This document shows, piece after piece, positions 1-47,487 of a stretch of DNA of 47,487 nt. Source of the DNA: Octopus bimaculoides (taxonomy: Eukaryota). The stretch spans positions 122,833,891 through 122,881,377 of the forward strand of contig NC_068981.1 in the NCBI RefSeq assembly GCF_001194135.2. Direction: 5' to 3'. Every line of letters starts with the position of its first letter. The first letter of the stretch is position 1. Both the position numbers and the translations under genes were made by a program. A model generated the notes under the pieces. The model was not told the origin of the DNA. It saw only the letters and a list, made by a program, of their open reading frames with translations, and searched no databases.

Positions 1-223
1 TGTGTGTGTGTGTGTTTGTGTGTCTGTATTTGTCCCCCTAGCATTGCTTGTCAAACGATGCTGGTGTGTTTATGTCCCCGTAACTTAGCGGTTCGGCAAA
101 AGATACCGATAGAATAAGTACTAGGCTTACAAAGAATAGGTTCCGGGGTCGATTTGCTCGACTAAATGCGGTGCTCCAGCATGGCCACAGTCAAATGACT
201 GAAACAAGTAAAAGAGTAAAAGA
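1..223 (+). mobile_element. SINE family A, 3' half (tRNA head lies outside the window), following (TG)n
   Basis: TGTCCCCGTAACTTAGCGGTTCGGCAAAAGATACCGATAGAATAAGTACT...GGTGCTCCAGCATGGCCACAGTC...GAAACAAGTAAAAGAGTAAAAGA aligns by eye with the 3' halves of the copies at 20630-20967 (+) and 32392-32826 (-). Confidence 0.85.
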
Positions 224-275
224 TATATATATATTATGATGTACTGAGGTGTACTCTCTTTCTTTCTATGTACAT

Positions 276-306
<31 letters not shown>

Positions 307-1241
307 CGTGCCTGTGCGTGTGATGATATGAAAATTCAAGTGCACTTAGACTGAAATACATTTATATCTTTAAATATATAATCTGATGCAATTGTCTGTA
401 ATTGTATATAGATAAGTGAATAACACACTTAGTATGAAAGGCAGACAGCAATTCGGGAAAAAATAAAACGAAAGTGAAATGATAACTAAGTCACATGAGA
501 AACATTCTTTAATAGTCAGTATATCCTGTTGTTAAATACAAGTATAGCCTACAAACACATTCCCCCACTTTGATCGTCTGTATATTTTCCCTTTTCGAAA
601 CAGGTTGATTCGTCTATATTTCGTTGCTTTCCTTTGGAACATCTTCTAACCCACTACACCTCTGACCCACATCAGGGGTATACATTTTTGAATACATAAC
701 ATTTTTTTTTATTTCACTTATATTAACTTCATATTTCAGTTTATAAATATGGCGAACATGGAAGCTGATGATATGGTATGGAGTTTGCTTGGTGTATATT
801 TATTTGCTTTGTCTCATATATTCTTACCATCATAGGAGCGCATATATCTCCTAATATGTATGTGACAAATGAATTTAGTTACTTTTAATTTTATTGTATC
901 CCAACCGTTGAGTTATGATAGGTATAGATTGCCCTTAGAAAAATGTGTTGTTACACCATTATTTCTTACTTGTACGTTTGTGAGAGGTCTTCATCTTGAA
1001 ATTTGAAAATAGTGGTTACTGTAATATATCTTATCATTGAGTCTTGCACAACAGAAAAGATATTCTAACTCAACTTTCTTTACCAAGTCTCTGTGTACGG
1101 CATGTTGTAAGAGTTTGGAAGTTCCCTTCATTTGGTCGTATTCTCAAATTTTTGCAATCGTTTCGCGGAAACAGAGAGCTTATATCTCCTGTACAGACTG
1201 TGGCAGCACTACATTGCATTTCTATACATCTCAAATAGTAC

Positions 1242-1431
1242 ATAAGGGGAACAAAATAATTCTCTTTGAGAACAAACAAAGGGATTAAGTCGATTACATT
1301 CGATCCCAGTTCGTAACTGGTACTTATTCAATCGACCCCAAAAGGATGAAAGGTAAAGTCGACCTCGGCGGAATTTGAACTCAGAACGTAACGGCAGACG
1401 TAATACCACTTAGCATTTAGCCCGCCCTAAC
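1242..1431 (-). mobile_element. tRNA-derived SINE family B, 5'-truncated
   Basis: The reverse complement has the B-box GAGTTCAAATTCC and the core GGTCGACTTTACCTTTCATCC...GGGGTCGAT...AAGTACCAG, shared with the copies at 10109-10610 and 41780-42150. Confidence 0.85.
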
Positions 1432-2249
1432 TTTGTTATGTATATTATTCATATAATTACCATAATGCATAAGATGTGCAATAGTAGTTATACTTAATAT
1501 TTTAACGTATTTTCGCTTATTTTAACTCTTGAGTTACTGATATTTTGATTTGTATCTCATCACTGCCTTCGTTTTAGATTAACTCATCACCACATGCTTA
1601 TTTATGTTTATAATTGTATCATATTTTACATTAAACAAAGCTATAACCTACACTAATACCTTTTCCCTATTTGTTTTATTTGTGTAATGTTTTATTTTGT
1701 TTTCATTTTTTCTTTTGTTTATGGTTATCTACTTTTCTTTATACTGGGCCCTCTCATATCAATATACTGCGCTGTTATTATAAATATTGCTATCAATCAA
1801 ATTCAAATAATGCTTTTTTTCCTGCAAAATTCATAACTAAAATACGCAGTAGCACGTTTTACAGTTAAATCCTACATAGATTGCCATTATGTGATTATTT
1901 AACAATTGAAACGAATAATATGAAGAACTTACCGTTTGTACTGGTCTTACCATGTGATTAAAAATTAGGCGATGCAAACACGAGGATCGCTCCTTCTCCG
2001 AGATACTATGACGCAGTGCTTTATAGTTTAACGTTCCACCGCTCGTTGCTTTGTGGATTAAATTCTTAGAAGGCAATAGATACAGCAATATCGTTATATA
2101 GTTGTATATAGATATCTATGTATATGAATATATATATGTGAATTCGTTTCTTTATTAATATCTCTAATCTTATTAGTTTGCTAAATCTTCCTCCAAATTT
2201 TACTTATAGATTTTAATATCATAGCATTGTTGATAACATTATTATCATA

Positions 2250-2290
<41 letters not shown>

Positions 2291-3376
2291 TACTTTCTTA
2301 CTGATTGAGTCCACATATATACACATCCATTCTGTATTTCATCAATCTTTAAAATTACATCTATTTACCAGTTTCTTTCTTTCTACAATCTTTTCCATGA
2401 CTTCGGGGTGTATTCATCGTATCCTTCCTATAAGTATTAAAAAAACGTCTCTGTTTGTAAATAAGTGACTGTATGGAGATATAAGGTATTCGTCATCTGC
2501 ATTTCGTTGCAATATACAGTCTAAACATATACATAACAAATACAGGGAAATAAATAAACATAAGCATCTAAGAAGCACGTACAGATGCAAAAAAAGACAT
2601 GCGCATATTTTTTACAATGAATACTAAGAAACGTACATGTTCCATCCGTGCGACCCTGTATTTTTGCAGTGGTTATGCAGAAAGCGATATTTATTTCATC
2701 CCTATGGCGTCCAATATATAGAAGATAAATTTCTATACAACAACACTTAATTCCTTACTCTTATAAAGCAAAATGCGCATATATTTTTGAAATAACAAGA
2801 TAATACATTCTTACGGCGTATGTTATATTTTATAAATATGCATATAGATATACATTATATGTAAGTCTTCTCTGCCTTGCACAATTTAACAAAATGATTA
2901 ACGGGTAATGTAAAACTAATGTATTTTCTTCAATTGTCGAAACGAAAAAGCAAATGATTCAAAATACTATTGTGTATAATTGCTAATATATTCAAATAAA
3001 TTCAGAACATATTTTCACAAATATGATAAAGCACCAAGTCATATAAAACTTGAATATTATCTCTGTAAATTGTGAGAAAATAAATTTTCTCAAGATGAAA
3101 TGCTATGTACGTTGTTATTGTAACAGGAAATAAAAAACAAGAAAACAGTACTGCTAAAAAAGAACTATATTACACAATCTGATTTTAAAAAATGAGCTCA
3201 GACGTCATAATCATTCGCATACTGGAGATAAAATAAAATAATATGTACAGTTACTGCTGGCTAACCACAGTGGGAAATGTATCTCATTATTCGACACTTG
3301 CTAGACAGATGCTTTACGAGAAAACGATGATACCAAATTTTGTGTTTTAATTACATTGATATTGTATATATATGAT

Positions 3377-3378
<2 letters not shown>

Positions 3379-3462
<84 letters not shown>
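3379..3462. repeat. (TG)n microsatellite
   Basis: Uninterrupted TG dinucleotide run. Confidence 0.97.
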
Positions 3463-3463
<1 letters not shown>

Positions 3464-4322
3464 TTTACAAAACAAGAAGCTGAAATGAACAGGCGTTAAT
3501 CACTAATCAGAATATTATTTCTGGGCGTCGGTAGGAAGTGTTAGTTGCTGAGTTTTCTATGTAATACTATAACATAAATATTATACAAATCAATATGACT
3601 CTACAGCTACTGTGTATCCGCATCTCATCAGCTTTTGAGAGCCCTGCTGGATCACGTCCTATTTCCTATTGTTTGCCATACACTGTTTTTAGCATTTCTT
3701 CTATAGTGAGTAATATATAGATTAAAACATTCATGTCAGAAAAATACAAAATAGAGTAGTGGCATTAAAGATTTTTAAAAATAGGAATTACAAACCAAAT
3801 AGAACAAAATTAGCCAATAGAAATAGAATATCAGAAGTTTAAATGTAAATTAAACAAACGTAAATTTCTGGGTTTTTTATCTATTTTATTTTATGTCTCA
3901 CTTTCTATGAAGATAGATTAACACTCTCAGAAGTCAGCGTACACAGTAGAAGCATTTGTGTTCTCTTTCGTCTGTAAATGTCTTTCTTTAAAAGAATTCT
4001 GGTCACCCAATTAGCCCAGTGGGATATAAGCATGCCTGCCAATCCACGCGTACAACTTAATTTTATTTGTCCTAGTACCATCACAGCCGCTAATCTGTTA
4101 TAAAGAGTTATCACACAGGAAGAGATTTATTTGCCTGCACCCATATACACAAAATGTGTTCATTCACTCAGTGTATGCATAAAAATCAGTCCATCCAAAT
4201 ATACATACATGCACATACAGACGTATATACTCTCTATTTTATACATTTATGTCTGAACATTTTTTAGGCACATACACGTATTTATACTTATGCACAAGCG
4301 CACACAAAGACAGACATGTGTA

Positions 4323-5168
4323 TACGAGGTGTGTTCAAAAGAGTATCCGACATTATTCTTTTTCCAACCAAAACTAACGTCACCTGGTTAAATTCCTTTG
4401 GGTAAAAGATGTCACCAGCCTTTCTACTAATGCATGAAAATTTTGACGCAAATAGGCCGCCTCAGTTCCCGGTTGTTATGCCCGGAGTGCAGACGTGTAG
4501 TGCATGCCACTCGGATTTTCGTCTTTTTCGGATGATGACCGAACGCATCGGTCTGAGACATTGCGGGAAGTCTGAGACTTTGCAACAACTAAAGAGTAGT
4601 GATACTCAACTATCAAGAAAATTCAGCAGGAGCTTGACGATGAGGCCTTGTTCAAAACTCAGATTATGGCGTAGTACTACCGCTTCTAACATGACCGCAC
4701 TTTAGTGGAGAGCATGGCACGCTCATGGAGGCCATTCACAAGCCAAAACGAGGAACCGGCTGACAAGATTCGGCAAATCGTCATAAAATACCGCCGTGAA
4801 ACAATCCAGAAAATTACTCACGGAGTGTTAATAAGCACAGGATCAGTGCATTCCATTTTAACGGAGGATATGTGTAGGCAGAGTGTTGAGAGTCTCCCCA
4901 AGGACATGCTGTACAAACCACGACCCAGACTTCATGAAGACTATCATCGCTTCTGATGAGACATGTGTTCATGGTCTCTTCTCGATGTGTTAGGGCATCT
5001 CCCGTGAAATCAAAAGTCCGATGGGACTGCCACTATCGACCGGCGCAAAATGTTCACTCATCCACAGATAAGGTGACGTCAGCTCCCACTCGAAGGACTT
5101 TGCCCATGCAGCATTACTTTTGGCTGGAAAAAATAAGTGGGATACTTCGGAAATTTTTGAACGTGTAT
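4323..5168 (+). mobile_element. Decayed, internally deleted mariner (Tc1/mariner) transposon
   Basis: Left end TACGAGGTGTGTTCAAAAGAGTATCC with a degenerate inverse near 5140-5165. Broken frames read MTERIG..., TIKKIQQELDDEALFKTQIMA*YYRF*HDRTLVESMARSWRPFTSQNEE, ISTGSVHSILTED, ASDETCVHG (first catalytic D, TGDETW-like) and a PYSPDMAPCDFWL-like remnant near 5085-5125. Confidence 0.85.
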
Positions 5169-5874
5169 CAAACTAATACACTTGCTTGTTCTTCATATAT
5201 CTGTCTTCGTTCGTCTTTTGTTTTTCTATAAATTTCAACTTTATATATATTTATATAAAGGCATATGTATGCAATTTTATATCGATATATACATATTTAT
5301 GCGTGCCTGTGTATTCTAATATACGTCATGCTATTGACATTTCATTGTCAAGCATATACTGTTATTTTTCTTAGAGCATGGACAGGTAAAAAAAAACGTA
5401 AAACAGATTTTGCAGAAATAATAATAATGAATGGAAAAAGAAATTATCTCGCCAAAAGTGATACCGTGCATGCACGAGTGGATGTATTTATCTATCAAAC
5501 TGTAAAATTTAAGCAATTTTGAATTATACAATATATACTAATAGGATTGAAAGATGTACAATTAGGGTAGAATTCTTAAATGACACACTTAATTATTCCA
5601 GGATATTTAACAATGCGTGATCTAAAACATTTTCTGAATGAAATACTTTACACTACTTTTATAGCTAAAAAATCTAATAATCCCAAATTAATGATATTTT
5701 AATGTGTTTGAGAGTGTTAGAGTAAGGGGTTTTATGCAAATCAATGTATGTGTGTTGTGTTTGTATATATATATATATATATATGGGAGAATTTACGAAA
5801 AAAACAAGAGACGAAGACAGGTGGTGTAAACAACAAATGGATGTATTAGTTTAACGCTCGGGAATAGAGAGAGT

Positions 5875-5909
5875 CTTTGATGTTTCGAGCTACGCTCTTC
5901 AACTGAAAG
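5875..5909 (-). ncRNA. Degenerate minimal type I hammerhead-like motif, family F2
   Basis: Minus strand CTTT-CAGTTGA-A-GAGC-GTA-GCTC-GAAA-CA-TC-AAAG gives stem I CTTT/AAAG, stem II GAGC/GCTC and GAAA. The CUGAnGA core is mutated to CAGTTGA. Confidence 0.45.
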
Positions 5910-7069
5910 GAACACACAAAGAAATAAGGAGAAAAACAAGGGGAAAAAATATAAATGTAGTGGTCAGTGATCTATCATGGCGAATGATGGACAGAAGGTT
6001 CACACAGGAGAGCTAAGGAAAAGCGGAGATAACAAAGGGGAAAGAATGGTGAACCGAAATACGACGAGCTGTGTGTGTGTTAGAGAATGTTGGTGATCTT
6101 AACGTATGTATGTGTGTATGTAGGTGTGAAAAAGTGGGGAAGGGAGTTGGTCGTTGCTAGTGTGTGCGTGGTGGTGTGTTGTGAAGTGATGTGTTGTGTG
6201 ATATGGTGTAGCGTGGTGTGATGTGAGGGTGTTGGGAGGTGGGAGTTTGGAGGTGGGGAAGGCGAAGGCGGGGGAGATGAGAATGGCGAAAGCATGTGCG
6301 GAGTGTGGGTTAGGCTGAGGGTGGGGGTAGAGGTAGGGGTACGTGGGTAGGCAGAGGTTGGGGTGGGTGTAAGGGATTGGATGGGGTNNNNNNNNNNNNN
6401 NNNNNNNNNNNNNNNNNNNNNNNNNNNNNNNNNNNNNNNNNNNNNNNNNNNNNNNNNNNNNNNNNNNNNNNNNNNNNNNNNNNNNNNNNNNNNNNNNNNN
6501 NNNNNNNNNNNNNNNNNNNNNNNNNNNNNNNNNNNNNNNNNNNNNNNNNNNNNNNNNNNNNNNNNNNNNNNNNNNNNNNNNNNNNNNNNNNNNNNNNNNN
6601 NNNNNNNNNNNNNNNNNNNNNNNNNNNNNNNNNNNNNNNNNNNNNNNNNNNNNNNNNNNNNNNNNNNNNNNNNNNNNNNNNNNNNNNNNNNNNNNNNNNN
6701 NNNNNNNNNNNNNNNNNNNNNNNNNNNNNNNNNNNNNNNNNNNNNNNNNNNNNNNNNNNNNNNNNNNNNNNNNNNNNNNNNNNNNNNNNNNNNNNNNNNN
6801 NNNNNNNNNNNNNNNNNNNNNNNNNNNNNNNNNNNNNNNNNNNNNNNNNNNNNNNNNNNNNNNNNNNNNNNNNNNNNNNNNNNNNNNNNNNNNNNNNNNN
6901 NNNNNNNNNNNNNNNNNNNNNNNNNNNNNNNNNNNNNNNNNNNNNNNNNNNNNNNNNNNNNNNNNNNNNNNNNNNNNNNNNNNNNNNNNNNNNNNNNNNN
7001 NNNNNNNNNNNNNNNNNNNNNNNNNNNNNNNNNNNNNNNNNNNNNNNNNNNNNNNNNNNNNNNNNNNNN

Positions 7070-7475
7070 GAAGAGAGAAGATTAATCCCTGCTCACGGCG
7101 CAAACGGGAGTCCGGATGCCCCCTGTGCAAGGACAATCCAAACAGGGACAGGTGTTGCTGCAAGGAGTGACTGGCAGAGCGGAAATGGCATAACACCGGG
7201 GTGTCATTGCAAACGTTGATGTCTCGGAGGTGTTCCGCGAATCGGTCGGCCAGGCGGCGCCCCGTCTGTCCGATGTACAGAGAAAGGCAGAGAGAGCAGG
7301 AGATGCAATAGATGATGTTGGTAGAAGTGTAGGTGAAGGAGTTGGTGATGCGATAGGCTTGATGATGGGTGCCAGTGAGGAGGGTGGTGTTGGAGAGGTA
7401 AGGGAAAGTGTGGCAGCGTGGGCGGGAGCAAGGGAACGAGTCAAGTTGGGAGGTTGGGTTGGGGAAGAAGCTTTT
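7070..7475 (-). CDS. GIY-YIG endonuclease domain of a Penelope-like element (Neptune-type Cys motifs), partial
   Basis: Hand translation, in frame with ORF 6099..7196: ...SFPCSRPRCHTFPYLSNTTLLTGTHHQAYRITNSFTYTSTNIIYCISCSLCLSLYIGQTGRRLADRFAEHLRDINVCNDTPVLCHFRSASHSL...RLRREQGLIFSL. It shows the IIYC-x-YIGQT, RF-x-EH and EQ-x-LI motifs. No stop between 7475 and the gap. Confidence 0.9.
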
Positions 7476-7479
7476 TCAG

Positions 7480-7560
7480 CTTTTTCAGTAGGTACTTCAT
7501 AACACCACGATGCCAAATTTTGTCCATTTCCAAGAGAAGGTGCTACTAGTTATCTTTGAA
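7480..7560 (-). mobile_element. Mariner transposase 5' fragment
   Basis: ATG at 7527 reads MDKIWHRGVMKYLLKK, resembling a mariner N-terminus (recalled pattern ...RGVIKYL.KKG). It is cut off at the PLE junction. Confidence 0.55.
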
Positions 7561-8467
7561 GCCTTCTTTGGAGAGTCAGTCGTCGGAATATCTAGAAAGG
7601 AATATTGATACGGAATATTGATAATGGAATTATTGATACCAGAAGGTGAATTTAACGCATGCAAGATTCCACAACTCGAGCATGGGGACTCCAAAATCAG
7701 CTCACAAACGTATTAGTCAATCCTCGTACATGATCACATAGACACTAAAATAGAATGATTTACATATTCATACTTAAATCAAGGCACACCTATAATCTAC
7801 AGACCAGAACTATTGAAATAGATATACATACAACCATGTATGTGTGTACGTGTCTGCCTGATGTCTGTTTATGTAGCGTAGAATACATGCGTTTTGTATG
7901 AACATGTATCCGTGTAGGTGAATTATGTTTGTGAGCACCGCTTAAACTGAAACACCATGATTTAAGCAATAACAAGGATATAATAACATCACCATCAACA
8001 GCCACATCAACAACAAAAACAATAGAGTTCTCCTGTAGATTCGGACATCCATTTTATGTATACACAACTTCATGTGGTGATATTACTGCTTCCTTTCTTC
8101 CAGATTCTCCTAGCAACCCATGACTGATAAACACTGTATTTTTCTTTAAATCCTATTAAGTTTTTGTCAATGTCTGAATATGATTTGAAAATGTAATTTC
8201 AAAACACATCTTATCTGTTATTTTGTGAGAAAAGAATACAAATCAGTGTCTTCTTTGCCTCGGCCATATCTTGGTTATCATTGGTACATTATTATCTTCC
8301 TGTTCCTTTGACGTATTGGCTTTTATTTCTCTGTAAGAATTTCTGTATTTGCAATATGTTTACATCTAGAGAAACATGTGCATGTACGTATGTATGTGTG
8401 TATGTGGATATGTATATGTTTATACATATATACCGAGATATACATATATATACACACGTGTGCATAT

Positions 8468-8630
8468 GAAACGAAAGACAAAGACAGGTCAGGGAACATA
8501 AAACTGGTGTATTAACTTCACGCTCGGGAAGAATTCTAGCCTACGCTCTTCGACAAAAAAGGAGAAAGGGTGAAACAAAAGGGAAAGAGAAATATGTGCA
8601 GGTATTAACGGTTCAACAAGCTGAAATATA
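8468..8630 (-). mobile_element. Solo terminus of the F2/PLE family with a truncated HHR motif
   Basis: ACGAAAGACAAAGACAGG...GTATTAACTTCACGCTCGGGAA...AGCCTACGCTCTTCGAC is homologous to 5800-5905. The GAAAC-stem III part is deleted. Confidence 0.7.
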
Positions 8631-8651
8631 TATATATATATATATATATAT

Positions 8652-8922
8652 AAGCAATGTTAATTCTCTAAATGAAGTATTAACAGTAACTGCACGATAA
8701 AGTGTAGTATATTGCCACTTAAGTGTGGCTGACCCCTAGGGGTGGATGTTACTGTTGCTTTTAGCCCCAGGAGGACATCTCCTCCAGCTGGCTTATCGAC
8801 ACACGACTGTGTCCTGTTTGCCAAGGGAGTTATCCCTCTCACCACGACCAGCAGCACGAACGTATCCGGATTTCAGGGTTATTTCCCTTCTTCGGCGTTC
8901 GACAGCTGATGACCTTGGTGAG
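8652..8922 (-). mobile_element. HHR-bearing non-coding repeat F1, left copy (ends at gap)
   Basis: 8699-8922 matches the reverse complement of about 9573-9796 with no difference seen by eye. It starts directly after (TA)n. Confidence 0.8.
8857..8901 (-). ncRNA. Minimal type I hammerhead ribozyme motif (F1)
   Basis: Reverse complement of the motif at 9594-9638, same sequence. Confidence 0.7.
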
Positions 8923-9480
8923 NNNNNNNNNNNNNNNNNNNNNNNNNNNNNNNNNNNNNNNNNNNNNNNNNNNNNNNNNNNNNNNNNNNNNNNNNNNNNN
9001 NNNNNNNNNNNNNNNNNNNNNNNNNNNNNNNNNNNNNNNNNNNNNNNNNNNNNNNNNNNNNNNNNNNNNNNNNNNNNNNNNNNNNNNNNNNNNNNNNNNN
9101 NNNNNNNNNNNNNNNNNNNNNNNNNNNNNNNNNNNNNNNNNNNNNNNNNNNNNNNNNNNNNNNNNNNNNNNNNNNNNNNNNNNNNNNNNNNNNNNNNNNN
9201 NNNNNNNNNNNNNNNNNNNNNNNNNNNNNNNNNNNNNNNNNNNNNNNNNNNNNNNNNNNNNNNNNNNNNNNNNNNNNNNNNNNNNNNNNNNNNNNNNNNN
9301 NNNNNNNNNNNNNNNNNNNNNNNNNNNNNNNNNNNNNNNNNNNNNNNNNNNNNNNNNNNNNNNNNNNNNNNNNNNNNNNNNNNNNNNNNNNNNNNNNNNN
9401 NNNNNNNNNNNNNNNNNNNNNNNNNNNNNNNNNNNNNNNNNNNNNNNNNNNNNNNNNNNNNNNNNNNNNNNNNNNNNNNN

Positions 9481-9798
9481 TAGAGAATTAACATTGCTTG
9501 TTTTCACCTTTTCAATATCAGTGAAGAATGCCACTGGAAAAGAAGATATAAGATTTTGCCAGGTTTTTCTCTCTCACCAAGGTCATCAGCTGTCGAACGC
9601 CGAAGAAGGGAAATAACCCTGAAATCCGGATACGTTCGTGCTGCTGGTCGTGGTGAGAGGGATAACTCCCTTGGCAAACAGGACACAGTCGTGTGTCGAT
9701 AAGCCAGCTGGAGGAGATGTCCTCCTGGGGCTAAAAGCAACAGTAACATCCACCCCTAGGGGTCAGCCACACTTAAGTGGCAATATACTACACTTTAT
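9481..9798 (+). mobile_element. HHR-bearing non-coding repeat F1, right (inverted) copy
   Basis: Inverted copy of the left arm. Its start TAGAGAATTAACATTGCTT is the reverse complement of 8652-8670, indicating a circularly permuted or tandem unit. It ends in (TA)n. Confidence 0.8.
9594..9638 (+). ncRNA. Minimal type I hammerhead ribozyme motif (F1)
   Basis: CGAACG-CCGAAGA-AGGG-AAATAA-CCCT-GAAA-TCCGGA-TA-CGTTCG gives a 6-bp stem I, core CcGAAGA (U4>C), a 4-bp stem II, GAAA, a palindromic stem III (ATCCGGAT) and an AUA cleavage triplet ending at 9632. Confidence 0.72.
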
Positions 9799-9905
9799 AT
9801 ATATATATATATTATATAAACATACATATACGTATATATATAATCACACACATACACACACACATACATGCACAAAAATGCACACACTCACACATATATA
9901 TATAT

Positions 9906-10060
9906 AACAAAAACGAAAGACGAAGACAGATGTGTAAACAACAGACAAGAGTATTAGTTTCACGCTCGCGATGGTGAGAAAGTCTTCTACATTTCGAGCC
10001 TACGCTCTTCAACGGATAGAACTTTAGTAGCTAGCGGTCAATCATGGCGATCACGCTCAT
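9906..10060 (-). mobile_element. Solo terminus of the F2/PLE family with HHR-like motif (9984-10021)
   Basis: Minus strand TTCTAT-CCGTTGA-A-GAGC-GTAG-GCTC-GAAA-TG-TA-GAAG. Homologous to 5795-5980 and abuts (TA)n at about 9896-9905. Confidence 0.7.
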
Positions 10061-10108
10061 ACACATGTTAGCCAGAGAAAAGACTGTTAATTTTAGTATG
10101 GCATATAA

Positions 10109-10610
10109 GGCGGCGAGCTGGCAGAAACGTTAACACGTTGGGCAAAGTTCTTAACGGTGTTTCGTCTGTCTTCGTGTTCTGAGTTCAAATTTCTCCTTGG
10201 TCCACTTTGCTTTTCCCCCTTTCGGGGTCGATAAATTAAACACCAGTTACGTACTGGTGTCGATATAATCGACTCCCCCCACCTCAAAAAAAAGAAACAA
10301 TTTCTGGTATGGTGCCTAGAGTAGAACAGAATATTTTGCATGCCGGACAAAATGCTTTGCGGCATTCCGTTCGTCTTTACTTTCTTAGTTCAATTTCTAT
10401 CATGGCCGACTTTGACTTTCATCCTTCGGGATCGATAAAATAACTACCAGTTGCGCACTGGGATCGATGTTATCAACTTATACCTTCTCCCGAAATTACT
10501 GGCCTTGTGCCAAAATTTGAAACCTATATCAGTATCATATAAAATAGTGAGCTGGCAGAACTGTTAGCAGACCGGGCAAAATGCTTAGTGGCATTTTGTC
10601 CGTCTTTACA
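10109..10610 (+). mobile_element. Three head-to-tail SINE family B copies (one near complete, one 5'-truncated, one head only)
   Basis: A-box-like GGCGAGCTGGCAGAA at about 10112 and again near 10547, B-box-like GAGTTCAAAT and TAGTTCAATT, and the repeated core CCTTTCGGGGTCGATAAA...ACCAGTT. Confidence 0.85.
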
Positions 10611-12914
10611 ATTTATTGATTCATCGGCGTGCTAGATCCATACCTACTCGTTCATAGCACTATGAATAATGACTTTTTACTGCAGATATTTATTAAATTA
10701 AGACTATTGCACTTAGCCTACGGACACACCGGAATTACAGGTTGTATTATGCTTGTGCATAATGAGATGGTGGTAGTAATGTACTAGAATACTAAGGTAG
10801 AATATAGGAGACCGGGAAAATGTCGTGAAATGTGGATGTGTCTATGATGAACTTCGCATTTACGTTTAAATCAATAACATTGAAAAATTCTGTGAATAAA
10901 TTGCATATCATTATGAACAATGTGTACTATACCTTGTTACATGGAATATTCGAAAATATATTACTTATCTAATTATTATGCTTGCCATGCTAGCAGCGCA
11001 TTTACACAGCTAACTTACACAAATATATTTCATCTATATACCCGCGACAGAGTGACAGTGTTGTGTACTTTTGTGTGCAAATGGGAAGCAATATTATCTC
11101 TAACAGCATTATTAAAATTAATGTTACAATAAATGTTTATTCACCGCAATAATTTATAACTCTCGATCAAAAATTGTCCTACTTTATTTTTGTGCAGCCT
11201 GATAGGATATTATATTTTAGCTAGCGCGATAACTTAAAATATGTATTAATACTGTACATATAACATTTGTAACGTATATACATGTCTTTCCTTTTAATGT
11301 GGATACACATGTATATTATATACACGGGTATTTTAATATAAGGCGGTTCCATGTACGAATCTTGTGCTACTATCAATTTCACAGTTGAGCGTGAAGCTGA
11401 CTTCGTTTCTTGTTTTAGGCTCTAGAAATTTACCAAGATGTTTTATAGAAAGCTATTTATTTCGCAAGTCATTATCCTTTCCATGAAAGATAGCTTTGGA
11501 TTTAGTTAAGCCGAACAAAAACCAGTACATCTGCGTATTTGTATACTGCATCGATTCTATTCGTGTACGAATTTCTTATCATATGGTGTTGATATAATTA
11601 GTAACACTGCGTCGTTCTTCGGTGCAATTTGTAATGGAGGAATCCCCTATGACGATGCGTGTTCAGAATAAAATGTAAACGAAACTTTTACTCTAATATA
11701 TAGACACGCTCCTATATACACATTGATTTCTTAATACATTGACAAACACATATGACCATATATTTATTGACATATAAAAAACAAAAACACACAACGGCAT
11801 ATAGAAATATACATATATACATACATACTTACTAACACACGTCCATACATATAGACATGTATTTCATTCATACCCACAAAGACGCATGCACAGACTTTTC
11901 ACATACCTACATACCTATCAACGCATAAATACAAGAACATACTACTAACTAGTATGGGTCACAATATAGAATCGTGGCCCATTAAACTTTTACATATTAC
12001 ATAGATTCGGCTACAAGCTTTGTGAATATACGCTTACTTATGCAAAAAATTACTCCTTTAAAAATCTGAAACTCAGATTTTCTACCCACTAACGCGAATA
12101 TATTTTAAGGTTAAATTCAAAGTGGGTTAAATTTAGATTGCATTGGTCTGTTATTGATTTTGCCAAACCTTAGCAAGGAACAGGTCAAAGGTATCAATTA
12201 TGTTTTTGCAAGGTACTTACTTAATTAGCAAAATGAAATAGTTATTAATTTTAGCCTTTGAGCAAAGTTTTTATTCTATAACTACCTCGCACGGAGTTAG
12301 CAATTATTTATTTAACCAATAATAGATCATGTTATTATCCACACGGCAATATGTAATATACAGTATTTAAACTGTTCTATGTAAAACATCTTCGCATAAT
12401 GTGTATTTGAGCAGTTTTACGAGCTTCTATAACTTATGTATTCTTTACCACTGCCCTTTCTTTCTCCCTTCTGATCGTTCGAATCTTGCGATGATGTTTT
12501 GTAACGAATCGGGCATGTCCTCAATCTAAATTCTAGAACACACACTCTTAATTCCTCTTAAAATCCTATCACATAGTTTATGTCACTAGGAAATATATTT
12601 TATGTTGGTCAGTATTTACTTATCACTCTTATTGTCTGTGTGTGTTGCTTCATATTCTTTATAGTTTTAATGAATAAAGTTCAATTTTTTAAGTACTAGT
12701 GTTCCTAATATTACTATATTGATTATTATATTTCTTATTGTTTTGTTTGACTTCCCCATAATAAAATAATGAGTTGCTATCATTATATTATGTCATTATA
12801 TCACTTAATACACTCACAATTATAGTTTCATTATAATTTTTTTCTCCTAAATGTAATAACGTTTTAATATCGGTAATTATATGTCGTTGTCATGTATCGT
12901 ACGTAAGCAGCGCA

Positions 12915-13625
12915 TTGATGACACTACAACGGAAATCTTCCCGATTAAATGCGAGTTCTCTGATTGCCTTGCAACTCTTGTCTAACCAGCTCTTCATACT
13001 TTCCGTCCATTGCGTTCTTCGCCTGCCTATATTCTTCCTTCCATGATAATGTTTTTCAGACTTATGATACTTCGGATGTGATCATAACAGATGAGCTTTT
13101 TCTCTTTTTCAATGCTCAGGAGTTGTCGTCTTTCACCTACTTGTTGGATCATACATTCATTTGCCCGATGACGCTTGTTAGAGATTCATAACTTTCTATC
13201 ATACACCTACATTTCAAACGCATTGTGCTCTCTTCATGTTCGTAAACTCACTCAGTGTCAATGTTTCAAGGCATAAATGCGTATAAGCCAAATAGCCCTC
13301 GTACTAACATTTTTTTTAACGTAGTTGTGACACTTTTTCTTGTCCAGATGTTATTAATCCTTTCCATAGATGTTCTTGCCATGGATAGCCGTGACATAAC
13401 TTCTTTCTTATATATTGCTTCATCAGAGGTTTGGTCTCCAAGGTACTTGTGCAATTCAACATCCTCGTGACGCTCATAGTTTGATGTTAATATTGACTTT
13501 CTCTTTCTCTATTACCATGACTTTTGTTTTCTGGTTCAGATAAAGATCATGCGCATTTCCTACCTACTTGACTCTAACATTTTTTGTAATCCGGCTTCAG
13601 TCATGGTGTTAAGAACAGTATTTTC
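12915..13625 (-). mobile_element. RTE-clade LINE, decayed RT C-terminal part
   Basis: Broken frames read YAENTVL (YADD-like), KYLGDQTSDEAIYKKEVMSRLSMARTSMERINNIW, NAFEM*VYDRKL, and LKNIIMEGRI...GRRRTQWTESMKSW. Confidence 0.85.
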
Positions 13626-13739
13626 TGCATACTTTACATTAAAACAATGCAAGCTGTGTATTTTACAGTCTTCTTGCATTTATTCTTGTATTATCAGCTT
13701 TGTGTAGATGTTGAACAAGCATGGAGAAAGAATATGGTC

Positions 13740-14130
13740 ATGACGAACTTCTCCAATTTTGAACATTTCTGTATTTCTATTCTTTGCTCAAGAGCAGGAC
13801 ACTTACTGAATGTAAAGTTGCATAACGTGTCTAATAATGGTCAGACAGTGAACATTTTTATTTCTTGCGGATACGCATGCTATCTACTATTTAGGACAAA
13901 AAGCACGAGGACAAAATGGATTTGCAATCACAGTGCACAAGTACATGGACAAGTCTTTTATGGGATGCAACCCAGTCAGTTATATGATCATTAGCTTCAG
14001 ACTATATGCAAAGCTCCTTCCAATATCCATTATACAAGCTTATACACCAGCTTCTGTCGAGGAACGAGGAAATACTTGATCAGTTCTATGAAAAACTGCA
14101 GAATATAATAGACAAATCACCAAAACAAGC
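13740..14130 (+). mobile_element. RTE-clade LINE APE endonuclease fragment, inverted relative to the adjacent RT fragment
   Basis: GQKARGQNGFAITVHKYMDKSFMGCNPVSYMIISFRLYAKLLPISIIQAYTPAS...LDQFYEKLQNIIDKSPK matches the RTE endonuclease pattern (NPVSDRIISIR...IIQVYAPT...DQFYE.LQ). Confidence 0.8.
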
Positions 14131-14522
14131 TATAGTAGTTATTTTATTTCATTCATTGTTTTAATTTGCTTTAATTTACCTGTTCTTGTATTCATATTTT
14201 CGAGGTTCCACATTGGCCAGTGTCCTAATTGCATTTATCTTATACTTATTTAATCCAACATTTAATTATTACTTCAGTAAATATTTCTACATTGTAGTAG
14301 CATGATATATAAGTGCAGTAATTCCAATAAGACATAATTCGATATTTTTAATGGTATGAATTTGGTACGTGAAAGATTATTTAAATGAGTATAAGAAATG
14401 GTGTACTTAGGATCTTAAAAATACCACTATTGGGTTTCGGTGTTCATTTCAACTATATGTACCCAACTCTATATATGCGTGCTAGTGTGTGTGTGTATGT
14501 GTCTGTGTGTGTATGCATGCAC

Positions 14523-14800
14523 GAGGGCGCATGGCCCAGTGGTCAGGATGTTGGATTCATGATCACGAGATCGTGGTTTCAATTCCTAGACGGGGTAGTG
14601 CATTGTATTCTTGAGCAAAACGCTTCATCTCGTGCTGCTCTGCGATCACTTCGACACCTGACGCGTGGCACCGGTTCAGATAACGTCGATTTGATGGAGA
14701 GAGTGAGTTAATGTGCGGCACGAACATTTGATCACTATAAACAATTCATTTATGCAGGTTGTTCGGCAAAAGCTGAATGCTTTTTCGTCGTCTTCAACGG
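14523..14800 (+). mobile_element. tRNA-derived SINE family C
   Basis: Head GAGGGCGCATGGCCCAGTGGTCAGG...GGTTTCAATTCC with A and B boxes. A homologous copy lies at 34260-34402 (-). Confidence 0.8.
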
Positions 14801-16343
14801 GAAAATCCACCATGCATTCATGCATATAGCATATCAGTTGCTATTGTATAATCCAGGAGGTTACCTTCAACAAACTTGCTGCGGGCAGAGGCGATTTGAA
14901 AGTTGAAATTCCACTATGAGTAATCATGCGACATGTTTATAAACAAGACTCAAGTATAGACAGCATCTAATTATTGAAAGTAGAATGAAATAGGAACTAA
15001 AAATAATTTAGCAAACTCCAGTCTTTAATGTGTATGATATATATGTGTGTGTGTATGTATGTATGTATGTATGTATGTATGTATGAGTTGATAACAGACA
15101 GGAAGTGACGTCCCACACATTTTAGAAGGAGTTGCATGTATTATTCAATACTTTCTTGACTTGATTCCCTGCAATTTAGAGTTTCGTAGGCTCGTGGAAG
15201 GAGCCTACCCTGTCAAGATGTCTGTCCTGATAGGCTCGTTAAATGAGCCTTCGAAATCTAAGCAGCATGGGGCTGAGTCTAACTCAGTAAATTTATACAT
15301 GTACATATGCATCTATACACACACATATACCTACGTATAAACTACTTTGAATACATATATCTCTAAATTCATATGTAGCAATATAGTGCTATGCACACTA
15401 TCTATAGAGTACCCTGTACACTCTCTCTAAATACACATTTTGCATACCTGGCTATTTCGATATACTTACAAACATACATGCGTACTTACATGCATAAATA
15501 TGTACATATACACACACATACATGCTAACATACATACATGCAAACATATATACATGCATGCATAACTACACACTTATGTCGATCACTAGCATCGAATTTT
15601 CAAACATAAATGACTATTACTTTATATTAATGCACACAAGAAATGTTGAATCAATTATAAGGTGTTATGTTACTAATGTGCCTTTGTAAGTACATGAAAG
15701 TAGGATCATTAATTAAGAGTTATACCTTTTAAATTAACCTCTTTATTAGTTAGAACGAATATTACTCGAGCTTAAGTTTAGAGTTTCAAAACGTTACTTC
15801 CTAAGTAATTTCGAATTTTTATGGTCGGTGGAATGAAACGGTTTTATGACTCCTCTAAATACATCCATACACGGAATTTATCTGCCTGTAATCAAACGTA
15901 GATAGCATGCACGGTCTCTATTCTTCTTATATATAAATACACTAATGGACATATACATACTCTTATACATATATTTACATATGCGTTTGTGTAAAAGAAA
16001 GTTATACATATATATATNNNNNNNNNNNNNNNNNNNNNNNNNNNNNNNNNNNNNNNNNNNNNNNNNNNNNNNNNNNNNNNNNNNTATATATATATATATA
16101 TATAATATATATAATATATATAATATGTAATATGTGTATATGTGTAGGGGAGAGTGAGTGTGTGTGTGTGTGTGTGTGTGTGCGTGCGTGTGTGTGATAT
16201 TTTTTATACGCTTGCTTATTTTTTATACATGCGTTGTGTGCATAGGTATATGTTAATTGACGTACGTATGTGAAGGTGAAAATTTCATCGTTTCTTTCTC
16301 ATTCAAAAAGAAGTAATCCAATTTTATACAACTTAATTCATGT

Positions 16344-16983
16344 AGTAAAGATTGTTTGCTAACATAACATGGTAGTCCTGGACTAATGTTGCTGTAATTT
16401 AGCCCCAGGAGACATCGTCTCCACCTGACTATACAACACGATCTGTGTCCTTATATTTTCGAGCAAGGGAATCTAGCACCCCCACTCAGCTCAAAACAAT
16501 ATCTGTGTATCTCGATTTCTGGTTTATTTCTCTTCATCAGCACAGAATAATTGTTCCGTTAGAGGTGGCGCTGTCAAATTCCCGTTCGTAATATATAGTT
16601 TTCAAAGTGACAACTAGTCACTGATTTATAAATTAGAAAGTTACTATTTGCGTATACAATTCTCCTGTTTAATTTTTAGTCGTCCTGATAAACGAACAGT
16701 AGTTAGTAAGTTGACTGTTAAAGCTGAGATTTGTATAAAATGAAAAATATTATACTTAAAAATGCGGTACATAGATGAAGGTTACCATATCACTATCAAA
16801 AGTGTTCAAAAACTCTTTAAAAGTTTGAGAATAATTAGTATCTGTTTGACAAAACAAATATTTGTCAAACATAACATGAATATGCTCCGCATTTAGACTA
16901 TGGATTAAGTTAGAAAATTACTATTTTTAAATCTCATAACGTGAGATATTCAGTACCAGTACTTTGGAGTAAAGATTGTTTGC
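16344..16983 (-). mobile_element. Diverged F1-family element, one about 624-nt monomer plus a 16-nt terminal direct repeat
   Basis: AGTAAAGATTGTTTGC occurs at 16344 and 16968. 16387-16450 is homologous to 8746-8815 (ATGTT.CTGT...TTAGCCCCAGGA...CTGTGTCCT). HHR at 16502-16546. Confidence 0.7.
16502..16546 (-). ncRNA. Minimal type I hammerhead motif (F1, diverged copy)
   Basis: TCTGTG-CTGATGA-AGAG-AAATAA-ACCA-GAAA-TCGAGA-TA-CACAGA has the canonical CUGAUGA core and a perfect 6-bp stem I of different sequence from the 9594 copy. Stems II and III are decayed. Confidence 0.65.
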
Positions 16984-17351
16984 CAGGACTGCCATGTTAT
17001 GTTTGCAAACAATCTTTACTCCAAAGTACTGTTGTTGAATATCTCACGTTGTGAGATTTAAAAATAATAATTTTCTAACTTAATCCATATTCTAAAAGCG
17101 CAGCATATTAATGTTATGTTTGACAAATATTTGTTTTGTCAAACGGATACTAATTATTCTCAAACTTTTAAAGAGTTTTTGAACACTTTTGATAGTGATA
17201 TGGTAACCTTCATCTAGGTACCGCATTTTTAAGTATAATATTTTTGATTTTATGAAAATCTCAGCTTTAACAGTCAACTTACTAACTACTGTTCGTTTAT
17301 CAGGGTGACTTAAAATTAAACAGGAGAATTGTATACGCAAATGATAGCTTT
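16637..17351. repeat. Long inverted repeat (about 345-bp arms, about 21-bp spacer)
   Basis: 16637-16983 is the reverse complement of 17005-17351 with scattered mismatches, in gap-free sequence. 16983-17020 is also the inverse of 16344-16381. Confidence 0.95.
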
Positions 17352-19361
17352 ATTCCTCATTGAACAGTAAGTCTTTATTGGCATCCGAACATTTCATCTT
17401 GTTTTTAACTTAACATATTACAAAACCACTTGGTTTTGCAAATATAAAAATTCCCAATCGCTTCATTAACATGTATTATTAAGTCAGAAGCGTTCAAGTA
17501 AACACATGAAAACTATTTCCTCCAAAACATTGCCTGAAGAACACTTTAATATAAACTTGAAACTTCAGTTGCAAAGAAAGTGTATAATGAATCATTGCTT
17601 TTAAGGAAACGTTAATCAAATATATGCAAAAACAAAAAGGCATTACAGAATTAAGAATGTCAATAACAATAACGTCGTACCAAGCAGGATATAAAGCAAA
17701 AATTTTAATAAACATAAATGTAAGAGAACATGACTTCTTATCAATGAAATTGAATAATGCAGCGTTTAGTCGAAAACATTATAAAATTGGTTGGGTGGCA
17801 AGTAATGGAAGAAACTTACAAACCTGCAGGCAGCCTAGATGGCAAATTCACTTTAAACGTTGCTTTCTAAATTACTGTTCGTGAATGTCTCTGTATTGCT
17901 GGAAGGAATACTCACATGCTATGAAACACGACTTACGTGTAATTGCCATAAGTAAAAATAATAAACATTTTAAATAGAGAAAATTTGAAAAAATAAACGA
18001 TACGAATACATCAAAATGAAATGTTGTAAAAGAAAATATTTCACAAGTATTTAATACATCCTCCAATATGAAAATGACATAACATAAATTATTTAGACTT
18101 CAAAAGAGTTCTCTGAATGCTTTTAACACTTCTTTTCTAATGAAATGTCAATAGTATGAAATGAGAGTAAAAGAAAGTCACTCTGGTACGCTGTTAGTGA
18201 TTCATTTATGTCATTCTAATACGCTTTAATAGATTTATACTTTTAGTATGATCAATTCTCAGGCTAAACTCCATCATAGATGTGTTATGCTTATTTACAT
18301 ATGCAGCTTGATATAAGATGTTTCGATACTGAAAAAAACGGAAAGAAATTTTAATCTGATAGATAATAATACAAATTCATGACATGTATTTATATGATTT
18401 CTATACCATTCCATCCACTAGAACCAAAATAATAACGATGAAAATATTACTCTATAATTAAAACATACTAACACTATAGAAATGTTATATGATTTCATCA
18501 TTCATAATTATATGGCAGTAAATTTCAAAAATATGTACAAATAATATGCCTATGTGTGTGCGCATATACAGCTTAACATATGGATAAATGTTCTTAAGTC
18601 ACAGAACATTTAATACTCAATATTTGCAGAGATTGTATTAAATGTCGAAACTAGTATATATGTACAAAACGTATAGGTAATTACCAACATACATAAAGAC
18701 CCAAGACATAATTCAGCTGTTATAATGTTCTATATGCGTTTACTTTGCTTTTCTTTGTGATTCACTTCACTACATGGTATCTAGAGCACATTTCATCTAC
18801 TATAATCTCCAGTTGACCAAAGCTGTGTAAATGAAACAACGGGCAGAAACGATGTGCATTTAAGCGTGTGGATATGCGTGTTGATAGATGGAATCTCTCC
18901 TTTCTCACACACTGTATGTATATATATATACATACATACATATACATATATATAAGCTTATTAAGAACTCATCTACTACAATACACGAAACAAGCCTGGT
19001 AATACAATAAAATAGACTTTGACCTAATTAGATAGAATCCAAACCTTCGGCCAGCAACTGGTGTGTAGCTGAGGTCAACCAAAGAGTTCTACAAACATAT
19101 CAGAATTCAGATTCAAACTAACTTTCATTCGTTTCATCCTGGATCCTAACCACTATGCAAATAACTGAATTCCGTTCGCTTCGTGTAAAGCTTGGTGAAA
19201 GACCCTGAACGTAGCTGCACAGAAAATAATGCCCGGTTGCATATGCAAGTGTTCATACCATAAAAATATGACGCATGACAAACTGTAAAATAAAAAGAAA
19301 TAAATTTTGAGGATGTACCTATCCCCGCGTTCTTTATCACTATAATTATTGCATATATATA

Positions 19362-19811
19362 TTAGCTAAAGTACCCAGCGTTGCTCGAAAGGTTAAGAAT
19401 TTTAAAGGAAATAAATATAATTATTCTGATAAAAAAGATATTTTCAGAAAAATGCCATCAGTTGATGCGAGTATAAGCAAAGTTATTAAAACAAATCCTG
19501 AACTCAATCACGGTTTATTTTTGTAGAACTTCTAAATATACAATGTTTTCAGTGTGCCCTTTAATTGGTGTACAATGAAAAAAGTGTTTTTGGGACATCC
19601 TACATATAACTGGCCATGAGAAAAGCAAGGAGAAGCAAGGAGAAGCAAGGAGAAGCAAGGAGTGAGGCAATGGACATGGACGTGTGTATGTGTTGATGGG
19701 GGCGAGACAGAAAATTTGTGTTGTGTGTGTGGGGGGAGAGAAATAGAGAATGACAACGTACATTTTTTATTTATTTTTTCTTGCATCATTTTCATTGTAT
19801 AAGTGATAGAC
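19362..19811 (+). mobile_element. Possible non-autonomous Helitron-like element with an internal (GCAAGGAGAA)n minisatellite
   Basis: The start TTAGCTAAAGTACCCAGCGTTGCTCG resembles the recalled ACCCGGCGTTGCTCGG 5' motif of small rolling-circle elements. It sits beside a short TA run and ends ...GTATAAGTGATAGAC. Not verified. Confidence 0.3.
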
Positions 19812-20107
19812 TGAGAGAGAGAGAGAGGTGTGTGTTATTGTTTGTGTGTGTGTGAAAGAGAGAGAGAGAAAGAGAGAGAGTGATATCATAAATTTTACTT
19901 AGTTACTTATATATACAAAAACAAAATTGTCACGAGAACACACACCATTCACTAACTGACTCTTTCTCTCTTCCTCACACGCACACACATAATAAACATG
20001 TATGCATATATATTTATGTAAGTGTATATGATAGGCAATGGGTGTATGTATGTGTTTGTGTGCGTGTGTGACTGACCCTAGCCATTTTCCAGATCCATGA
20101 CAACACC

Positions 20108-20144
<37 letters not shown>

Positions 20145-20166
20145 AACACACACACAAACACACACA

Positions 20167-20209
<43 letters not shown>

Positions 20210-20383
20210 AAACACATATTTAAAAACCTACGAGACAAAGTAAATAAATGAAATGTNNNNNNNNNNNNNNNNNNNNNNNNNNNNNNNNNNNNNNNNNNNN
20301 NNNNNNNNNNNNNNNNNNNNNNNNNNNNNNNNNNNNNNNNNNNNNNNNNNNNNNNNNNNNNNNNNNNNNNNNNNNNNNNNNNN

Positions 20384-20447
<64 letters not shown>

Positions 20448-20629
20448 TTTCGCTCTGTATCTAAAAAAGTGAAACTATAGCGTTGTAAAAGGTGAAATTA
20501 TTATACCGATGAAAATCAAAACAGAAGGGTCGTATAGGAAGGCCCTATATAGCCCCCTATATAGGCAAGGGCAGAATATTTGACTCCCTACAACCTTCCC
20601 TGTGTAATGAAAAACAGGAATTTCTTTAA

Positions 20630-20967
20630 GGCGCAGATGTGGGTGTGTAGGAAGAAGGTTGCTTCCCAACCACATAGTTCTGTGTTCAGTCCCACTGCGT
20701 GGTACCTTGGGCAAGTGTCTTCTACTATAGCATCGGACCTACCAAAGCCTTGTGAGTGGATTTGATAGACGGAAACTGAAAGAAGCCCATCGTGTATATA
20801 TGTGTGTGTGTATGTTTGTGTGTCTGTCTTTGCCGACCCCACCCCACCGCTTGACAACTGATGTTGGTGTGTCTATGTCCCAGTAACTTAGAGGTTCAGC
20901 ATAAGAGACCGATAGAATAAGTACTATCCTTACAAAAAATAAGTCCTGGGGTTGATTTGTTCGACTA
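20630..20967 (+). mobile_element. tRNA-derived SINE family A with an internal (TG)n tract (3' end lost in gap)
   Basis: Head GGCGCAG..GTGTGTAGG...GTTCAGTCCC, then GTACCTTGGGCAAGTGTCTTCTACTATAG, the internal microsatellite, and the same 3' half as 1-223. Confidence 0.88.
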
Positions 20968-22045
20968 NNNNNNNNNNNNNNNNNNNNNNNNNNNNNNNNN
21001 NNNNNNNNNNNNNNNNNNNNNNNNNNNNNNNNNNNNNNNNNNNNNNNNNNNNNNNNNNNNNNNNNNNNNNNNNNNNNNNNNNNNNNNNNNNNNNNNNNNN
21101 NNNNNNNNNNNNNNNNNNNNNNNNNNNNNNNNNNNNNNNNNNNNNNNNNNNNNNNNNNNNNNNNNNNNNNNNNNNNNNNNNNNNNNNNNNNNNNNNNNNN
21201 NNNNNNNNNNNNNNNNNNNNNNNNNNNNNNNNNNNNNNNNNNNNNNNNNNNNNNNNNNNNNNNNNNNNNNNNNNNNNNNNNNNNNNNNNNNNNNNNNNNN
21301 NNNNNNNNNNNNNNNNNNNNNNNNNNNNNNATATATATATATATATATATATATATATACGGTATAATATATATAACATAGGGATTCAAATGAAGTCATT
21401 CGTTAAACACTTCCCACAGTTTCACCAATTCTCTCATTCACTACTCTATTACACTTCAAACACGCACAACTAGTTGCTTGGCATCATGCATAACCAGTTG
21501 TATAGCAGAGCAGAGTACATTTGCATGTAATAAGTTTTCATATTGCAAAGAAAGTACTTCGGTGTATTTTGCGTTATATGAATGTGTTTGATAATGGAAT
21601 ATACGCTCTGGAGTAATAATTCTCAATAATATTTGTTTGCGATATACGATCATATTTCCAATCGTAACTTATTTACATTATCTCCAGCACTAAAGCACTT
21701 AAAATATAAATTAACAGATATTTAATTCTTAAATATTCATTTTCAAATGCCTAAGATATGAGTCACGTTAATAGATATGCACGCAGATTAATCGAAAATA
21801 ATATTCCTCACGAGAAAACTATTATCCAGAAACCCTATGATATGTGCAGATTTTATGTAATAGATACATATGTGTGAGGGTCTCCGTATATATAATATAC
21901 ATACACATGCTCACACACGTGCATGCACGCACGCACGCACACATAATGGAGTCTTCCGTGTTTGTGTTTAATGATTTATGTATGTTTCTTTATGTAAGTT
22001 TATTTTTAAGTACACGTACATTGATATACATGTCATCTCTTACAG

Positions 22046-22236
22046 GTATCTACTATGGTATCACCATATCAATTGTATCATTTGCCACGGCCATGACAGT
22101 ATTCACCTTAAATATTCACCACAAGGGAGCACGTGGACACGAAGTCCCCATTATCATCAAGAAGATCTGTTTCGGTATTTTAGCGAAGATTTTCTGCATG
22201 CGTCTGGAGAAGCCTAACAATAAGTCATCAAACGTG
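22046..22236 (+). CDS. Internal exon of a nicotinic acetylcholine receptor / Cys-loop channel subunit (M3 helix and start of M3-M4 loop), alpha7/alpha9-10-like
   Basis: Acceptor TGTCATCTCTTACAG at 22045 (phase 1). Peptide (G)IYYGITISIVSFATAMTVFTLNIHHKGARGHEVPIIIKKICFGILAKIFCMRLEKPNNKSSNV shows M3, LNIHH and the conserved post-M3 P. Donor GTG|GTAGGT at 22237 (phase 0), with an alternative AG|GTATAT at 22241. Confidence 0.92.
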
Positions 22237-23869
22237 GTAGGTATATTATGATTTAATGTTGTAGTTTTTGTTGTCTGCTTTTTTATGCCTCTGTCGATGT
22301 TTATAGCAGATATGATATTTGATGGGGTTAATAATGTTACTCTTGCTCCTACATTTTGGACTAAGTTTGGTCGTGTTCTATTTTTTGCAGGCTACACTGT
22401 AATATTCCTTATTTACTTGTTTGATTAACAACAGATCGAGACATAGGGCTATGTTATTAAAAAGATATTAATTTATTATTATCAGTCAAATGAACAACAT
22501 CACTTATGAAAACATAAATGTAACTCAATCAATATTTGTTTTTAAGGGCTTTAAATGTAGAAAGATGAAGTTAGCTAATTTCAGCATCATTTTAAATATC
22601 ACATAATGTATGCACAATCCTCATAAAATTTCATTTGTAAACACAATAAAAGATATTGAAAGAAATGTTAGTACATAAATTTTTTGCTTAATTCTAAAAA
22701 CTGAGTTCCCTCTCAAATTTGGCGAAGTACCCTCTCAAAACAATTACATTAGTTAGAATTTTACGTTAGTATAATATTTTTCCAAGAAAAAGTGTGTTTA
22801 ACAAGGAAATTATAGATGAAATCAGACTAGAAGGAAAACTTATGCAATCAGACAATGAAAATTCCTTAAGTTTCATATGCTTTGCAACATAACTTTAGCA
22901 TTAATTTGCCGTTTAATTCTTATTCCAATTGTTTTCCTCATTTACAATTGCCTCATTTTCTCTCAGCTTGTAAGACATCTGCTGTGTATAATACAAATAT
23001 AAACAATTTTATTCGTCTCTACAAGCACAGATCAATCCACTACCTGAATGAGACGTCATCAATCATGACATCGCTAAAAGAAAAGTTATACATCACTATC
23101 GAAAACAATATTGAAAAGTAATTTTATCATTCGCAGAGAAAATTTTCAAAGCAGATAAAAATGTATCAGTTTAGGAGGCAATAGTATTGAAATAAATGTT
23201 ACTTCAAATACATCTGTGACTTATTAGAGAACAGTATTACTAACAATCCAATATCAATTATATAGATGGATCGAGTTAATATTTTTTTCGCTTAGCATAA
23301 TGAAAATAATTTTCTTTTGATGTTATTTGTTTTACTTGATATAAGGGAAAAGGCTTTATCGAAATAGTGGTCTAAGATATATTCCTTAGTAACAACTATC
23401 CCAGTGATTGAGGAGATAGTTTCTTCTTCAGCAAGCAAGTGCAGAAGGAGAAACAATCTTATGGTGTAAAACAGTATGCCATGAAAGCATCCAGTTCACT
23501 ATAGTCCTTTAAATAGTTAAATTCAATACCATCCATTTGATGGACAGGGGCAAGCACAGAAATCACAGGTTAGTAACACACTTTTGATTTAACTACCTAA
23601 ATATGAATACATATTCATACTTAATTACCGTACACCACACACACGCATAAATACATACATACATATACTCACACGCATGCACGGAAATGTATGAAAATCT
23701 TGTAACTGAATACTCTATGCTAAATTTAGGACCTTATATATTAAATTTTCTCTATCAAATGTATTGATAGAGAATGTATTGATTTCTCTTTTATTTTCTT
23801 CGGGGTATTTCTGGGTATTTAAGAATGCTCCAAACACACTACCAGCTATCAGCGTGTCTCTGAATCAAT

Positions 23870-24112
23870 CGTTCTATCTATCTGACTGACAGTCTGTTTC
23901 TTTATCTCTTTGTCTATCTGTCTTTCAATCTATTACACCTATCAGTCTTTTAGTCTGTCTGTCTATCTGTGTATCTATTTGTCAATCTGTATATATGCCT
24001 ATCATTCTGTCTATCTACTTGTCTGTCAGCTTATCAATCTGTTTCTTTATGTATCCATTTGTGTGCCTATTAGTCTGTCTATCATTCACTCTATTTGTCT
24101 GTCTATATATCG
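23870..24112. repeat. Degenerate (TCTA/TCTG)n simple repeat
   Basis: Decayed CTAT/CTGT tetranucleotide periodicity. Confidence 0.75.
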
Positions 24113-26379
24113 ATCAGTTTATGGTAGTATGTGTGTAACACTTAAAATGTTTTACTAACGGAAATTACTGACATTATTGTCAGCAGATATGTTTTTATAT
24201 TCCGACTTCAAAAATTTCCCACATTTCAAACAAAATCTAGAGATAGAAGACGACTGCGTTCTTCAAACTCATATGAATGAGGATATACAGTGCTATTCAA
24301 AGTTATGTTTCAGAGAGATAGAGAGAGAGACAGAGAAAGACTGGAAGAAGGGGTTAAAAATAGAAGTCGTGAATTTTGATCCCGACGATTATGTCACTGA
24401 ATAATGAAGATGTCACTGAAGAATTAAAATCACATTAGTAATATGAATTTTATATGGATATTTACTTAAAATATTTAGTATCCAAAAATAAAAAAAAAAT
24501 ATTAGATATATAAAAATGCATTAATTTTTGTTCAGCTGATTCAATTAAAAGAAAACTGTGATATTTTCGAGTAGTTCGGTTAATTTCTTTTAATAAATTC
24601 GCATAAAAATATTCATAACCTAAATTGATTTCGCTGTAGTAGTTAAGTACACCAAATAATTAGATCTTGCGAACAGAATACTGATGCTTTAAATGTGAGT
24701 GATCTCATTATTTTATAACTGTTACAATCTTAACACATTTTACTACATTCATTTCTCATTTAAATCATATAGAGTTAAGGGCTAATCTACATAAACTATG
24801 AATGATGCCTTACGGCAGTTTGATAGGTGGACTCCGTGATTTTTAAAATTTATTTACACAGAATTTGAAATGCGAATTTACAGATCGAAAATCGTACCTT
24901 TTAACTGAGTCCAGTAAACAAAGATCAATGCTATTGGGTTACAAATTACAGTTACAAAAATATTTTACTTTACTCCCAGCATAGCTTTTATGCGTATCAG
25001 CAAACCTATATGCAAATAAACTAGGCATACGAACTATGTATGATTGAAGAAAAAGCATAAACAATTCAGCTTACATTCATTTCTAATCAGTCTCGATCGG
25101 TTGTTTTGCTACAAGTTTTGAGGTTCTTGATAATGTATTTGCCTTGCCTCAAGAACAGTTACCATTTCGGGTAACTGTTCTTTTTGCTACTTAATGACAC
25201 AGATACCAGTACTCTAGTTTCTAGCTGAATGTCAGTATATTTGTTATATAATTATATGAAGACAGTAGAAGCTATAACATAAATAGACCTTATAGGTTTA
25301 TAGAAATGCCTTATAGAATTTACTTATGTCATTGAACTCGAGGTAAGCACTAGTTCGTCCTATGTCTCAATTTTTCAGTGATAATATTCACAAGAAAGCC
25401 TCGGTTTTTTTATAGTAGGAGATTTGAGTAGGGTATATAGCGGTTATTTCAAATATGTTACAAGACCTAGTTTTAGATCTGTCTTCGGTAAAGTTGCTGT
25501 TTGGACTTCATATTATTTCGCTACGGGCTGTGGGCTCAGTATTTATTACAATGTTAAAGCAATTACATATGTTCATAATACTGGTATCATTTCAAAATAG
25601 GGTCTACTGTGAAAATGCATCGGTAGGTGCTTTAACTCTATATACATCAGCATCACAATTGTAGAGCTAAGAGATATAGCAGACAGTTGACCAGAGGTAT
25701 TGATATGAAAATATAAAGTCGAATTAAGGGATCTCACATATCATACAAGATGAATTTGCAATTTATTGAAATTGTATTCCAATGGAGAAAAGGATGAACA
25801 AGTGCCTTATGGCAACTGAGATCAACTTCAAATGAAAAGGGGAGATTATCTCATAAATGAAGAATTCTCCGAAACTGACGTATCATTAGGCAAATACAAT
25901 CTGATTGTCTAGTGATAAATGGAGAGCTTTGACCAAGTGCTTATGTTTCTATATGCGTCTTCATCACAGCAATTTTAGTGTCGTGAATTCAGTAGATATA
26001 TTGAGGGTACAAAACTTTTAATCCTGGGGGTAATTTGCAACGAAAATAAGATTAGAGAAATGATTCACCTGGCCACTGGCTACCCTGAATTACATCTAAT
26101 ATTTTCTATATGTTTCAATTATGCAAATTACACTAGCCATACATAAACAATACATATGATATATAAACAATATAGATATTTTATAAATACTAATCCTAAT
26201 GCACGACGCACAGATTTAAAATCAAAGACGAAGAGTAATAAAACAAATGCTATAGAGAATCATTACAGAGAATTTCTGCTTCTTGAGATTATTTAATGTT
26301 CTCATTTGGAGTTCATCTCAATTGTGATTTTTAGATCATTTAGTGTGGCCCTTGTTTATGTTCGGGATATATATTTGAT

Positions 26380-28665
26380 AGTAGTTTACCAAGCCTAAAA
26401 GTGCATGTAACAATTTGCCTTTCTTTGGGGGAGGGATAGCCCGTATTGCTGTTGTCCTTGATGGATTTAGTCTTCGTCCCCTTTCGTCAATTACTTGAGC
26501 AAAATATTTGATTTTTTCATCAAAAATTCACGCTTTTCATCTGTTACTCTAATCCCGCATTCATATATTTTTCCGAATACTTTTTGATAGTTTGGAAGTG
26601 TTTCTCACTGACTCACACCTTATCAAATTATCTTCGAGATAAACGAAAGCGAAGTCGCAATCATTCAACATTGCGTCCATCACTTGTTTGAATATGGTAG
26701 GAGCCACTTTTACTCAAAAAGAAGCCGCTTGAATTTATACAATCTTCGGTGTATTGGTTGTTAAAAAGTGTACACAGTCTTCCTCTGTCTGTAGGCAGGC
26801 CTTTGAGAGGTCTAGGTTCGAGAAACTTTGTCCTCCATTTAGTAGGGGTTTGGTAATGGATAATAGTCTTCGACTAAACAGTCATTTAATCCAGTTGAAA
26901 AGTCCGCACACACTCTTTCTTTTTTTCTTTCTCTACACAGTCTGAATGGTCGACTTTTTCAATCTTAGCTAGTCTGTCTAGTCTTTCAAGCTCTTTATTG
27001 ACCTGGTCGAACGCTGCAAATGGCACGTTCCATTTGAGCCTAAAACCTGTTGTTGCCTTTTCTTTTACCGCGATCCTCATTTTTGTTTTAGTGCAACATC
27101 TAATACTCCCAAAAAACATTTGGAAACACTTAAAAAAATTGTTTGTCTCAGTTGTTCGACTTCATTCGAATTTTTGACTGTGCCAACTACATTTTCACAG
27201 AGAACACTAATGGGGATATCCCACAATTTAAATAGTTCCATGCATTCTGTGCCAAATCGGTTTAGTGATTTTTGTCAACACATAAACGATTGTTCCTTTC
27301 ATTTCACCTCCATAAGTTATGTGCAAATACATTCGTCGATGAAATATAATTTCTTTCCTCCAACACCATATGCTACTTTATTTGATTTAAATAATTTCGG
27401 CTTACCGTTTTGTCATATCGCCTCATCTATGATAGTGATGTTACTACCCGTGTTTAAATGCATGTTGACACTAGTTGTTTTGATTATCACCCTTATGAAT
27501 TTTCTGTTCGCATACAAACATTTAACTCTGATGACAAACTATTCTTTTCTCGTTTGGTCCAGTTCTCCTCATCTTAGTTCTGCAGTGCGATTTAATGTGT
27601 CCTGTTTTCCCACAACGAAAACACTTTACTGTTTTGAACGGACACGCTTGTCTCAGATGCCTATCACGGCATGCCGTACAAGGGTTTATCTTCTGCTCTA
27701 TATCATATTTGTTATGAAACTATTTATCTGTGCCCCGACTTTTCTACACTGGTTTTATCTGTAAACAATATCTGCGTTGGGTTTTGTCTGTGTCTTACTT
27801 TTAATATCATATCACATTCTTCTGACGTTTCTGGAGAGTTATATCCTGGTTCATTTCCAGTTTTGCGAGAATTTTCCTTCTGAATTCTCTGTCCTTTCCT
27901 AAGTCCCTTAAGAAAAATCAGGCACTTAAACGAGTTTGGAGTTAGTTTATCCAGTTTAAATATCCCGCACTCTCTGTTCACTCTACTCGCATATATGGTA
28001 AAGTCTTCGTCATCTCTTTTCTCAGTGTTCAAACACTTCCAACGTATGTTGAACAACGATGTTTTTTCACTAAATGCCCTACGTAAAATATCAATAATGT
28101 TTGTGAAATTTACGTCAGAAACTTTCTTAGGCAATATAACGTTGCAGTATTTTTCGTGCCCTGTCGTCGCCAGTTTCTTCAGAATTAGACATGTTTTCAT
28201 TTCGTCTGTCTAGTCTTAGCATTATCTTTCGAAAATTTGTTCAAATCTTCGGTAATATACCTCGAAGGTGATTCTTTCTTCCGGATCATATTTAAATTCA
28301 TTTATTGAATTTACTACATGGTCTAGCGAAAACGTATTTTCCGGTTTGGTTACCAACTTCATTAGTTGTAGCATTTGTTACTATAACATGTGTTGTTGTT
28401 CATGCTGTTCTTTTAGTTGTTGCTGTTGTTTTTGCAAGTCAACTGGCCCTCTAACAAGTTTTCCATGATTTAACCGGTTTTTCGTAAAATATGTACAAAA
28501 AGAATGTTTGTTACTCCACTGTCAAGTTTTTAATTTCTTCGAGTGAAAACATTTTCAACGCTGTCCGCGTGAATTATTTATATCCTCTTCACCACTATAA
28601 TAATGTCAATCCTCGTTCATTTGTATGTTGTCGGTACTGTAATATTCGTGTCGCCACAATTACGT
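26380..28665 (-). mobile_element. Decayed Ty3/Gypsy LTR retrotransposon internal region (gag, protease, RT; 3' part missing)
   Basis: gag ATG near 28466 with EFKYDPEERITFEVYYRRFE and ILPKKVSD...SLFNIRWKCL...FKCLIFLKGL. Zinc knuckle CFRCGKTGHIKSHC at about 27581-27623, protease LNTGSNITII, RT VPFAAFDQVNKELERL, and GVKVAPTIFKQVMDAML...AFVYLED. PBS-like TGGCGAC at 28650-28656. Confidence 0.92.
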
Positions 28666-28902
28666 TGTTATTATCTTTGACTCGTCTATCGTGCTATCAC
28701 TGACAGCTTCGCAATACAACGGCCCTGAAATGTCTACCTTGACGGTAACTCGAACTCGTATGTATCAGGTAACTGACACTAACTCCAACTGAGAACTCAT
28801 ATAATGACCCTACTACTACTGACTTTCTACAACGACTGACTTTATAGTGGCTGGTCATACCATTTTGTCACGGTGGAAGAGGTGTAGCATTTTCACTATA
28901 AC

Positions 28903-28903
<1 letters not shown>
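28666..28903 (-). repeat. Probable 5' LTR of the Gypsy element (238 bp)
   Basis: The minus strand begins TGTTAT and ends ATAACA (inverted termini), followed within about 10 nt by the PBS-like TGGCGAC. The outer end abuts a TA/TG run. Confidence 0.6.
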
Positions 28904-28938
<35 letters not shown>

Positions 28939-29620
28939 NNNNNNNNNNNNNNNNNNNNNNNNNNNNNNNNNNNNNNNNNNNNNNNNNNNNNNNNNNNNNN
29001 NNNNNNNNNNNNNNNNNNNNNNNNNNNNNNNNNNNNNNNNNNNNNNNNNNNNNNNNNNNNNNNNNNNNNNNNNNNNNNNNNNNNNNNNNNNNNNNNNNNN
29101 NNNNNNNNNNNNNNNNNNNNNNNNNNNNNNNNNNNNNNNNNNNNNNNNNNNNNNNNNNNNNNNNNNNNNNNNNNNNNNNNNNNNNNNNNNNNNNNNNNNN
29201 NNNNNNNNNNNNNNNNNNNNNNNNNNNNNNNNNNNNNNNNNNNNNNNNNNNNNNNNNNNNNNNNNNNNNNNNNNNNNNNNNNNNNNNNNNNNNNNNNNNN
29301 NNNNNNNNNNNNNNNNNNNNNNNNNNNNNNNNNNNNNNNNNNNNNNNNNNNNNNNNNNNNNNNNNNNNNNNNNNNNNNNNNNNNNNNNNNNNNNNNNNNN
29401 NNNNNNNNNNNNNNNNNNNNNNNNNNNNNNNNNNNNNNNNNNNNNNNNNNNNNNNNNNNNNNNNNNNNNNNNNNNNNNNNNNNNNNNNNNNNNNNNNNNN
29501 NNNNNNNNNNNNNNNNNNNNNNNNNNNNNNNNNNNNNNNNNNNNNNNNNNNNNNNNNNNNNNNNNNNNNNNNNNNNNNNNNNNNNNNNNNNNNNNNNNNN
29601 NNNNNNNNNNNNNNNNNNNN

Positions 29621-30230
29621 GAAGAGAAAACACAATATCCCATCCCAAAATAAACGTATATCAAAAAATCTTTGAAATCAACTAGATTATGGATGGGAGA
29701 TAACAGCTTACTCAGTGTAGCCGCCTTCAGCTTCCACATCGATTTCAAGAAGCTTCCGAAACCGGTCGCATGTGTTCCTCACTGTTTCCAGGGAAAGATC
29801 TTCGAACAAATCCCTGAACTCGACCTTGGTGGGTGCTGCAGGCAAAGCGGTGTCTTTCTCAACTGCGCTCGTGAACGTGTAGAAATTCTCCGACAACCAC
29901 ACGTAACTCGTTCCGGAGGAATGGCACTATGCTGAATCCTGCTGTCATAAATATGGCCTTCCTGTAGGTACTGTTTCCAACGAGGGTTTGGCCACAATCT
30001 CCAACAGCTTCACATTGACATCAGAATTGAGCCTAAGGCCCTTTTCCGAGTGTGGGGATGAATTCCAGAGTGCAAAAGCACTCAAAACTCTTGCCAGTCC
30101 ACTTCATCGCGGCCACGGCTTCGTAGTCTCCGTTGAGTTTTCTCTGTCACGTTTTACAACCTTTAAATTATTCACAGAGCAGTGAGCAGAGGTCATATTG
30201 TTTGCATCTTAATACTCGGCGTGAATTATA
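29621..30230 (-). mobile_element. Decayed IS630-Tc1-mariner transposase, maT/DD37D-like, C-terminal part
   Basis: GLRLNSDVNVKLLEIVAKP...GRPYL*QQDSA*CH...WLSENF...AVEKDT...TCDRFRKLLEIDVEAEGGYTE* with stop at 29708. The WPPNSPDLNP block is absent. Confidence 0.75.
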
Positions 30231-30444
30231 ATGAAAGAGTTAACTCTTTTTCAATATTCAAATGACTTCCAATCCATACCGTTGATTGTTTCCAACGTTG
30301 ATTATTCTGCGGCACTCATACTGTATTATTTCTTATTCGGTGGAAATATCTTTGATGAGAAAACTTAAGGAATTATTATTGGGATACTTAAGTCAGAATT
30401 ACAGAGAAATAGTGTCACAGAATGTGAATTTTTGTGTAGGTGAG

Positions 30445-30570
30445 AAAAGAAGAAGAGGAAGTGGAAGAAGAAGAAGAAGAAGAAGAAGAAGAAGAAGAAG
30501 AAGAAGAAGAAGAAGAAGAGGAAGTAATAGTAGTAGTAGGTGGAGGAGGAGGAGGAGGAGAAGAAGAAAC

Positions 30571-30626
<56 letters not shown>

Positions 30627-30653
30627 GAGAAGAAGAAGAAGGAGAAGAAGAAG

Positions 30654-30685
<32 letters not shown>

Positions 30686-30722
30686 GGAGGAGGAGGTGGA
30701 GGAGGAGAAGAATGAGGCGGAG
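30445..30722. repeat. Compound trinucleotide microsatellite (AAG)n/(AGT)n/(GGA)n
   Basis: Direct reading. It produces the spurious poly-R/E/S/V ORFs. Confidence 0.97.
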
Positions 30723-31459
30723 NNNNNNNNNNNNNNNNNNNNNNNNNNNNNNNNNNNNNNNNNNNNNNNNNNNNNNNNNNNNNNNNNNNNNNNNNNNNNN
30801 NNNNNNNNNNNNNNNNNNNNNNNNNNNNNNNNNNNNNNNNNNNNNNNNNNNNNNNNNNNNNNNNNNNNNNNNNNNNNNNNNNNNNNNNNNNNNNNNNNNN
30901 NNNNNNNNNNNNNNNNNNNNNNNNNNNNNNNNNNNNNNNNNNNNNNNNNNNNNNNNNNNNNNNNNNNNNNNNNNNNNNNNNNNNNNNNNNNNNNNNNNNN
31001 NNNNNNNNNNNNNNNNNNNNNNNNNNNNNNNNNNNNNNNNNNNNNNNNNNNNNNNNNNNNNNNNNNNNNNNNNNNNNNNNNNNNNNNNNNNNNNNNNNNN
31101 NNNNNNNNNNNNNNNNNNNNNNNNNNNNNNNNNNNNNNNNNNNNNNNNNNNNNNNNNNNNNNNNNNNNNNNNNNNNNNNNNNNNNNNNNNNNNNNNNNNN
31201 NNNNNNNNNNNNNNNNNNNNNNNNNNNNNNNNNNNNNNNNNNNNNNNNNNNNNNNNNNNNNNNNNNNNNNNNNNNNNNNNNNNNNNNNNNNNNNNNNNNN
31301 NNNNNNNNNNNNNNNNNNNNNNNNNNNNNNNNNNNNNNNNNNNNNNNNNNNNNNNNNNNNNNNNNNNNNNNNNNNNNNNNNNNNNNNNNNNNNNNNNNNN
31401 NNNNNNNNNNNNNNNNNNNNNNNNNNNNNNNNNNNNNNNNNNNNNNNNNNNNNNNNNNN

Positions 31460-31515
<56 letters not shown>

Positions 31516-31932
31516 TAATATATGTATGTATGTGCGTGTGTGCGTGTGCGTGTGATCTATGCCGATCCTTTTTTCGCGAAAATGGAGTTAAAAAAGATGG
31601 CTTCCAAGCGTTTTTTATATGTTTTCTAGCAATTTTTGTAGATATTTTTTAAAATTCGGTTATAAATTATGAACGAACCCAGCGTTATCTCTATAAGTGC
31701 TAAGTATGAATAAGCGTGCATGCGTTATATTGTTTTGTATGTGTCAAATTGTTAAGTGCACATTAGCCAAATATTTTTTTAAATGCGTTAGTATGCATTT
31801 TGAATATTAGCTCTATGCATCTATCTACTTGTCTACCTATCTATCTATCTATCATCTATCCGTCTATCTATTTATCTATATGTACCTATGTGTGTGACTG
31901 TGTACACGAATGTTTGTATATATGTTTGAGTA

Positions 31933-32155
31933 TATGAGGGGTTGCTGAAAAGTTCCTGGATTTGGATAAAAGAAAATACAGGAGAGTCAGCTAATTATGA
32001 TTTTATTCAACATATATCCCCTCATAGATTCACACAATTATTGCAGCGGTCCTTCAGTTTTTCTTAGCCTTGTAAAAGAACTCGGAGAGGTTAGGCCTCC
32101 AACTAGACCCTTCGTGATACCCTTTAAGTCAGTAACTTTTCAGCTCTCCCTCATA
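31933..32155. mobile_element. Mariner-derived MITE
   Basis: TIRs TATGAGGGGTTGCTGAAAAGTT...AACTTTTCAGCTCTCCCTCATA with TA ends. A second copy lies at 33154-33368. Confidence 0.85.
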
Positions 32156-32391
32156 TGTATGTGTACGTGTGCGTGTGTTTATATTTACCGTTCTCTATTT
32201 CTCTTCGCGATTCTTTGCGATGTTCATATAGGGCGTGGCTAGTTTCACTCAACTAAACAAATTTTCATCACTGCACTGTGGACTACCGAAACAATACCAC
32301 TAACAACGACAGGGAATATTTGCATGCTAAATTTCAGAAACCTCATGAATATTTACAACATTCTGTTTACTGTTCAAATTTCCTGTGTATT

Positions 32392-32826
32392 ATCTTTTAG
32401 TAGCCTCAGTCATTAGACTGCTGTCAAGCTGGGACACCGACTTGAAGAAATTTTAAGCAAATGAATCGAACCCAGTGCTTATTTTTTAAAGCTTGCTACT
32501 TATTATATCGGTTTGTTTTGCCGAACCGCAAAGTTACGGGAACGTAAACACACCAAGTGGTGGCGGACAAAGACATACACAAAGACACACACACACACAC
32601 ACACACATACACACGCACATACGCAAACACGCAGGAACACTCACATATAGATGCACATGTATTCACAAGGTTTCTTTCATTTTCCATCTACCAAATCAAC
32701 TCATAAGGCTTTGGTCAGCCCAAGGCTATAGTAGAAGATACTTGCCCTAACTACCATGTTGTGCAACTGAACCAGGGACCTTGTGGTAGAGAGTCAAGCT
32801 ACTTATCACACAGTCACGCCTGCGCC
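32392..32826 (-). mobile_element. SINE family A, full length and diverged, with internal (CA)n
   Basis: The reverse complement starts GGCGCAGGCGTGACTGTGTG and contains the head, AGGGCAAGTATCTTCTACTATAGCC, the microsatellite, and the family A 3' half. Confidence 0.85.
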
Positions 32827-33153
32827 TGTATATTGATAACATGTACATTTGTAAGCCTGAGTACCTCTGTATTTCAAACTTTTTCTCTTTTATGAGTTAG
32901 TTAGAAAGAGACGATAGTGTCCACGACCTCTTCATCTCCAACGAAACTGGTGGAGTAGGAAATAAATACATCTTCAGATTGGATAACTGACCTGAATGCT
33001 AGACGAGTAGACTCAATTAAAAGTACCATATTCATGGTTTTTCATTGGGCGATGTATTAGACATCTGAGAATATAAGCAAGTTTATCAATACTTAAAGAG
33101 AATAATGAAGGCGTTTGGTTTCTGTGCACTTTGTGTGTGGTTCAATATGTGTA

Positions 33154-33362
33154 TACAAGGAGGTACTGAAATATTCTTGGCTTTTGAGTAAAAGAAAATA
33201 CAGGAGGACCAGTTGATTATGATTTTATTCAACATATTCCCTCTCAGATTCACACAATTATTACAGCGCTCGGTCAGTTTTTCTAAGCCTTGTAAAAGGA
33301 TTCGGAATGTTCGGCTTTCAAACTGACCTTTCGCAATAGCCTTCAAGCCAGAAACATTTCTG

Positions 33363-33368
<6 letters not shown>
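33154..33368. mobile_element. Mariner-derived MITE, second copy, followed by (CT)n
   Basis: Shares AAAAGAAAATACAGGAG...TTATGATTTTATTCAACATAT...AGATTCACACAATTATT with 31933-32155. TIRs are degenerate. Confidence 0.8.
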
Positions 33369-33432
<64 letters not shown>

Positions 33433-34259
33433 TATAAACATAACCGGGTTTATATCTTGTTTACTTTGTACAAAAGGAGGTCACCAGATTATATTCAGAC
33501 AGATTTTCTGTAAAAGTTACAAATTTCAAACTGTTGTCTCGTAATGCAGTTATGCGCTGTCGGGACTAAAAATGTTCGCACTGTGGACCATTAATTGTAA
33601 GTGGTAATTATATGGATTTCTATCTTTACCTTCTCTTAATTCTCCCAGAAATTTTATGCGAGACCGAAATAAGAAAATAAACACATGAAACGTTGTGATC
33701 AGATATTGATTGTGATTGTGTTCGACATATGGAATTGTATACCCCATCATAAACCTATCACGTATACGTGCGTCTGCTTCGTGTGCATCTTTGGCCGTAT
33801 GGCTTCTGTATGATGTCACATACACATGGATATATACGCCGATATATGCAAGCATATANNNNNNNNNNNNNNNNNNNNNNNNNNNNNNNNNNNNNNNNNN
33901 NNNNNNNNNNNNNNNNNNNNNNNNNNNNNNNNNNNNNNNNNNNNNNNNNNNNNNNNNNNNNNNNNNNNNNNNNNNNNNNNNNNNNNNNATATATATATAT
34001 ATATATACATATATATGAAGAGAAAACAACTATTTAAATATGTGCATACATATAAAAATGTGTGTATATGTGCATATGTTCGTATCTATCCATATGCATT
34101 TTTGCATGTCTTCAGATACAACCGCATGTCAATGGTGTGTGGAATAACATTGTTATGCAACATGAACTATCACTTTTAGACAGGTGAAGTATATTTAGAA
34201 AGATAGAGTTATCTTCTCATACGTTATTGACTCACAATGGCCAGGTCCGTGACAGGATT

Positions 34260-34402
34260 ACTCCTTTTTGCCTGTTGAGTGAACTGGAGCAACGTGAAAT
34301 GAAGTGTTTGGCTAAAAAACACAACGCGTCGACTGATCCAGGAATCGAAACCACAATCTTACAATCATGAATCCAACACCCTAACTACTAAGTCACACTC
34401 CT
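34260..34402 (-). mobile_element. SINE family C, partial
   Basis: Reverse complement AGGAGTGTGACTTAGTAGTTAGGGTGTTGGATTCATGATTG...GGTTTCGATTCC matches the head at 14523. Confidence 0.75.
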
Positions 34403-36964
34403 ACACATATTTAGAAATGATTTAATGGGATTAATTGAAGGTTTTCTTTAATTATAGGTATTGGAAATAACCATATCCAATGCTACTAGAGATATAATTA
34501 GAAACGATAATCACGAGTAGGAAAATTAAGAATCGTTCCTCTTCGCGGACACCTTTTAAATGGTTAACGAAGCCCTAAGTAGTAGGTACATCAAGAAGTT
34601 AGCTGAATAGAGGATACCCTAAAAGCGAATTGAGAAATAAAGAATAATATGGGTTAACCTACTACATAACTTGGAATTACAATGGGTATAGACGATTATT
34701 TTCAAGCTTTAATGCATAAGTGCAGTAAACTTTCTTAATGCACGCGAATTAAAGTCAGCTTTCATTTCCTAAAATATATCATTTGTCAACTCACAGTAAA
34801 GTATAAAATTTACAAGATCCAGTCTTGACCATCGCAATAGCTAACTGATAACTGCTCGATATCGAGATTAATATGGAACTGAATAACTCAGAGACCAAAG
34901 ATGTGAAAGGACTTTTAGAACATGGAGCATTGCTAGTTAAAATACACCATATTTCAGAATATCTCATAGCTGCAAACATTGTCTTACTGAGAAATTTCAG
35001 ATGTTCAATGAAGTGAGCCGAAATTATTTTTCCTGAAGCGTGTCAAACAATTGCATTCCCCAAACCAGCTAGTTCAAATTTATTGGAATCGAATTCGACT
35101 CCCTACGTGGTGGCTTTATCATTGACGACAAAGGACTGGGCAAGAAAGTCATCTTTGAATCATATTTCAATTATTTTCGGTTAATTTCAACAACACGATT
35201 TGCTTTGACCATATAAAGAAAAATAATTTTAACCAGCCTAACTACCTGTGCACATAGCATAACCCACAACAATTCACTAAATACTATCGTATCAACCACA
35301 CATGTTGTTATGCAAGCAAATCCAATATACGATTCACCAGTTGTTAACCTACTAATATATAGACTTATATGTTTCACGAGTGCAAGATTTTAATGCTGTA
35401 TATCAATTTATTTATTCGATTATCTTCTTAACAGTTTGCTCTGTTATTCCTCTCCTTTCGCTTGCTCCAAATAAATATACAAAATTTCAAAGGTTTAACC
35501 ATTTCAATGTTAATCGATAACATTGTTTATAGCAGTATTTTCTTCTTTTTTTTTCTCGTATAATGCACTACTACATACTGATATCTATGCTCATTTTCTC
35601 CATCATTCATCTTCATTCTCAGCATAATACTATTAGAAATAGCAAAATTATACAACCATTAAATATTTCTTTAGATTACAATATTTTAGTCGAAACACTC
35701 CCCTCAGGATAGAACATAAGACAAAAGTATTCCAAACCTATATCTACTTAAAAATCTATCCTCAGCCCTATAAACAAAATATGCAAATGTATGTGAAAAA
35801 TATCAGTTTAATGTGTGTATGCAATCCTAGTATTAAACTTTTGATTCTTCAAGCTCTATTAATATGAACAAAATCTATGATACCTGAAAGAAGGGGTAAA
35901 TACAATAAAAAGCTTATATAAAATAATTTCGTATGTGCATATTTACTTACATTGCAAGGTTTGGTTTATTTTTTTTGTTTTGCTTTATTGTTTTTAAAAG
36001 CAATACTTGATATTACATTAGTATGCTATGGGGAAAAATCCACTAAAAGTAGTTTGTTAAAACATCGATTAACGCATTTTATAACATTGATTATATCGCC
36101 TTGGTAGGTTTATATGCATATTTTTGTTTTTTATATAGGCTCATCTATCCGATATGTCAAGTTCCAGCGAGATTCCAGAGATGGTATAAACACATAAACA
36201 TGTTCAGCCTTTATTATTATTATGTATGCAGCCTTTCTTAATATACGGCCATTATATATATATATATNNNNNNNNNNNNNNNNNNNNNNNNNNNNNNNNN
36301 NNNNNNNNNNNNNNNNNNNNNNNNNNNNNNNNNNNNNNNNNNNNNNNNNNNNNNNNNNNNNNNNNNNNNNNNNNNNNNNNNNNNNNNNNNNNNNNNNNNN
36401 NNNNNNNNNNNNNNNNNNNNNNNNNNNNNNNNNNNNNNNNNNNNNNNNNNNNNNNNNNNNNNNNNNNNNNNNNNNNNNNNNNNNNNNNNNNNNNNNNNNN
36501 NNNNNNNNNNNNNNNNNNNNNNNNNNNNNNNNNNNNNNNNNNNNNNNNNNNNNNNNNNNNNNNNNNNNNNNNNNNNNNNNNNNNNNNNNNNNNNNNNNNN
36601 NNNNNNNNNNNNNNNNNNNNNNNNNNNNNNNNNNNNNNNNNNNNNNNNNNNNNNNNNNNNNNNNNNNNNNNNNNNNNNNNNNNNNNNNNNNNNNNNNNNN
36701 NNNNNNNNNNNNNNNNNNNNNNNNNNNNNNNNNNNNNNNNNNNNNNNNNNNNNNNNNNNNNNNNNNNNNNNNNNNNNNNNNNNNNNNNNNNNNNNNNNNN
36801 NNNNNNNNNNNNNNNNNNNNNNNNNNNNNNNNNNNNNNNNNNNNNNNNNNNNNNNNNNNNNNNNNNNNNNNNNNNNNNNNACTTCTCAAGAACGACTTTC
36901 GGCTGCATTATAATATAACATTATTCACTCAGGTGTAGATATCGCAATCCTTAAGTTTGGTAGT

Positions 36965-37312
36965 TCGTAGGTTACGACAACGAGGGTTCCTGTTGATCCG
37001 ATCAACGGAACAGCCTGCTCGTGAAATTAACGTGCAAGTGGCTGAGCATTCCACAGACACGTGTACCCTTAACGTAGTTCTCGGGGAGATTCAGCGTGAC
37101 AAAGAGTGTGACAAGGCGGGCCTTTGAAATACAGGTACAACAGAAACAGGAAGAAAGAGTCAGAGAAAGTTGTGGTGAAAGTGTACAGCAGGGTTCACCA
37201 CTACCCCCTGCCGGAGCCTTGTGGAATTTTAGGTATTTTCGCTAAATAAACACTCACAACGGCCGGTCTGGGAATCGAAACCGCGATCCTACGACCGCCA
37301 TTGCGCCTCCAC
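36965..37312 (-). mobile_element. tRNA-derived SINE family D
   Basis: The reverse complement starts GGAGGCGCAATGG...GGTTTCGATTCCC (B box). The body includes GTACCTGTATTTC and TAATTTCACGAGCAGGCTG. Confidence 0.75.
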
Positions 37313-37364
37313 AATACTTAATACATTATTATAAATATATGTGTATATGTGTATGCATGTATGT

Positions 37365-37505
37365 ATGCAGGTATGTATGTATGTAGGTAGGTAGGTAGGT
37401 AGGTAGGTAGGTAGGCAGGTAGGTAGGTAGGTAGGTAGGTAGGTAGGTAGGTAGGTAGGTAGGTGGGTATTATGTATGTATGTATGCATGTATGTATGTA
37501 TGTAT
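37365..37505. repeat. (TAGG)n tract flanked by (TATG)n
   Basis: Direct reading. Confidence 0.95.
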
Positions 37506-39886
37506 GAGTGTATACATCAAGGCCTGACCAACCGTTTGTTCCCAGAGTATTTCATGGAATACTACTTTGATAGAAAACACTAGTATTATCTGGTTATCAA
37601 TGCTTCAGGAACGCTTGTGTTCAAGTAAATTAAAATAACCTTGTCTCATATTTCACATGCAAGATGATAAACCATCATAGTTATGTTGTCTTAGATGAGA
37701 AATTACCAAATAACAACAATAAAAACACTTAACCATAATAAAATATCTATTAACATCCACCCGTTTTTACAAGGTACGTTATGTTTATACAAACTCTGTT
37801 GGTGAAAATGAGGCTTGAAAATATAACTCATGACAATGATTACCCATTGAATAGCTATATTTCTATTTTGTTTAGGTCCTCTGTATTCAATATTTAATCT
37901 AACACAGATGAAGTAGAGTATGAATTATAGATTCTGGTGCTACTTTTCTATTAGTGTAGCTTTTTCTACATCCGCTGATGTTTACGATGTCCAGCGGAAA
38001 CAAAACCAGCGTTTTTCCGTGCCTGCTTTCTATAATTCTGTTTTCTAAAACTATATCGTTCCCATTTATAAGCCGATAGGGTGTGATTTAAGGAAAGTTT
38101 AATTAATAATTTTATAAAATGTAATAATTGCATACAGGTTAAGAATCTTAGCGTCAGTAACTGGAGATTTTCCACAGCAGCGAATTTTTTTTTCTGCTGG
38201 CAAGGCGAGACACTTTCAATTTCGGTTTAGTCTACTAACATTATTGACTGTTGAGTAGTATTTCTTTATCGACTGTTGAATACGAATTGTCACATTAAAT
38301 GTTGTTGTCATTATATCCAGCAGAGATCCAAAGACTTTTAACGTGTCACCTAAAAATTGTACTGCTCTAGAATTAATAAAGTAAATTCCAGTGATACACT
38401 CCTTGAAATACATAAACTATATAGCTTCTCTCTCAGCATTGGACACTTAACTAATTCAAAAAATTGGATATTCACAAAATTAAATTAATGTACCTTTGCT
38501 CTCTTTATATAGTTGTTTTTATTTCAGTTTCGTGTTTATAAATGGTGAATAGATGTCACTTTTCTTTTGCTTATCTATTTGTACTTTTAGTCAGTTTCTT
38601 ACCTGTATCTTGCTAATTTGCTATCATTACAAATGTTTCACCCAAGATCCTTAGCTGCTATTCGCTTTAAATTTCTGCTTCCGAAATAATTCGCTTCTGT
38701 AATTGCTTATTTTCAAAATTCATTTGCTTGTTTCTTGAAATATTTTGCAACCCCTTCATCTGTTATTACACTTTTGTTGTGTCTGTCTTTTCCCTCTTAC
38801 CATTTTCTTCAATTAACACACTCTTTCCTCGGCTATTACTATCATTTTGATTGTCTATTCCTATTCTTATAAACAATTTTATTCGCTTCTACTTTAATTC
38901 CAATTTTATAAAATCATTTGTAAAATCAATGGATATTTTTGGCAAATATCATATATACATGAATATTATTCTGCTAAATATTATTCTGAACCCAATTTTA
39001 TTTGTTCATCCGCTTTCCTATTCTCTATCTATTCTCCTGATTTTTTTTTTTTTTTTTGACTCTTTGAACATCTTGTAATGTGAGTGACCATTTTTGAAAG
39101 CAAGAGCGAACGAGTATGTACATACATATTATTTACTGATATATATATACAGAGGGAGAGAGAGAGAGTGAGAGAGCAAGAGAGAGGGAGAGAGAGAGGA
39201 GACTCAGAAAGGTATTTTAAAAAGACACCTATAACAGTGCTTGGGGAGAACAATATAAATAGAAACGCTTACCCCGTTACGTTATATTTCGATATGTTTA
39301 TTCTAAATGTTTAATGAAGAGAATATTGAAACAAAACTTACTTTGATTAGTATTAAAATATATGGATAGCTTTGTTAATTTCTATGTGGCGAAAATCCTC
39401 GTCCGACTCTAGTCAATTGTTAATGTTGAAATATAATTTACTAAATAAGAATGGCTTTTGTAATTTTTAAGCATCCAATATACATATATCAGTTGTATAA
39501 AGTTAAAACATGATCTGGTTTTCACATTTTTATATTTTATCGTTAAAAAATATTTTGTAACGTTCATAAAGTTCAATTAGAGGGATCTATGCCAGTAATA
39601 TTGGTACGCACGATAAACAGTTAGGTTTAAGCTGCATGCGGATTGGTCAAAACCGTTTCTAAAAATTCAGCTTCTGGGAGTGTTCTCAGACATAGTACAG
39701 TTTTCAAGAACTCAACTGTCAGTTAAATACATCTTGAACTCTGAAGATTACTACAAATGTAAGAAAGCGCTAATAGAACATTCACACAAATTCAGAAAAT
39801 ATTTATATACATACTTTGAATATATATACATATATGATGGGTACTCTTGTCGTGAACGACAAATGAGGATTCAGTAAAATTAAGCA

Positions 39887-40690
39887 TTAAGCGTTAATCA
39901 TGTTTTGAGGCCTGCTAGTTGCCTTGCAAATCTTTTGACAAATCAAACAAATTGAGGACTCTATTTGTTTGCGTGCTTGTTGATCATTTACTACGTGTTT
40001 TCTTGAGTGGCTGGCATGGCCTACTTTGCTTCGTACAACAAAACTACAATGACAGGAAAGGTTTCCATTTACCTGCTTGCACGAAGTTGTTCCCGATGAT
40101 GGAGTCACTTTACTCAAATCTTTGAACTGAGGAGAAGCAGGACTAACGGTAAGTCCTGCGTCTGATGCTTTGTTTTCTCAGGAAGAAAATGGAATGTTGC
40201 ATCGATTCAGATTTCTTTTAAATTGTCTTTGAAGCGCAAAAGTGGCCTTCCAACTGAACATTCTGATGAGAATTGGCCAAAGAGAAGTTGCTTTGGAATT
40301 CTGATATCATTTATACATGAGAGATCACCTGGCCATCTAAACTGTATTTTGATGAGGATGACGTCAATACTTGATATGATGCATTATTTTAGTACCTCAC
40401 TCTCACGAACATGGCCACTCAGTTTTATGATGGAGATAGTACGCAAGCATTGCATATGAAAAGCGTCAAGCAGGTTGATGTGCTTTCAATACAGAGTCCA
40501 AGATTCAGCACCATAAAATAATGTTGACAAGACCACTGACGATATACGCTGACTTTCACTTTCAACGATACGTCGTGGCTGTCGCAAAGCCTGTGATAAG
40601 TCTTACCGAAAGCGGAGCTAGCCTTCCCCATTCGGAACACAATTACTTTATCCATCTTCGCATCATTGGACACAATGGATTCTTAACAAC
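39887..40690 (-). mobile_element. RTE-clade (BovB-like) LINE 3' end with C-terminal Cys/His motifs
   Basis: SNDAKMDKVIVFRMGKASSAFG...HDVSLKVKVSVYR, then QFRWPGD...RIPKQLLFGQ, then CHCSFVVRSKVGHASHSRKH and CLICQKICK near the end. Confidence 0.85.
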
Positions 40691-41779
40691 TTCTCGCGTC
40701 TATAAATATATGTGTATCTGTCTGTCTGTCTGTGTGTATGTGTGTGCATGTGTGGGTGTATATAATCTTTGGGTAAATATATATATATATATATGTATGT
40801 ATGTATGCGTGTGTACATACACGCATACATACATGTATATATCTTTCTGTGTTTCTGCTTCGTACCAACGAATCTTTAAAATATACCGCCGTCATTTACT
40901 TCTTCTCATAACACCACATCCGCATTTCCCTAAATTGCAAAGGGTTCCCTAAACTTACCCATTGCTTTATACACACCACCCCACATCCTAAGAACGAGAT
41001 TCGTTCTTTATATTTTATCGTTTATAATGAAAAACAATAAGATTCATCACTAATTCTGTCCTTCACTTTTCTGTATTTTGTATTCAACGATTTTCTTTAA
41101 TTTCCTTTTGCTCTGCTTTTCTTTATTCAATCCAGCCCCATTTTATTTCCCCTTCTTACCCCCAACCAATACTACCTTCCTAAACCTTGCTCTAGACATT
41201 GAAAAGTCATGTCGCTTGCAGCGCTTTGTATTGAGCTAATCTGTCTTTTGTTTTATTGAAGCATTAATATTTACTCATTTTACTTATTATATGTTACGTC
41301 TTTTTTACTTCATTTACCAAATACTGTAGAAGGATCTTTTTGATGAATAAATAATACTTGAAAAAAAAAAAGAACGATAAATGCAAAGAAATTCGTTTAA
41401 ATGATTTAAGTTTACATGAATATATTGTTTCGTTTTCTTTGAGACCTTTATATTTTTCTCTTAACTGATTCACTCATTCATTCATTCATTATTTATTCAT
41501 TTTATTTCATTCGTTGATTCGTCTGAATTTGACTTTAGCTTAAAAAAAGCATTCATAATATATTTCTCGGTTTTATATTCCTTTCAAATTAACACATTTC
41601 GCTGTATCAGTAGGGGGTCGATGATCGAAATATTTTGTGAGATTTTGTCCCATCACTTTAATCACTGTGTACGAATCTTACTAATAGCCTTAAGGATAAA
41701 ATAAGTATAAATCAAAAATTTATGATGATATCCTCAATTTCCTTTAACACAGCTACATATTATTATTCATACAATTTAA

Positions 41780-42150
41780 GGCGGCGTGTTGACAGAATAG
41801 TTAGCACGCCGAGCAAATACTATGCAACATTCCCTCCGTTTTGAGTTCAAATTCCGTCGAAGTTGGCATTTCCTTTCATCTTTTTCGGACTCGATAAAAA
41901 AGTATTGAGTATTGAGATCGATGTAATGGTTTACTACTCTCTGAAATTTCTAGCCTTGTGCCATAATTTGAAACTAATACAATTTAAGGCGGCATGCTGG
42001 CAGAATCGTTACACGTTGAAAAACTTCTTGTGGTATATTTTCGGGCTCTGCGTTCTTAGTTCAAATGCGTTCGAAGTAAACTCAGCCTTTTATTCTTTCG
42101 AGTTCGATAAAATAAAGTACCAGTCAAATACTTAGGTCGATAGTACCAGT
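41780..42150 (+). mobile_element. Tandem pair of SINE family B copies (208-bp period)
   Basis: ACAATTTAAGGCGGC at 41771 and 41979. Each is followed by an A-box, a B-box (GAGTTCAAAT / TAGTTCAAAT) and the CCTTT...TCGATAAAA core. Confidence 0.85.
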
Positions 42151-44190
42151 CAATTACTTATGATTTTACTAGAAACTATTATTGTGAAATGTATTTATGG
42201 ATCTCCAACTCTAGTGTAGAAATTATGTTTCTTTTCCATTTGTTAGAGGGTACTACTGTAATTTAGTGTTTAAAATATGTTAACAATTTGTTACAGTTTA
42301 CATTTTAAAGCACAATTTAATTTCCATTATTGCAACAAAAATACAGCCAAAGTCACTATGACGTTTCCTTGCCAAAAAAAGCTGCAAATACCTCATAAGC
42401 TGGAGGAAGAGTAACAATAGATATGAGATTTCTTCCAAACCTACTCTCCTTGTATGTGTTTCAACTTTGAGATTAAAATCAGTGTTTTTATACTATAATG
42501 CCAATAAGCACATTACGTTAATTCTTTTGGAAACTTTTGAACAGCAATTTTATCACCGGGAAAAAGTTCTAATTCAAAAAAACATGGACAGCAGAAGCGG
42601 TAACCTTTTCCATATGGTGAAAGAGGTATATAGTTGAATGGTTAACAGTAATTTGAAATAATAACGAAGAAAAACATTTGTAAGAAAAAGATGTCTGTTG
42701 TTATATCAATTCGTAGCAATTGGAAAAAAACAGATTTTTGTGAGAAAATTAATCGATATCCCGATGTTTTTTTGGTTTAGCATGGTAACAAAAATAATTA
42801 TTATTTGATTATTTCTATCACTACTGGTTTCAGAGACCCCGCTAAATAGAGATTGGCTCTTAACTTCGATCGTTGATTAAGACGGATCAATCAATTTATC
42901 TATTTATCTATCTCTCTATTTCCCCACACTTTCTCTCACTACCCTCCACACACACACAGGTAGTTAGGGTAGTCTCACTAGCTCCTGTATGTTAGTCAAA
43001 ATACATATTAAAACTGAGAAGTACGGAAATATTAAATACAGAGTTATTGTATATCAATACAAGAAATTGGGTATTTTTTGGTATTACTTATTCAACATTA
43101 CACGTGTTTTGTTCCCAAACTCAAATTATAAAGTGTTACATGTTAGATAAACATGTAAGGTATTTCCTATAGAAATTGTATACTAAAATAATATAATAAT
43201 GTATTATATTATTTCTCCGAAGTTCCGGCCAGCTAAGCCATCGTCAGCAGACCGACTATGGCTTAACTGGCCAAAATTTTTTACTGTCAACACCATTCTT
43301 ATATAACAATTATATATATATATATGTGTGTGTGTGCGTACATACATATATATCTACTTACACACACAAACATATGTAAAAGTTTACACTGAGGAGATTC
43401 TTACCCACAAACAATGATTTTTTAATAATTTTATTATGGGTAAGAATCAAAACAATTGTATGTAATTTGTATCTAATATTTATTATTTATTATATTACGT
43501 TATATTACTACAAGAATATAATATAATATTATGGTAATATAATATAATAGTATGGTTATATAATACAATATTATAGTAATATAACATTATGGTAAAATAT
43601 TTTCATTTTGAATTGACAATTGTACATGTCTCCATTTCCTATTTATTTATATAAATTTAATATATATACCCATGTGAGTTGTAAGGTTTTCTCTACAAAG
43701 TTGGGTATATAACAGTGGAGCCAGTGAAAGATTGGATATTTTAATCCCTACTCTCCGTGTATTGGATTTAATTTAATATATTACTTATATGTATGTGTGT
43801 ACACACACACACACACACATGTATGTATGTATGTATGTATATGTACACACAATACATAAAGTTTGAATGACTTCCAGTTATTGTTCTCATGATCCACATC
43901 AATAAGAGTCAATCAGTTTTCATATTGCGAAAGACTTGCTCTTCCATATATAAAACGTTTGTAGCAACACTACCTGTATAACGCTTTCTGTATCTCTAAC
44001 ATCTCATATGAGTGATGATGCACATGCTCAAATCAAACATACTTATATGAAATTCAGCTTTGGGGGGTACGCTTGTTTATACTTAGAACTGTTTTTCATA
44101 TGACTTGATAATACCTGTTTAATTGGAAGACACATGACTTGAATATAAAATCTAAAATTCTGCATTGGAATCATATTATATTAATTCCAA

Positions 44191-44233
<43 letters not shown>

Positions 44234-44974
44234 TAGATANNNNNNNNNNNNNNNNNNNNNNNNNNNNNNNNNNNNNNNNNNNNNNNNNNNNNNNNNNNNN
44301 NNNNNNNNNNNNNNNNNNNNNNNNNNNNNNNNNNNNNNNNNNNNNNNNNNNNNNNNNNNNNNNNNNNNNNNNNNNNNNNNNNNNNNNNNNNNNNNNNNNN
44401 NNNNNNNNNNNNNNNNNNNNNNNNNNNNNNNNNNNNNNNNNNNNNNNNNNNNNNNNNNNNNNNNNNNNNNNNNNNNNNNNNNNNNNNNNNNNNNNNNNNN
44501 NNNNNNNNNNNNNNNNNNNNNNNNNNNNNNNNNNNNNNNNNNNNNNNNNNNNNNNNNNNNNNNNNNNNNNNNNNNNNNNNNNNNNNNNNNNNNNNNNNNN
44601 NNNNNNNNNNNNNNNNNNNNNNNNNNNNNNNNNNNNNNNNNNNNNNNNNNNNNNNNNNNNNNNNNNNNNNNNNNNNNNNNNNNNNNNNNNNNNNNNNNNN
44701 NNNNNNNNNNNNNNNNNNNNNNNNNNNNNNNNNNNNNNNNNNNNNNNNNNNNNNNNNNNNNNNNNNNNNNNNNNNNNNNNNNNNNNNNNNNNNNNNNATA
44801 TATGTATATATATATATCGATAAGTAGATTGTGTGTGCGCGTGTGTGTGTACCCTCGAAGGTACATGCATATACATGTACATGTCTTTTTTTATAGATTG
44901 GTACACGCATATATACATATATATATATATATTTGTATGTCTGTGTGTATGCATATCTATACATACAAGAACAC

Positions 44975-45014
<40 letters not shown>

Positions 45015-46302
45015 CTACACCTATATATATAAATGACATGGTATTTTACAAGGCCCGTGTGTTAATCACATATGAGTCATACAAGGTAGGAGAAAATATA
45101 TTGTACTGAAGTATAGTTTCCTTGAGATCTGCTACAAAACATCGAAAGAATGAATTTTAAAAAAGTACAAATATCAAAAAAAAAATAGAAGGCAGTTAAA
45201 AGAAGAGAAACAGGATCAAGATACAGAATTATTTAAAAAAATTTTGCAATTATGCAATTAATTCACAGAATTCCTAAATGTCATCCGTCAAATATTGATG
45301 AAATATTTTATTAGTAACCTGGCAAAAAAGAACGAAGTCTTATGAAATAAAACCTATTAAATACATTTCTAAGAAAAGGTGATCTAGAATGGCCTAAGAC
45401 GGGACAACAAAAACAAAGAAAAACAATGCCTGTTACGTTGAAGCAAATAGGGAACTTTGTGTTGAAACACAAAGTTGTTAAACTTCAAGTGATGGGCAAG
45501 TTATAAAGCTTACAATAAAACATTCATTGAACGGAAGTTGCCTCCTCATATTTCGTTCTTCATGTGATAAATCTAGTATGTTGTAAAACTTAATTATGTA
45601 TCTTTAGAATAAGTAATTTTTTTATGCTTGGTATTCAAAGAATTCTTTAACGTTAACTTTATTTATTGTTGTTTCAGTCTCCTTTATTCGGTTCTTTTTT
45701 ATTTCGTGTATATATATATATATTTTTGTTTATATTTCATATGCTATAATCAAATTTTCTTTTTTCCTCGTGCGCTTCCTTATGTATATAGATATATATT
45801 TTACGATATTATTTAATTTTTGTAATTGACTTTCTCGTCTTTCCATAAATATTGTTATAAGCATAATTTTTCTTGATATATATATGTTATAGAATTAAAT
45901 AAATGTTTCGTCCAAATGAAATTATTAATATTTTATTTAATATATAAAACTAATTGACAAGCTCCTAAGAGCAACATTCGATATTCTGGAGAAATAACTG
46001 ATTTGTACCTACAAATTGAGTAAGGATTTTTCCTTCAACATTATTCCAGTATACAGGAATAGATTGCTAGTTATATATCCGTAGATATAGACGAATAAAT
46101 ATGTGTGTCTATATTTCTTTTACGTGTATGCAAGCGCGTGTGTTTAATTAATTTGGTATTGAGCAATTATTGGGGAACATAGGTGTATCGGAATGTATAT
46201 ACATATATATAGGAATGTATATACATTTGTAAGAATATTCCAAACAGTTTTTCCCCTCCCTTGCTTATTCGTTGATTGCTTATAGTTTTCGTTTTGTTAC
46301 AG

Positions 46303-46395
46303 TTTGTGCCGTGCGCCTCCCAGTCTAACTCATCCTACATCAGATTCAAACTGTCTAGCCAAGAAGAGAGCGATCAGAACGCAAAGCCACTACTG
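46303..46395 (+). CDS. Candidate next exon of the receptor (M3-M4 cytoplasmic loop), unconfirmed
   Basis: Pyrimidine-rich acceptor TTTTCGTTTTGTTACAG, 93 nt open in phase 0 (FVPCASQSNSSYIRFKLSSQEESDQNAKPLL), GC higher than the flanks, weak donor CTG|GTTCGT. It is frame-compatible with the 22237 donor. There is no conserved motif to confirm it. Confidence 0.3.
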
Positions 46396-46407
46396 GTTCG
46401 TAATACA

Positions 46408-46466
<59 letters not shown>
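46408..46466. repeat. (AAT)n microsatellite
   Basis: Direct reading. Confidence 0.97.
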
Positions 46467-46467
<1 letters not shown>

Positions 46468-47427
46468 TTTAAAATAATGAAATCATATTTTGTAGCACTT
46501 CTCTGTTTTGGCATGACTCTGTTGTATCTCTGTAGATTTTTTTTGTTGACGGAAATTTAGTTTGTTTAGTTTATGTAGATACGTCACACTGATTGAGAGC
46601 TTGCAGTTACTTTGGCCATTGCTAAATGACCACTTCTAGTCCTTCCCGACTGCAATCCTCTTTCCTTTGTCATTTCTCTCTCCTTCTCTCTCCCACCTCT
46701 CTCTCTATATATATATATATAGATGTCAGTTCTCAATCTGTTTGTATTTTGCCTTGGCCTGAGTATATTCAGCACTTCATTAAAATGTTACATAGTTATA
46801 CAGAACATATAAAAATTTGATTGTTTTACATTTTTTCCTAATATCTTTCAAAGAATCTTCTGCGCTTCCATAGGAAAGATTGCATGTCTGTTTGTCGTAG
46901 CATATTGTATTTTCTTCCTTGAATACCATTGTTTGAATGGGTGAGGTTGTGTATTGATATTTCACACTCCTGAATTTTACGTATATGCATGTTTGTTTTA
47001 ACATGAAATTATTTCTCACTTATACAAAAGCCTTATACACCAATTTATCTTTGAGGTGCTTGGATAACTAATTTACTGACTGGTTAAGGCTGAAGTTCAG
47101 CCTTACATTTGTAATGGGTAAGGTCTTTTTTTATAGGCAACATTGTATATTCTCAAAGGAGTAATTCTAATGTGGAATTCACCATCACCTTCACTGCAGA
47201 TTTTGGTACGAAGTGAGCGAAAATACCGTTAAATGGAAGAGGTGAACAAGGTGGAATAATTTTCCCGGAAAATATAGCAATGTATCATATTCGGTAAAAT
47301 AACAACTGAGCACTGCTTCAATGGTTTCAAAGTAGTTCATGACATACGTGTTTACTACTATACAAAAGTTATTCAAGCGTACAATATGATACGTGCCACT
47401 TGCAATTTATCACATGAATTACACACA

Positions 47428-47487
<60 letters not shown>

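What the first reader, a model, noticed from the sequence alone, without database searches (positions are those of the whole stretch)
8652..9798. Retrozyme-like repeat: about 344-nt circularly permuted non-coding monomer carrying a minimal hammerhead ribozyme
Seen: 9594-9638 folds as a type I HHR (stem I CGAACG/CGTTCG, core CCGAAGA, stem II AGGG/CCCT, GAAA, palindromic ATCCGGAT stem III, AUA site). The right copy runs 9481-9796 (316 nt). The left copy supplies the next 28 nt (8671-8698) and then re-enters the 9481 start sequence, closing a 344-nt circle. There is no meaningful ORF, and the unit is rich in short hairpins and palindromes (GCCAC/GTGGC, ACCCCTAGGGGT, GGAGGA/TCCTCC, GACACA/TGTGTC, GGGA/TCCC). 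Known: minimal HHRs with palindromic stem III work as dimers in Penelope-like elements, and tandem HHR repeats of a few hundred nt ('non-LTR retrozymes') give circular RNAs in coral, mussel and axolotl. Inference: this is a cephalopod retrozyme or non-autonomous PLE family. I do not know of a description in octopus, but I could not search.
Basis: partly seen in the sequence, partly recalled or inferred. Interest (0 to 1): 0.82.

Follow-up and report, generated by a model that had tools for sequence, protein, structure and literature searches.

The report
Octopus hammerhead retrozyme-like repeat, inverted pair
A 344-base non-coding repeat carrying a hammerhead self-cleaving RNA motif sits as two mirror-image copies inside a (TA)n microsatellite of an octopus genome; it looks like a new member of the known "retrozyme"/Penelope-dependent class of small mobile elements, not a new kind of thing.

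Summary
The sequence features are real, but the layout differs from what the title implies. The two copies are reverse complements, not head-to-tail: 8697-8922 and 9573-9798 are 100% complementary over 226 nt, and the N gap lies at the centre of this inverted pair. Overlapping the two copies does close a 344-nt unit. One unit junction is visible, at 8652-8698.

The hammerhead at 9594-9638 has the canonical metazoan type I layout. Its best Rfam family is Hammerhead_HH9, far below threshold. It is not the PLE "minimal" type, and its core carries C at the conserved U4.

A diverged relative at 16502-16546 (- strand) has a canonical CUGAUGA core. Its helix I differs at 5 of 6 pairs, all compensated, but its helix II is degraded. 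That ungapped locus is also head-to-head, with just over one unit.

There is no ORF, GC is 45%, and the predicted fold is compact. Both outer ends, which are the 3' ends of the hammerhead strand, abut (TA)n. This matches non-LTR retrozymes and PLE-type insertion footprints.

Untested here: tandem multimers, circular RNA, cleavage and genome-wide consensus. No cephalopod DNA was searchable.

Verdict: new member of a known kind, of moderate interest.

The parts
8626..8652 (.). (TA)n microsatellite abutting the outer end of the left copy
   Evidence: TRF gives period 2, 13.5 copies, 100% matches.
8652..8922 (-). Left copy of the 344-nt unit. The hammerhead-sense strand is the - strand. It covers unit positions 93-344 plus 1-19 and runs into the gap.
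   Evidence: Inverted repeats I1 and I11. BLAST of the monomer matches 93-344 to 8922-8671 and 1-19 to 8670-8652, both at 100%.
8652..8698 (-). Unit junction and 'tail'. These are the 26-28 nt that follow the right copy's end point, plus the first 19 nt of the next unit. They are present only at this outer end.
   Evidence: This is the only head-to-tail junction visible in the finding.
8857..8901 (-). Hammerhead motif of the left copy, identical to the right one
   Evidence: My own descriptor scan. CM R1 scores 83.4 bits over 8850-8908.
8923..9480 (.). Assembly gap of nominal length 558 nt, at the centre of the inverted pair
9481..9798 (+). Right copy of the unit. The hammerhead-sense strand is the + strand. 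It covers unit positions 1-318 and ends at (TA)n.
9565..9665 (+). Long imperfect hairpin with the hammerhead at its tip, formed by helix I extended by about 21 further pairs
   Evidence: The fold of 9560-9670 gives -47.6 kcal/mol, z -5.2. Inverted repeat I8. The same layout is seen in the relative.
9594..9638 (+). Type I hammerhead motif. Helix I is CGAACG/CGTTCG, the core is CCGAAGA (U4C), helix II is AGGG-AAATAA-CCCT, followed by GAAA. Helix III is AT-CCGG-AT. The predicted cleavage site lies between 9632 and 9633.
   Evidence: Rfam Hammerhead_HH9 scores 19.5 bits, E 0.0054, on an 81-nt slice, matching the full model.
9796..9842 (.). (TA)n microsatellite abutting the outer end of the right copy
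   Evidence: TRF.
16341..16983 (-). Diverged relative (second family). It is one 624-nt unit plus a 19-nt terminal redundancy, within a single contig.
   Evidence: Direct repeat D5 has spacing 624, and inverted repeat I2 is 41 nt. Homology to the 344-nt unit is limited to the hammerhead block (z 7.4) and the block downstream of it (z 19.5).
16502..16546 (-). Hammerhead motif of the relative. Helix I is TCTGTG/CACAGA, the core is the canonical CTGATGA, helix II is degraded (AGAG...CCA), and helix III is ATCGAGAT.
   Evidence: CM R1 scores 79.1 bits by construction. There is no Rfam hit.
16983..17368 (+). Inverted partial copy of the relative, lying head-to-head with the - strand copy
   Evidence: Inverted repeat I1: arms 16620-16983 and 17005-17368, 364 nt, 92% complementary, with a 21-nt spacer.

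Best explanation
This is an insertion of a small non-coding retroelement of the hammerhead-bearing, Penelope-dependent kind: a non-LTR 'retrozyme', or equivalently a non-autonomous PLE derivative.

SHOWN:
- The unit is 344 nt with no ORF and 45% GC.
- It carries one type I hammerhead at the tip of a long hairpin.
- It is predicted to fold into a compact, highly paired RNA.
- Two copies lie head-to-head inside a (TA)n microsatellite, with the 3' ends of the hammerhead-sense strand pointing outwards.
- One copy runs 45 nt past the other's end point, across the unit junction.
- A diverged relative 7 kb away has the same architecture in ungapped sequence.

INFERRED (life cycle, by analogy with PMC7229834):
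1. Transcripts that hold more than one unit pair their hammerheads through the palindromic helix III.
2. They cleave after A17 (9632).
3. The 344-nt linear RNA is circularised by a host RtcB-type ligase.
4. The circle, or a multimer, is copied by the reverse transcriptase of an autonomous PLE. Its GIY-YIG endonuclease nicks (TA)n.
5. Priming from both nicks on a circular or multimeric template gives slightly more than unit-length, junction-spanning copies joined head-to-head.

This particular copy carries U4C in the catalytic core, so it is probably a weak or inactive ribozyme.
For: HAMMERHEAD
- All helices and 12 of the 13 core positions are present.
- The best Rfam family on the slice is Hammerhead_HH9, with a full-length match to the model layout.
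- A motif of this quality is not expected by chance: 0 of 300 randomisations.
- Against the relative, 7 pairs changed on both sides and are kept (5 in helix I, 2 in the outer helix). 90.6% of cells are paired, against 22-44% when partners are slid.
- A second hairpin also covaries at 2 pairs: GGAGGA/TCCTCC against GGAGAC/GTCTCC (read).
- The core and loop 2 are the best-conserved stretch between the two otherwise unalignable units.
- The predicted dimer is the double hammerhead with an 8-bp helix III.

RETROZYME-LIKE BODY
- No ORF. The protein databases hold only one spurious octopus entry.
- GC is 45%, and the circular fold has z about -6.
- The unit length lies within the 170-400 nt range, and GC is below 50%, as reported for metazoan retrozymes (PMC7229834).

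PLE-TYPE FOOTPRINT
- The copies are inverted with 3' ends outwards. There is a one-sided extension, both flanks are (TA)n, and the short-read assembly broke at the centre.
- Craig et al. 2021 describe exactly these traits for PLE insertions (PMC8557442).
- The ungapped relative shows the same head-to-head layout, with arms only 92% alike, so that layout is not a scaffolding artefact.
- A 2026 preprint argues that vertebrate retrozymes derive from PLE pLTRs (10.64898/2026.07.22.740005).
Against: - Neither hammerhead is fully canonical. The finding's copy has U4C, and the relative has a degraded helix II.
- The Rfam score is far below threshold, and the slice was chosen after the fact.
- Covariation rests on only two independent sequences.
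- No two hammerheads in the same orientation are visible, so this locus as read cannot release a unit-length RNA.
- No tandem multimer is visible.
- No PLE reverse transcriptase or endonuclease ORF is in the window, and no partner element was identified.
- The (TA)n bias is documented best for Naiads, which lack hammerheads, and only hypothesised for Neptune.
- The inverted arrangement of the finding itself depends on the orientation of a 1.85-kb contig between two gaps.
- No cephalopod genome or transcriptome could be searched, so copy number, consensus and expression are unknown.
Confidence: 0.66

Rival explanations
1. The two arms are the terminal repeat (pLTR) parts of a 5'-truncated autonomous Penelope-like element. 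Its coding part is hidden in the gap or was lost. On this view it is not a dedicated non-autonomous family.
For: PLE pLTRs carry hammerheads, and PLE insertions are typically 5'-truncated, partially tandem and inverted. Retrozymes and pLTRs are homologous in Xenopus. The gap length is only nominal.
Against: The unit closes on itself in 344 nt, leaving no room for an ORF. The ungapped relative closes in 624 nt and also has no ORF of 90 aa or more. The hammerhead has the canonical type I layout, not the minimal PLE layout of a long helix II with no helix III.
Confidence: 0.12
2. This is an ordinary repeat, either a satellite fragment or a foldback element, that holds a decayed fossil hammerhead with no present ribozyme role. 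The mirror-image layout would then come from a DNA-level inversion, or from a mis-oriented or duplicated contig in a short-read scaffold.
For: The core carries U4C, and helix II of the relative is degraded. The arms are 100% identical and flank an N gap, and the left contig is only 1.85 kb. The Rfam hit is sub-threshold. A TA target is also typical of some DNA transposons (my own knowledge).
Against: The outer ends are not symmetrical: 45 nt are present on one side only, which does not fit terminal inverted repeats or one contig placed twice. The relative shows the same head-to-head layout inside one contig, with diverged arms. Compensatory changes show past selection on the RNA helices.
Confidence: 0.17
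3. The hammerhead-like motif is a chance match in a hairpin-rich repeat.
For: Hammerhead descriptors are short and match by chance in large genomes. The relaxed descriptor is expected 0.067 times per window.
Against: A motif of the observed quality appeared in 0 of 300 randomisations. An independent diverged copy keeps the core and loop 2, and compensates 5 of the 6 helix I pairs.
Confidence: 0.04

Closest known systems
Metazoan non-LTR retrozymes (Cervera & de la Pena 2020, PMC7229834; e.g. the 350-390-bp repeats of Mytilus galloprovincialis)
   Same: Both have a type I hammerhead with a 6-bp helix I, a 4-bp helix II and a short palindromic helix III. Both are non-coding units of a few hundred nt (here 344) with GC below 50%, a highly self-paired predicted RNA, more-than-unit-length junction-spanning copies and a molluscan host. 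As in the mussel, the archetypal loop 1/loop 2 contacts are not evident.
   Different: No head-to-tail array of complete monomers is visible; the copies are head-to-head. The core carries U4C. Expression and circularity are untested. The relative's unit of 624 nt is longer than the reported 170-400 nt.
Penelope-like element insertions (Craig et al. 2021, PMC8557442; Cervera & de la Pena 2014, PMC4209133)
   Same: The insertion has an inverted adjacent copy, a one-sided extension ('tail', here 45 nt against the 30-40 reported) and an insertion site in (TA)n. It broke a short-read assembly, and it carries a hammerhead in the repeated part.
   Different: There is no RT or GIY-YIG ORF. The hammerhead is the canonical type I, not the 'min-HHR' of metazoan PLEs. 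The (TA)n bias is documented mainly for Naiads, which lack hammerheads.
Rfam Hammerhead_HH9 (RF02275) and newt/axolotl satellite hammerheads
   Same: They share the secondary-structure layout: an outer helix, an internal loop, a 6-bp helix I, a 4-bp helix II with an A-rich 6-nt loop, and a short helix III. Like the amphibian motifs, this one is predicted to need a dimer.
   Different: It scores 19.5 bits against a gathering score of 52. It has U4C, A10.1-U11.1 instead of G-C, and a smaller loop 1. HH9 is a conserved single-copy intronic motif in amniotes, not a repeat.

Membership tests
Hammerhead ribozyme, type I | Conserved core: C3 U4 G5 A6 N7 G8 A9, G12 A13 A14, A15.1-U16.1, H17 | tested here: inconclusive
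   The finding's copy meets 12 of 13 positions; U4 is C. The relative at 16502-16546 meets 13 of 13. U4C is reported to lower activity considerably but still to allow viroid infectivity (PMC3088659).
Hammerhead ribozyme, type I | Three helices around the core, open at helix I, supported by covariation | tested here: met
   Helix I has 6 bp, of which 5 pairs are compensated between the two copies. Helix II has 4 bp in the finding but is broken at 3 of 4 pairs in the relative. The 2 bp of helix III are invariant. Only two independent sequences were available.
Hammerhead ribozyme, type I | Match to a curated covariance model at its gathering score | tested here: not met
   There is no hit at gathering score in the window, and none at E<=10 over 1.45 kb. 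An 81-nt slice gives HH9 at 19.5 bits against 52.
Hammerhead ribozyme, type I | Self-cleavage at the predicted site | not testable with these tools
   This needs in vitro transcription of monomer and dimer constructs.
Non-LTR retrozyme | Type I hammerhead inside a short (about 170-400 bp) non-coding repeat of low GC | tested here: met
   The unit is 344 nt, GC is 45%, and the longest open stretch is 83 codons.
Non-LTR retrozyme | Head-to-tail tandem copies (dimers to multimers), each with a hammerhead | tested here: inconclusive
   One unit junction is visible (8652-8698), and the relative is 1.03 units long. No two hammerheads in the same orientation are seen, and the gap hides about 558 nt.
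Non-LTR retrozyme | Expressed as linear and circular unit-length RNAs | not testable with these tools
   No octopus RNA data were reachable.
Non-LTR retrozyme | Predicted RNA is highly self-paired | tested here: met
   The circular MFE is -115.3 kcal/mol, z -6.1 for the + strand and -5.5 for the - strand.
Penelope-like element (autonomous) | ORF with a PLE-type reverse transcriptase and a GIY-YIG endonuclease | tested here: not met
   There is no such ORF in the unit or anywhere in the window. The gap content is unknown.
Penelope-like element (insertion footprint) | Partial tandem plus an adjacent inverted copy, a one-sided tail and a microsatellite target | tested here: met
   against the description in PMC8557442. 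For the finding itself, this depends on the scaffold orientation being right.

The most novel reading that the evidence does not exclude
The two loci may preserve the integration footprint of circular retrozyme RNA copied by a PLE enzyme. The footprint would be:
- copies that start a few to 41 nt before the unit junction, go once round and end near a common point (...TACTACA; unit position 311-318 in one family and the homologous site in the other);
- copies joined head-to-head, in the relative at a 12-nt palindrome within the unit (TGTTTGCAAACA);
- insertion into (TA)n.

If general across the genome, this would be direct structural evidence for site-specific initiation and two-sided target-primed reverse transcription of retrozyme circles. 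That step has so far only been postulated.
Probability: 0.3. Interest if true: 0.55.

Novelty: new member of a known kind. Interest (0 to 1): 0.38.

Why it matters
It would extend hammerhead-bearing non-autonomous retroelements (retrozymes) to octopus. No description there was found in the searchable literature. For cephalopods, the only related report found was a count of Rfam Hammerhead_1 hits in the giant squid genome paper (PMC6962438).

The head-to-head, slightly-over-unit-length copies inside (TA)n add structural support to the idea that retrozymes are moved by Penelope-like elements. That idea has been argued so far mainly from co-occurrence and pLTR homology.

Practical points:
- Such inverted insertions break short-read assemblies.
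- They generate spurious gene models. UniRef A0A0L8IHK6_OCTBM is an antisense translation of this repeat.

Tried and rejected
- Rfam at gathering score on the whole window, and at E<=10 on 8500-9950: no hammerhead. Only the 81-nt slice gave a weak HH9 hit.
- I tried to find other genomic copies through spurious protein calls. The antisense 81-aa ORF found one Octopus bimaculoides UniRef entry, for which no contig is on record. A concatenate of all other frames found nothing.
- Exact-protein look-ups of neighbouring window ORFs, meant to fetch the locus from another assembly, found nothing.
- A degenerate DNA pattern covering both hammerheads had 0 matches in JGI metagenome contigs and in IMG/VR. 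No searchable collection holds cephalopod DNA.
- A covariance model built from the two hammerheads found no further copy in the window. The next best match scored 11.9 bits, E 1.4.
- The apparent similarity of the relative's 3' flank (16340-16223) and 5' part (16664-16561) to the 344-nt unit, seen in a gapped alignment, is not above shuffles (z 1.3 and 0.3). I dropped it.
- The RNAalifold structure downstream of the hammerhead rests on a shifted MAFFT alignment, so I did not use it.
- I considered a foldback or TA-targeting DNA transposon and rejected it because the outer ends are not inverted repeats of each other.

Full report
**1. The gap and the layout**

One search shows the region, and one search lists its repeats. 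The two copies flanking the N run 8923-9480 are reverse complements of each other.
- Arms 8697-8922 and 9573-9798 are 226 nt long and 100% complementary.
- The 19 nt at 8652-8670 are the reverse complement of 9481-9499.

So the letters on the two sides of the gap are not continuous in any head-to-tail sense. The gap sits at the centre of an inverted pair.

The gap length is nominal, since 558 and 682 each occur twice among the ten gaps of the window. As a control I compared the two flanks of every gap.
- Only this gap has inverted identical flanks.
- Eight of the other nine gaps have simple TA or AC repeats at an edge.

The left contig (7070-8922) is only 1.85 kb and lies between two gaps. Its orientation in the scaffold cannot be checked here.

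**2. The unit**

I overlapped the right copy (+ strand, 9481-9798) with the reverse complement of the left copy (8922-8652).

The hammerhead-sense strand is + for the right copy and - for the left copy. Both 3' ends therefore point outwards and both 5' ends point into the gap.
- The right copy ends at unit position 318, against (TA)n at 9796-9842.
- The left copy runs 45 nt further, across the unit junction and into the first 19 nt of the next unit. It then meets (TA)n at 8626-8652.

This is the only head-to-tail junction visible in the finding.

The unit has no meaningful ORF. The longest stop-to-stop stretch in the circularised unit is 83 codons. GC is 45%. As a circle it is predicted to fold at -115.3 kcal/mol, with z -6.1 for the + strand and -5.5 for the - strand.

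**3. The hammerhead**

| Element | Sequence | Coordinates |
|---|---|---|
| Helix I, 5' strand | CGAACG | 9594-9599 |
| Core | CCGAAGA | 9600-9606 |
| Helix II | AGGG / CCCT, loop AAATAA | 9607-9620 |
| Core | GAAA | 9621-9624 |
| Helix III | AT-CCGG-AT | 9624-9631 |
| Cleavage-site base | A17 | 9632 |
| Helix I, 3' strand | CGTTCG | 9633-9638 |

Four qualifications apply.

- *The core.* It deviates from CUGANGA at the conserved U4, which is C here. Perreault et al. 2011 state that U4C considerably lowers activity in vitro but still permits viroid infectivity (PMC3088659).
- *The layout.* It is not 'minimal'. A 6-bp helix I, a 4-bp helix II and a 1-2-bp helix III capped by a small palindromic loop is what Cervera and de la Pena 2014 call the canonical metazoan type I motif. 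Their PLE 'min-HHR' has no helix III and a long helix II (PMC4209133).
- *Rfam.* It gives no hit at gathering score, and none at E<=10 over 1.45 kb. On an 81-nt slice the best family is Hammerhead_HH9: 19.5 bits against a gathering score of 52, E 0.0054 for that slice, matched over the full model. This includes an outer helix beyond an internal loop. That agrees on layout but is not a membership pass.
- *The long hairpin.* The motif sits at the tip of a long imperfect hairpin (9565-9665; -47.6 kcal/mol, z -5.2).

In the monomer, the active fold (-6.7 kcal/mol) loses to a fold that pairs core CCG with loop-3 CGG (-14.5). Two molecules are predicted to form the classical double hammerhead with an 8-bp helix III, at -33.9 against -29.0 for two monomers.

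A descriptor of the observed quality matched none of 300 randomised windows. A relaxed one is expected 0.067 times per window.

**4. A diverged relative in the same window**

BLAST of the unit against the window found a second locus on the - strand near 16384-16541. Its hammerhead lies at 16502-16546.
- The core is the canonical CTGATGA.
- Loop 2 and GAAA are the same as in the finding.
- Helix III is ATCGAGAT.
- Helix I is TCTGTG/CACAGA.

Counted on the alignment, 5 of the 6 helix I pairs and 2 of the 4 outer-helix pairs changed on both sides and stay paired. In all, 90.6% of cells are paired, against 22-44% when partners are slid. Six of 500 shuffles reach the observed values.

Helix II of the relative is degraded: 3 of its 4 pairs are broken. 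A further hairpin downstream also covaries at two pairs (GGAGGA/TCCTCC against GGAGAC/GTCTCC).

Homology between the two units is confined to the hammerhead block (z 7.4) and a block of about 110 nt after it (z 19.5). The rest does not align above shuffles.

So each copy has a different defect, and together they point to an ancestor with an intact motif under selection for RNA structure. The evidence rests on two independent sequences only. A covariance model built from them finds no further copy in the window.

**5. Architecture of the relative**

The relative lies within one contig. One search shows:
- inverted arms 16620-16983 and 17005-17368 (364 nt, 92% complementary, 21-nt spacer);
- a 19-41-nt direct redundancy at spacing 624.

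The - strand copy (16983 to 16341) is therefore one 624-nt unit plus 19 nt. A partial + strand copy (16983-17368) lies head-to-head with it. Both start just before the unit junction. The hammerhead-sense 3' ends again point outwards.

The join lies at a 12-nt palindrome of the unit itself (TGTTTGCAAACA). The - strand copy ends after ...TACTACA. This is homologous, within about 7 nt, to where the finding's right copy ends (...TACTACACTTTA).

Because the arms have diverged to 92% and there is no gap, this head-to-head layout is not a scaffolding artefact. That makes the same layout at the finding more credible.

**6. Comparison with what is known**

- Cervera and de la Pena 2020 define metazoan non-LTR retrozymes as type I hammerheads in non-coding tandem repeats of about 170-400 nt with GC below 50%. 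[quoted passage not shown] The mussel has about 5000 copies in 350-390-bp repeats (PMC7229834).
- Craig et al. 2021 describe PLE insertions as partial tandems. They often have an adjacent inverted 5'-truncated copy, a 30-40-bp tail at one end and a bias for microsatellites. The bias is (TA)n in Naiads and is proposed for Neptune. They note that such structures break short-read assemblies, and that cephalopods including Octopus carry Naiads (PMC8557442).
- A 2026 preprint argues that vertebrate retrozymes derive from PLE pLTRs (10.64898/2026.07.22.740005).

The finding fits these descriptions point by point, except that complete head-to-tail monomers, expression and cleavage are not shown.

**7. 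Host and prior description**

The only database relative of any reading frame of the unit is UniRef A0A0L8IHK6 of Octopus bimaculoides. It is a 54-aa 'uncharacterized protein' that is an antisense, frameshifted translation of another copy. This places the window in Octopus and shows at least one more genomic copy.

Full-text searches found no description of retrozymes or hammerheads in octopus. The giant squid genome paper lists 235 Rfam Hammerhead_1 hits without further analysis (PMC6962438).

No collection available here holds cephalopod DNA. Pattern scans of metagenome and viral contigs returned nothing. Copy number, consensus and arrays therefore could not be tested.

**8. Verdict**

- the copies are inverted, not tandem;
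- the hammerhead is the canonical type I, not the minimal type;
- the core carries U4C.

The best explanation is a retrozyme-type, PLE-dependent non-autonomous element inserted head-to-head into (TA)n, with confidence about 0.66.

The rivals are:
- a truncated PLE terminal repeat (0.12);
- a fossil motif in an ordinary repeat, with a layout due to DNA inversion or mis-scaffolding (0.17);
- a chance match (0.04).

It is a new member of a known kind, and interest is moderate.

Noticed in passing
window 16341-17368: A second, diverged hammerhead-bearing element lies within one contig. It has a 624-nt unit plus a 19-nt redundancy on the - strand, head-to-head with a 364-nt inverted partial copy (92% complementary). 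The join is at a 12-nt palindrome. It shares only the hammerhead and about 110 nt downstream with the finding's unit.
   Followed up: yes
UniRef A0A0L8IHK6_OCTBM (P0001); corresponds to window 8746-8907 (+): This 54-aa 'uncharacterized protein' of Octopus bimaculoides is an antisense translation of another copy of this repeat, with a frameshift. It is probably a spurious gene model.
   Followed up: partly
window 8469-8554 and 9911-10013: Direct repeats 75-90% alike lie on either side of the insertion. Each is preceded by a TG/CA/TA-rich microsatellite. They look like two old copies of a common SINE-like repeat, not a target-site duplication.
   Followed up: no
window gaps 6388-7069, 8923-9480, 28939-29620, 44240-44797 and six others: Gap lengths repeat (682 twice, 558 twice), so they are nominal. 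Eight of the nine gaps other than the finding's have TA or AC simple repeats at an edge.
   Followed up: yes
window 21844-22251 (+): This ORF has a weak match to the Pfam neurotransmitter-gated ion-channel transmembrane region (E 0.002, 18.9 bits, below the cut-off of 28.1). It may be an exon of a Cys-loop receptor gene, in which case the window would be genic.
   Followed up: partly
window 27724-28200 (-): This 158-aa ORF has a weak DUF7083 match (E 0.0003, below the cut-off). It is possibly a remnant of a retroelement gag-like protein.
   Followed up: no
window 30443-30712: A long (AGA)n / 15-mer repeat of about 80 triplets runs into gap 30723-31459.
   Followed up: no
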